Source: Entomortierella parvispora E1425 (Eukaryota > Fungi > Mortierellomycota). From it: a DNA stretch of 64,000 nt. The DNA is taken from NCBI GenBank assembly GCA_020891255.1, contig BQFW01000002.1:3162001-3226000 (forward strand), given 5' to 3'. Positions 1 through 64,000 of this stretch are shown in pieces. The stretch's first letter is position 1. Each line of letters starts with the position of its first letter. A program made the translations under genes and the position numbers. Under the pieces are notes generated by a model that was not told where the DNA came from, made no database searches, and saw only the letters and a list, made by a program, of their open reading frames with translations.

Positions 1-465
1 TATGGGAATGAAACCGTTCATTCCCCAATTTCAACGCGACGCGTTTTTTTTTTTTTTTTTGTGAGCAATTTTCACCGATTTTCGCTCCCTGGTCTTCACC
101 CGGACTTGATCGCCTCAATCGCAGCTTTTGTACATGTACAAGAGCCCATATTCATTCTAAGAATCCCAATCTCCAGATCTCAGTCAATACGACACTCATC
201 ATGGACAACCTTAAGAAGGGGATACTGTCTTGACTGACCATTTCCTTGACCGACATTTTTTCCACAATCTGTCTCCACAATCTGTCTCGGGTGAAAAAAG
301 GGGTGGGTACTCGATATTTATCGCTCTCGTCTGCACCAATGTCAGAACATGTGCGAAAACCGCATGCCTTGGGTCACGCTTCAACTGAGCTCGAAAAATA
401 CCCCTCCCCCCCTTCATCTGGACACTTGTACAGTACTTTTGAGGAAAGGAGAAGCTTTGAAGTAG

Positions 466-1230
466 AACATTTTCTGCCATGGAGGCGTTTCAGGGGTGGG
501 GGTGCAACCACTGGTGCCAGAAACTAGAGATTCTATATATCTGAGAGGTGAACAGCAAGCGGAGACTGTCTCTGGGGAAGTGGCTCGACTGGTACGAGCT
601 TTTCTGGCTACCTTCATTGAATCTGTCGTTCAGTCTCTCCAAGGAGTTTGATCAGCGGCCGCCCATCCACGGTCCAGCGAGATATGGATCAAGCTGAGCG
701 GTTCAAGAGTCCGTGCCTGTTGTGATTGGAAGTGTGAAGAAATCCAGGTAGTACCTGAAGTGAGCAAGCATTTTACGCGGTGTCACCCTCAAAAAAAAAA
801 AAAAAAAAAACAAGTTCACAATGCAACGAGATTCATGGTGATCTCCACCTTTCTCCTTCGTGGTCAAGAGGCAATGACATTTCATCGTGGTCACTCCTAT
901 GTTCATCGCATCGTCGACGTCGACCCCGTGACCAAACGGCAGTCTGCCTGGACTTTTTTCAAAATGAAATGGCTTGTCTCTTAAAAACGCTTCGTGATGA
1001 GGACATTTTGTGCAACCATGTCAGCAACAACGAAAAAAGCCATCGTTTGCGCAACCCCCCGTCCACCTCGGCCAGACCAGTCACTTAGTGGAGGGTCAGG
1101 TATAAATACCAGACCTTTCTCCCTTTCTTTTTTTCTCCTCAGTCGTCGACGCTCCCGAGGATGGAAAGGATGCAATCTTTTTACCGCCTCAGTGGGTCCT
1201 TCACCATTACTCGCAATTTTCGTGACGCGG
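466..1230 (+). pseudogene. Possible decayed coding remnant (F-box/RNI-like repeat-protein flavour), unresolved
   Basis: Protein-like pieces broken by stops in shifting frames (e.g. MEAFQGWGCNHWCQKLEILYI*EVNSKRRL..., NEMACLLKTLRDEDIL). No coherent gene model; the family resemblance is subjective. Confidence 0.15.
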
Positions 1231-2158
1231 GGGCTTCTACTCTTGTCACTCTGTCTGCGGTACTCGATCTTCATGAAGTTGGGTATCGTGGAAAACGTCA
1301 TTAGCCCTTGTAGGTCGCACCCTTGACTTATCATGGATTTTGCTTATCAGTCGCATTGAGCGGCGGGTAGTGAGTGCTGGGCATGCTGGGGAATAAAGGA
1401 AAAAGACATGTTGGCGGGTGGATGTGAGTAGCCGAAAGGCGCATCCATTACCCTGCGAGGAGTGCTCATGAGCTCCTAGGGAACTTTAAAGTTGCGCACG
1501 CCCGCGGGTAGCAGCTTGTAAACACCAAAAAAAACCCCCTTTCTCTTTTCTCTTTTTCGAACATGGTTGCAGAAAAAGACTTTTGAAGACCCCTTTGGGG
1601 CCCTCATTTTTTTTCTGTCTTTTTATTATCGGCATGTAGAAATAGTCACCAATTTCAACCGAACTTTGTGTTATATTTTAGAGGAAATGAAAACATGTCT
1701 GGACCATAAATATCAAGGTGCAATTACGTGGAGTGGTTGGAGAAGGGGGGAAGAGGGAATGTCGGAGGCAAAGTGACCGCGTGTCTGACTTAATGTGGGA
1801 ATTACCTCGCGCTCATTTCAGGTAGAGCCGATGGTGGAGAACTAGCCAACATGGTCCTTCACTGGCCAGTCGACATTGCGCTGATTGAATGCAGGGATGC
1901 AAGTAAGAAGGGGAGGGATGGGCAAGGAATGGAGGCATGCATGAGTGTCATGAGGGTCATTGAACATGCAAAGGGGAATAAAGTTCTCAACCAAACGTTT
2001 TGGTGGCGTCAGAGAGTGCACCGTGCACATTTGGGGCTGTGGCCCACGTCGCTCGATCGTGCAGATGAACTGTCTTTTTTCTTCATTCTTCTTCATCCTT
2101 CATCACCCTTCCACTCAACAAGAAATATCAAAGACCACTCTCATATGTCGAAACAAAC

Positions 2159-2900
2159 ATGTCGTCTCAGCAGCAGCCAAATCTACTGAATCCCAATGCA
2201 GCACAAAGTCCATCCGCCCTTCCAGACATCTTTCTATTCATTTCTCGATCCGGACAATCCGGATCATCTATTGGAGGTCCTTTGTCGCGTTTTTTGTTTG
2301 CCCTGGCTCAAGAGGACCATGGAAAAAAGAAATTGTGCCCCAGAGCAAGAAATCTAGCCCTCATTTAGCGGCGGCAAGTATTCCCTCAGCCTGTGCACTC
2401 TACACTTGCGCCGCCGTCGCAGAGATGAAAGAGTCCCACATGGTACCTCACCAGAAATCCAGTCTGCAGTGTCGTGGGTGACCAAGTTCTGTTTAGATCT
2501 TGGTCCCATTGTAGGTGATTGAGTTGACAACGACAACTTTACCAATTGCTCAAAATGTTGCTACATTGCGCCTGGTTTCTCCGCTTGAGACGATCCACTG
2601 GTGATCAATGGAACTTACATGATTGAAGGAACCAAGATTGCCTCAGCAGCGAGGTTAGAGATAGGCTGCCTCATTCTCGATGGAGATCACAACAGGACCA
2701 TCCTTCATGTGGCCGTGAAATCTCCGTGTCTCCACTTTACTACTCTCAAAAGAACTCGAGCGTCTTACGCCACAAGCCTGGTTTGAACTTTTTTGTCATT
2801 GGTCTCGTTCTGTCCATGTTGTTGGTGAAAGGACAAGAGAGTATCTCTGTGCAAGACTCAAGTGCGATTTAAAAACAAATATACCATGCTCGTATCCAGA
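2159..2900 (+). pseudogene. Possible frameshifted F-box-like gene remnant
   Basis: ATG at 2159 gives ...SALPDIFLFIS; an adjacent frame gives FLDPDNPDHLLEVLCRVFCLPW. Together they resemble an F-box start, and downstream frames contain many stops. Confidence 0.2.
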
Positions 2901-3022
2901 GCCCAAAATGCACTTGTGCTCTCTCAATGACCATAAAAATAAAAATATACAAAAAGAAACTCGTTTTTTACTGTTGATGAAGGGATCGAGCTGAAGGTAT
3001 GATATCCAAATGGCGGAAGAAA

Positions 3023-5104
3023 TTAATGGCTCTTGACGGGTTGTCCCTGCATCATGGGCATGACAGTTGGACCAGGTCCAGGAATAGCCTTGTTTTGTGG
3101 GATCATGGGTGGACCTCGCATCGCACCAGACGGTCCATTAGCCACGCGCAGAATTTGTTGAGCTGGCACTCTGCTGCTCATGGGTCCGGGGTTGGGTCCT
3201 GGGGCAGGGTGACGGGGAGGGGGGACTGCCGAATGAGCATTGATCTCGGTATTGGCAGCTGTGGTCATGTCTGTTCGGTTGACCGACTTTTTGGAGCCTG
3301 ATCTAGCCACACCTCCAGAGACCCTGCGACCGAGAGACCTTTCTCTTGACAATGATCCGAGGCAGACCTTCCTGATGAAGAACGATGCCACCTTGGTAAA
3401 GTCGTTTGGCTTCTCTTCTTGAGGCAGATGGCCAGCGTGCTTGACAATCTTCAAGACTTGCGGCACATTGAATTGACGCACACTCTGCAAGGTCTCAAAG
3501 AGTCGTAGAGTCTCGATAGTTGGTACCACATCGTCCACATCGCCCGTGATAACTAAAGTTGACATCTCCGTCAGCCGATCCAAATGGCTCATGATCTTGA
3601 AGCTTTCTCTGTACTTTGCAGAGTTGCTCAGTCCTCTCCAGAATCCCTCTTCCTTAGTTGGGTTCATGTACATCTCTAACGTTTTTGGATCCGACAGGAT
3701 AGTCTTGGGCTTGTAATAAAGTTGCTGCAAAGGACCGTGGTCGCCGTAGAGGCTCTTGTAAATCCAGGACAATGGTGGGGGGTAAGAGACGCAGGCTCGG
3801 AGATACAATGGTGGGGACTCGTCTTGAATCGAGGGTGCAATGAGGATCAAGCCCCTCGCTAACTGAGGCTTTGACAAGGCCAAAGCAGAAGCCACTGTTG
3901 CTCCTGTACCGTTGCCCAAGAGAACCAGGTTCTGGTTCATACCCAATGTCTCGAGAAGTGTCTGACAGATGGCCATGACGCCACCATTCTTGTAGGGGTT
4001 GGCATTCTTGGGCCACTTTGAGGGCTTATCAGATAGACCATGCCCGACCCGGTCGTACGATAAAACTCTGCATCCCGTTCGATCCGCTAGAGTCTGCTGA
4101 ACCTTGCGCCAAGTCCCCAGGTTTGATAGTGCTCCATGGAAAAGAACTATGTTGCGACCGTTACCATTGATAATGTAGGATGGATCTTGTGTAGGGTAGC
4201 ACACCTTGTAGTGGATCTTCCAGTTGTGGATGGTCACGAACCCAACTTTTTCTGCGAATCGTCGAATCGGTAAGACATAAGGCGCAGGCTCTGAGCCCTG
4301 TGCACGAGCAGTCTCTGTCATTGGTGAATGGCCTGCTGTTTGGTGCCTGCCTGCAGGTGCAGCTGCAGACCCAGCTGCGCCTGGTGCCGTCGCTGTCGCT
4401 GCTGCCGACACTGTTGATGCTATGATGTTATTGTCGGCATTGCCAAGGGGACTCGCTCCATGGATCTTTGCTGTTGTGGCTTTTGTGAAGTTCTCATGAT
4501 AGACAGGCAGGCCCTTGGCGAGAGGAGTGCTGGGGGAGATAGGGGAGGACGGCGAGGCAGGACCTTCTTTCGGTGGGAGGCTAATAGACTTTCGTTTGGT
4601 ATCGATACCCATGGGTGGCCGACGAGTGTTTGGTGGCGCACCACCATCAGCGGCACACGAGGATTGCAAGGCGGAGACTGCAGGCTCCTGAGTAGACGAT
4701 AATGGGGCCATGAGTACAGCGGCATTGCTGTCGCTGTGTTGTTCGTTATTTTGCGATTGCTCTTGTGCTCCCGTATTGCTATCATTATTGATTTCCAGGG
4801 AATGAGCAAGGAGCTCACCCGGGTTTTGACTCGTGTTGCCTTCTTCACCACCTTCGTCTTCTTCTTCTTCTTCTTCGTCTTCGTCCTCTTCGTCGTCTTC
4901 GTCGTCTTCGAGACTCTCCATGCCGTTTTCGATACCCTGATAGATGATATCCTCGTCGTCACTCTGACCCACATCGACATGGTCAATACCGACACCAAGG
5001 CGCAAGAACTGCGTTGCTGCTGGGTTGGCATACGCGACTGGTGGTGGGGCGGCCGAGGACTGCCTCCGATGAAACGGTTTTCCGTTCGAGTTTGATCGAT
5101 TCAT
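3023..5104 (-). CDS. Alpha/beta-hydrolase-fold protein, 693 aa, single exon, with acidic/low-complexity N-terminus; nucleophile elbow reads GNGTG
   Basis: Long ORF with a likely start at 5104 (MNRSNS), because the upstream in-frame part is pyrimidine-rich UTR-like sequence. Motifs: VLFHGALSN, VLSYDRVGHGLSDKP, LILIAP, ITGDVDDVVP, AGHLPQEEKP. Confidence 0.85.
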   Translation of the reverse strand: MNRSNSNGKPFHRRQSSAAPPPVAYANPAATQFLRLGVGIDHVDVGQSDDEDIIYQGIENGMESLEDDEDDEEDEDEEEEEEDEGGEEGNTSQNPGELLAHSLEINNDSNTGAQEQSQNNEQHSDSNAAVLMAPLSSTQEPAVSALQSSCAADGGAPPNTRRPPMGIDTKRKSISLPPKEGPASPSSPISPSTPLAKGLPVYHENFTKATTAKIHGASPLGNADNNIIASTVSAAATATAPGAAGSAAAPAGRHQTAGHSPMTETARAQGSEPAPYVLPIRRFAEKVGFVTIHNWKIHYKVCYPTQDPSYIINGNGRNIVLFHGALSNLGTWRKVQQTLADRTGCRVLSYDRVGHGLSDKPSKWPKNANPYKNGGVMAICQTLLETLGMNQNLVLLGNGTGATVASALALSKPQLARGLILIAPSIQDESPPLYLRACVSYPPPLSWIYKSLYGDHGPLQQLYYKPKTILSDPKTLEMYMNPTKEEGFWRGLSNSAKYRESFKIMSHLDRLTEMSTLVITGDVDDVVPTIETLRLFETLQSVRQFNVPQVLKIVKHAGHLPQEEKPNDFTKVASFFIRKVCLGSLSRERSLGRRVSGGVARSGSKKSVNRTDMTTAANTEINAHSAVPPPRHPAPGPNPGPMSSRVPAQQILRVANGPSGAMRGPPMIPQNKAIPGPGPTVMPMMQGQPVKSH

Positions 5105-5468
5105 CCGTATTTGTGGAAAAGAGAGTAGGGAAGGGGAGAGGCTTTCTGATGAAGATACAGCAATTATATTAGGGTATGAAATGGAAGGGAAAAGAAGGGA
5201 AATAACAGGAAGGTAAGGAACAACGACGGGCGGCGAGCAGGATGGAAGGAAAGAGCAAGAGAAGAGAAGAGAAGAGAGCAACAAAAGAACGCCAGGGCAA
5301 AAAAATGATGATTTCATAAATTAGGGTTTTGCATTTCAGGCACAGACGAACAGTCAAACAGCCATTGAGTGTTGGCCGCAGAGAGAAAAAAACCTCCTTC
5401 GGCGGGTATTTGTATGTGTAATATTGCTATGTGTTTGACTTTTCTGCTGCTACCTTTCTGTGCTGGGA

Positions 5469-6321
5469 TCAGTAGTAAAAAATAGCGAATGCCACTGCAG
5501 CGCACCACAGAGAGTCCTATTTCGTTGACGGACAATTGATTTGCACGATTAGTTCTCGTCTGGTTTCAATATCACAAATAGCGAGAACATCTCCCAGGTG
5601 CAAAAACACTCACGTTGGAGAAGAAAGCCTGTGCAGACCCATCCGATTCTGGATCCCAATAGCATCGCGAGTCCATCCTGGCGCCTTCTCCGAGGTTCTC
5701 GCCCATCACCACGTTCACTACATACTTGTACCGGCCAAGCTCCAGTTCTATGATGAGATCGGTCAAACGGAGAAAAAAGAGGGCCCGATATGTTAATTTA
5801 ATTTTGGATGTCTCGCGCATGTCAAAATCAAGACTGTTCCTTCTATATGTGCCAGCAAAGCAAAGAGCAAGGCATGTGCTTCCATATGGACCACTCTTGA
5901 AAGGTGTAGCCGGCGCAGTCCTAGTCTTTATACCAATGAGTTTGGTCTTGATTTCTTCGGCGATTAGCTTGGATAGCCTCTGCGACTCTTCTCCGTGATA
6001 GACAGCGTGGAGAAGATGGTTCTGAAGAATCTGCTGCATGAATTTGGTGGCAACTGGTGGTTTGAATCTACAGCAAAGACAAAAGCCTGGTTAATAATGA
6101 CCATTGTCACCTGTACATTACGAAATGCGCTCTAATGTAATGAGCGAGTGTAATCTTGCTTTTCGGTGCGTCTCCACTGCATCCTTTGCTTACTTTTGCA
6201 TGAAGGTTGGTCGTAAGCTGAAGGAATCTCGGTCTGAGGAAGTGGAGGTCCTGCCCTGTGCCAAGATGGCGGAGGAGGATGTCGAGGACGAGTCCTGCTG
6301 ATGATGTGAGGTGGCCGACAT
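5469..6321 (-). CDS. TCTEX1D2: Tctex-1 domain dynein light chain, TCTEX1D2/DYNLT2B-like, 147 aa; exons 6321-6194, 6067-5934, 5747-5614, 5516-5469
   Basis: Three GT-AG introns with consistent phases give ...FSLRPTFMQKFKPPVATKFMQQILQNHL...RYKYVVNVVMGENLGEGARMDSRCYWDPESDGSAQAFFSNDSLWCAAVAFAIFYY*. This matches the TCTEX1D2 pattern as I recall it (LRPxFxxxFxP ... GExxGEG ... SRCxWD ... NDSL ... FYY). Confidence 0.85.
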
Positions 6322-7092
6322 GATTCTGTTCCTGAGTTCCGATGAAGAGTCGTTTCTTTCTGATGCGATCTTGAGCGGAGGTTGGTGGGTCCTGGGTCCT
6401 TTTCCGTGAGTGCAAGTACAGTGGTAGTATATACAGGAATGGTCCACAGATGCGTCTGCTGATGACAAGAGCGAAATGAAAGTTTGTTCTTTCTGATGGA
6501 ATGATGCAGTCAGACAGACAGAGTGGTTTTTTGGTGAAAAAGAGCCTATTTTTAGCCCGCGTGTCTTTCGTGCCACTCAGTGCCTTCTGTTCCCTCGTCC
6601 CTGTGTGTCTGTCTGTCTGTCTGTCCTTTGGTCGTTGTTGTCCTTGTCCTTGTCTCGTTGCATTCCTTGGATGCACACATGCATGACATGCATGTGTGCA
6701 TGTCATCGGGATGCATCCTACCTGAAGAAGAGACAGAGATAGCTCATACTCCAGGGGATGTCACCGCTGTGTGCATGGGCAATGTCTCCTTAATCTGGGC
6801 GAAATAGTGCAGCACAGTAAGCGAAAGTGAAGCGCCTTTCTTGCCCCCTCTCTCCCTGGCCCCAAAAACAAAGAAAGCGCGGCATTCGCTGATGCGGTCA
6901 TGGCGGTCCATGCGGCGACACCGTAATCGTCCTCCATAAGATCACTCTCCTTCTCCATTCTTGTCCTCCAATCCTTTTTCATTCATTCATTCCATTCTCC
7001 CTCTCCCTCCCCCTCCCCCTCCTATTATTCCGCCAAGCAAAAAAGACAAGGTCCAGGAAGAAGCAACTCTAGTGTCGTCATTCGCAGCAATA

Positions 7093-8692
7093 ATGGACTC
7101 GTCCTCCTCCTCCTCCCCTTCGTCGTCCTCAACACGGCCCATCCCTCACTCAAGTCGACCTCCGCACGTCCGAGCTCAAGACAGCGCATCGCCACAGGGA
7201 AGCGCCATTCCATTACATCTCAAGGCAACGGACATGGACAGTAACCGCACAGGCGTCCATGGCGACAAGAACCACAGCAACAGCGCCGTCGCTCAAGCCA
7301 ATGGCGGCAACCACCCCCCTGGGCTCTCAGCGCAAGAGCGGCAGGCTGCAGCATCCGCACCCGCACCCGCACCAGCCGCCAACAACACCAACGGCACCAG
7401 TCAGGGCAGTCTCTCCCTCAGCATCACACCACCCTCACGCCTCCCTCCATCCTCTTCCTCGTCTCTACCGGATCGGCCAGCGTCGCCACCCAAGGGCACC
7501 AATGGCGGCAGTCAAGACTCCCTGGGCCCTCCTCCGTCTCTGAATCTTGGCCTGCGTCGCGCCTCATTGAGTCTGTCCGCTGGATCGTTGAACTTCCCGC
7601 CTGGATCTTCGTCATCCATGGCCTCGCCCTCTTCACCGTCCTACTCCACAATTGCGGTTGCGCGTGCCAGAGCGGCGGCTGCTGCAGCGGAAGGGGCTGG
7701 AGGAGGCCTAGGAGGAATCGGAGAAGAAGGAGAGCCAGGAGGTGGCGCTCAAGGGGCCTTTGGTTCGCCAGCATCAGGTGTGATCGACTCTGGTGTCTTT
7801 TCGGGACAGAACCCATTCTTGGGCTCGCTACATGACCGGTCTCCGCCACCGTCCTCGTCGTCGTCCGTATCGTCGTTCCGGCCTCGATCTGTACCACAGC
7901 CTCCTCCTCCTCCAAGATCCGTGAACTCTTCGTCTTCCTCTTTGAACTCAAACGCCTCTGGAACGTCGATCCATTCACAATCAGAACCCTCGAATCATTT
8001 GCAGGATAATTTCAAGGCGGAGAGGGAGGTCTCGATGATCCTTCCTGATTTTCTTTATCTGGGAGGAGAACTGGTCGAGGAGGATCAGATCTTGGAACTG
8101 GAACGTCTGGGAATCCAAAGAGTGCTGAACATGGCCGAGAACTGCAATGATGAACTCTGGATCCAACGATCTGAGAGCTCTGGAAGTTCAGAACGTTATC
8201 TCAAAGTAGGATTGCGGGATCACGTTGACCAGGACCTGAAAGATGGTCTAGACAAAGCCATCAAGTTTATTGGTAAGGGCCTAAAAGGGGGGAATGATGA
8301 GGATACCATTACCATCACCAGTAATGCTAGACGCTTATTCCTAAAGACATGCCACTCACTGTCCCTTGCTTTCATTCTTTCACGTTTTCTCTATTTTAGC
8401 TGCATCGAAAACACCAGTCTATGTACATTGTCAAGCAGGAAAGTCACGGTCAGTCGCCACAGTAATCGGATACTTGATCCAGGAGCATCGGTGGCCACTC
8501 AAGAAGGCATATGACCATGTAGTGGAACGACGGAGGTGCATGTCACCCAACATTGGCTTTGTATCGCAGTTGATAATGCTGGAGGAGAGGGTCCTTGGAG
8601 CCGATCAGGCAGGCGGCCTCGTCAGTGTAGCGGAGACGGACGATGTAGATCCCAGCTCAAGAACCACGGTGATGCCATGGACAACCTCATGA
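7093..8692 (+). CDS. Dual-specificity protein phosphatase, 490 aa, with long Ser/Pro-rich N-terminus; exons 7093-8272, 8400-8692
   Basis: DSP domain: ILPDFLYLGG, ERLGIQRVLNMA, P-loop VHCQAGKSRS, SPNIGFVSQL. One GT-AG intron (8273-8399) joins the two listed ORFs in phase. Confidence 0.9.
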
Positions 8693-8881
8693 TAGAGCCT
8701 ACTTTACAAAATACAAAAAAAAGCTTGCGAAAAAAACTACTTTCACTCAAAGATTTGATTCACTGCGAGTGACTTTAATGGCCCCAAACGACCGGGTGCG
8801 TGAGACAGACCGCACAGCTACATCACTCTTACTTCAAGGGTACGTTGGGGTACGGATAGTGGATATATTCACCCCGTTGAT

Positions 8882-11800
8882 CTAGACAACTTGGAAGGTG
8901 ACGGACAGAGCTTCTGGTCGCATGGCATTGACTGTCAACTTGAAAACTCCCCTCTCAACCTTCTTTTGCAGGTTGCGACCATGGTACTCCAAGGCGCTTC
9001 GTGTAATCTCGAAAGTGACAACCTTGGACTGACCGGGCTCCAGTTGAACCTTTTCGAATCCCTTGAGCAAAAACGCCTCCGGCATCACCTCGCTCCTGTA
9101 CTGTGGAGTGATGTACCAAAAGACTGTCTCCTTGACCGCCCGTGATCCACTGTTCTGGATGGTGACTCTAGCTACAATTGAATCAGAATTTCCGTCTCCC
9201 GTGGTCGAGGGGCAGTGTTGGTGTTTCCTGCTGTTTTCGCCCTTACAGGAGGCATCAAAGGCGGTGGCGGAGGACCCTTCTTTATCTTCTTCTTTAGCTT
9301 TGCCCTTGTCATCGACTTTGGGAAGGCGTTTCCTGCGAACACTGTTCGAGTTGAAGATTGAAACTGAAAGCAAGGCCCGAGCTGGCTGTACGTTGGTCGC
9401 GACTGGTTCAGACAAGTCTCTTGAGAGCAACATTTCTGGGTAATGATGCATAGCCTCCTGTGGAGTAGAACCGCGCTTGACTAGAACTCGGTCATTGTCC
9501 TCCTCCTCTTCTTCTTCTTCATCCCCGTTGTCCTGATCATAGTCGTCCTCCTCGCCATCGCCTTCTTCATCGTCGTCTTCGTTCTCCTCGATCTCCTCCT
9601 CTGGATCCATGGCGATCTCGCTCTCTGGATCAACTTCATCGTCGCCGTCAGAAGTCGTCGTGTGCAGACTCGATTTGCTCAGAGTCAGACCTTGGTACTC
9701 AACTGTGGAATAAGAAAGCCCGGCACTGAAAGGGAACAAGGGTGTGTAAGGGTCAACGCCTGATCGGTAATAGTTGGCCGTCATGTCTGAAGGTCCACTC
9801 GGGTAGGTGATTGGCAAACGGCCCGATGGGTTCACTGTGCCTCTAAGAACCTCGGCGATAGGCAAACCACCCCATGGACCTGGCAAGTAGGCCATCACGA
9901 TCGCATCCACGCTGTCAGCCACCTCCTGTAGGCCTCTAGGTCGACCCTCGACTAGAACCAGGATCACTTTGGTCTTGGTTCCCCTGGTCAAACGCGTGAT
10001 TCGACGGACCACCTCCAGCTGACCCCAAGGCAGGTCCAAACTGTTCAGGTTACCAACAATCTCGGCATAAGGCTTCTCACCGAGGCAAAGCACTACCGCA
10101 TCGGCATCCTGAATCTTGGAGAGATAGTCTCCGCCATAGTCGCCATTTCCATCAAAATCCACGCTCCATGAGGAAGCCACAGATTGTTCTCCAAACTCGT
10201 GCTTCAGACCTTGGAGGATGGTCTCTCCACGGTTCTGGTACCAATCATCGTTTTCAGCCCCTTGCCACTTGATGGACCACCCGCCCGAGAGAGCTCGGAT
10301 AGAATCTGCTGCAGGGCCAGTGACAAAAATCTTCTTGTTTCCTGTCAGAGGCAAGACTGAATTGCTGTTCTTGAGGACAGTGATACTTTCGCGGGCAGCA
10401 TCTCTCGCCGCATTGATGTCTTGCTGACTTCCGACCTGACTCAGCAAATCGGGATCGCTCATGGGCTGATCAAATAGCCCAAGATCCTTCTTCAGCTGCA
10501 AGACCTTGGCAGCCGACTGCAAGAGTCGTGTTCGATTCAGTTGGCCTTCTTGAACGAGAGCAACAGAATCCCTGGAGAAAGAATCGGACTGGGGAACCAT
10601 GACCATGTCGACTGACGTTTGTTTGATACACTGTAGAGTTGCATCCTTGAGCGAAGGGACTGTCCGATGCTCGGTGAAGAGCCGATCCAATTCATTCCAA
10701 TCGGTGACCAGCATTCCTTCGAACCCCATTCGATATCGCAAAAGCTCGGTAAGATAGAAATGAGAACCAACGACAGGCTGGCCGTTCACGTCAATGTAGG
10801 TTTCCATGGCTGTCGCCACTCCGGAATCCACGGCTGCCTGAAAGGGTGGCACAAAGTAATCCATCAGGTAATTGTCTGGAATCCACGCTGAAGATCTATC
10901 ATAGAATGTGGAAGCAGGTAAAGTCAGTCGTCAAGAAAACTCGAAAATCTTTCAATGGACACGGGAGAGGTTGTCGTCAGATTACTTGTCTTGGCCATTG
11001 CGCGATGCGGAGTATCCAATAAAGTGCTTCATGCATGCTGCAACGCGACTGCGATCCGTCTTGTAATCTCCCTGTAGCCCTCTGATGATGGCACTACCCA
11101 TCGTCGCGACAACATGGGGATCTAGAATAAATAAGCGGGAAAACTTATGAGTACCAGCATGCTGAGAGACTACTCTATCATGGAAATAGCTGACTATCGA
11201 CGTATTACCCTCTCCGAATGATTCATAGACACGGGGCCACAGCTTGTGGACGGCGATATCCAAGATGGGGGCAAAGACCCAAGGGATACCTGCAGCACGC
11301 GTGTCCCTTGCCGTGATCCTTCCTGCTTCGTACGCCAATGTAGTATTAAAAGTCGCAGCCAGACCAATCTCCTGTGGGAACAGGACTGCGCCGTCGACGT
11401 AGTTTGCTCCATGGACCGAGTCAAGCCTGTTTTAGTCGCGAATTAGGTTCGAAAAAGACATTTAAAAGTCAGAGAGACTTGACGACCAACGAGAAAATTG
11501 GGCGAAGCTAAAAGAATCGAACTCTGCTCAGCGATCTTTACCCGTAGATGATGGGAACGCGTTTGCCGTTCTCCAAAGCGACTTTTTGGATGGCGTCAAC
11601 AACCTTGGCAAACCGGATGGCAGAGTACGAAATGTACCTACCTCCATGACTGGTCAAAGATGAAACTGCATGTCAGAAGAAATGGAAGATCACAAGAGCC
11701 GCTTTGATAAAAAAAAAACTTGGACGCATGCATAAAAAGACTCACTTGGAGGGCGTATCCAAGAAACTTCCCACGCCCCATTCGCGAATCCAGTATTGGA

Positions 11801-12221
11801 CCTTGCCCATATCCAGTTCGCCGTCGTTTCCGATCAAGAGTTCGATCTGTATCTGGGTCATCTGGCCGGCCAACTCTTTCAACGTCATACTCTCGGCTAG
11901 CTGTAGAATATCCGGATCGATCGAGTTGGATGGCCCCGATGGTTGAGGATTCGAGAGATCTGCCTGACTGTTGTCCTGATACCAATAAGTGGGATCGGGA
12001 ATCTTTCCTCCATAAGTATCTTGATCTATGATCTGCTCCCTGCTAGTTTGCTGTTGGGGGTTTAGGTTGTCTGCTTCGACGAACATGGCGGATTGCAAAA
12101 GGACAATGACGACGACCGTGATGGTAAGAAGAAGGGCGACTGCTCTTGGAAGGAGAAAGATCCTTCGAGTGGTTCCACTACCTGTTATTGTCGTTGTGGA
12201 GGTGGATTTGCGCATGGACAT
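8882..12221 (-). CDS. Glycoside hydrolase family 3 beta-glucosidase, 983 aa, secreted or membrane-anchored; exons 12221-11746, 11649-11542, 11426-11209, 11121-10986, 10895-8882
   Basis: GH3 motifs: MTLKELAGQMTQI, PIIYGLDSVHGANY, WPRVYESFGEDP, CMKHFIGY, nucleophile VTDW, SITVLKN, GEKPYAE, NPSGRLPITYP, GLSY, LKGFEKV. Four GT-AG introns in phase; hydrophobic N-terminal segment. Confidence 0.93.
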
Positions 12222-12539
12222 GAGGTTTTTTATCTCGTTTTTTCTATGCGACGTTTCCAGTGGGCGGTTTGTGAATATGAAGAAAAAGAGAAGAAAGAAA
12301 GTTTGGAATTTGAATCTGAATGGCGAATGATGGGCCTCATGCATTGCAGCAAGCAATGGAATGTCTCATGGACACAGTGCGCCCCTCTTTTCGTTTCTGT
12401 TCTTTCCAAGCTCTCTCCTGGATTTTTGGTCTCGTTCCCTTGGAGCGCGAGTGGGGTCTTTGATATCATCACCTGCCCCTGAATCTAGAATTAGTGAGGA
12501 TAAAATAAAAATATAGGCGGTATTTTATTCGAAATATTT

Positions 12540-13297
12540 TCAATAGTCAGCCTTTGTGTAGGGATGGGTGTACGGGTGGGCTGAGGGCACTGGAGCTTGG
12601 GGCTGAAGGTAGCCCTGTCCATAAATGTAACTCAGCCCCTCCTTCTCGAACTTGACTTCGCGCGTGTACTGGCTGGCCACAAAGCCACCCACGCTCATGA
12701 GGAAGAGCTGAACCGCCGTGGCCACCCCAGCAAAGATCATTGTCCACTTGTAACAGTCATCGACATCGTTCGCCAACGCAAGTCCGCCTGTAGTGCTCGA
12801 GTACTTGCCCGAGTGGTCATCTTCCAAAAGCTGAGACTGGCAAAGAGTTTTGACCTCATCCTTCTCCCGGGTCGCCAGAAGGATGGTCCCGGCAATGGCC
12901 AAGACCGTGGTCAGAACCGTCACTGTCCACCAGAGAACAGAAAAGTTCTTGGCCAAGGCGTACCGTTTGAAAAAGACAGAGAATAGACCGCACACCCCAA
13001 GCAGACCATACACACCCGTGGCCACATAGGCTGCAATCTTGGAAGTGGAATCTACAATCGTAATAACGAGAAAAAAAGACGTTGGAAAACAGCGGATTAG
13101 TTGGTGCTGGAATGAAAGATGTGCGTCAATCTTTTTTTCCCTCTTTCTCACTTACCGGTGATTTTGGATCCGGTTCTCAGCACATTCCAAAGTGTGGCAG
13201 CACCGAGCGCCAAGGACAGGATGGAGAAGAAGGCGACAGCAAGGCGGTAAGGGATACAGAAACAGCAGTGGTTGCGCTTTGGTGAGTTGTACGACAT
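12540..13297 (-). CDS. Four-transmembrane (tetraspanin-like topology) protein, 217 aa; exons 13297-13156, 13051-12540
   Basis: N-terminal CCFCIPYR motif, four hydrophobic segments, a Cys pair in the large loop (TLCQ...DDCY), and one phase-1 GT-AG intron. Confidence 0.8.
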
Positions 13298-14029
13298 GGT
13301 TATAGTAGCGTGTGCTTTGTAAGTGGAGCAGGAAGTTGTCGATCTATTGTTTTGAGTGCAGAGATAGAAAATGTGGAGGAACGAGTCGTTCACAAAGTCG
13401 ATATGAACGTTGGAAAGGAGGAGAGGGTGTCGAGAAAAACAGATAGGTTCCGGGAAGAGAGCCAAGAAAACACGCAGTATTTATATTCTTTCAGCCAAAC
13501 AGTAGCGCCGCCCCCTGAGCAAAAACAACATCATTTTCCCGTCCCAGCACAACCTGGCAAAGATAGCAAAGGCACTGTCATCGTGAACCTGGGCAGGTCT
13601 CACAGCCCTGGGTAGGCTGGGCTGACGCTTTTTTTTTTTTTTTTTTGTTTCCCTCTTGGATGGGCCAACCCAAACCAAAACAAACATAGCTATCGCCCCT
13701 GCGCCACAGAGAGAAGGGAGGTGGCAATGCAACTGGAGATAGGGCAGCAAGAATGCAAAGAGATAAAAGAGAGGGGTAACGAAAGGCCAGCAGTGCAGTG
13801 CTCTGGATCTTACTCGGATTTCTTGATTGAGGCGGTGTTCCCCCAAAAATAGAAAAACAACGCGGCAGTCGCGTTTTTTCTTTGGACTTCTCTTTGCATG
13901 CGAATTGTATGTTTTATTAGAGGTAGGAGAGAAGGATGCCTACAATGCACGATAGGGTGCCAAATTATATAAAGTAGATGAGAGTGGGGAGAGGGCAACA
14001 GATGCACAACAAACAAAGCAGCGATATCC

Positions 14030-16082
14030 TTAAGACAACAACTGCTCCTGCTTGGTGGCATGCGCGCGCATGCCAGGGCCACGCAGCTTGACGATGAAGA
14101 ACAAGAGCATGCAGCTAATGTTAAGAACAGCTTGGATCAAGCCATAGAATCCATACCCAACGTGGTCAACGATAATCTGTGCAATCAACGAGAAAATACA
14201 AGCGAGGACCATTCTCAGAAGGTTGGCGGCGGCCATCGCTGAGGATCCCTGACCAGGGATACAGTTGACCATGTAAGCAGCACCAGCTGACAAAACCTGG
14301 GCCATACCGAAGTTGTAGATACCGAAACCCACAATGGGCGCCGCGATGTTCAAATGCTTCTCAGCACCCCAACCAAACAAAAGCGATCCCAATGGAACGA
14401 TGACAAAACCAGCAACCCACATGTTGGTAGAAAGTCGATCCTCCAAGAGAGACTCGCCATTGGCTCTCTTGGCCTTGGATCTCTTCAACGACAGATCAGA
14501 GAGACGACCACCAAGCATAGATCCAAAGATACTTCCAAAACCAGCAGACAGGTACGTGTATCCAACTTGAGCTTCTGACAGACCATAGAAGTCTGTGTAC
14601 AGCACAGGCGTAATCGTCTCAACTATAGAAAGAGGAAAAGAAGGAAAGTGGTAATGTGTCAGCAAACAACTCAAGATTGAAAATTGTCTAGGCGATCAAG
14701 GGTTGGTTTGCTTACTGGAAAACATCAGGGCAAAGATCATGCCTGTCTCAATAGAGGACAAAAGCACGACGGGGTATTTGAGGAGCATCACGGCCTTGAA
14801 TGGATTATAGCCCTTTTTGACAGGCTCTTCGACCTCAACTCCGCTTGCCTTGGCTGCTTCAGCCTCAGTCTTTCGTCTCTGCTCTTCAGCCAAGGCTTCG
14901 GGCTCTTGGCGGTAGGTCTCTGGCAAGAGAAAAAACAGCTCGAGAATAACAATTGCACTCACGATAGCCATAAAGAAGAAGGTTGAAGGCCAGCCAAAGG
15001 CCTGAGCGAGAAGACCACCAATTGGGGGCCCCAAGACAGGTCCCAGGAACTGGCCCAAGAACATGAGTCCCATGGCGGTTCCTTGCTCTGTTGGCAACTG
15101 GAAAGAGCAACACAATAAAGATATTAGATGGTCAGTACGAGGCAGACTAATTTTACGCGTCAGTTGCGCCATCCGGTGCACAGGTGCACGGGTGCACAGT
15201 GTGCATGGATAAAACTTACGTAGATATCAGCAACAGAGCCAGCACCCAAAACAGAGGCACCGCTGGATCCGATAGCTTGGAAGACACGGGCAACAATGAG
15301 AGTTGGAGCACTCTTTGCGAATCCGCCACCCAAGGACGCCAGAGCAAAGACCATGGTGAATACAATATAGAGAACACGGCGGATCTTGAATCGATCCGAG
15401 ATCGTGGAGGTTAACAGTGGACTGACACCCATGAAAAGAATGAAGAGCGAAACGGAGGCATTGATAGTGGTTTGAGAGGCATTGAGATCCTTGGTGATTT
15501 GAACCAGGGACGGGAACTATTGCATGCAGGTGAGCAGCAGGACAAGGAGCACAAAAAAAATGGGGCGTCAGTTTACAGTAATAAGTGGAAGAGCTGTTGG
15601 ATCGGGGTGTTGATTTTTTTGTCGATCCGCTCCAAAATAGGAGAAATAAAATAAAAAAACCAGACTATCGACCGTTCAACGCCCTCATCTTATCAGATTT
15701 AGGCATGAACGTCTGTCAGCACAGCAAGGTAGGATGCAAACGGTGGACATACGTAGATTGTGCTGGAGAAGCCACCGAGGCAGCCAGCCTGGGAGATGAC
15801 AGCGAGGATGATGCCCTTGCGCACTCTTGAAAGCTCCACCCGAGGATCACCACGGACAGGCGGGCTGATCATAAAACGGCTCTGCCAGTATCCAAGTTTT
15901 TCGGTACTGGTGGGATAATAAACAGACATTTTTTCGCCCAATTGATCCTCCTCAACCTCCTCTTTGCCAGTAGAGGTGATTGTACCCTCGGGGTCGTTGT
16001 GAAGGTCCTCGACGACATGGTGGTGGTGAGGATGAGATGCTGCATCTTCAAGAGATGACTCCTTTGGGTGCTGGTCAGTCAT
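14030..16082 (-). CDS. MFS transporter, DHA1-like drug:H+ antiporter family, 533 aa; exons 16082-15753, 15516-15220, 15097-14716, 14622-14030
   Basis: Motifs: STIYFPSLVQITKDLNAS, STISDRFKIRR, ARVFQAIGSSGASVLGAGSVADIY, GPVLGPPIGG, LPET, GGRLSD. Three GT-AG introns in phase. Confidence 0.92.
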
Positions 16083-17258
16083 GCAGATGTGAATCAGTCA
16101 GTGGAATGAGGACGGAGAGTGAGGAAGGGAGAGGAGAAAAGAGGGGTAGGTCGAGGCAAATCGATGGTGCTTGAGGAAGAGAAGGGGGAAAGACGGTGTA
16201 TTATAAGCAAAAAAGAAAAACTGCGAAGTGAGCGTTGGCCGGATGTAATAAACCCCTTGCGGTTTGTAAAAAAAAAAAGTCTGAGAGAAAAAAGGTTGCC
16301 AGACGCCACCGCAAAATCTAGGGTGGCGTTGCTGCCATTTGTCAGACAGTTGAAGGAGTTTGGGCGGAGTCATCCGTTGTTGGGCTCGCCACTCAGAGAT
16401 GACCTAACGTTCCTGGAAGGGCAAATTGTTGGTCTCCCCCGGTCAAGATCCAATTCCCCCCTCTTCTCCCCCGATGCAGTGAACTGTTGAGCACTCTTCT
16501 CTAAAGCTAGATGCCAGACCTTCTCTGTGGGCCTGATCTGCCACGATACGACGGAACATGGTCTTCCCCTGCAAGAGGGAGTGTCAATCACCTCTGTCGT
16601 ACCCTTAAGTTCATCGTTGTGAGGTCTAGGATCTGCTCGCATTTTGTTTTCTCGCAGTAAAACGGGGATTGTGGCCTTCAACCCAATCTCACCCACGCCC
16701 ACCCCTGGAATCGATGTGTGTGACCAAGGATGTTTTGATGAACGAGAGAGTGTAAACTTTTATCGCATCATCTGGTTGTTCCTGCTTGTCGGCGCGACCA
16801 ACGACCTGCTCACCCATTCTTGATATGAGAAGTAGAGCTCAAGGGCAGACCAGACGTCGATGGTATTTGAAAGTGGTGAAAAACCTATATATACCGTGGA
16901 CTCTGAATTAAACAACAAAGCTGTCTTCTTTTTCTGACTTTACACATGGAATACATAGAACAATGAGCCCAGACAAAAAAACGCCACCAAAAATTTGGCT
17001 CACGTTGATCTGAGAGTTTTTCTGCCGAGAACCTGGGATCCAGGATTGTGAACAACAACAACAAAAGATGGAAAAATATTGGGTCCTGGAGCAAGAAACC
17101 TAGCCACCCCTCGACGGTGACTAGTATTCCCCCTTCAGCGCGTACTACGTTTACTCTGCTTTCACAGAGATGGACGCGTAGCACGACACAGCTCTCCCTC
17201 AAGGCCACACTGATACGAGGAGAGACTAGTGTGTACCACTGCAGTTGAGTGAAGTCTC

Positions 17259-17329
17259 TGCCCGAACTCGGATTTGAACCCGGGATTGTAGCTTCGCAAG
17301 CGATTGAATTCCCACTACACTGCACATCA
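17259..17329 (-). pseudogene. Degenerate tRNA-like sequence (tRNA pseudogene, His-like 3' half)
   Basis: Reverse complement TGATGTGCAGTGTAGTGGGAATTCAATCGCTTGCGAAGCTACAATCCCGGGTTCAAATCCGAGTTCGGGCA is 71 nt with A-box (GTGTAGTGG) and B-box (GGTTCAAATCC) at tRNA spacing. The 5' acceptor strand does not pair with TTCGGGC. Confidence 0.6.
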
Positions 17330-17696
17330 GTCCTCCACCCATTTAATGGTTTTTTTCGGTCAGTACCTTTGTATCGTTTTCACGTGACCTGAGGCATTGG
17401 TGGCGCAATTGTCGAGGAGGTTGTCTGGAGAACCCACCACGCCGTCTCCAAGTGTTCCTTGGGTCTCTTTATTGGCCATCTCGGCACATGCGGCTGCTTT
17501 TGTGGCGTTTCACTTAATATCTAAGGCTTCTTGGTTTTCGCCTGCACGCTTGGTCACTCTGCCAGTCAGTGGAGGAAGTCAGAGCAGGCGATCGCAAAGA
17601 TCATTCAAGGACAGTCACGACCCCCTTTGTCAAGGGCACCACCCTTCACCTCACTCCATTCACCTCACTTCACTTCATTCTACCCTCCTGGGAAAC

Positions 17697-19304
17697 ATGG
17701 CCGCAAACTTCTGGACGTCATCACACTCGCAAGTGCCATTGCTTTTGTCTCACTGGTCAGGAATAGCGCCATGGCACTCGTTGCCAGGGCCATGTCCACG
17801 TCCCTCATTTCTAACGTACCATCTTTTTCATGCATTAGAACTCATTGGATTCTGGATCGCAGGCAACTGGCAGAAGCAATGGCTGAAGACTTGGAATATG
17901 TTGACATTGCTACCTTAACGAAAATCAAGATGTGGTACTACAACCGTACGTTGCATCTCATGTCCTGAAGGAAATTCCAAGATGAACCTGAAGAAAAAAA
18001 GGGCAAACTGGACACGCCACTAATTTTCACCAACCTCTTTCCAATAGTCATTGGAAAGATTGGAAAGCGGTTGCAGTTTCGGCAACAGGTTATTGCGACA
18101 GCCATCGTCTACTTCAAGCGATTCTACACAAAGTAGGTTTTTGGGAGCGTTTGCGATCAGTCCCTCTGTTAATATCAGTCCCATTGTCCATCTAACATGC
18201 TTGGTACGTTTGTAGAAACAGCATCCGTTCCACGGATCCGTCTTTGGTGGCGGCCACTTGTATATATCTGGCATGCAAAATTGAGGAGTGCCCGCAGCAT
18301 ATCAAAAACATTATCACAGAGATGAAGCATGCACTAGCAAGTATGGACAGCTTGCTATCGACTGAAGATCAGGATCTAGAGGGCTCAGTGCAAACAAGGA
18401 CAGAGTACTCATCAAAACTGGACGCTCTTTACATTTGCTAGATCTTGGAGGATTCGACTATGACACATCCAAAGTTGCGGAATTCGAGTTTTACTTGTTG
18501 GAGGAATTGGAGTTCTATCTTATCGTATACCACCCATATCGGGACCTTACCCTTATCGCCAAGGAGCTTCGGATGGAAGAGTCGAATTTGCAGACCGCCT
18601 GGTATGTGAAAGTTGATTTCATTATCTGCTCTCTATGATGAGTATCAGAATATGAGCATCCATATAAGATCTGTGGATTCCTAACGAATACGTGGTGTTG
18701 TGCGCTCTGTCACTAGGTTCGTGTTGAATGATTCATATAGGACAGATGTCTGCTTGCTCTATGCGCCACATTTGATTGCTCTCGCGGCCCTGTACATTAT
18801 TTGTGTGGTGCACGCTGAGCGATACGTGGAGAATAACAATAACGCGGTCAGTGGTGACGACCCTTCAGGAGGAGGCATCTCGCATACTCACAGCAACATG
18901 CACTTGCACTCTCAGCTCCACAGTATGGCGACCAAAAAGTCTGGCCATCACAGCAATATACCCAACACTGAGGGACACGGGATCAACAATCGGAATATGG
19001 TGCAATGGTTCGCAGATCTGAATGTTGAAATCGAAGATGTAGGTTGTTTTTTTAGACTTTGCTTTCAGTACGCGTTGTAAAAACTACCGGAACGACTCTG
19101 CTAACGCTTGGGACAATTTGCAATGCGACCCTTTAGATCATCGAGATAACTCAGGAAATACTGTCGCTCTATAACATATGGAAGGATTACAGTGAGGAAG
19201 CTGTGCCTGCAATGCTCCACGCTCTCAAAAAAGGAAGCCAACCCACATCTCCGCAATCGCAACAACAACAACAGCAATCACAATCCACGTCTCAGCCAGC
19301 GTGA
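17697..19304 (+). CDS. SSN8: Cyclin C (Mediator kinase module), 332 aa; exons 17697-17728, 17839-17945, 18048-18132, 18216-18340, 18442-18601, 18717-19038, 19137-19304
   Basis: Motifs: [74 protein letters not shown]. Six introns in phase, the first GC-AG. Confidence 0.95.
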
Positions 19305-20697
19305 TGCACGCACCCCTCCTTACAGCAGGTGATCCCCATGACGAACTTTTCCACTCTGGAAATGGAAAACTTGCCTGTCGCCACAGGCGACTCTTTTTTT
19401 TTTTTTTTTTTTTGGACCTGTCCCGCAATCAAGATTCCCACCTCCATGGCGACACTTGAGAGATCCAAAACGACTCCGCTGCCATTGAATAAAGCAGATA
19501 TGGCGGTATTGATCAGCATTAGCTTCCGACGGACGATTGAACCCGTTTTTGGTTTGTGAAAATACATCTTTTTGAAGGGCGTGGAACGAGAGCTCTGAAA
19601 GAAAAGAAATCAGCGGAGAGGCGTGTGGTCCAAGTCTGGACTGCTGGGGACAGATGAAAATGGGGCCAGTGTCAGGGCAAGTATTTTGGGGGATCCAAGG
19701 TGGTGGTGACCCCATACTCCTGCACAGAGATATCCTGGACCTGACGATGCAAAGGCAGTCACTGCTCATCCATTGACAGGACCAACTCAGGGTTGGCGAG
19801 CGACGGGTATAGGGTTGTGCAGTTTGCCTATCGTGGACGAAGCGAACTAGCCTGATGACGCAGCGTCCTCGCTTGCGGCTCGAACAGAGCTCGTCTGATA
19901 CACAGAAGGACTAGGGGAGGGAGAGGAGGACATCGAGGACGTTGCCAGAAACATGCATCCATACATGGCCTGTTAATTTTCATCTTGAGACAAGATCGTC
20001 GCCAGCAGAGACAGAATCTACGAGAGCTGCTGGGACCCATGGGATGCACTGGTTCGAGCTAAAGACCTGAGATATAACCTCATGAAGAGTCTCGGCTAGA
20101 CACAGAAGTCTGGTGCAGTGTGGACAAGGCAGAACAGGATGGCATTCGTCGCCATGACTTTCAAGGCAAAGAACCATTCGTTAATCAACCTGCAACATCA
20201 CAGCTCGCGTCTGGACCAAGTGGGCAAAGTCAATGTGATACCTAGAGATTCGAGCGACATGACAACGAGTCTTTTTCTACTCCCAAACGAAGTATTAAGC
20301 TTCGGGGCACGGAACTCTGTCTAAAATCCCCACTTTACTCGTTGATAGTGCTTGGGTTGACGAACAAGAGAATACCATGAACACTGCTTCCTTTTTTGGG
20401 GGGGGGCAGGTTGGTTTTGGGGTGAGATAGCTACCTGGTGCGCGGAGACCATAAAGTATCCCGTTTTCAATGCCGCTATGAATGCCTCTTAATCCTGCAT
20501 GACTTGGCGGGCCGACAAAACCCACTCACGCGACTCCTTTTTTTGCTAACAATTGTGCCTGGGTTGAGTCCTCTTTAGGCGACCAGTTCGACGGCGGTGG
20601 CCTGTTGCCTCTCGTCGTCGAGTATCAAAAAAAGAGTGTATTTATGATGATCTGGACCCTTCTGATTCCCGCACATGGCACCTTGGAGCCAAGAAGC

Positions 20698-20743
20698 AAA
20701 AAAAAAAAAAAAAAAAAAGACGATGGATCCCAGATCAGCAAAA
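20698..20743 (-). terminator. Pol III terminator T-tracts downstream of tRNA-Glu
   Basis: T4 a few nt past the tRNA 3' end, then a T21 run on the minus strand. Confidence 0.6.
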
Positions 20744-20748
20744 GATAT

Positions 20749-20820
20749 TTCCCAATCCGGGGTTCGAACCCGGGCCGCCTCGGTGAAAGCGAGGAATCCT
20801 GACCACTGGACCAATTAGGA
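20749..20820 (-). tRNA. tRNA-Glu (anticodon TTC), 72 nt, intronless
   Basis: Reverse complement TCCTAATTGGTCCAGTGGTCAGGATTCCTCGCTTTCACCGAGGCGGCCCGGGTTCGAACCCCGGATTGGGAA. Acceptor TCCTAAT/ATTGGGA, anticodon loop CTTTCAC, T-loop TTCGAAC. Confidence 0.96.
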
Positions 20821-20953
20821 TGAATTTCTATTTTTGGTTGTGTTTCTTTTTATTCATAACTCTATCTCTCAACACGGAAATCCTCGTTTTTCGAAATGAA
20901 GTTCCCTGCGATCCGCCGCTTTTTTTTCCTCCCCCCCGCCTCCCCCCCCCCCC

Positions 20954-20972
20954 ATCTCCCCCAGAGATTCCC
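20954..20972. repeat. Left target-site duplication (19 bp, ATCTCCCCCAGAGATTCCC)
   Basis: Exact direct copy at 22081-22099, immediately after the A-tail. Confidence 0.9.
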
Positions 20973-22080
20973 GGCCTGAGGAACCGGGTACCCGTGCTGG
21001 CGGACACGCCTACGCAAAAGTACATGCACAACTGGAGACCGGACCTATATGAGGATGACTACTGCCGAGTCTGTGAATCCAATGTGGAGGACACAAACCA
21101 CATATGGAGGTGCCCAGAAACGCTGACGAGTCAATGCGAAGGCTGGGAAGAGACAATGGAGTTGGTAACCAGCCTTGGCAAAACACTGTGGGAGCGAGCA
21201 AAGAAAAGCTGGGAGAGCGAGAAGAAGAAAGCAGAGGAAGATGGCAAGGAATTCAAGAAGAAGGAACCGACGTTTTCGGACGAGACTGTGGACAGCTTTT
21301 GGACGATGCTGATGGATTATTTCCGAGGAGCAAGAAACATCAAGGCACAAAACCTACTGGACGACGATATGGAAAGAGAGGAAGTGGTCGATCTCGGATC
21401 ACTCGGATGGCGACCATGGACGGTCATCGACGCCTACCACGGACTGGCGCCGCTATTCCTGAAAGACAAGTTCCAGACATTGTTCTACACGACCCAAGAG
21501 ATCGCGAGCATCATGGCGGACAGGTTTATCAAAAGCATCGAGGACTACGGCCGAACAGGGATTTGGAATCCACGTTGCAAAAAGACTGTGGACTGGGAGA
21601 AGTCTATCGGAGTTACTGGTGTGAGCAAACGTACCAGGCCTGAGGAACCGGGTACCCGTGCTGGCGGACACGGAGGTAGCAACAGTAACTTTGGTAACTT
21701 TAACCGGGACAGGTTTGATGTGACAAGGATGAAGAGACTCCACAAGGCTGCGGACAAAGATGTCTTAGATGAATACCAAGGAAAGCGCGTGTTGAACGTC
21801 ATGGAAAGAACAGGGGGAGTGAAGTACTTCTTGGAAAAGGATCTCGGAAACTAGTGACGAACGAGCATGAAAGGCCACAGAGGGGACTGGACCTGGCCTT
21901 GCTGTAGCAGTGTTACGAAACCAGGGTGCATGGGCCGTCATAATAGACGGGTTGTGCAATGCAAAAGCATTTTATTTAGTCCGTTTCCCTTGGGTGGAGC
22001 AGGCGCACCTGCGTATGTGTACTTACAACTAACAGACAATAAACCCCGTACCTGTGAGGGACCCTTTGACAAGAAAAAAA
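20973..22080 (+). mobile_element. 5'-truncated non-LTR (L1-clade-like) retrotransposon, 1.1 kb: ORF2 C-terminus with zf-RVT-type zinc finger, 3' UTR and short poly(A)
   Basis: Stop-free frame to 21854 containing PT...RPDLYEDDYCRVCESNVEDTNHIWRCP (CxxC-x8-H-x4-C). 3' UTR of about 226 bp with AATAAA, ending GACAAGAAAAAAA, flanked by a 19-bp TSD. Confidence 0.88.
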
Positions 22081-22099
22081 ATCTCCCCCAGAGATTCCC
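22081..22099. repeat. Right target-site duplication (19 bp)
   Basis: Identical to 20954-20972. Confidence 0.9.
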
Positions 22100-23661
22100 C
22101 TTCTCCCTTTATTTGGAACCGTAGAACTGCCCCTTATTTTTTTGGAGCGAGTCCTCCCCTCCTTGTAGAGCCGGCTGGGTGCAAGAGAACACAGAGGACG
22201 CCGTAATAGCTTCAGTTAACTTTATCTTTTTTGGAAGGACAAGACAAGGATCTCCAGACTGCAGATGCGTGTCCTGGACACAATATCATGGCAAGCGGAC
22301 CTTGAGCATCATGGAAATAACAGGAATAATTTGGTATAATTGTGTTTGAAAAGACCTCAGGGAACAGAGTATGAGATGTTACTAGGACGAAAGGGTTTGG
22401 CTTTGTCGGGGCAGGATCGTTGACTCCGCCTAGGGGGTTATACGTCGCCAGTCCTCAGATACCGAGAGAAGGCATTTGGCACTATGGCATCATACTCAAC
22501 CTCCCACACCATAGTTTTTTCAGGAAAGGGGCAAGCATCTCTCGTACTGCCGTCCCCCTTGCCCACCTATTGACACTTTTTCTAGGCCCTTCTCTCTGTT
22601 GCGGTCTCGGTTTGTCATCAGCTTATTTACTCAATAGCACGGCAGATACTTCCATTCTTGGCTTTGAGAGGCGATTTGCGCGGCGACTACCTTCAACGAG
22701 AAACACAAAGGACCGTCTGAAGGTATCACATCTAACTGCATCATCATCAGTTCTTACCACACACAAAAAAAAAAGTGCTTTAGGCGCAATCTTGTCTTCA
22801 AATTTCTGTTCCTGTGGTACATCACCGACAGACCAACATCATCACCACCACAGCTCCTGAACCCCTAATTTGACATCCAGGACGGTCTCCTGTCCTGAAG
22901 TCCGTGGCCATTTGTTTGTGTGTGGTGTGAATGATAATTTATCGACCGGGTCAAAGAGACCCTTCTCTTCTGTTTAATTATACCGCAACGAGTTGTGGCA
23001 TCTGCTGCACAAAGATATGAGAGTTGAAGCCAGCCGGATCTCGCAGGTTCGACCAAGTTGTAGATAATTTAGTCCACACTCCATTTCTATGCATCAACAC
23101 GGCAAATAACGTTGGAAAATAAAAATAGGAGACAGGAATACATTCCAAGTCGAATCATGAACGTCTTGTAGAAGAGGAAGAGGATCTGATATCCATCCTG
23201 ACAGTTGGAAACAACGTACCTTTTGACATTTCAGTAGAGGAAGACGTCCCCATAGTTCGGGAACCCATATTCGTCATTGAGCATGCTAGGATGTACCAGA
23301 ATAGCTCAATGTCGCGACAATGCGCGTAATGAACGCGTTCATCAGTGAAAATCGCTCTCTTTGGCATGGTGTTGGATTCCATGATCTCTGGGTAAAAGAT
23401 ATGTAGCGTGAAGTGTTGTTATGATGTAGGATGGACTGAGACACTTGACAACGAAGGAAAGTGGGCGAATCTTAAAAAAGTTGCACATTTTTCGGGTGCA
23501 GCTGGAGGGTGGGCCCAGGCAGCACCAGGGACAAGTAGGGTGGAATGGCTAGAGAGAGAGGTGAGGCAGGGGGCATTGAAAAGCTACTCAACAAAGAGAA
23601 AGGGATTGTCGCCTGTCTGTCCCTCACTACTCCTTGATCTCGTTCCTGTTGTGTGATCTCA

Positions 23662-23699
23662 CTTGGATCTCGTCTCTTGGATCTCGTCTCTTGGATCTC
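23662..23699. repeat. 14-bp minisatellite (CTTGGATCTCGTCT) x2.7
   Basis: Read directly from the sequence. Confidence 0.85.
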
Positions 23700-25054
23700 A
23701 CAGCCACGGGGATCCCTTTTAATAATTTGCTCTCAATTTCCGCCCAGGGTGACGTCTGCAGTGAGCGCGGACAATCATGTATTGCCGTGGCACATCGCCC
23801 CTTTCGCGACCACTTATAGGTCGCACAAGCAATTTCGCTGGGTTTCTTTCTTATTCGACATCTTTGCCCTCTTCGCTCCGCTCTATGCCTGGACACGGAG
23901 AACAGTGTGTTCAGTCCGTCAGATTTCTAAACCCTCTTGGTCTAGCTTGCCCTTCAAGGCCCTGGGCACGCACACCAGCACACACCAAGGACAACACCTT
24001 CATCCCATCACGCCCTTTTGCAAGTTTTGATACTTTTCATCGTGCTCGATCCCGCTCAATCCTGCCCGATCCTGCCCAATGCTGGTCAGTCATGTTATTA
24101 GTTTCTTGGGCTATTGTAGTCACTCCAATTGAGTGGTTGTCCTGGTTCAGTCCACAGTTTTGGAGCGGCCTGGTTGTACTCTGATACTGTAGAAAGCAAC
24201 CAGGCTCTGCCGGTCCACACCCAATTTTTTTTGTTGTGTTTTTGTTGTGCTGTTGCACTGTGATGGTCCGCTTTTCATCTTCAACACTCTCTGCCGACGA
24301 ACAATTTCAGCTCTGTTCCTTTTTTTCCGCCCCTTCCCCTTCCCCCCACCCCACCCCACCTTCCCGTCTCCCTCTTTCCATCCATCCATCCGCCTTTTCA
24401 TCCTCCCATCCTTGCCGCACCTTTGACTGTCGCGCAACTCGCCCTATCGCCAAGTTGCCTTCTCTCCACCCTTCCTGATCATTCCCCAGGCAGATCTTCG
24501 CCACCCACCGCCCTTCTCTCCTGGTTCTTCGACAGCCCCTTCTCTCCACTTTCGTCGACTCTCCTGCGCACCTCGCTCCCAATACGGGAATAAGCTTCTG
24601 CATCCTGCGGGTTCAAACAATATCAACCATAACGTCCATGACGATAGCTATCTTGCAGTAAACAGCAATCGCAACTCAGTTCACTGGCACCTTCGCTCGT
24701 TGCTGGCCCTCAACCGGCGGCCCATTGCTTCTTACTCTGGGACTATGCAAAGGACAATAATCGCAGTTGCATTCATTTATCACTGTTTGATCCCATCGAA
24801 CTTTGATTCCAGGGCAGGAGCTGCTTGAACAGAAAGAGAGGCTAAAACCCTCGACGACAGCAACAAAAAGGGACTTCAATACCCTCCTTCCTTCACCCCA
24901 CGCCAAAGGAACTAAACGACAGAGCAGAGCAAGACTGAATCCTACCACGACGGACACGGAAGACAAACAACAATCGCGCCCACCCTCCCACACCCTCCTA
25001 CCTCCCAAGAGTCTTTCAGAGCGCAGCAACAACTGCTCTTGTTTCTGATTGTCG

Positions 25055-28000
25055 ATGGAGATACCATTCCATGACCAAAGTCAAGGTACTTCCTCTTTGA
25101 CCGACCCGTCTTTGTTGGAAGGGCAAGAATCCTCCATGTTTTACTATCATCAGCCTAGCGTGCCTCCCTCGAGACCGGAGTCTTTTGAATTTACCAGCGA
25201 CCAACGTAAGTGATACCCTTGCGGAGACACAGCACTTCTAACTGGAAACAAACTTATGGTGAAGTCTTTCCAACTGCAGATCTATTCTGATCCAAGCCGA
25301 TGCGATCGTGCCATTTTTTTATTTCTCTTTATTTTTCTATTTTTTTTTTTTTTTTGGCTTTGCAATGTGGGAAGAAAATAGTGCTCTTCAAGAATGACGA
25401 CAATTTTTTCATGGACGAGGATGTCGACTATCAACCGATCAAGGTAGAAAGAGATGAAGGTACAGCGTCTGCGGAGGGAAAGGCAATACATCAACATCAA
25501 CAGCAGCTGCAGCACCAACGTCAATTAGTCCAACTCCAGGAGCTCCAACAGCAACTTCGGCAGCAAGGGAACGCTAACTCGGGCGATCTTGGATCACTCT
25601 TTAGCCATCCACTTCAGCCCCATTCCACAGAGGGTACCCCGACCAGTGCTCTTTTCCCAACCACGCACACCAACATCGCAGCGCCCAAAATATACCCGCA
25701 ACCATCATTGGCACCGATCACAACGCCCTTGACCCCTGTAACAGAAAGTTCGTCTTCGAAGCCGCCTGCTCCAGCCACACCAATGGAATCGGAGAGCAGC
25801 ACTTCTGTGACGGAAAGAGGGTCATCAGGATCACTCAGTCGCAAGACAAGTCAGGACGTGGAGAACTTTGGGCAAGTCCTTCAAATGACTTCAGTTGTGG
25901 GCGGACCTTCCTCAGCCCAGTTGTGTTCTAGCTTACAGCATCACCATGAGCAGCAGAAATCTACCTCAGGTACAAATAATTCTTTGGTGCTCTCTTCTTT
26001 TCTTTGATAGGCTTGGCATCGACCAAGCTGATGTGGCAGCTTTGTGCAACTGCAACAGAATGTGATAAAAAGTAGGTCACTTGTCTCATCATACTTTTCT
26101 CTCCTGCATGCTTTTTACAAAAAAAGACCTAGGAGGCGATTCTGGGGAGGATCCCGTGATTAGGAGAGCAGAACAGAACAGGGCGGCACAACGCGCTTTT
26201 CGTCAACGGAAGCAGCAATACATCAAATGGCTGGAGAGCAAAGCCGAGGAGTTGGATGAAGTCTATCGTATTATGGCCCTTGTGCGGACAGAGAACCAAC
26301 AACTCTGTAAACTTGTCCTGGAACTCAATGATCGTCTGCAGGCTGCAAAGGGTCGGGGGGTAGATACCGACGAGACATCTGTCAAGGACAAAAACAGTAC
26401 AGCCACATCAGACGCATCGCCCTCTTCGTCGTCCTCATCGGCGGCGATAGCCAAAGTAGTGGCTGGAAATGGTCACGGATTGCTTGATCTTTCAATCAGC
26501 CGTGAGGTGTCAATGCGTTTAATGAACTTGACCATGACTCCTGGTTCAACTCTGAGTGGTAACCGCAACAATGGACCCGTTACAAGACCAAAGTATCACC
26601 CCCGGTCGTCCACATCGAGCAGCGATGCAAAAGGTGCCCATGCGAAGGGCAAGACGGCGTTTAAGCAGAACATGCAGCAGAAGCGACAGGAGCAAAACCA
26701 GCTGTCACTTTTACAACACCAACACTCATTGGTCCAGCAACAATTACAACAGCAACAAAAACACCAACAACAGCAATTACAGCAACAGCAGCAATTGAGG
26801 CTACAGCAACACGATCACAACTTTGGAGTTGTGTCCACCCCGATGACAGTGTCCACCGTCGGCAGTAACGACGTTCTTTGTAGTCCGTTGTTTTTGAACA
26901 GGGCAACGACTTCCCCTACGGCGACGACCACACCGCTGGGGCCCACTATCGGCTCAAAAGATCCCTTATTTGCCCTGACACCCTCACCTGTGTCAATAGA
27001 ATCACCGCTACGAACTGTTCACTCTGGTAAGAAGATTTAACTGTCATTTCAATTTAGTTGCCCCTTCACTGGCATAGAAGATCGAACGCGTGTCCTACGG
27101 AATTACCTGTTGTTTTGGACCCCCTTAGCGCCAAAAAGAGACAGATTGATGTTTGACCAGACGAAGGGCGAACTACCGCTGCACGGGACTGATTTAATGT
27201 GGACAAACACGGCGAGCACCGGCGAGAAAGTTTTAGATTGGGAAACCAGAGCAGCAGCCTCCTACATTTTCTCACCGTTCTTAAACTCTTTTCCCTGTAT
27301 AGACTCAGTGCATGGACCAACTGGTACGCCCTCACCTTTGTTCTCGACAGCGGTATCAAAGTCACTACCGCTATCTGCGACTTTGCAGTTCCCTTTGACT
27401 TCATCTGTCATGTCTACAGTTTCTTCGTCCACAGCAATGGCGATGATGGTCACACCAGCAGAGTCCGCGACGGGAGTTCTGCGATATCAGCAGACTCTCC
27501 CCCCGACGTTGATCCCACAGCAACAGCAGCAAGAACAACAACAGCTGTTTTCTTTTTCTCATCAATCTGTGCTGGAGCCTGAGCCAGATCAATTGACGGC
27601 GCAACAGCAGTCCGTATTTGACAGGAATGGGCCAACAGGAGCTGGCGCCCTGGGTGGAAACACAATTAGCGGTGTTCAAGGGGGTGGAGGAATGGCGAGC
27701 AGTCTTCACGGGCGAGCAACCGCACCTTCGCCTCGGCACAGTCTTCACCATCCGTACGCGAATACGGGCTATACGCCTATCGTTCACCAGCGGCCGCCTC
27801 AGCGGCAACAGCTCCCCTTTCAACCACATGACCAATCAATGCTCTATCAAATGCCCGACCTTGGTCACAATGACGGAGCATCCTTTTTAGTTCCTCCCCC
27901 TCTGCATCCAAAGGTCGCTCAGGCCGCATGGGTGACGGAAGACGACCCGACAGGATCCTGGAAAGCACGACGATCCTCAATGCCCACGCTTCATCTTGCG

Positions 28001-28078
28001 CCATCAACACTTCAACAACAGCAGCAACTGCAGCGGCAGCAACATCAGCGCCAAAGTCAACATCCAGCACAACAATAA
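25055..28078 (+). CDS. bZIP transcription factor (AP-1/Yap-like basic region) with polyQ tracts, about 877 aa; exons about 25055-25205, 25382-25969, 26133-27026, 27078-28078
   Basis: Basic region RRAEQNRAAQRAFRQRKQQYIKWLE followed by a leucine zipper. Exon phases are consistent, but the first and last junctions are less certain. Confidence 0.75.
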
Positions 28079-28353
28079 AGAAATTATGACCAAAAAAAAA
28101 AATGTCGCGGTTTGGCGGATGGTTTGAGGGGCAGTAATGACAAAGAGGCAGAAGAAGAACGTCATTGTTATTGTTTTTCATTCATTCATTCAAAACCACA
28201 AAGAGCCAATTATTAGGTTGGTGGGGTACATCGTCAAAGTGGATCTGCATCCATCTGTTGTATCACACGCGAAACCGTGTGCTTTTATTTCTGCCCCACT
28301 TATAGGATAGAAAGCGGAAGGCACCCTTCCCTTCCTCTTTTATCTTTTTCAAT

Positions 28354-30147
28354 TCAAGTGCTCACGAATGCCAGCATGACCAGGGCTCCCACTGTGCTGA
28401 CAATCAGGATGAGGTAACAGAGCTTCTCTCTTGACCGTCTTTGGTACTCGCTCGCCTTCAGGACCTCTTGTTGACCTTGCTGAATACGACCGCGACTCTG
28501 AAGGACATTATCATGAATAAAGTCAACATCAGCTCTCTGTTCCACCACCAACGTCCCCAGTTCCTTCATCACCTCCAAGACCTGGCCCATGCCTTCCTCA
28601 ATCTTGAGGATCTCGGATTCGCGCTCCAAAAGGATACTCTCTTGCAACGAGATCTCACCATCCATGGCCAAGATCTCTCGAAGGAGAGCCTCCTCCTGGA
28701 CAGAAAGTTCACGCTCATGAGTGCCTCCGTTTGCATTCGAGGACGAACCGGCACCAGATCCGTCTCCATGAACAAGCAGGGCTCCTTGTTCAATGTCCTG
28801 CTGAGACAAGTCCATGAGATCAGAGCGCCGTTGACTCCACCGTCGAAGAGAGGCACTGGCGGACAATCTTCGAAGAGTGGCCACCTTTTGGCGTTCAGCC
28901 ACCAAAGCCTGTCGTTGGAGATCCTGAAACGATTTACTGGCCAGCGTTAGATCTTTTGTCAATCTCTGATGGGTCTGTCTTCGACTGGTTAAAACCTTTC
29001 TCTGCCATGCAGAACTCTCGGCCGACAATGCGGCTTGCGATGAAGGATTAGGTCGTCGAAAGCCGATGCCAATGTCATTGTCGTTGTTGTGGCTGTTTCC
29101 CTGTGCAAAGGCGGTAGGTTGATGATACTTGGCCAGCGCCTTGATCAGTCCATGGGCAGACTTGACGAGATCACGAGTTCCATCCAAGACAGCATGGAGA
29201 CTTGATCGAAGCTCGACCGTGTCTTTGTGGCGTTGTCCCAAACAAGGAACCAGTCGTTCCAGAACTGCAATATTGGAAGAAATATTAAAGATTTGCTGAG
29301 AGATGTGTCGGACCATGAGATCATAGTCATGCTCCTGATCCTGAATGGATCCTGATAAAGGGGCCGAGTTCATGCCGTTGGTGGCGTGGCCGTTACTGTC
29401 ACCATTTTGAACCCTCTCAGCATGTTCGTCCTGGCTGTTCATGTCAATCACTACATCGTTCGATGAAGAAGATCCATCCTCCGAGGGGGCGGCTCCAGAG
29501 GCTGCTGATTGAGGGGCACCGCCGTTAATCCAGCCTTCACCGCTGACCCGAGTAAATCCTCGATGGGGGTGCTGGAGATGATTCAGAGGACTGGAAGGAG
29601 GTGAAAACTGCGGCGGACTTGTTGGTGGTGACAAGACCTGTCGACGCTCCTGATCTCCTGGCCGGTTGACGGCAAGAATACGATTGTTGCCGCTTCCATT
29701 GATGTTGCCATTGTTGCTATGGGGTGATCGAGGACTCATAGTCTCTCCCGACCCCGACGTGGCCACAGACGAGGAAGACGACGATGATGAGGAGACGACA
29801 ACGGCGGCGGCGATAGAAGATGACGGTGTCAGAGTGGGTCTTGGAGTATCAATCCGCGTGTTGTCCTGCAGGATTCGGGAATGCTGTGCTAAGGGACCCG
29901 GCGGTTTTGGACGTTGGTTTGGCGAAACCGGCGGAGGATAAGGCGACGAGTGTCCGTGAGAGAGAGGACGGCGTGGAGACTGATCTACTCCACCCGAAGG
30001 ACCTCGAAGGTTTCCATTGCTAACACCGATGCTGCTGTTAGGGCTGGATGCTGCTTGTGGGGCCGAGTTGGGTTTCTTGTCAATCTTGTAAGGAGATTGA
30101 GGTGGGGTTCTTAGACCACGCTCTCTGTCCAAGTCTGTGAACGACAT
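28354..30147 (-). CDS. Qa-SNARE syntaxin, endosomal/vacuolar Pep12/Vam3/STX7-12-like, 597 aa, single exon, with long disordered N-terminus
   Basis: Habc-like region (QQIFNISSNI...KDTVELRSSLH), SNARE motif ERESEILKIE...LGTLVVEQRADVDFIHDNV, and a C-terminal TM tail. Confidence 0.9.
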   Translation of the reverse strand: MSFTDLDRERGLRTPPQSPYKIDKKPNSAPQAASSPNSSIGVSNGNLRGPSGGVDQSPRRPLSHGHSSPYPPPVSPNQRPKPPGPLAQHSRILQDNTRIDTPRPTLTPSSSIAAAVVVSSSSSSSSSVATSGSGETMSPRSPHSNNGNINGSGNNRILAVNRPGDQERRQVLSPPTSPPQFSPPSSPLNHLQHPHRGFTRVSGEGWINGGAPQSAASGAAPSEDGSSSSNDVVIDMNSQDEHAERVQNGDSNGHATNGMNSAPLSGSIQDQEHDYDLMVRHISQQIFNISSNIAVLERLVPCLGQRHKDTVELRSSLHAVLDGTRDLVKSAHGLIKALAKYHQPTAFAQGNSHNNDNDIGIGFRRPNPSSQAALSAESSAWQRKVLTSRRQTHQRLTKDLTLASKSFQDLQRQALVAERQKVATLRRLSASASLRRWSQRRSDLMDLSQQDIEQGALLVHGDGSGAGSSSNANGGTHERELSVQEEALLREILAMDGEISLQESILLERESEILKIEEGMGQVLEVMKELGTLVVEQRADVDFIHDNVLQSRGRIQQGQQEVLKASEYQRRSREKLCYLILIVSTVGALVMLAFVST

Positions 30148-33100
30148 GTCAGCGGTTGATAGGCGAGAAGGAAAGTCAAAGGGAGAGGATGGGATTGAAG
30201 TAGAGTGAAGGAGAAGTCGAAAGGAAGACTCTTGGTAAAGCGAAAAAAGGAGAAAAGGAGACCGTCAGCATGGCACGCGCGCAGAACCAGGGGAAGAATC
30301 AAGCAGGCCTAAAAAAAATAGGGGTGGTGAAAACTGGTGGCGTCAGGGTCACGTGGAAGCATGGCCACTTCCGGCGATTGTGCGCTGACTTTGGGCGTTC
30401 ACAAACACAGCCAAAAAAGTGTACATGACCTGAAGGGTTGAACCAATTTCGAGGGGAGAGAACGCCTACGAGGGTGACAGACAGGGAGAGGGGCGATGCA
30501 AGACTGAGGAAGGAGGGCAAAGCCAACAAACAAGACGTAAAAACCATAAATGTTGGCGGGAGACGAAGGGGCCATATATCTATATCCAGTCGTCTCGTCT
30601 GGAGCATACCCAATGCACCCCCAAGGCCTGCCTCGCATCGTCCCCCGATTCTTGGATCGAGGGTTTTCCCATGAGTCGCCCTCGCTCGACCCGTTGACGT
30701 TGGGAAATGGGCGGTGTGAGAACCTTCAGGCCTCATTCGGGAATCACATCGATCCGAGCACTCGGATCGAGGGCGAAGCGTTGATTTTCACACACACACG
30801 CATCCACTCACAACAAAAACAAAACAAAAAAAAAAGGGCGAAGTTCAGTAACCCTGGAGATCTAGTCGCCCATCCTTTTCCTTTTCACGCATTCACGCAT
30901 TCACACGCTTTTCATCTCAGAGCAAGGGCGTGAGAAGAGCAGGGAAGCGAGGAGAGCCGAGAGGTGACACTACGAGAGAATCGAGACTCGATTGATCAAG
31001 TCATCCTCTGAGCCATGAAAAAAAACAGTGAGTGGAAGAGAGGCAACATGGGCGCAAAGCGGGGCTGCTCAACACCATCGACCACCAGCAACCTTCTCGC
31101 ATGGTGAACGCAAGAGCGGCCCAACCAGGAGAGCGAAACAAGGCTCAGGAGGGCTCTTCAACACACAATCGCGCCGGCTGGACGTCCATTCTTCTCTCTC
31201 CGTCGATGACCGATGTACCGCTGCCTCATATTTTCTTTAGCAAGCATCAATCACCGCACTTGAGATCCATATCCCGCCAGTAGCAATCAGAGAAAGGTGA
31301 AAAATAGGCGTAGACCATTTCCGTCGTTGAGAATAACAAACAAAAACTCTATTTCACGAGATGGGTCCCACTTTTCCTTCCCTCCACACACGGTCCACCT
31401 GGTCGTAGAAAGATAGAAAGGCAATTGAAGAAGCAATTATAGAGTGCGGAAGAACCGGTCTTGCTCTCTTTGCGTGCCTTCTCTCGGCTGGCTGGTTGTC
31501 CACTGATATGTACTGTACTGCTTCAAAAAAAAAAAAAAAAAGCGGTTGAGAGAAAAAAAAAACTGGGTGCGTTCTTTTTTTTTCTGCAGCCGAAGGTACA
31601 GATGTCCGCTGCCCCTCGTTGACGTGCAACAAAGCTGCGGTGTCGATAATTGCCGAAGGAATTCTGCCTTTTGTCATTCTTGCGCGCACCATCCTCCCTT
31701 TATCCCCCTAGATTACCTTCGATTGTAACAAACAGTGTGTTTATGCAAAGCCCTCGTTTGTCATGACTGTACCTTTGGTCAAATCCTGCAAGTGAGCTCG
31801 AACACCTCTTTTTTCCCCCCCTCTTTCTTTATCGAAAATGAAACCAAAGAGCACAAAGAGTCGGTGCCTTTTCGCCACATTCGAAAATGTGCAGGAACGG
31901 TGCGACCAAGAAAAAAAAACAGAGTTGGCTTGAAAAAGATGGGTGCTCTCGTTCTGCGGCAGCAGGTTCTTGATCCTTCCATGTTCGTCCCTGCTTGTTT
32001 GCCCTTGTTTGTTGCGTTCAACAAGTTGAGAGCACCTAAAAAATCAAAAAGCTGACAGAAAGGTGAGGGGAATTGGTGGTTTTTCTCCTTTTGTTTGGTC
32101 CTTGTATCTCGTGAGAAACTATAGATCCCTACGCTCCGGGTCAGGATGGGAAGGAAAAGGAAGGAAAAAGGAAAGAGGGGTGATTGCAACGAAAGGAGGG
32201 TGATCGGGGGCAAACTCTGACAAGTGAGCTGAGTGCAATGGGGGGTTAAATTCGTCAAAGAATCTTGTAACCATTTTTTTTGCACATGCCTAGTCCCTGG
32301 TCTGTGTGTTTTATTTTTTTTCTTCCTCTCTGCCTTTTTTTTTTTGCCTTTTCTTTGCTTGCCTCATTTTCCCTGATGCTCAATTGAGCGAGTATGTTAG
32401 TAAGAGGTCTCTCATTCGGCGCGGCTGGGGCGTGAGCTGGACACAAGAACCAATCATAGTCAGCAAGCCTCTCCCATTATCATCGATCCGCTGCACTGGG
32501 CCAGTGATTTTCAGGGGGCAAAAAGCAACACTGAAAATGGTGACCAAAGTTGAGAGGCCAAAGATTTTTCACTCCTTTGTCCGCTTTTCGTGGGTGAGGT
32601 GTATCTGACCAAAGTCAACTGGGGCTGAGACGAGACGACTCGAACCACGTCAAACCTCGAAAAGGAGAAGATTGACATCCGACGGACTCATCGCGGGCGG
32701 AGATCTTCTTTGATGGGAACGACGAACTGCTGGATGACTGGTCGCTGGGGTGTTGTTGAGTGAAATAAACAAAAATAATTTCAATAGAAACAACGTCGGA
32801 AGGAAAATGTCTCGTAACGCGCGCTGACACACAAAATAGAGTACTGAAAGAACGGACGTGGGGCAGCACCAGGGACAAGAGGCAAAGAGGCCAAGGAGCC
32901 GGGCTGTCACCAGTGTTTTCCCTTGGGTCTGGAACAATTGAGTCCTGCGCCAGGACCCGTCCGCACGTTCTGAAAGAAAGAACGATCGCTGGGTGTTCGT
33001 ATCCGGAATAGGATGCATCGACAGACAGAACACCCGCTCGCATGTTGGTCTGTTCTGCGGGTCCCTTCTGGGGAATCGTTCTTGATGGATCTCTTTTTTG

Positions 33101-33275
33101 CCTATTTTGCTGAGTAACATTTTTAGCTGCGAAATGTTCGGGCAATGTTCGTCGTTCTGTCATTTCTTCGGATTCAGAGCAAAGGTACATGTGCGGGGTG
33201 CAGCAAGGGCCGAAGGGAGGGGGCAGGGAAGAGGCAAAAGCGTGAGCGAGTACGGTGCGGTGCAGTACATGCAAT

Positions 33276-33373
33276 TGACTTGATTGACTGATTGACTAAC
33301 TAACAGGCTGACCGACCGACCGACCGACTGACTGACTGACTGACTGACTGACTGACTGACTGACTGACTGACC
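33276..33373. repeat. Compound tetranucleotide microsatellite: GATT/GACT/AACT, then (GACC)n, then (GACT)n
   Basis: Read directly; responsible for the SQSV repeats in ORF 33160-33489. Confidence 0.95.
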
Positions 33374-35205
33374 ACTATGAGAGTATTATTAGTGTTAATA
33401 TTCATCCCATGCATCCCTCTTTTCCGCAGAGGATTCAAAGGCAGGCAGACAAGCAAGCCAAAGCTACACCAACTCAACTGCCCAACCACATTTCTTCTTT
33501 TCTCTTTCTGCTTCTACTCCTTCCCGAAAGTAAAAAAGCAAAGCCAGGAGGTAACAGTGAAAGAACAGGTAGGCGAGAAATGAACCAAAAAAGAAGAAAG
33601 GCTCTGACTACGAGTTGGGTGATATGCACACATTCTCGTCCGTCGTTCAATTGAGAAGAGTAAAAAAAGTGGTTGTTTTCGTTGTTGTTTTTGTCCATTG
33701 GTGGTGGTGGTGGTGTTTTTCTGTTTTGTGTGATCGTCCTTCATCGTCCTTTGCTGCTTTTGTCTGTCCTTGTTTGCTTTCAGTCGTTCATCTTCATTCA
33801 ATCGCCTTTTTTCATTTCAGTCCCTTTCGCTTCTTTCTTCCTACTTTCCCCTTTGCTCTCTTTTTTCCCTTTTTCCTTCCTCACTCTTTACGTTCATCCG
33901 CACCATTACCTTAAAACCCTTTTTTTTTTGGGTTCCTGTCACCAACACCAAGGAAACCAACTTCTTTCTTTCCTTCTTGCTTCCTTCCTTCCCTCTCGTC
34001 ACCATCATCGGTAACAAAACTGCATTGCTGCAACCAAACATACACACGTACACTCACACCAACGTCCTCGTCCACCCATCCATTCGTTTCTTTACACCCC
34101 TCCACTCTTGCTTTGTTTTTCTCTTCCTCTCTGTCATTTATTTTGTTTGTTTGTTAGTCCCGACAGGCCCTGCCATCCTCTTGTCCATCCAATTCATTTC
34201 CCTCCTCCCCTTCGTCTCTTTCTCCACTCTTTTCGAACCCTGACCACACTTCCACTTCACCCATCGATTTCCACTCTGAGACCCTGTGGCACTTCACTAA
34301 CCGTCCTCTTTCTCGGCCACAGATAGTCGTCATCCACATTTCCCTCCCCTCCCCTCCCTCGTGTGGACAAGAGCGTGTGTAAGTTTCGTCTTCTGGCTCC
34401 AGTCCTTGTAGTCTTCCGTGAGGAGATTGTCCTTCCTCTTTCTTCGCACCGCTGCCCTTATTGGTTACTCTTCAGCTCTGGCCTCTCCGTGCACATTCTG
34501 TTGGTTGACCCTGGATCGTCTCTTGTTTAAATTCCCAGAGAAGGCGACTCGATCTCGCTGTCCGTCCTTCTGTTTCCTTCCTTGCTTGGTAAATTTCCTT
34601 TGAACTCAACCTTTACCCATCCCTTCCCTCTCTTCGCCCACTCAATTATGGGCAAGAAAGTTTCAATTCGACGCTTCTTTTTTTTTTTTTTTTTTGTGTC
34701 GTCGTCTTTCCCGCACCTTCCCCCCCTCGCCTCACCTTGCTCACTGTCCATGTCCCCTCATTTGTTTCCTTCCCTCGACTCTTTTCTGCATCCGCCCCGC
34801 CCACCCTCCTCTTAATTTTCCACCTTTTTGCCTTTCGTTTTTTGGGGTTTTGTTTCCTCCCCCAAAAACCAATTGCTCCCTTCTTTTGTTGTTGTCATTT
34901 TTCATTGTTTTTCTTTCTTTGTTGTTGTTCCAACTTGTCTGCTCTTCTTCTCCATCCCTGACAACCCCGCATGTCCCTTCTTGACCAACCCAAGCGACAA
35001 CGGATCTTCTTGCGCTACGCTGGTTCAGTTCCCGACGATCCCTTTTCTGCTGTGGACTGACCCATCTGCCCAACTCTTGTCGCTCTGTACTTCATCCTTA
35101 GCGGTTCTTCACAAAGTCAAAGAGAAACCACCGCCTATTGAGCAACAAAGCCGCAAGTCACTCCCCCTTCCTCCTTTTCTCGTCCACTGCGATTTGCTTG
35201 CGCCG

Positions 35206-38200
35206 ATGAATCCCTCGTCGGACGAAGGATTAAACTCGGTCTTCAACAGGTATGAGATAAAAGATCGAGAGAGACGAAGACAGAGACACTCTGTGTGTGT
35301 AAAAAGAGAGAGTTCAGTATTCAGGATTCAGGGGTTGCGCTCGCTTGTGGTGCTTAGCTGAGCCGAAAAAAGAGAGCAGCAAAAGAAGCAAGATGCGCGC
35401 ATTGTTGAAATAAGAGGGACACTCGCTCGCTCGCAAGCACTCGCATACCTCCTTCCTCCACGAATGCAGCCGACCGTGTGGGTGGAAGACTAGATGATGA
35501 TGTGAGGCAAGCGACGACACTGGATGACTTGATCTGAGAATTCCCCACACTCTTTCCCCCCTCTTCTCTCTTCTCTGTCATTCTCGCTTGGTTTGGGCAC
35601 CTTGAACGGACCCATGGCCTCACCCTCCCCTCATCCTCTCTCCTTGTCCCCTATCTGTTATGAGCGTGCGCTTGTTATTGTAAAAGTGTCCGCGTCTAAT
35701 ATCGGCGATTATCGCTCTTTTGGGAGAAAAAAAGAGAAAGGGAGCGAAAGAGTGCATGTGAAATATATTATCTACCCCGTCCCCTCCCCCCTGTTTAAAC
35801 GATTCAGTCAGGCCATCCCATCCAACCATGCACCGTCGGTGAAATAACAACGTTTGTGTCCTCTGTAATACCTATTTTAGCTTGGTTGATGTCGCCAACA
35901 ACGCAAGGCTCTACTTCACCCAGGGGTCCATCTCCGAGGCGCTCCATCTGCTCCAGGACGTGAAGCGGACCACTGAATATCTGGAGCACCGGCTGCCGGA
36001 GCAGGAGCGAGCACAGGCAAGTCAATGGTCGCTGATGAACTATGATTCCGAGGGAAGAGAAACGAGGCACAAAAGGGAGAGGAGGGGCGTGTGGACCACA
36101 CAAAGAGGGTTGGCCAGAATGTCCTTTTCTTTCCCGTTGAGCAGTGGCACAGAGATAAGAGAACCAAATGGGTGCAGGATACACAAAGTCAATTCAGAGA
36201 CAAAGGGGGGCATGCTGGAAAACAGAATGTGTGCCCACGCCTTTTCTTTCTTCCCTTTGCTCTTTGCGACCCGGACCCCAGGCGTAGAGGAGACGGACAA
36301 TCGCCCTTCGAGTTTTGTGCTCGGATGGCTCTTTGTTTCGATTGATCCTTTTCCCTTCTCTTTTTCACATTCAGACCCTGCTGTCGTTTGGTGCTCTCTT
36401 TTTCTTTTTTTTTTTCTGGTGGTTCAACCCATGTTCGCCGCATTTTTGTCTTTTCTTCGTGTCCACATTGGCCATTGACACGGTCTTTTTCTTTTGCCCG
36501 TATTCATTACATTCAAACAGCGCTCCTCTGGTCACACCGAGTCACCCCAAGCAGGTTTGGCCATCCATGCAAAAACCGATCGACAGCACGACCAAGGCCG
36601 AGGCTCAATATCGTTTTCTCACACCACCCATCATGGACCTCCGTACTCTGGACCCCCGCAGCATTTACCCTCGTTCAAGGGACCGTCGTCGGGAGCAGGA
36701 GGTGGCCATGGGCAGGCGTACACGTCTGGATCAACCACGGGAGGATCCCTGTCTCGATCAGGAACAGTATCAGATTCAGGATCGCGGTTTCCAACACAAC
36801 CATCCTCCTATCACCAGCAACACCATGGGCCTGGTCCCTCGGATTATCGGGAGCGACCAACTATCCAGACCAACCTCAGCCATGCCTCAGGCCCCAGGAG
36901 CTATGGATCATCCGGACGTGATCATCAGGAAGATTCCCGGCGATACCCCCCGCCTCTCACTGCACCTGTGTCGTCTTCGTCCTCCTCCTCCTCCTCATCG
37001 TTGTGGTCCTCGCCTAGAGCACCCGTTCCCCAGCAGCATGCTGAACACGGATCTTCCCCTGGAGGAGCGGCTGGTCCGTTCCGTCAGCGACACACTTCCT
37101 TGCCTCAAGTTCTGAACTACAACGCCCCAGCCCTTCCATCTCCTACTCGGGAACATCCACCACCACCTCCATCCCACCACTCTCAACACCACCACCATCA
37201 CCACCACCAACCACAACACCAGCAGCACCAATACCTCGCACAGCATTCTCATCAGCCCCATCACTCGTCATCACAACAGCAGCCACCACCACACCACCAG
37301 CCACACTACCCATCCTCAATACAACACCCGCAGCAGCACGGTCAACAACAGAGTCGTTCGTATCAACAGCCTGCACCTTCTGGCCAGTCGAGCTACCATC
37401 AAAGTTCCCCAAGGACACCGCACAGATACGAGGGGCCATTGTCTTCACCTCGCGGGAGTTACTTCCAGGAGACCGGATACCATGAGCAACATCCAACTTC
37501 GCCCAGGACTGGCCGTATCTCTTCTGACCGCGTTCCAGAGACAATAGAGGAGCAGTTGTACTATGGAGAGCAGGAGGACCGTCGCGTTGACAGGAGGATA
37601 TCCCAGGGTGGGCCCTCACCGGCGCACACGCCCGACCACCGGGCACGGATATCGTCGCTCGTGCATCCCCAGGACACACGTGACCACGATGGTGGTCGAC
37701 CTGGGATGCACACGCCACCCAGGAGAGGATCGGGCGGTCTGCCTGGCCCATCTTCGTCGTCTTCTTCGTTGTCCTCTGCTGCAAAGGGAGTTCTGCCCTT
37801 CACCAGCAACGGAAACGCTGGCAGTGGAGGCATCCATGGATCGGGGCCCTCGCCGCCTCAGCAGCACCAACATCAACTCAACCACCAACATCATCACCAC
37901 CATCACTCGAGTGGACCCACCTCGTCCCCTACCACGTCCACTCCCCGCGGTTCCCGTCATTCGCTCACGGTGACAACGTTGGGTAGTCCCTTGGCGGTGA
38001 CTTCCAGTGGTTCCTCGACGCTTCTCCACTCAGCGCCCCTTTCTGCAACCAACACAACTCCTACTGTCACGACCCGCGGAGATAATACTGGTTCTAGAAC
38101 TCAGTTCCATGCACCCCTGGAGCCAGAGGTGATTGCCCGGCTGGACGACATCTTTTTCAAGTTTCTGCAGCGGATATGTTCTGACCGTAAGTACTTGGGA

Positions 38201-39833
38201 CAAAATACTCTTTTGGATCCCAAAAAAGACATGAAAGACCTTGTTTCGTCAAAAAGAGGGCGATCAAACATGGCCCTCGCTCACTTTTTTTTTTATTTTA
38301 ATCATTTTTCTATTGTTCTTAGTGAAGGCTTGCGATTCCAAGGGTGATCATATGTAAGAGAACGACTGAGGATCGGACCTGCATGGAACCAATCATTCCA
38401 CGTACTAACCACCTTGTCTCCCTTCCTTTTATTCCTGGGAATAGTCACCAGCCTTTGATGGCCAAGAAGATGCAGAGATTGGAGGCCTCGACCGAGTTCC
38501 GGCCCTTCAAGTTTCGGATTCAGGCCTTTACGAATGCATTCCACGACTCTTTGATCCTGCATGGACTGACGGAGGATATTTTGCCCTTGCGTAAAGTCAA
38601 AGTGTACCTTTGGAAACATCGGTATATTTCCCGGTTCAATGAGGACGGCAAGAAGCAGAAATCCAAGGGAAACCATGTCTGGAACATTGAAGCTCGAAGG
38701 ATTGCGCCGCTTGTTGGAACTCAACCAACTGACAGTGGGAACGCAAGCTCGGCCGATTCAACACCGGCCTCCGCCACCACCACCACAAGACCCTCTTTAC
38801 CCCCGACCACGACCTCCACAGGGATCTCGAGCGCGGCCGTGGGCGAAGGCAGCGTCCCCATCCGATGGGAGTTCCGAGAGTACTCCAGCCGGATTGCTGG
38901 ACAGATCATCAAGTTTGCAAGAGTCGGTATCCCCTACGTGTATTCGCCTCGTATTTGGGATGCTCAGATGTCTTGTAAGTGTCGTTTTGCTGTCATTTCT
39001 TTTCTTTTTTCTTTGGTTTTTTTCGCGAGCAATTTTTTTAAACTCTCTAGTAATTTCTCCATATAGGTCCTGATGCCAAGTTCAGTAGTCCCTGGCTGCC
39101 AGGCTGGTTAAAGTGGAAGAGGGGCGAGCTGAAAGGAATACCTGGACCAGACGACGAGTCTTGCACAATCACAGTCATTGCGGAATACGTGCGCGAAGGC
39201 GAAGAGTGTCGATTGGAAATGTCTTTTCCTTTGACGGTCTCGGATCCTTCCAAAGAAGGAGAGCTCATGGACTCACAGAACGAGCAAGAGCCCGAGAACG
39301 AAAATGAGATTGAAAACGAGGATGAGGATGAATTGGAGGAGGACGAGGACCAGGACCGTGAGCCAAACAGCGGTCATGGCAAGCAGCGTTCCTCTGCCGC
39401 CACAGCAGCTGGTCGTAAGACCCAGGGCCGTCAAAAGCTGCAGGCAAAGAAGCCACGGCTACCCAAACAGCAAAAACAACAGCAACCATTGCCTTCTCCA
39501 GGAACTGCTCCATCTCTGTCGCAGCCCCAATCACCACAGCAACATCGACACTCTTACTCTCCTCAAGGAACCACTGAGACAGCGCGGCAGGCCGCGAGCG
39601 GGGGCGATGGCGACGAGGAACAAGGATCTAGCTACGATGACGAGGACGATGAAATGGATCAGGAGATGATGGACGAAGAAGATGAGATTGACGATGACGG
39701 CGACGACGGCGACGAGGACGAGATGGAATATGTGGATGATAATGTTCCTCCTCGGAAAAAATCTCGGGAGCGCCGATCCCTTATCCTGGTCAAGGACAGT
39801 CAGGATTCAAAAAGACGAAAGCATATTAAGTGA
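35206..39833 (+). CDS. Uncharacterised putative regulator, about 1057 aa: short N-terminal helical exons, H/Q/S/P-rich disorder, basic globular domain, Ig/cadherin-like beta module, acidic tail; exons 35206-35249, 35881-36016, 36521-38186, 38323-38353, 38445-38974, 39067-39833
   Basis: Five introns join in phase (631-nt GT-AG, 504-nt GC-AG, three short GT-AG) to give MNPSSDEGLNSVFNSLVDVANNARLYF... and LDDIFFKFLQRICSDLKACDSKGDHIHQPLMAKKMQRL...RPFKFRIQAFTNAF...ISRFNEDGKKQKSKGNHVWNIEA...LPGWLKW...LKGIP. Confidence 0.75.
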
Positions 39834-40098
39834 AAAAAAAAAAAAAAAATTGAAAAGCAATGACAGCAACACCCACCCACCAACCTTTATCCACCCCTAT
39901 CCCAACCTCCCCACTCTATTCTACCCCTTTGTGCAATAAAAAAAAACAAAAGCCGACACTTGACGGGTGGACTTCGGTATGCTTCGTTTCACTGACTATT
40001 TTCATGCCACCCTTCGTCATCCATCATTTTCTTTCTTCAGAAGAAGTGGGTTACGGTTACAGCTATATAGTATACACTTTTGTTGACCTTCCAGTCAA

Positions 40099-41228
40099 TC
40101 ACAGGGAGGCGACCTCAATGTACACCTTCCCGTGGTACTTGCCGTCGTGGTAGTCCACAAAGGACTGAGCAGCGTTGTCAAGCCCCTTCAGCACCACCTC
40201 CTGTTGAACTGGGACCTCACCATTCTCGATCAATGGACCAATGGTCTTCCAGAGCAGAGGGAACTTGTCCACATGATGAAAGACGAGGAATCCATTGATA
40301 GTCAGCGCCTTTCGGATAATCAGACCAAGGTTCTTGGGCACATGGGGCGTTTTCGCATCGAATTCCGAGATATTTCCAATGGCGACCACTTGACCGTTGG
40401 GCTTGAGTTTCTCCAACACAATGTCCAAAATCTCTCCGCCCACCATATCGAAATAAATGTCAATGCCCGCCTTCGAGATCTTGGAAAGTTCGACTCCAGT
40501 GTCTTGGGTCTTGTAGTTGAAGGCGGCATCGAAGCCGATGTCCTTGAGCAAGTACTGAACCTTTTCGTCAGAGCTAGCGCTTCCAATGACAAAAGCACCT
40601 GCGCGCTTGGCGAGGAAGGCGAAGAAAGTGCCGACAGGACCGGCAGCCGAGGAGATGTAGACAACCTGGTCCTTCTTGAACTTGACCAAAGTTTCGACAG
40701 CAGCGAACGACGTGAGTCCATTGATGCCAAGCACGTTGAGATACTCGGTCAATGCAATCTTGGGGTTGCGGGGATTGGGAATCACAAAGAACGATTGAAG
40801 CTGGGCAGCAGTGACCTTGGAGTACTCGGCCCATTCGAGACCAAGGCTGAGGACAACAGAATTGACGGGGAAGGCAGGGTTCTTGGATTCAATAACCTCG
40901 GCGATACCGGCGCCAGAAACAGGTGTGTTTAGTGGAGCTGCATATGATCCCTCAATGAAAGCGTAAATGATATCTACCGAAGAGAACAACACGAGAGGGG
41001 TGAGCGAGGTTTTTTTTGTTGTTGTCAAAAAGAGAATGGGGCAAGATCCAACAAAAAATCTGGCTTACAAGGATCGAAGGCAATGTAGAGACTGCGAACA
41101 AGGACTTCCCCCTCGCTCAGAGTTGAGTCGATCTCGACGGTCTCGGATTTGAATAGTCCAGCGTTGAAGGCTTGCCCTTTGGCCAAATAGCCATTATGAA
41201 CGATGCGGCTGTTCTTGATATTTGTCAT
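40099..41228 (-). CDS. NADP-dependent alkenal/one reductase (MDR superfamily, PTGR/LTB4DH-like), copy 1, 344 aa; exons 41228-41069, 40973-40099
   Basis: Motifs: LVRSLYIAFDP, LGINGLTS, SSAAGPVG, AAFNYKT, GIDIYFDMVGG, GKV. One phase-1 GT-AG intron. Confidence 0.92.
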
Positions 41229-41807
41229 GGCTGATATACGGGTGTAAGCGCGTTTACGAGAGAGTGGAGAAAAGGGCGAGTGGGTCTTTTGGCGAGAAGA
41301 GAAGTTGAGGAATGAGTTTGATAATTTTTTTACGTGAGAGAACGGGCGTGTTTTTATATCACATTCCCCGCATATCCTTGATAGCCCAAGAAAGCGAGGG
41401 CGTGAAGGGAATGGTTGGATCCAAGTAGAGCCCAGGAATTGTGGGCTGAGGACTTCCTTGTGCACAAGAGCATGAAGGCGTGTAGGCGATCTCTCAAGGT
41501 GAGTTGGTTATCGGCAAGGGGAACGATGATAAATCAAAAAGCTGAACGCGTTTCCCTGGTGTGGGCGTTGATCTGACAAATTAACATGGCGAATTGCGAA
41601 GTCCCAGGGCAAGATCGCACCTTCTTGGGCTTTGCACCAGCCCTGCAAGATTAAGTTTTTCGATCGTGTTTGTAAGCGTGCTCGGGTGCTGACCTGTGGT
41701 GTCTGTGCTCTTCATGCTTTGCCCACTGTTTCGTTTCTCGGGAGGTTGACACGCTCACGAAATACAACAAAAAATAGAATAAGCTTGGGTTGCTCTGCGC
41801 AATTGTC

Positions 41808-42097
41808 CATGGGCCTTCAATACAAGAGTATACGATAACTATCAACCAAGGAAGAGTATCAGGTTTCTGTGGTCCGTGGTCCGTGGTCCGTGGTCCGTGG
41901 TCTGTGGTGCGCTCCAAAAAAAAAAAAAAAGACTTACAAGGATCTTGAGCGAGATAAAGAGTACGAACAAGGATCTCTCCATAATTCAATGCGGAGTCGA
42001 TCTCAACGGTGTCGACTTTGAACAATCTGGTATTGAAGGTCTGTCCTTTGGCCAAATAGCTGGAGTGGATGATGTGGCTGTTCTTGATGTTTGGCAT
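41808..42097 (-). pseudogene. Truncated reductase copy: intact exon 1 (42097-41938), intron, and only about 10 codons of exon 2
   Basis: MPNIKNSHIIHSS...LVRTLYLAQDP with a 160-nt exon like copy 1. After the acceptor at 41839 it reads IVYSCIEG and then homology ends. Confidence 0.85.
41869..41908. repeat. 7-bp minisatellite (GTGGTCC) x~5.7 inside the intron of the truncated copy
   Basis: Read directly. Confidence 0.9.
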
Positions 42098-42643
42098 GGC
42101 CGATGTTGTGCAGGTGTGTGTGTATGAGTTGTGGGAGTGGGTTTTGGTGAGATGACGAGCGAGTTTTATATTCCATTCCAACACATCCTTGACTTCCTAA
42201 GAAGACGAGGACGTGAGAGTAATGGTAGATTCAAGTAGAGGATATCCAATACAAGTACCTAGGTCAGTAATCAAGAGGGGAGGTATATGAAAAGATTGGA
42301 CGCGTCTCGCTCGCGTGAGCACAAATATGGCAACTCAGAAAGGTCCATCTTTTTCGTGCCTTGGGCCAACTTTGAGGTTATTTTTTTGTTTTTGTCAACA
42401 TGCTCAGATGCTCGCTTGTGTCTGTGCTCGAGATGTTTAGCTGTTTCGGCACTTGGTGCTTCGCCCGCAGTGTCCAGGGAGGTGACGCATCCATAAAGTG
42501 CAACAAAACATGTAGACAATCTTTGCGCAGCTCGGTCTGCGGCGGCATGCTAGAGGGGTGTTGGCTTCCCAAAAAAGGAGACAAAGAGAACCCTTGCGGT
42601 GGAGGTTTACCATGTCCATCACAGTCCCAAGGTTTCGCCCTTT

Positions 42644-42730
42644 CTGCAAGCATACATCCTCGATTAACACCTTGCCATAGTACTTCCCATTTACGACGAT
42701 GATCCCTCTTGGAAAGGCAACTGGCAGCCC
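42644..42730 (-). pseudogene. Degenerate 3'-end fragment of another reductase copy
   Basis: NGKYYGKVLIEDVCL(cag) aligns with NGKYHGKVYVEVATL(tag) of the neighbouring copy; no upstream body is recognisable. Confidence 0.5.
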
Positions 42731-42840
42731 ATTTCCTTTCTTCAGATTTCCATTCGTGCCAAGTATATATGTTGTTCCCTGCAAATCAGTGGGAAAGGCT
42801 CTTGTAGAAAAATTTATTTTTTCGGAAAGTTTTCCTGCAA

Positions 42841-43968
42841 CTACAAAGTAGCGACCTCAACGTAGACCTTTCCGTGGTACTTGCCATTGAGGTAGTCAAC
42901 AAAGGACTGAGGGGCATTGTCAATACCCTTGATCACCACCTCCTTCTGGGCAGGGATCTCACCATTTTCGACCAAGGGTCCAATGGTCTTCCAGAGCAGA
43001 GGGACCTTGTCAAAGTGATGATAGGCCGTGAATCCGTTGATGGTCAAGGCCTTTCGGATAATGAAGCCAAGGTTTTTGGTTACATAAGGGGTTTTCGCAT
43101 TCGATTCCGAGATATTTCCAATGGCAACCACTTGACCGTGGGGCTTGAGTTTCTCCAGCGCGATATCAAACTGCTCTCCTCCGACCAGGTCGAAATAGAT
43201 ATCAATTCCGTCCTTGGAGATCTTGGAAAGCTCAACGCTAGCGTCTTGGGTCTTGTAGTTGAAGGCGGCATCGATACCAATGTCCTTGAGCAAGTACTGG
43301 ATCTTTTCATCTGAACCAGCGCTTCCAATGACGAAAGCACCTGCGCGCTTGGCGAGGATAGCAAAGAACGATCCGACGGGACCGGCAGCCGAGGAAACGA
43401 AGACAACTTGATCCTTCTTGAACTTGACCAAAGTTTCAACAGCAGCAAACGATGTGAGCCCGTTGAGACCGAGCACGTTGAGATACTCGGTCAATGCAAT
43501 CTTGGGGTTGCGGGGGTTGGGAATCACAAAGAACGCTTGAAGCTTGGCAGCAGTGACCTTGGAGTACTCGGCCCATTCAAACCCGAAACCGAGGACAACG
43601 GATTTGACGGGGAAGGCAGGGTTCTTGGATTCAATGACCTCACCGATGCCGATACCACCGACCGGTCCGTTCAAAGGACCAGAAGCAGAGCTATCTTCAA
43701 GGAAAGAGTAACGGATGACTACCACAGGAAATAGAGAGGAAGCGATGGGGTTAGTTGATAGTACAAACAAGAGTAATATGAGTTGAAGATGTTACAATGG
43801 CTTACAAGGATCGAGGGCAAGGTAAAGACTGCGAATAAGGACTTCACCCTCGTTCAGAGTTGAATCGATCTCGACATTCTCGGACTTGAACAAGCTGACG
43901 TCAAAGGTTTGTCCTTTGGCCAAGTGGCTGGCACGGACGATGTGGGTATTCTTGGTGTTTGGTGCCAT
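42841..43968 (-). CDS. NADP-dependent alkenal/one reductase, second intact copy, 346 aa; exons 43968-43806, 43718-42841
   Basis: Same motifs and intron position as copy 1; long stretches nearly identical at the nucleotide level. Confidence 0.92.
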
Positions 43969-44795
43969 TGCTGATGTTTAAGAGAGTGTGTTGCGTGTTG
44001 TGTGTTGTGTGTGAGTGAGTGAGTGAAAGAGAGATTGGGTCAGTAAGTGGAGGAGAGAAGTTGAGTGAGTTGAGAACTTTTTTTTTTTTTTTTGTGAGAA
44101 AACGAGCGAGTTTTATCTCAATCCCAGAGAACCTTGACAGCCCAAGGAGGCAAGGCTGCAAAGGGAACGGAATGAGTTGATCCGAGCCAAGCCCAAGAAG
44201 CACGCGCGTACAATGCATCAAAGACGAACACGCTATCTTCGAAGCCAATTGGTTATCAACAAGGAGCGATGATAAATCCAAAAATTGTGTCGCGTCCCCC
44301 CCACAATTGGCCATCTGGCGATAAATTTGCGCAGTTTGAGGGAAAGGTCGCGACTTCGGCATTGCGCCCAACTTTCCAGTTTTTGAGTTCTCTTCAGAGA
44401 TTGATCGACCTGCGCAGCTCTTGACCGGACGTGTTTCTGTGCTTTAAGCTGGTTCGGCATTTTGGTGCTTCGCCCACAAACGACAAGGAAAGGGTGACGT
44501 GTCTAGTGCACGCAAAAAGGAATAAAAGACGATCGACGCTGCGCAAGGACTCTCCATTTGCCTCCCAAAAACGGAAATGAAAGAAAACCCTGTTGGGTGG
44601 ACTGTCTCTTCCAGAACATAGAGTCGCACCCTCATTTATCCAGCACATGCACAGTCTCTCATGTTTGACCATGTTGCCACTTACACGCTTGCCATTTCTG
44701 CAGGAATATAGTATCAGGGTAGGGACTTCTCTTGTTTATTGTTCGCTCCAACCTATAGTCTAGAAATACAGGTACTTTTCATCGATACGCTGTTT

Positions 44796-45898
44796 CTACA
44801 GAGTCGCGACTTCGACAGAGATCTTGTCATGATATTTGCCATCTAGATATTCACTACCCTTGATCACGGTCTCTCGCTGGGCCGGAATCTCGCCTCTCTC
44901 GATGAAGGGCATGATCTTTTCCCAAAGAAGAGGGTACTTGTCCAGGTGATGAAAAGCTGACAAACCATTGACTGTCAAGCTTCTCTTGATGATTAAACCC
45001 AAGTTCTTGTTCACATAGGGCACCTTGGCGTTCGATTCTCCAACGTTTCCAACCGCTACTACTTGGGCATGAGGCTTCATATGTTCCAAGGTGACATCCA
45101 AAGATTCACCAGCCACTAGGTCAAAGTGAATATCCAGACCATCCGAAGCGTGCTTCTTGAGCTCCGCTTGAGCGTCTAGGGTTTTGTAATTGAACGCAGT
45201 ATCCACTCCAATGTTGTTCAAAAGGTATTGAACCTTCTCGTCCGATCCAGCACTGCCAATGACTTGGACACCTTCGCGCTTAGCCAAGATGGCCAAGAAA
45301 GAGCCCACAGGTCCGGCGGCCGAAGATATGTAGACAACTTGGTCCTTCTTGAACTTGACCAGAGTCTCGATGGCAGCGAATGCCGTGAGCCCATTGAGTC
45401 CCAGTACATTGAGGTAGTTGGTCAAGGCGATCTTGGGGTTGCGTGGGATAGGAATCACAGAAAACGTCTTGAGGTTCGCAGCTGACACCTTTGAATACTC
45501 TTCCCAAGAGAAACCAAGGCCGATGACCACGGAGCCGGTAGGGAAGGCGGGGTTCTTGGAGTCAATGATCTCTCCGAGACCTACTCCTGTCACGGGCCTC
45601 TCCAAAGGAGCACCAGAGAAGACAGCACCCTTCAGAAAGGAGTAACGAGTGACTTTAGTCAGTGGTATGTAATCAATGTTAATTTGCGACCTCGGAGCCG
45701 GGCATCAAAAGGTACCCAAAAAAAGGCTACGTACATGGATCAAGAGCAATATACACAGTCCTGATAAGGACATCTCCTTCACTCAATTGAGAGTTGATTT
45801 CGACAGAGTCAGATTTGAAGAGATCTCTGGTAAAGCCCTCTTCTGTGACAAAGTACGTGGCACGGAGAATGCGCTTGTTCTTGATGTTGGGGGGTCAT
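44796..45898 (-). pseudogene. Reductase copy with +1 frameshift at codon 3 and a C-terminal in-frame deletion; exons 45898-45735, 45652-44796
   Basis: ATG A-CCCCCC-AAC has one extra C, making exon 1 164 nt versus 163 in the paralogue. The C-terminus reads KG-SEYLDGKYHDK versus KGIDNAPQSFVDYLNGKYHGK. The frameshift alone could be a homopolymer error. Confidence 0.7.
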
Positions 45899-46209
45899 TG
45901 TGATTGAGCGCTTGAAGGCGATGAAGAAGATGAAGGGAGATGGATGTGGGATAGCAAGGACGCGTACTCTGCCTTTATATGATAAAGAGGGATAGGGTCA
46001 CACCATGGCCCTTTTAGTAGTGTACACGCTCGTCGTTAGGGAAAAAATAGCGTGATGGCAGTCCCTTTGCATGCCATGCCGTCCAAGCTTTCATCTGTCA
46101 ACTGGACGCCAAGTGGGCTGGGGTAGGATAACTGTTATTAGCCATGCTCCGCCGCTTGTTTGGAGCAAAAGGAACAAGAGAGCCTACTGCCATCCTGGAG
46201 ACATGCTGG

Positions 46210-46343
46210 ATGCTCTTCGCCGCCCTCTACCGACAAGAGTATCTCTTTGTATTCGACGTTGATACGAGCCGCTGAAATGCTCTCCGCCGCCCTCTGGAGA
46301 CAAGGATGTCTCTTTGTATTCGACGTTGATACAAGAAGGATGG
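46210..46343. repeat. Imperfect 67-bp tandem duplication (core TCTCTTTGTATTCGACGTTGATAC)
   Basis: Units start ATGCTCT at 46210 and 46277; a weaker partial unit starts at 46144. Confidence 0.8.
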
Positions 46344-47103
46344 TGCCATTTTTTGCATTTCTTGACTCTGATGTTCGAGGCCTGTCTCTTGGACACAAGC
46401 TGAGTTCGGATTCCTTTTGTTTTTGTTCTGCACCACAAATATTGATATACCTTCTCTTCCTTGGATTGGGCTTGGAGCCCTAGATGAGAATGACCAGCGG
46501 TTGGTCGACAAATGGGCGACCATCCTTTTCCACCCTCTGTGTTCCTTTTGACGTACAAAAGGACGCCGAGTGCAGGCAAGGGCCCACCATCACACGCAGG
46601 TCTAGATCCGAACAGGGCAAAGTGGAGTTCCCTCTATTTTTTCTTTTTGGCTCACCCCATCCGTCAGCTCAGTCAGAGAAAAGGCAGCCCAGGCACTCTC
46701 AGACGCACTCAAGACCAACAGGATCTTGACAGTATTGAACTTGACTGTCAACAAGTTTCCTCTCCTACATGTATATCTCGTGCTCGATCTCGATCTACAG
46801 TGAAAGTCCTCGGTCATACCGATAATATCGCGCTTGTTTTTTTTCCTTTTTTTTTTCTTCAGATGTTCCCTTTCAAGAATATCTCGGCATCGCCCCCGTT
46901 CCTTTACGGGTAGAGAATCAGGGAGGACAAAGGCCGAGGACAAGATAAACTGTCCCACATAAAATTGTTCTCACCATCAAGTTTGAAAATAGAAAAAAAA
47001 AAAAGAGTTCATCGTAAAAGTACATGTTTTTATTATTCTAGCAATCAAAGAAAAAAAAAAAAAGACATTTTCATTTCCATGCGAGAAGCGAAGGACGAGG
47101 GAA

Positions 47104-50100
47104 CTAAGACACCTCGCCATTCCTTCGCTCCGCATCGCCATTCGCTCCACCGTGTCCATGGCTGCCCTCGGTTTTCAAGAGCGTCGGAGGCTGCACAGGC
47201 TGACTAGGAGACGACGTCAACGACGAGGTCGAGGACGACAAAGAAGGGGATGATCCATTCTGATTCGACGAAGGGAAGCCGCCTCCGACAGTTCTCATCC
47301 TGGGCGAAGTGATGGACGACAGTCGAATAATCGGTGCGTGGTGATACGAAGTCGACGATGGGGCTGGAGGGGGCATCGTTCCAGTGTCCGGTCGTAAATC
47401 CACAACGCCCACCTTGCGGTCATTCCGAGGCATAGGGGGAGGGGGGTAATGGCCATGCACAGGAGCAAAAGGCGCGTTCGTCCGATTAGCAGAGGTGGAA
47501 GGAGGTGGGTGAGAAGACTGAGACCGTGCTGGGAACTCGGAGTGCGATGGGTGAGGGTGGGACCGAGGATCGTGACCGTGCTGTGGGTGCTGATGATGCT
47601 GGGGATGCGAGGATGGACGGGGCTGTGGTGGCCTTGGCCCTGGTGCATAGTGCCCGTTGGATTGGCCAGGAGTGGGTGGTGAGCTTCCGTATGGGGATCG
47701 CGGAGAAGAGCCAGGGAGCGTGTAGCGCGGTGACTGGGATGGAGGTCCATGTGAGTGCGTTGAAGGTGCAGAGGAGCGGTAAGGTCCTGGTCCTCCTTGT
47801 TCACCATGAGGTGGGGGTCCATGGTGACTAGGATAAGGAGGAGGGGCACGCGATGACTGCGACTGTCCTGCAGAGTGGTGTCCGTTGTGCGGAGGTGGTC
47901 CGTTGAGTCGCGCCTGTCCATACACTGGCGCACCAGGTTGTGAAGAGGAGGAACTAGATCGGACATGTCCATGTGGTGGAGCACCTGAATGCGACGGTGC
48001 CGGATGTCTTCCCTGAGGCTGCTGTCCAGGATGCGACGAGGTTACCCTAGCCTGTCCATGGGATGGCTGCCTCGTGTGGGATGATTCAGGGTGTGGAGGA
48101 CCAGACTGCGACGAGCCGGGTCGCGGCTGACCATGAGGCGATGGAGTCGACCGTGGACCTTGTGGGTGAGGAGGACCTTGATAGGTTGGTCCATGGGATG
48201 GTGGTCCTTGACTGGGTGGTCCTTGACTGGGTGGCCGTTGCTGTGGCGGTCCTTGGAAAGGTGGACCCGGTCGAGAGTGTCCTGGGTAGGGTCGCTGGTC
48301 AGGGGGAGGTGGACCACCAGATCTTGGCTGACTTCCATGAGGTGGCAGCCCTTGCCGTTGTGACTCGTGGTAAGGCTGTCCTTGCTGTGGCGGTCCAGAT
48401 CTAGGGGGTCCCTGATAAGGTGGCCTCTGGGGAGGTGGGCCTGGACGTCCATAGGAGGGTGGGCCCGGGTGTTGCGATCCCGGATGCGATGGCGCCTGGC
48501 CAGGAGCTCCTCGAGAAGGCCCTTGGTGCTGTTGCTGTGGAGGGCGAGGCTGTGCTGGTCGAGAGGGGTGTTGATGCGAAGGGTAAGGAGGTTGAAGCGG
48601 GTGGTTGGGATGCCCGTGTCTTTCCTGCGGCAACATGAACGCTTCTCGGAATGAAGGAAGCATTGGCCCACCAGGCACTGAAGATCGCATGGACGGAGTT
48701 GAGGGAGTGCTATCATTGGTACCATTCGATTCAGGTGGCGACACTGGCTGAGTAGTCGAGGATTTTCTCCTTGTTGGCTTGAGCTTCTCTCCTGTCTCCG
48801 AAACCTGTCGCTTCTTGTAAGCACGCTTCACGCGTGGCTCCGAGTCTGCGAGGATCGACTCTTTGCTAGACTTGCGCTTTTTGCTCTTGTCGGGCCGGTT
48901 GATCGCCCTTGATTGAGCTATTGGTAACAAAGAATGAAGAGATGAGTATCGGATGTATCGACTCGAGAATAACATGGATGCGAAATCATGGTCTAGTTTG
49001 TTTAGTTACCTTCATCCTGGAAATGCATTGGTCCGTGAACATAGGGCTTCTTGCGATGCACAGCACACACAGGACAGACAAACTTGGACAATTTTTGAGC
49101 CTTGTCGGGCGTGATACCCATACATCTGGTATGGTACCAGTCGTCGCAGAGTCCGCATTGAATCAAGACTTCAGACTTTGAGCCACGTTGTCCACAAAGA
49201 CAGTCTAATTCAATCGAGTCCAAAGGAGGTGCTGTTGGACAGTCCGAGAGCATCACAACCGGTGCGGGCATGGACGAAGGCTGGAGTTCCAGAATATGGG
49301 CTCTCAGAGCCATTCTTTCCTCAGGAAGGTCGACATCCAGGCCCTCGATCTTGCGCAAATATGCCTTCACAGCTAGAATGTCCTTGAGAGAGAAAGGACC
49401 CTCTTTCAAGAAGGCATTTACCCGTGATTGAAATTCCGTGACCATGTCGATAATCGTTCCCATGAGTGGGACCTCTGGAACAAAGAAACCCAAACTCATG
49501 CCAAGCTCGTACGCACCCTTGAGCTCTGTCAAGGTCGGTCTTGGCAGATCGCGTCTGATTACCAGGGATAGGTTGCAAACAGGGCAGACGTAGCTGGATT
49601 TCGCGCTCACGTCCCGTTTGGTCACCCGAACACAGGGACCGTGGTACCATTCATGGCACTCGTCGCACTCGACCATCATTCCTGATTCGGTCAATCGACA
49701 GAGACAGTAGATGGGGTCTTCGTCAGCATCGGTAAGATCCACAGTGGTGGATCCTTCTGCCGGCTTCTTGTCGGTTGTCAAATCCACCTCCATCTCGGTC
49801 TCGGCGCGATGCATTGTTCCGTTTGAGGGTCCTGCAGGTACGGTAGGAAGTTTCTCAACCGCGGCACATGCATCCACGTTGTCCTTCAAATCGTCCAAGA
49901 TCTCTTCCAGACTGTGTTCGTGTGTATCCTCCGGTACCAAAAGCTGTTGACTAAGGGCAAGCCACTCATCGTACTTGCGATTTTCAGCTTCCAGGACAGC
50001 CTTGAGCTCTGGTTTGATAGGCACGCTCTCAGAGACCTTGACGGCGCGCTTTAGCTCGGTGATCAAGGGTCTCTGACTGAACACTGGATCCTCTGCTTTC

Positions 50101-53100
50101 TTCAAGAGGTTCTCTGCGCTCCTGTCCCAATCCATGGTTTTGGTGCACAGTTGCTCGGCCTTGGACAGGATCGCCTTTGGAACTGGCAGTTGTTTTCCAG
50201 TGTCAATTAGAGCCCGCAGTTCTTCCATATCCACGGGCGATCTTTGAAGGGCTCTGAGAGCCATATCCTCCCAGCTCTGTCCAGCCTTTTGCTTCTTGAC
50301 CAGATCCACAAGAATCGGGTTGGTGGAAGAAACGCCTCCCCTCTCGGCGTCTGCGACTAATCCACAGATCACATTAAAGTCTTCCAGTTCCTCCAGTTGA
50401 ACAGAGGCCTTTTCGATCCAAGTCAAATCCTTGACAATCGTCTCCAAGCGGTCAATCTCGTCAATGCTGATGTTCATGCTCACTCCGACTTCGTACAGTT
50501 CTCGACATTCGCTTAGGTCATGTCGGGGTCTCTCAAGCGCCTTGCGAGCCTCGGTCTGATATTCCATAATGACTTCGACTGATTCTTCTAGCTGCTTGAT
50601 TTCTGGGCAATCAAACCGCATTCTTTCAACTCGCATCAGCATCGCCTGCAGCTCTTCTAGTCGCTTTCCAGAAGTGCTGTTGTTGGTGCTCAAGGTCCGT
50701 TCCAAAAGGCGTCGCCCTTGATGATGATGCTTCCGGACCATGGATTTAGAGGCTGTCTCAACCCATTCGTTGGCCTCAATCACAAACTTTCTCAAGTGAC
50801 TTGCCTCCCTGATAGGGAATGGTATCCGGTCGGCCTCTGCTAGCAAAGATCGCAGTAGCTTCAATGATGGTGTCCTTGTTTCCAACATTGTCTTTCGGTA
50901 CTTTTCAATCCATGCATCTGGAATGGCCGCCGTTTCTGTGACCCTGTCAGAGATCTCCTTCAGTTGCTCATCAGAATACCTGAGTCGGAAGAAATGTTCC
51001 AAAGGATTGCATTTGCAAAGCTACAGGACGTAAATAGACGTTAGCAAACTTGCGCTTTAAACAAATATAGTTCCATTCTTATAAACGACTCAAACATCCT
51101 GCCTCTTTCTGTTTTACCTCCGAAACATGGTCATGGCAAGCCACCTTTGTGGTGCAACGACAGCCAACCTGCGATAGGTATACGTATGCGTTACAGTACC
51201 GACATTGAACCTCCTCTTCCGGGCGATCTACTTCATCCAGAATGACCTTAATCCCTTTGTATCTTTTCCGCAGCCCCTCGCGCAAGGCGAGTTCCCGATC
51301 CAGAAGGTTTTTCATTTCGTCCTGAAGCCAATGGGCTGTTGCGATGCTGGTGTCATTGAGTGCTGTCGTCAGGATTAGTTCGTCGTGAGAAAACACTGGG
51401 TGTTTCTTGTGCTCCTTGTAGCGTTGTACACACTCCAAGCCGAACTGACACCAATCTGGAGGAGCAAAATTGACTGCTTCTGCAAAGTTGAACTATCGAG
51501 GAGGAAAAAAAAGAGAGTTCACGCTAAGTTTGACATCCCACAAGAACAATAAAAGAAGTCTTGAACGGTAATGGTATCTTACACCATGGTTGAATCCAGC
51601 ATGATATGCCTGAGGGAAGGTCACCACAAACTGCCCTGGCCGTTGATCCAGCGCCAACACTTTGACGCCGTTGGCAACAAGTTTCCCAGGTGAAAGCATG
51701 GTGACAAGTTGAAACAGCAGATCCGGCTGCTGTTCAAATAGCTCTGGGACGGCAAGTTTCATGGTTTCCTCGAATTTGAGAGCGTCCGACGCTGGGACTC
51801 CATACCAAGTCTTTGTCTCTCCCCAGTGCATATAGTTGATTGAATACGTATAATGGTCCTCGTTATGCCAGCAAAATGTTGAGAAGCACATGCCCACGTA
51901 GAGCCAGGGGACCATCATTCCTGAAATGTCGGATTTGATGTGGCAGAAGAGGGATTCCGGTAAGACGGGGATGTTGTTGAGGTTGGCGGGTTGTGACGAG
52001 TATTTGTCATTGGGGTGTCTCTCCAAGGAAGGAAATCCACTATAGAGCAAGGAGAAGGACGTCGATCTTTGTCAGTGCAGGGTTCAGTGTCGAGTTTTTC
52101 AGTGTTTCATAGAATGAGCACTCACCTTCCATGTTGAGTAGAGTGGAGATCAGCTCCATACTCTACCTCTACTGTCTCATAAGCATCCTCTACCAGTTTC
52201 CAAAACTCGCGCTCGCAGACATCTTCGGGAACAACGCCATCTCTGAAGCCGGCCTTTTCGAACCATCTTTTCTTGAACGAGTTGCACTTTTGTTGAAAGC
52301 TGCTCAGGGAATACTCCTCGCCTTCCTCGAATCCAAAGTCGTCTCCTGCCACCAGACATTTAGCGCAGTACCAGTCTGTCTTTGGAATGGCCTGAAGGGG
52401 AGGTGTGAGGCAGAAGGTGTGGTATCCAAGCTCGCATCCATCACAGATCAGCATTTTTTCCAGCTCATTGTCCTTGTGACAGATCTCGCATACGTCTGAA
52501 TCCTCCTCCTCATCGTCCTTGGCTGGCTCGCTGACCTGGCGTTCTGATTCCGAGGGTGAGGATGGTTCGGAGTCTATGAGGATCAAAAGCGTCATCGGTG
52601 AGCGGTCACTAAAAAAAAATAAAGGCCAATGTCCCAAAAATCCATCCAAGTGTGTTGCAGTTCCCAGGTCAAAAATAGCTATAAAATAACACTTGCCTGC
52701 ATAGGATACAGGGTCCTTTTTGATTCGTTTTGATTTCCTTGTCTCCGTGGAGAAGATATTGACAGAGGGTTTTGACGAAGGTGGCGGAGGGGTTGAGGCT
52801 TGTTCTTTGACGGGCTGATCTGTACTGTGTTCTCGTTTCTGGGTTGGAGTAGGCATTTCAGGTGCAGGCTTAGCCTGTTTAGACAGGTAGATCTCGAACG
52901 GCAAAACGACTTTAACATACGCAGCTTTGAGAGCGCTCGAAAGGGAAGTACATTCTTTTCGAGTGTAGTCCATGCCTCGTCCAATTTCTGCCCACTTTTT
53001 TCCAGAGGTGACCTATTAAATATGGAGAAAAAGAGAGCACCACATTGGGCGAACGAATGCGGCGATAAGCAACACTGTTTTTGTTTTTTTTCGGAATCTG

Positions 53101-53761
53101 TTCCATCTGTCATCAAATGCGACGCCTTTGTCTTTGGTCCTGACCTTCAAATAGCCTCCTCTGGCGGCGACCTCTTTCTTGAGACGATACAGATCAATGG
53201 GTCTCTTGTCGAGTGTAGGGACCTTTGTCACAGGTTTGCCTTGCTGCTGATGAAATTTGTAAAGTTGATCCAGGTAGTTGAGATTTGTCCTTGTGTTGCC
53301 CTCCATGCTGTTGAGCTTTTGTATCCTGGTCTTGAAGCGGAAGACCTAGAGGTGGAGATGAAGTCAAAGAGTAGTGTGATCAGCATGCTTGGCCCATATT
53401 ACGGCTTCATGTCAAGGTAATTTGTGGATTCGTTCTTTTAGTGACAGGGGGGTGGTGGGTGGGTGTTGTTGCATACCTCTGTGTCCATTGCAAAAGTGGG
53501 CTTCCAGCCTTCCGGGGGGATGATTTTACAGATGCCAGCCTTCTCTGCCTCGGGTCGAATGCTTTCGATGTATCTGAGAGGCTCCATGAACTCTTCCATG
53601 GTGGGATAATAGCACGGCGCATCCTGCAGTCCGAATATGCGAGTAGGTGGATCGGCCGGTGGATTTTCCTTGGGGGCCCTTGTGGCGACGGTGGCCATGT
53701 TGAGAGGCGGGGCCTTTCCGTAGGTGGCCTGGATGGCAGAGGGCCTGGCCCTTTTCATCAT
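47104..53761 (-). CDS. KDM5: KDM5/JARID1-family histone H3K4 demethylase (JmjN-ARID-PHD-JmjC-C5HC2-PLU1-PHD-PHD, long P/G/S/Q tail), about 1968 aa; exons 53761-53477, 53345-53145, 53012-52697, 52573-52126, 52039-51583, 51492-51118, 51020-49010, 48917-47104
   Basis: Jmj[12 protein letters not shown]...GICKIIPP; [14 protein letters not shown]; Jmj[10 protein letters not shown] and AYHAGFNHG with Fe ligands intact; three PHD fingers. Seven introns in phase, one GC-AG. Confidence 0.95.
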
Positions 53762-53987
53762 GGGGTCTGGGTAGCAGGGGGTGATCCGGGGATAAGGTCG
53801 GGAGGGGCGGGTTCGTTAAAAATGGCGGATAGCAGAGGAGAGCAGAGCAGAGCAGAACAGAGCAGCTATTGATGCTGGGATGCTGGGATATGAATCGTAC
53901 GTCTCGCGTCCGTAGTAGGGAGGCAGGGGTGGAGGGAAGGGAGTTCAAGAGGGAAGCGATGACGAGGGGAGAATTCACATGCCCATG

Positions 53988-54030
53988 CAGACAGACAGAC
54001 AGACAGACAGAGAGACGGACGGACAGACAG
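53988..54030. repeat. (CAGA)6 microsatellite with degenerate extension
   Basis: Read directly. Confidence 0.9.
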
Positions 54031-54264
54031 GAAGAAAAGGGCGATGAGGAAAAAAAGGGAAGGACGAGTCGAGTGGGGTGGGGAATACGAAGGTGCGACA
54101 GGACTGGACTGGACTGGACTGGGCGACTGGGGTCCACTGGTCCTGTGTGTCTGTGCTGGGCTTCTTTTTTTTACGCTAATGGACTCATCACCGGAAAGGT
54201 CTGGATCGCACTTGCTGCACAGGGGAGAGGGGCACACTTTTGGTGGCAAACTCTGTTTCTTTGT

Positions 54265-54282
54265 TCTGTCTGTTCTGTCTGT

Positions 54283-54367
<85 letters not shown>
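54265..54367. repeat. (TCTG)~21 microsatellite preceded by 9-mer variants
   Basis: Read directly; causes the TDRQ/SVCL repeat ORFs. Confidence 0.95.
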
Positions 54368-55013
54368 TGTGTCCTCCCATTCCACACAAGAGAATCACAG
54401 GAACCAGCCTGGCTGTTCTGGGATCACCCTGTCCCCATGAACAATGGGAATGGAATCACGCTGCATGCGAGCCTTCCTCTCTTTCTTTCTTTCTTTCTTT
54501 CTTTCTTGTCTTTGCATCTCTCTTCTTCCTTGTTCCGCTGGAACGTGAAAACACGCCAACAGCCACTCACTCAACCAGGGAACTCTCGCCCTTGCAATCC
54601 TCTCCTTCCCAGCAAGGATCAAGCCCAAAAAGGACACTAACTCGCGCCATAAGGTTTCCATCTTCCCTTGGTCAGATCGTCGCACAAAGAAAAGTAAAAA
54701 AAAAAAAAAAAAGAGAAAAAAAAAACTCCTTCGCACGCCCCTCTCAACGGACGATCTGATCTCGTGGCATCCCCATTCCCCCCATTGGCCCTTTCCCTTT
54801 TCTTCATTTGCATTGCCACCTTCTCTGGCCCGTCCCTTCCCTGTGCTTCCCTGTTCTCTTCCCGTTTTCTCTTCTTTTTTTGATTCCTTCTTTTTCTTTT
54901 TCTTTCTCTTTTTTTTCTTTTTCTTTCTCTGTCACTTCTTGCTCCCCCACTCCCCCCCCACTCTCCCATATACCCCTCCCCCCCTTCCCATTCCTCGTGT
55001 CAGACAAGCAGCC

Positions 55014-57172
55014 ATGAACAGAGAGTTTAGCTCCTTCCTGCCATCCTTCCCGCCCTCAAAGCGGATGTCGGCCCTGACAATCTCTTCCCCCACCAGTGCC
55101 TCCAGTCCTGTTTTGTCGCCAGAGCCCCTGCCTTCGCCTCCTGCCCCAATGGCTCACCTCAGTGCCAGTAGGGTCCTCTTTGAGGAAGGACTTTACAGCG
55201 ATGTGGTCGTGGTCCTCCAGGTTCCTGGATCCATCAAAAAGTCTCTGAACCTCCACTCCCGGATCCTCTCCAAGGAAAGTGAGGTCTTTGCCACCATCTT
55301 GGCAGGAAAGCAGCCCGTGGGTGAAAAGGCCATTGCCCTGGCTGAAGAACGCGACTCGAACGGATCACAGGTGATAGAGATTCAATGCGTGGACGCTCAA
55401 GAACTCTATGCCTTCGAATCCTCTCTCCGCCTACTCTACACTGGCAGTTGGTGTTCTGATCGCGATTTCCAGACTAGCTCTCTCGATGCCCGCTTGCGTC
55501 GTGGTATGGACGTGATGAGTCAGGCTGGACGATTGGCCCTCAAAGGCTCCACGACCGCGCTCTTGCAAGAAGAGATCACAACCATGTGCCAGAGCCAGCC
55601 AGAACTACTGGAAAAGGTCTTCAAGTCTCTGCGACCCGAGGATCGAGAGGAGGATCAAGCGATTCTCAAGTTTGACAGGGATGCGCTGCAGCAGATGTGC
55701 CGCGTGGCCATCCTCAAGGTCGAGATCCGTGATCACTGTGAACTGGCGATTGCTCGCAATCTCTACGGGACCAAAAAGTTCCGTGACCTGCGCATGGCTG
55801 AGGTGCAGATCTCAGAGTTGCGACCAGGCTACATCTTTCCACCAGGGGGTCAAGAGTCCATTTACCTCCTCAAAGGTGCGCCCTCTTTGCCTTTGCATCC
55901 CTGCAGAGCAGCCAACGTAGAGGCTCTTCGCCATGTGGTCGATTACTATACCGCATACAACTCGCAGCAACCTCTCCGTAGCCGCGAGTTTTACGTGATC
56001 CCGAACGACGACGACGAGGACGACGAGGACGTTCGCCAAAAGTCGACCGCTACCCTGAACCAGGTGACTTTTTACAGAGTCGCGTTCTCTACGGGGTTCC
56101 AATGGCTCATGGATCAGGTCATCAAGGTCCGTGCCCCCTTTGAGCTGATTATTCTCTTGCTCAAGGATGCGCTGGATGAAAACTCGGATCGAGGCAACAA
56201 TGTTTATTTTGGCGAGTTTGCCACCGCTGTCGATGGTGATGTCTATCTTCAAGGTGTTAGCTACATCGCGGATGGACTCTTGCACGCTTTCCAAGACCCT
56301 ACACTTGAGACCTTCCGGAACCCTGGCGCCTCTGGTTCTCTTTTGAACATGATCTCTTATGGTATCAGCTCGCTCACAGATCTGCCTCCTCTTCGTCCTC
56401 GCCCAAACTCGGGCAGTGGAGATGCAAATGCGGCCCATCATCATGAAGAGTACTCGGCTCTTGCCACCTTGGTGATGGAATTCTTTTGGCAAGTTTTGGA
56501 ACTTGCGCTCAAGCGGCCTCATCACCTCGAGTTTGTTCAGCTCCTGCTCGACTCTATCACCAAGATTGCCCCTCTGTCTCCATTCGAGGTGGTGGATCGG
56601 ATCGAGGAGCGACTCGCCGAGCTCCTGGAGGAGACTCGCAAGAAGATTATGGAACAGAGAGGCGATGTACCTGAGCCTGACGAGCCTGAGGACGATGGTC
56701 TTGCGGGACACGATGATGACGATGCTCCAATCAGTCCTAAAGTGAGGAGTGACGACGAGTATATTAGCATCAAGGGCAGCTTCTCGGAAGGACACAGGAG
56801 CGAGGTATCCAGTAGTCGACACGACGATCAGGAAGAGCGCCACTCTCTTGTAAGCAGTGTATTGCTGGCAGCTGACCCTCCCAAGGGCGCATACGACGAA
56901 GACGACGCGTCATTGTTGCATCAGGATGAGCCTGAAGCAGAAGCCGAGGCTGAAGTCGAGATCGAGGCAGCCTGGATGAGGTATGAGTGGTTTTTCATCG
57001 CCCCTGGTTCTATTCCTAGGAAAAGCAGCTAACATTTTATACGTCTTTGATGCCATTGAAATACGATAGACCCGAGTATCTTCAGCCATTGTGCCTTCAG
57101 CTTTTGACAAAGTTCCCGATGAACATCCAGTCTTCACTCCTCTGGGCGATTCACGATCTTCAGCTCTTGTAG
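55014..57172 (+). CDS. BTB/POZ-domain protein, about 689 aa; exons 55014-56980, 57070-57172
   Basis: LFEEGLYSDVVVVL...LNLHSRILSKESEVFATIL is a BTB N-terminus. The phase-2 GT-AG intron gives a helical C-terminus, RPEYLQPLCLQLLTKFPMNIQSSLLWAIHDLQLL*. Confidence 0.75.
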
Positions 57173-57301
57173 AGGCGACGTGCAAGTTTATTTCTCCATA
57201 TACCTACAATCGCTTTTCTCCCCCCTCATATACACCACACAACTCTCCACTCTTTTCAACAACTAGACATTGATAATTCAACTATGGCTTTTATCTATCA
57301 A

Positions 57302-57350
57302 TGTGTATGCGTGTGTGCGTGTGTGCGTGTGCGCGCGTTTGTGTGTATGT
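57302..57350. repeat. Alternating purine-pyrimidine (GT/GC) tract
   Basis: Read directly; lies just 3' of the BTB gene. Confidence 0.7.
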
Positions 57351-58460
57351 ATGAATGGAGTCAATAAGTGAAGGACTGCAGATGAGAAAGAAAAAAAAAA
57401 AGAAAGAAAGAAAGGCCCATTGTCAATTCCGCAGGGGAGCATGGACGCGACGGGGGGACACAAGGAAAAAGAACATTGAGCAAATGTGCAAATGTGCAGA
57501 ATGAGAACGACGACATTGATGTGAACTCGATTCATCCCCCTCCCTTCTTTTTCATTTTCCCTCCGTCCCCTCTTCTTGTATCCCTCGCCCTCCCCACTCC
57601 ACGGTTTCCCGCTGCCATCTTACCCTTCTCGACTCCGAAACTCAAAGTCGTAGTCATCACGTCCTCATCGCGTCTCTGACTCGCTGCATAGCCTGAAACG
57701 AGCATACCCAACGCGATCTCTCCCTCTCTCTCTTTCTCTCTCTCTCTTGTTCCCCTTTCGCAAATCAAGAATACTACTCAAAGGAACCGTGACATCTATC
57801 CATTAAAGTCAGCGGCCAAAAGGTACTACTCAAGAAAACACATTCATCATCCCAGACTTTAATGTCTTTGTGCCTGGCATTCGCCAGTCTCGGCATTAAA
57901 CATGTTTGAAAAGCCCATCATGCAACATTGGCCTATCCGCAGAAGGTTCTGAACTTGCAGGGGATAGAAACTCCCTACAAATGAGATCGTTTTCAATGAG
58001 AGGACAGAAATGGGCTTGCATGAGTGGACACATACACACATGCGCCTATGTTTGGCTCGGTTTTCAAGCCTTTTTCTCTTTTTTTTTCCCCTTGTTATTT
58101 TGTGGTACATTTTGTTTCGCTACCACTCTGTCCTGCATGGCCCAAGGTGTGGTGACCCGGAGGGTGAATTGCGGGACGGGTAGTAGCAAAGGCGTTATTT
58201 GCTTTCGAGGGATGGGATGCCTGTCTGTCTGTAGCTTGGCCCGAGCTGACAATGCACTCCCTTTTTCTTCCCCTTCCAGGCCGGATCCGAACGCTAAAAT
58301 GATTTACAAATAATTTCTGACCATTTTTTTTTGCCACCAACATTCAGATTTTTGACCCGTGTCGATTTTATTTTTTTTTGGCACCGGTGCATTGAGGTCC
58401 AAGTCAAGAAGGATCAACACTCAGAGGTCAAAAAGGAAGGAAGAGGACTAAAAACACCAC

Positions 58461-61400
58461 ATGAACGGAACCGTCTTCCAGAACCGCGTTGACCTCCATG
58501 TCCGTGCGTCCTCTAGTCCAGCGGCGGAGATTGACTCGGAGGCAACCGAGTCTGACAAGGAACTCGGAGTTGCTGTGAGTAGCGTAAATCGACAACAGAC
58601 TCGATCAATATCCCGGAGTACAGCAAAAACAGAAAGGACGTCGGCGGTCAAACGCAAGCTCAAGGAGGACGATGTAGATGGTCCAAACATGGACAAGGTC
58701 ATAGCAACAATGGCTATAACAGCAGGAGTCGTTGATACTGGTGCAAGGACAGCTGCAATGGCAACAGTAGCAACATCAGCACCTGCATCAACACCCGCAA
58801 CACCTACAACAATTATACCAGCCGCTGCATCGGCAACAGTTTCGTCAGGAACAAGAAGGACGAAATCCTCTCCAACACCTGTACCAACCTTGTCCTCAAA
58901 ATCAAAATCGAAATCAAAATCAAAACACGCAATAGCGTCTGAATCAAAACCAACAGCGCCACCCCCAAAGGTGGCTACGAAACGAAAACCAAGGCCAAAG
59001 GCATTGCCGTCAACTTTAAGCAAGGAAAACGGCAACGAAAGTGCTGATTCCATTGGTTACAGAGAACCTAGAAAGAAGTTGAAGAGAAAACCTAGCCCAC
59101 CTACGGCTGTGTTCACTTTCGGATCGCAGTCAGATACCCTCAGCTCTGGTTCTTCCTCTTCAGACGACGATGACGATCATAAGGACCGACCGAAATTCAG
59201 AGCTAATGGACGCTCGTCCACTACCATCGCCAATGGTCACACAGCCAGCCGTGGCGCACCGATTCGCTCCAATGGAAACACTGGATCAGAGGCAGCCAAC
59301 AGTAACGGCAACCGCAAGTCAGCTTCATTGCCCCGAAGGTCACAATCATCATCGAGTTCAGCACGTCCCTCATCTCGGAAAAAGACAATACGGTCTGAGC
59401 AGCCCATTCCTGATGGCCTTAGAAAGCTACCCAAGGGATATGTATACGATACCGAGATCAACCCATCGCTCCTCATGGGCTTGTCTGTGAACCCATCCCA
59501 GACCGGAGAGTTCATGGAGCACTTGAAGTAAGTGGCCTCGACAAGCAACACGCGTTCGGCTGCAAGAAATCTTTGATAAAAAAAAAGATATAGTTTTCTA
59601 ACCACCCCCTTTTCTTGTTTGTGTATGTTCTAGGGGCAAGAATGCAAAAGAAAATGACTATCCGGATCGACGAGCAGAGTTTAATCTGGATTACACGCAG
59701 GAACCATCCATATTTGGGATCGAGCAGCAAACTGGATACACCTATCCCAGGTTAAGAAATGGTGGCAAAGGTCGACTCCCAAAAGTTCACTGTGAGGACG
59801 GTTTCGTGATCACAGATCTACTTACAAGGAAAACTGAGGAAGAGCCACCCGTCTTTTTGGGGCGACTGTTCTGCGTAACAGATGGACATGGCGGCAGAGG
59901 TTGTTCAGCATGGGTGATCCAGACGATCTCACACGCTATGCAGGTGATCTTTGAACGGTACAAGCCTGCGGATCTCTCCAACCCTGCGACTCAGGAGTTG
60001 ATCAAGTTTCAAGTATCAAAAGCGGTCGGAATCATGGACACAGAATACCTCGAGTACAAGAAAAAACAGTATCTCTTGTACAAAGCCAAGAAAATCCCAC
60101 ATGATCCAGGAAGTGACGGCACCACGTTGATCGTCAACATTTTTATCGACAAGTGGATCATCTGCATCAACGTGGGCGACTCTAGGAGTCTGCTCTGTAG
60201 TCGGGATAGCGATGGTCGATGGGATGTGGAGTTTCATAGCGAGGACCATACTCCGTCCTTGGAGCGACTCGTACAGACCATCTATGCTAACGGCGGTGAG
60301 TTTGTGACGCATGACGACAAGTTGATCCGGTTTGACCCCAAACACAAGAACGACAAGAAGCATCGGCAAGCACTTAAAGAGGCCAGGATACGAGTCAAGG
60401 ACGGCGCCTCAAACATTTATGGTATACCGTACAGGACCCAAAATGGCCATTGTGCATCGGTCAACCTGGGTGCCTGTCTTGGGGATGTGCTCTACAAACT
60501 CGACCCTGTCAAGCCCGTTCTGAACTGCACACCGGACGTGACGTTCATTGACATTACCAACATTGAGCAAGGGTTCTTGCTCATGGCCTCGGATGGTTTA
60601 TGGGACTATGTTCAACGAGGCAGCAAGGTACAGGAACAAAATTCGACCGTCTGTCAGTTTGTAGGCGACAAGTTGGATCGAGGATGGCACCATCAAAGGA
60701 TCATGGTCACTTTGGCTGATCGGGAAGGGGGATCTGGATTGTATACGGACTCGATACAGGAGTACGATGACTTTACAGCTATTTTGATTCCGTTCAATCA
60801 ACAGCAGCTTTTGACGCAGCAGAAGAAACGACTGGACTATGAGCGTCAGCTAGAGAAGAGGCAACAACTGCGAGTGAAAGAACGACAGCTGATGATGATC
60901 AGACAGCAGCAACTAATTCAGGAGCAGAAGCAACGAGAATTGGATCAATTGCATTTGATGCAACAGCTCAAGATTCGGCGACAGCAGGAGGATCTGAGAA
61001 AGATCCGTCAGCAACAAGAGATTTTGCGCGAACAGCAACGACAGAGGGAAGTAGAAGAGGCCAGGGAGAAGCTGGCAAAGGCAGCAGCATTGGCAGCAGT
61101 CATGGCAGCAGTCGAGGAGGCCAGGGTTAAACGGGAAGCAGAAGCAACTGCAGCCGCCATTGCAGCCGCCAATGCTGCAGCCGCGTCGACCCAGGCAGAA
61201 GCAGTGGTAGAGGCAGCGGCCATCGCCACAGCCAACAAAGATACGCTGGCCGCCGCAGATAGCAAGATTAGCCTTCCACAAGGACCGGGCCCAATGGAAA
61301 CGGTGGTGGTAAAGACCTCTTCACATGATGGCGCTAATACGCTGTCTGGACCAACTGAGGAGCACGAGGACATTATTGTCGATATTGAGTCTGTTTCCTC

Positions 61401-61563
61401 TCCAATCGCCTACTCTTCCTTCCCGGATCCGACCTCTACAGGAGGTGCACGGTCGAACGGCCGTCCTCGCCATCATGGCAGTGACAACGAGAGCGACACT
61501 ATCAGCCATATGCCGCCATCCCCAAACGGATCCTCAGATAGCGAGCTTCTTGTTGTTGATTGA
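58461..61563 (+). CDS. PP2C/PPM-family phosphatase with basic disordered N-terminus and Q-rich coiled-coil C-terminus, 998 aa; exons 58461-59527, 59634-61563
   Basis: PPM motifs HCEDG, CVTDGHGG, INVGDSRSLL, SEDHTP, LMASDGLWD, YDDFTAI. One phase-2 GT-AG intron. Confidence 0.9.
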
Positions 61564-61674
61564 TAGCTTTCCAACTCACAAATAGTCTCCAATAATAAAC
61601 ATAGTGGTGGAGAAGAGCAAAAAAAAGTATGATATTCAAACTATCTCTTGGACTGTAAATGGGAGTTTTCGAGA

Positions 61675-62777
61675 TTATAGCTCCTTCATTGCGGCCTTTC
61701 CATGGGGAGCAGAGGCGATATCCTTGACGGAAGGGATCACATAGATGGGCAAGGAGACCAAAAACATTACGGCCACCTCTAAACACAAGTAGGACAAATG
61801 AAAAGGGAGGGGTACGCGTCAGCAACGCGTCGTAAATGGCTCTCAATGGTTTGTTTCGTCATTTCTTCCATTTCTTCCATCGATTTTTTTTCTTTTACCT
61901 GCAACCCAGAATCCGAGGAGAGGAGACCAAGGGCTGTTGCGGTCCAGGATGTTGCCATTGTCAAACAGTCTCCAGGCATTGTCAACGGGCGACAGATGGG
62001 GGTCGCTCTCGTATTTGTTGATCACATAGCCGCTGAATCCTGTCGACACGATGGCGGTCCCTTGAAGAATGTAGTACAGAGATGATTTGAACATGCGTTC
62101 CTTGTCGCCAGGTCTCACCAACGTCTCGTTCTTGAGCCAAATGAACACAGGGATGTAAGCGGCCTATATATGACAGGAGTGGGAAGGGAAAGCACAGGTC
62201 ATTAGAAACAAGGAAAAGCCAGTGAGCGAGATGAGTAAAGTAAAGAGGAATATCTCACCGGAAGCAAGACGACACCCATGGCCAAAAGAGTGAACAGCAT
62301 TCTGGAAGAGAAAAAGTCTGTCAAGGGGAAGGTCTGACCCCCCTGCCACTCCTCCCAACCCATGGGATACATGAACCGGTTATAGCCCATGCCCAAGATG
62401 GCATTGAAGCAAGTGTAAGCGTGGATCCAATATTGGTTCATGCTCATGTTCAACTGAGACTCATGACGGTGTTGACGGATCTTGCGGTAAGTGACATAGA
62501 ATCCAATGATGCCCAAGAGTACGTTCGTGAACGCAAACAAAGTAGGCAACGCCGCATGGATCTCGTTCTTGTCGCCGAGCAGGTACATGGATTCCCAACC
62601 AGGGTTGTCCCAAAGGAGGTACAGACCCGAAGGCGCAAAGATCAACGAGAGAAAGAGGAGCGAGTAGACAAAGGACGGGGTCAACCAAAACGTCTCTTCG
62701 TTCTTGAGCGATCCTGCAGAACAGGCGGCAAAAGCCGCGCCAAAGGAAAAGGACCAGAAAACGTCGACTTCAAGCAT
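61675..62777 (-). CDS. Uncharacterised multi-pass membrane protein, 295 aa; exons 62777-62259, 62163-61899, 61778-61675
   Basis: Six to seven hydrophobic segments (MLEVDVFWSFSFGAAFA..., FAPSGLYLLWDNPGWESM, WIHAYTCF); two GT-AG introns in phase. Confidence 0.8.
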
Positions 62778-63513
62778 TTTTTTCCCTATGTCTTGATGTA
62801 GATAGATGGGAAAGAGGAAGAGAAAAAAATGGGATGTTTGAAAAAAGAAGAAAGGATCTGGGAAAGAGAGGACGACAAAAAAAAAGAGAGATGCGGAGGG
62901 TTAAAAGAGGGGTGAGGGAACCCTCGATTTAGGCAGGGTCCCCCTCTCCGTTTTTATGTGGAGGAGGGACGAGGAGGGACATGGCCTGTGGCCGAGCGAG
63001 TTTCCCGTCCCGCGTGCCTGGACATCAACATAGTTGGGGAGACAACAAGGCGTCCGACACGAGGGAAAACACTTCCCATGTAAGCCATGACCCCCTCTTC
63101 ACCCGAACCGAGGGTGTCTGGTCTCTTAGTGCAATCTGCATGTTGATCGTTGGACTGTCTTTCTTCCTCCACAACACCTCTTTCGCACCCACATTGGCCA
63201 GACAGCTTTCTTGTCCCCTTCGTCTTTGCCAACATGCGAGCAATTGATCCGTAGTCTGGATGAACACAAGAAGCTCTTCGTGTCCGAGATAGATAGACAT
63301 ACATCATGCGAAAAAAGGGCAACTACAAGTGTGGGCCAATCCCTTCCTCTGGGCGTTGAGTGAGCAAAAAAGAAAGGAACACGGACCCACAGCAATTAGT
63401 CCTTTTCTTTCCTTTCTTCTTTCTCTTTGCCTTCTATCCCTCCCTTCCTCTCGGCCCTAGTCTTCTCTAGGAACAAATACTCACCTTCAGGAAAAAAAGA
63501 GAATACATCCAGG

Positions 63514-64000
63514 ATGAGCAAACCCACCATCGACCCGTTCACCAACACCGTGATCTATGCGCCGGCGACGGTGCATGCCCAACGCGGCGGCGTACTCTAT
63601 GATCGACTCATGAATGCCATGGCGACCTCTCCTTACCTGCCCAGGAAACTGGTCGAATCAATGCTCCTCTATGTCGAAGTGGCTGTGGTGGGTGTGCCGG
63701 AATGGATCTTTGGCGAGACAAACGGGGAGGCCCCCACGGTCGAAAAACGGATCGACAGTTCCATTGCTGCCAGTCGATTGATCATGGCCGACACTGTCGC
63801 TCGAGGAGATCGACGAAAAGTCGCCGTCTTGACTGGTAAGAAAAACTGCCATGAGCATCAAGACAAAAAAAAAACAGGGTTTTCCGTTCGCAACAGAAAA
63901 CTGAGAGCAGTTGTCTTGACAATCTTTAATGACTTTGTGTTTCTCTTTCCTTTTATCTTTCTTGCTGACATGCTCCAATGTTAGGTGGCGCAGGTGGATT
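63514..64000 (+). CDS. Short-chain dehydrogenase/reductase, 5' part only (exon 63514-63835; exon from 63985 runs off the window)
   Basis: Splicing GTAAG...TTAG gives KVAVLTGGAGG, the SDR Rossmann TGxxxGxG start, after an extension of about 100 aa. Confidence 0.7.

Follow-up and report, generated by a model that had tools for sequence, protein, structure and literature searches.

A LINE family found head-to-head upstream of tRNA genes in the fungus Entomortierella parvispora

LINEs that target tRNA genes have, in the literature that we searched, been reported only in social amoebae. In Dictyostelium, the ORF1 protein of TRE5-A binds TFIIIB, a docking step with experimental support. In yeast, Ty3 inserts at the transcription start site, and the window used by Ty1 upstream of tRNA genes includes the −150 region. 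The Ty1 window is a broad one, extending up to about 1 kb upstream (PMC5911963). Two RNase H-bearing LINEs found upstream of tRNA genes, Pp_NLTR-B of Polysphondylium pallidum and Dp_NLTR-A of D. purpureum, are unrelated to the TREs (PMC5006619). Fungal APE-type LINEs with biased targets are represented by Zorro3 (poly(A) tracts) and Zorro1/2 (subtelomeres) of Candida, none of which is reported to target Pol III genes (PMC7175516). A first-pass annotation of the DNA analyzed here proposed a fungal LINE that targets tRNA genes and knew of no described precedent; we likewise found none in the literature searched, main reviews included.

The window, that is, the whole 64,000-nucleotide stretch of the E. 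parvispora genome under study, contains a dead, 5′-truncated, non-autonomous, A-tailed LINE copy (20973–22080, 1108 bp) with a perfect 19-bp target-site duplication (TSD), ATCTCCCCCAGAGATTCCC. As summarized in Table 1, the 5′ end of the copy lies 153 bp upstream of a tRNA-Glu(TTC) gene, head-to-head with it, and a minus-strand TTTT run is found 3′ of the gene. The flanks (20200–20748 and 22100–22700) are single-copy in the genome, which makes the window copy one simple insertion. Its left TSD edge, 134 bp from the tRNA gene, would mark the site of the first-strand nick. The first-pass annotation had already located the tRNA 5′ end, the start of the TSD at 134 bp and the start of the element at 153 bp, and had noted two identical TSDs and an ORF2 remnant free of stops; ARAGORN, our coordinates, the direct-repeat search and the open reading frame, which runs up to the natural stop of the family, all agree with this description.

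Table 1. The tRNA-Glu(TTC) gene and the insertion upstream of it (positions are those of the window)
Feature	Position	Strand	Basis
tRNA-Glu(TTC) gene (5′ end = 20820)	20749..20820	−	ARAGORN
Spacer, 133 bp, intact, from tRNA 5′ end to target site	20821..20953		Sequence
Left TSD copy (tRNA side), 19 bp	20954..20972	+	Direct-repeat search, 19/19 identical
Extra 5′ piece, 36 nt, duplicating internal 21637–21672	20973..21008	+	Repeat search and comparison with collinear copy L002
ORF2 C-terminal remnant, 281 codons and natural stop	21009..21854	+	Open reading frame list
3′ UTR ending ...TTTGACAAG, then A7 tail at 22074–22080	21855..22080	+	Sequence
Right TSD copy, 19 bp	22081..22099	+	Direct-repeat search, 100% identical to left copy

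Several details of the window copy bear on how it was made. The 36-nt piece at its 5′ end is not collinear with the element and, by comparison with L002, joins it with 1 nt of microhomology; the duplication and its junction fit a template switch by the reverse transcriptase, and the piece looks like the product of such a switch into a palindromic region (CGGGTACCCG). The ORF2 remnant holds a CX2CX8HX3C knuckle and the C-terminal domain; it is 97% identical in amino-acid sequence to the L002 copy (dN/dS 0.22), and a Pfam search with the remnant alone gave no match, the domains being visible only in the full-length copy described below. The 3′ end is common to about 20 other copies, and a possible eighth A of the tail is ambiguous with base 1 of the TSD. 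As the first-pass annotation had remarked, there is little A/T complementarity at the priming end, where a single T is available for pairing with poly(A). The inverted repeat that it had seen in the TSD (ATCTC-n5-GAGAT) is indeed there, but other TSDs lack a palindrome, and we rejected it as a target signal. Weak repeats also hinted at an older stacked remnant at 22243–22324, which found no support (tblastn E 1.8).

Identity of the TSDs had further been taken to mean that the insertion is recent, an argument that does not serve for dating. The window copy is 95% identical overall to the full-length copy of the genome, and its coding part differs by 2% (dN/dS 0.22), indicating that it came from a slightly different source lineage. 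Because other copies are 99.6–99.9% identical to the full-length copy, the window copy is not demonstrably the youngest insertion.

The full-length copy that the first-pass annotation had called for was recovered, complete with ORF1, APE, RT and RNase H. This 8.2-kb element of what we call family A (L039:470–7497 plus L040:656–1842, TSD 20 bp) sits 149 bp upstream of a tRNA-Gly gene and, although it is the sole full-length family A copy, is interrupted by a young LTR element. ORF1 encodes 602 aa with a CX2CX4HX4C (CCHC) knuckle and no recognizable docking domain. Its AlphaFold model contains three RRM-like folds (residues 128–390, pLDDT 70–87), for which Foldseek matched multi-RRM proteins (E about 1e-10), and by its knuckle and these folds ORF1 is predicted to be a protein of the nucleic-acid-binding type. 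ORF2, of about 2000 aa, comprises APE, RT, a charged linker of roughly 330 aa, RNase H, a CCHC knuckle (the CX2CX8HX3C motif, 3′ of RNase H) and a C-terminal domain, with Pfam matches to Exo_endo_phos (1.5e-10), Exo_endo_phos_2 (5.5e-7), RVT_1 (4.3e-20) and RNase_H (4e-11); the model of the C-terminal domain (pLDDT 49) was left out of the fold search. The best PDB sequence matches are L1 ORF2p and R2, and searches of the ESM Atlas and PDB sequences returned a generic LINE reverse transcriptase alone, with no discrimination among LINE clades. The order APE, RT, RNase H, C-terminal CCHC defines clades of the I/Tad1/LOA type, and family A has this order, a likeness to these RNase H-bearing clades in architecture alone. 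Copies of the family have no LTRs, share the end ...TTTGACAAG(A)n, begin at 19 different 5′ truncation points and carry TSDs of 9–21 bp. Judged from these sequences, family A is an autonomous APE-type non-LTR retrotransposon (LINE) family of E. parvispora. A scan of a viral contig collection found nothing.

In the genome, family A is represented by 46 matches that have their 3′ end in common and differ at their 5′ ends, and we inspected 31 copies, all in one genome (about 38.66–38.9 Mb). Upstream of a tRNA gene lie 22 of the 31, at tRNA genes with at least 15 anticodons, and every one of the 22 is head-to-head, i.e., with the element 5′ end facing the tRNA 5′ end, in support of the proposal that this LINE targets tRNA genes. 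Random placement of the other copies, one of two outcomes that the first-pass annotation had set against its own idea, was not seen: 13 copies start 135–157 bp upstream of 13 tRNA genes with 10 anticodons (Glu, Thr (×3), Gly (×2), Arg, Asp (×2), Ser, Lys, one intron-containing and one untyped). The intron-containing tRNA, beside a 3.27-kb copy, was missed by ARAGORN at default settings and found by Rfam (42 bits). Eight further tRNA-linked copies now lie farther out, behind tRNA-directed insertions made later, namely family X (a second LINE family of this genome), a solo LTR, a whole LTR element or a younger family A copy; a ninth displaced copy, L020, is old and no more than 299 bp from its tRNA, with an unexplained spacer. 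Given 192 nuclear tRNA genes in 38.66 Mb (PMC8759367), a copy would fall by chance in an oriented 50-bp window with a probability of 1.2e-4 (such windows cover about 0.012% of the genome), and the binomial p is about 3e-43 when this window is used and 7e-47 when it is widened to 1.5 kb.

It should be noted that tRNA targeting by family A is not absolute. For six copies (L012, L023, L024, L030, L057 and L066), neither a tRNA gene nor any other Pol III gene known to Rfam lies within 1.5 kb. Of these, L012 is a young insertion, sharing 96.7% identity with the full-length copy and flanked by a clean TSD of 11 bp. L016, the duplicate pair L021/L022 and L025 were counted neither as tRNA-linked nor as tRNA-less; L025 is probably tRNA-linked, as ARAGORN, when introns are permitted, predicts a tRNA-Arg(CCT) interrupted by a 58-nt intron there, a call without support from Rfam. 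Nine short matches were kept outside the counts (C5:1305100, C10:917232, C5:1873724, C2:2027705, C15:35423, C12:2065801, C5:1322021, C11:327125 and C1:2391053), among which C11:327125, an old copy ~80% identical, has a tRNA nearby but, judged by coordinates alone, is arranged the opposite way.

What fixes the site of family A is how far, and in which direction, it lies from the tRNA gene rather than the local DNA sequence, a conclusion supported by several observations. A target sequence common to the copies, the other outcome set against the first-pass proposal, was not seen: the TSDs (9–21 bp) are unrelated to one another, although four of the seven clear ones start with AT. At L013, a family A copy sits at −147 inside a pre-existing family X copy, and its TSD consists of X sequence. 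Many tRNA genes have conserved motifs (CACGTG, GCCACCAA) in the first 100–120 bp upstream, a stretch that family A never interrupts; a motif scan found neither motif in the spacer of the window. CACGTG was rejected as a distance anchor, being absent at the window, L038 and L042 with the distance unchanged.

The same placement is kept in another species, as seen on one metagenome contig (L042). This contig carries an intact relative (ORF1 621 aa, ORF2 2031 aa, 65–69% protein identity to family A) that starts 147 bp upstream of a tRNA-Glu(TTC) gene, head-to-head, with a second, truncated relative stacked behind it. The ORF2 remnant of the window is 70.5% identical in nucleotide sequence to ORF2 of the metagenome relatives. 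The tRNA-Glu(TTC) gene of the window, together with 31 bp upstream of it, recurs on L042 at 96% identity, beside the related element.

The explanation that best accounts for these data, and that we hold to be very probable, is that family A is a LINE that inserts by target-primed reverse transcription (TPRT) at a site given by distance and direction from a tRNA gene, likely through docking on the Pol III complex. The RNA–protein particle would dock either on part of the Pol III transcription machinery (TFIIIB, TFIIIC or Pol III) or on the chromatin boundary that this machinery creates; docking on the Pol III complex, which would parallel the binding of TFIIIB by TRE5-A ORF1, is most likely the steering step. 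If nicking follows the order of the standard TPRT model, the first nick would fall about 129–137 bp upstream of the tRNA gene, cDNA would be primed at this nick with little or no pairing of the A tail, and the second strand would be cut 10–21 bp further upstream to yield the TSD, so that the element would begin at about −135 to −157 with its 5′ end towards the tRNA. We consider it unlikely that chromatin provides the cue, with insertion at a positioned nucleosome or accessible boundary ~147 bp upstream and no contact with TFIIIB, TFIIIC or Pol III needed. The 5′ junctions (135–157 bp) and the first nick (about 129–137 bp) are near one nucleosome length, and the motif-bearing 100–120 bp that family A leaves uninterrupted would fit a protected zone with an accessible edge, but the strict orientation requires an asymmetric cue, and family X, in the same genome, keeps another distance (TSD about −101, junction −104 to −124), which suggests that distance is set by the element rather than by one shared chromatin landmark. 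We tentatively entertain, at somewhat less than even chances, the idea that the distance is encoded by the element: the first nick would lie at about −101 in family X and at about −130 to −137 in family A, whose distance is kept in another species, and a protein “ruler” docked on the Pol III complex would make the cut at one nucleosome length from it. The 330-aa charged linker or the C-terminal domain of ORF2, or the helical tail of ORF1, could be such a ruler.

Two further explanations dispense with steering by the tRNA gene altogether. If insertions were random and survived only in harmless sites upstream of tRNA genes, as might be imagined in a gene-dense genome (11,641 CDS in 38.7 Mb; PMC8759367) where some copies do lie elsewhere than at tRNA genes, selection would have to produce a distance peak 20 bp wide with 22 of 22 copies in one orientation, which is beyond it; many different tRNA genes have been struck although oriented windows of 50 bp occupy about 0.012% of the genome, and very young copies (99.6–99.9% identical) already show the pattern. 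Such an origin is very improbable, effectively refuted by the distance and orientation statistics. We give hardly any credence to an endonuclease specific for a DNA motif upstream of tRNA genes, or to the spread of tRNA-plus-element units by segmental duplication. Conserved motifs upstream of many tRNA genes and the AT at the start of four of the seven clear TSDs would speak for the former, but both ideas are contradicted by the data: neither the TSDs nor the flanks of different copies resemble one another, the insertions at the window, L038 and L042 keep the usual distance with none of the motifs present, family A is found inside family X sequence at the canonical distance, and, as regards duplication, the tRNA identities differ and the window flanks are single-copy.

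Insertion at a distance and direction from tRNA genes provides, in a fungal lineage, a second natural system in which to study how a LINE particle locates a transcription complex and gauges its distance from it. Its useful features are the RNase H and long linker, a threefold greater distance (about one nucleosome length) and the presence in one genome of sister families with different distances; Mortierellaceae are culturable. A LINE that delivers cargo to one fixed position where it does no harm, with no need to read DNA sequence, is of interest for safe-harbor gene insertion, and a ruler encoded by the element, if it exists, would offer a new, possibly re-usable means of directing target-primed reverse transcription to a safe location that does not depend on recognition of DNA sequence. 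For genome annotation, tRNA targeting accounts for the retroelement fragments stacked in front of many of the 192 tRNA genes.

Among known systems, TRE5-A (formerly DRE) of Dictyostelium discoideum comes closest to family A. Both are APE-type LINEs with two ORFs and an A tail, and both reside in compact genomes, form stacks and insert upstream of many different tRNA genes with the 5′ end always facing the tRNA 5′ end (PMC3159450), a likeness in orientation that the first-pass annotation had pointed out correctly. The two differ in host (amoebozoan versus fungus), in distance (about 50 bp upstream, 40–54 bp, for TRE5-A (PMC5911963) versus 135–157 bp) and in ORF2, which in the TREs consists of APE, RT and a zinc finger with no RNase H (PMC5006619), whereas family A has RNase H between RT and CCHC and a long charged linker; in its RNase H and its distance of 135–157 bp, not about 50 bp, family A departs from the pattern of the TRE5 family/L1 clade. 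Docking on TFIIIB is experimental for TRE5-A, whereas the corresponding step is inferred for family A. As far as their described features go, Pp_NLTR-B and Dp_NLTR-A resemble family A as RNase H LINEs upstream of tRNA genes, but their hosts are amoebozoan and they lie 39–64 bp (NLTR-B) and about 4 bp (NLTR-A) from the tRNA, compared with 135–157 bp (PMC5006619, PMC5911963). Ty1 and Ty3 of Saccharomyces cerevisiae, DGLT-A, Tj1 and the Ty3-like elements of Yarrowia share with family A the use of Pol III genes as safe harbors; they are LTR retrotransposons whose integrase inserts finished cDNA, a mechanism wholly unlike that of family A. A Ty3/gypsy element is also present about 15 bp upstream of tRNA genes in E. 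parvispora. Within the same genome, family X shares with family A the C-terminal signature (KKLHGMLPT..., CX2CX8HX3C), RNase H, and the orientation and stacking upstream of tRNA genes, but it is only about 20% identical to family A in the C-terminal domain, and its junctions lie at 104–124 bp (one at 153) rather than at 135–157 bp.

The family A copy in the window is oriented away from the tRNA-Glu(TTC) gene, the 5' end of which lies 134 bp from the start of the left target-site duplication (TSD) copy and 153 bp from the element itself. The first-pass annotation had proposed this insertion as a candidate for a tRNA-gene-targeting LINE in a fungus, and its coordinates for the copy, the TSD and the tRNA all proved correct when checked with ARAGORN, by repeat search and against the sequence. 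The flanks on both sides are single-copy in the genome, and an open frame of 281 codons (window 21009-21854) terminates at the natural family A stop.

Used as a DNA query against the genome, the window copy gives 46 matches with a common 3' end and differing 5' ends. A single full-length copy (n = 1; L039:470-7497 continued in L040:656-1842) is ∼8.2 kb long and has a 20-bp TSD, GCAACCTTCTTGATGTTCGA. Its ORF1 (602 aa) carries one CX2CX4HX4C knuckle and has no Pfam match; the AlphaFold model contains three RRM-like folds (residues 128-390) that resemble multi-RRM proteins. ORF2, which starts overlapping the ORF1 stop and is 100% identical to the hypothetical protein EMPS_01762 of Entomortierella parvispora, contains in order an APE endonuclease, a reverse transcriptase, an acidic-then-basic linker of ∼330 aa, RNase H, a CX2CX8HX3C knuckle and a C-terminal domain. 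The copy is interrupted at ORF2 codon 1716 by a 7.66-kb LTR element, and no intact autonomous family A copy was found in this assembly; other copies 99.6-99.9% identical to the full-length one exist. The interrupting element is unrelated to the Ty3/gypsy element that adjoins tRNA genes in this genome, which also holds additional LINE families (G000:C1:513794-514573(-), 1773-aa frame; G000:C2:3485642-3487996(-), 2361-aa frame).

The window copy is 95% identical overall to the full-length copy, and 17 of 843 bases differ in its coding part (dN/dS 0.22), a divergence mostly due to another source lineage and not to decay since insertion. Its first 36 nt (window 20973-21008) duplicate an internal piece (21637-21672); collinear copies differ from it upstream of 21009, with a single G as junction microhomology. 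The simplest reading of this arrangement is that the reverse transcriptase switched template into the palindromic region CGGGTACCCG before 5' joining. The palindrome lies at that internal piece in the window and at ∼733 of L040:656-1842 in other copies; three of these (L014, L015 and L016) are 5'-truncated exactly at it (reference positions 732-739), and two further copies besides the window copy have short out-of-order pieces at their 5' ends. The out-of-order pieces of the window copy and L018 derive from the palindrome region; together with the truncations, this suggests that the palindrome is a hot spot of reverse-transcriptase stalling and template switching.

Thirty-one of the roughly 40 family A copies were inspected with flanks or coordinates. 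In 13 of the 31 the 5' junction lies directly upstream of a tRNA gene, in every case 5' end to 5' end. Nine further-out copies share this orientation, and in eight of them tRNA and element are separated by an insertion that came later and was itself directed to the tRNA. The inserted DNA belongs to a second LINE family, X, in L008, L010, L014, L034 and L019b (the last also with a younger family A copy in between); it is a 608-bp solo LTR in L009 and L035, and a complete Ty3/gypsy element in L036. The ninth, L020, is an old copy ≤299 bp from its tRNA with an unexplained spacer. For a genome of 38.66 Mb in 19 contigs with 192 nuclear tRNA genes (PMC8759367), the chance per random oriented insertion is 1.2e-4 for a 50-bp window and 0.37% for lying within 1.5 kb, giving p ∼3e-43 for 13/31 and p ∼7e-47 for 22/31, respectively.

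Features and their coordinates; distances are from the tRNA 5' end to the element
Feature	Location	Strand	tRNA gene	Distance (bp)	Remarks
tRNA-Glu(TTC)	window 20749-20820	minus			ARAGORN; sole tRNA gene called in the 64-kb window
TSD of window copy	window 20954-20972 and 22081-22099				ATCTCCCCCAGAGATTCCC, 19 bp, exact direct repeat bracketing the element
Family A, window copy	window 20973-22080		Glu(TTC)	153	1108 bp; 3' end ...TTTGACAAG then seven A
Family A	L031/L002		Thr(CGT)	153	
Family A, full length	L039		Gly(GCC)	149	
Family A	L038		intron-containing	146	
Family A	L011		Gly(GCC)	142	
Family A	L013		Arg(TCG)	147	
Family A	L015		Thr(AGT)	137	∼108 if out-of-order 5' pieces counted as element
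Family A	L018		Asp(GTC)	152	∼131 if out-of-order 5' pieces counted as element
Family A	L019		Thr(AGT)	135	
Family A	L026		Ser(AGA)	139	
Family A	L028		Lys(CTT)	149	
Family A	L029		Asp(GTC)	149	
Family A	C4:198513		not typed	157	
Family X	L016:1-1467				
Family X	L034:7967-9560				
Family X	L013:1465-1501 and 2031-2112	reverse			
Family X	L008:1282-1453				
Family X	L014:1982-2448				
Ty3/gypsy, complete	L036:3101-9244				
Ty3/gypsy, solo LTRs	L009:2256-2863; L035:7522-8120				
Ty3/gypsy, fragment	L011:2061-2173				
LTR element splitting the full-length copy	L032:2298-9955 = C2:2893797-2901454				168-bp LTRs, 99.4% identical; TSD ACAAC

For six copies (L012, L023, L024, L030, L057 and L066), neither a tRNA gene nor any other Pol III gene in Rfam lies within 1.5 kb; because L012 is young, with an 11-bp TSD, off-target insertion does occur. 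L016 and the L021/L022 pair end in long X copies that extend past the fetched flank, and at L025 a tRNA is called only by ARAGORN with introns allowed. The L025 call, tRNA-Arg(CCT) with a 58-nt intron, falls on a tRNA-like sequence (L025:2553-2775) that has a clear B box, GGTTCGAATCC, and is directly followed by a weak match to the C/D-box snoRNA snR79 (40 bits, under the gathering score); the locus could be a tRNA-snoRNA tandem. L021 (C14:2240989-2244263) and L022 (C6:13369-16643), in each of which a family A fragment abuts an X copy tail to tail, are ∼99% identical over the 1.5-kb flank compared, in opposite orientation, and lie at most ∼22 kb from a contig end, suggesting a subtelomeric duplication. 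By coordinates, the opposite arrangement is shown by an old family A-like copy (C11:326844-327336(-); 73-80% identity), whose 5' side lies 105 bp away from a tRNA gene 3' end (C11:327441-327513(-)).

The placement rule is kept across relatives, the cross-species case being one metagenome contig. With the C-terminal 450 aa as query against JGI metagenome contigs, we found two with intact relatives, L041 and L042, at 65-66% protein identity in the C-terminal part; for the whole proteins that match, P0002 and P0003, identity is 68-69%. L041 is element throughout, with no flanks. In L042 (12.8 kb; ORF1 621 aa, ORF2 2031 aa) the element 5' end, at L042:224, corresponds in the alignment to position 2 of its E. 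parvispora counterpart, and 147 bp from the element start is the 5' end of a tRNA-Glu(TTC) gene encoded on the other strand (5-76); a second, truncated relative follows directly behind the A tail of the first in the same orientation. The ORF1 proteins of the relatives that share this rule are only 36% identical.

Position, and not sequence, determines the family A site. The seven clear TSDs (ATCTCCCCCAGAGATTCCC, ATTATTTTAATGCTTGGC, GCAACCTTCTTGATGTTCGA, (A)CCACGCGGCT, ATTCTGAAGCTCGTTATT, GTCGTTCCCGC and ATCAAATTACTGGAAGACCTA) are mutually unrelated, with at most a weak tendency toward an initial AT. In L013 an X copy arrived first (TSD ATTAAGGGTG, junction 111 bp from tRNA-Arg), and a family A copy subsequently inserted 37 bp into the X copy, at a distance of 147 bp from tRNA-Arg, its TSD consisting of X sequence. 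One to three copies of CACGTG are found at about -50 to -100 upstream of tRNA genes in 12 of 17 regions (L031, L039, L013, L018, L019, L026, L028, L029, L008, L014, L034 and L020), against a background of 0.007 per 150 bp (3 in 64 kb; p ∼8e-23); the 17 regions are a sample biased toward tRNA genes carrying insertions. The palindromic (T)CACGTGA, often followed by GCCACCAA(A) in either orientation, may serve the tRNA genes of this fungus as an upstream promoter element or as a boundary. As an anchor of the family A distance it was rejected, because the window tRNA-Glu, L038 and L042 have no CACGTG upstream and keep the same distance.

Family X likewise lies head-to-head upstream of tRNA genes, with nearer junctions (104, 111, 114 and 124 bp, and one at 153). 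In L034, a single tRNA-Asn has a stack of three X copies upstream. Its ORF remnant comprises an RNase H end, a KKLHGMLPT motif and a CX2CX8HX3C knuckle. At four different tRNA genes, the Ty3/gypsy element (gag, CCHC, RT, RNase H and integrase; 608-bp LTRs) has an LTR edge ∼15-18 bp upstream.

Family A is a LINE whose insertion generates TSDs and 5'-truncated copies, and the place of insertion follows from distance and direction relative to tRNA genes. In the usual scheme of target-primed reverse transcription, the tRNA-sense strand would be nicked first, at the TSD edge that faces the tRNA (about -129 to -137), with the second nick 10-21 bp further out; priming would involve little pairing with the A tail, the window primer end supplying one T. 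By analogy with TRE5-A, for which ORF1 and TFIIIB provide the docking model (PMC5006619, PMC5911963), the particle probably docks on the tRNA gene's Pol III complex. The main rival is that the site is read out from chromatin, for example from the first upstream nucleosome. That the sister family X uses a different distance in the same genome speaks to some degree for a ruler that the element itself encodes.

The Ty3/gypsy element is placed like Ty3 or DGLT-A, so that both LTR elements and LINEs directed to tRNA genes occur in this genome. Family A differs from Ty1, Ty3 and their relatives, all of them LTR elements, and the known site-preferring fungal LINEs target poly(A) tracts or subtelomeres (PMC7175516). 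TRE5-A has the same orientation and choice of target gene as family A (PMC3159450), but inserts at ∼50 bp and is without RNase H, whereas NLTR-A and NLTR-B of dictyostelids possess RNase H, as does family A, and lie at ∼4 and ∼50 bp (PMC5006619, PMC5911963). The domain order of family A fits the RNase H-bearing LINE clades and not L1/TRE; on this ground we file it as a LINE resembling TRE5 in its behaviour but standing outside the TRE5 family.
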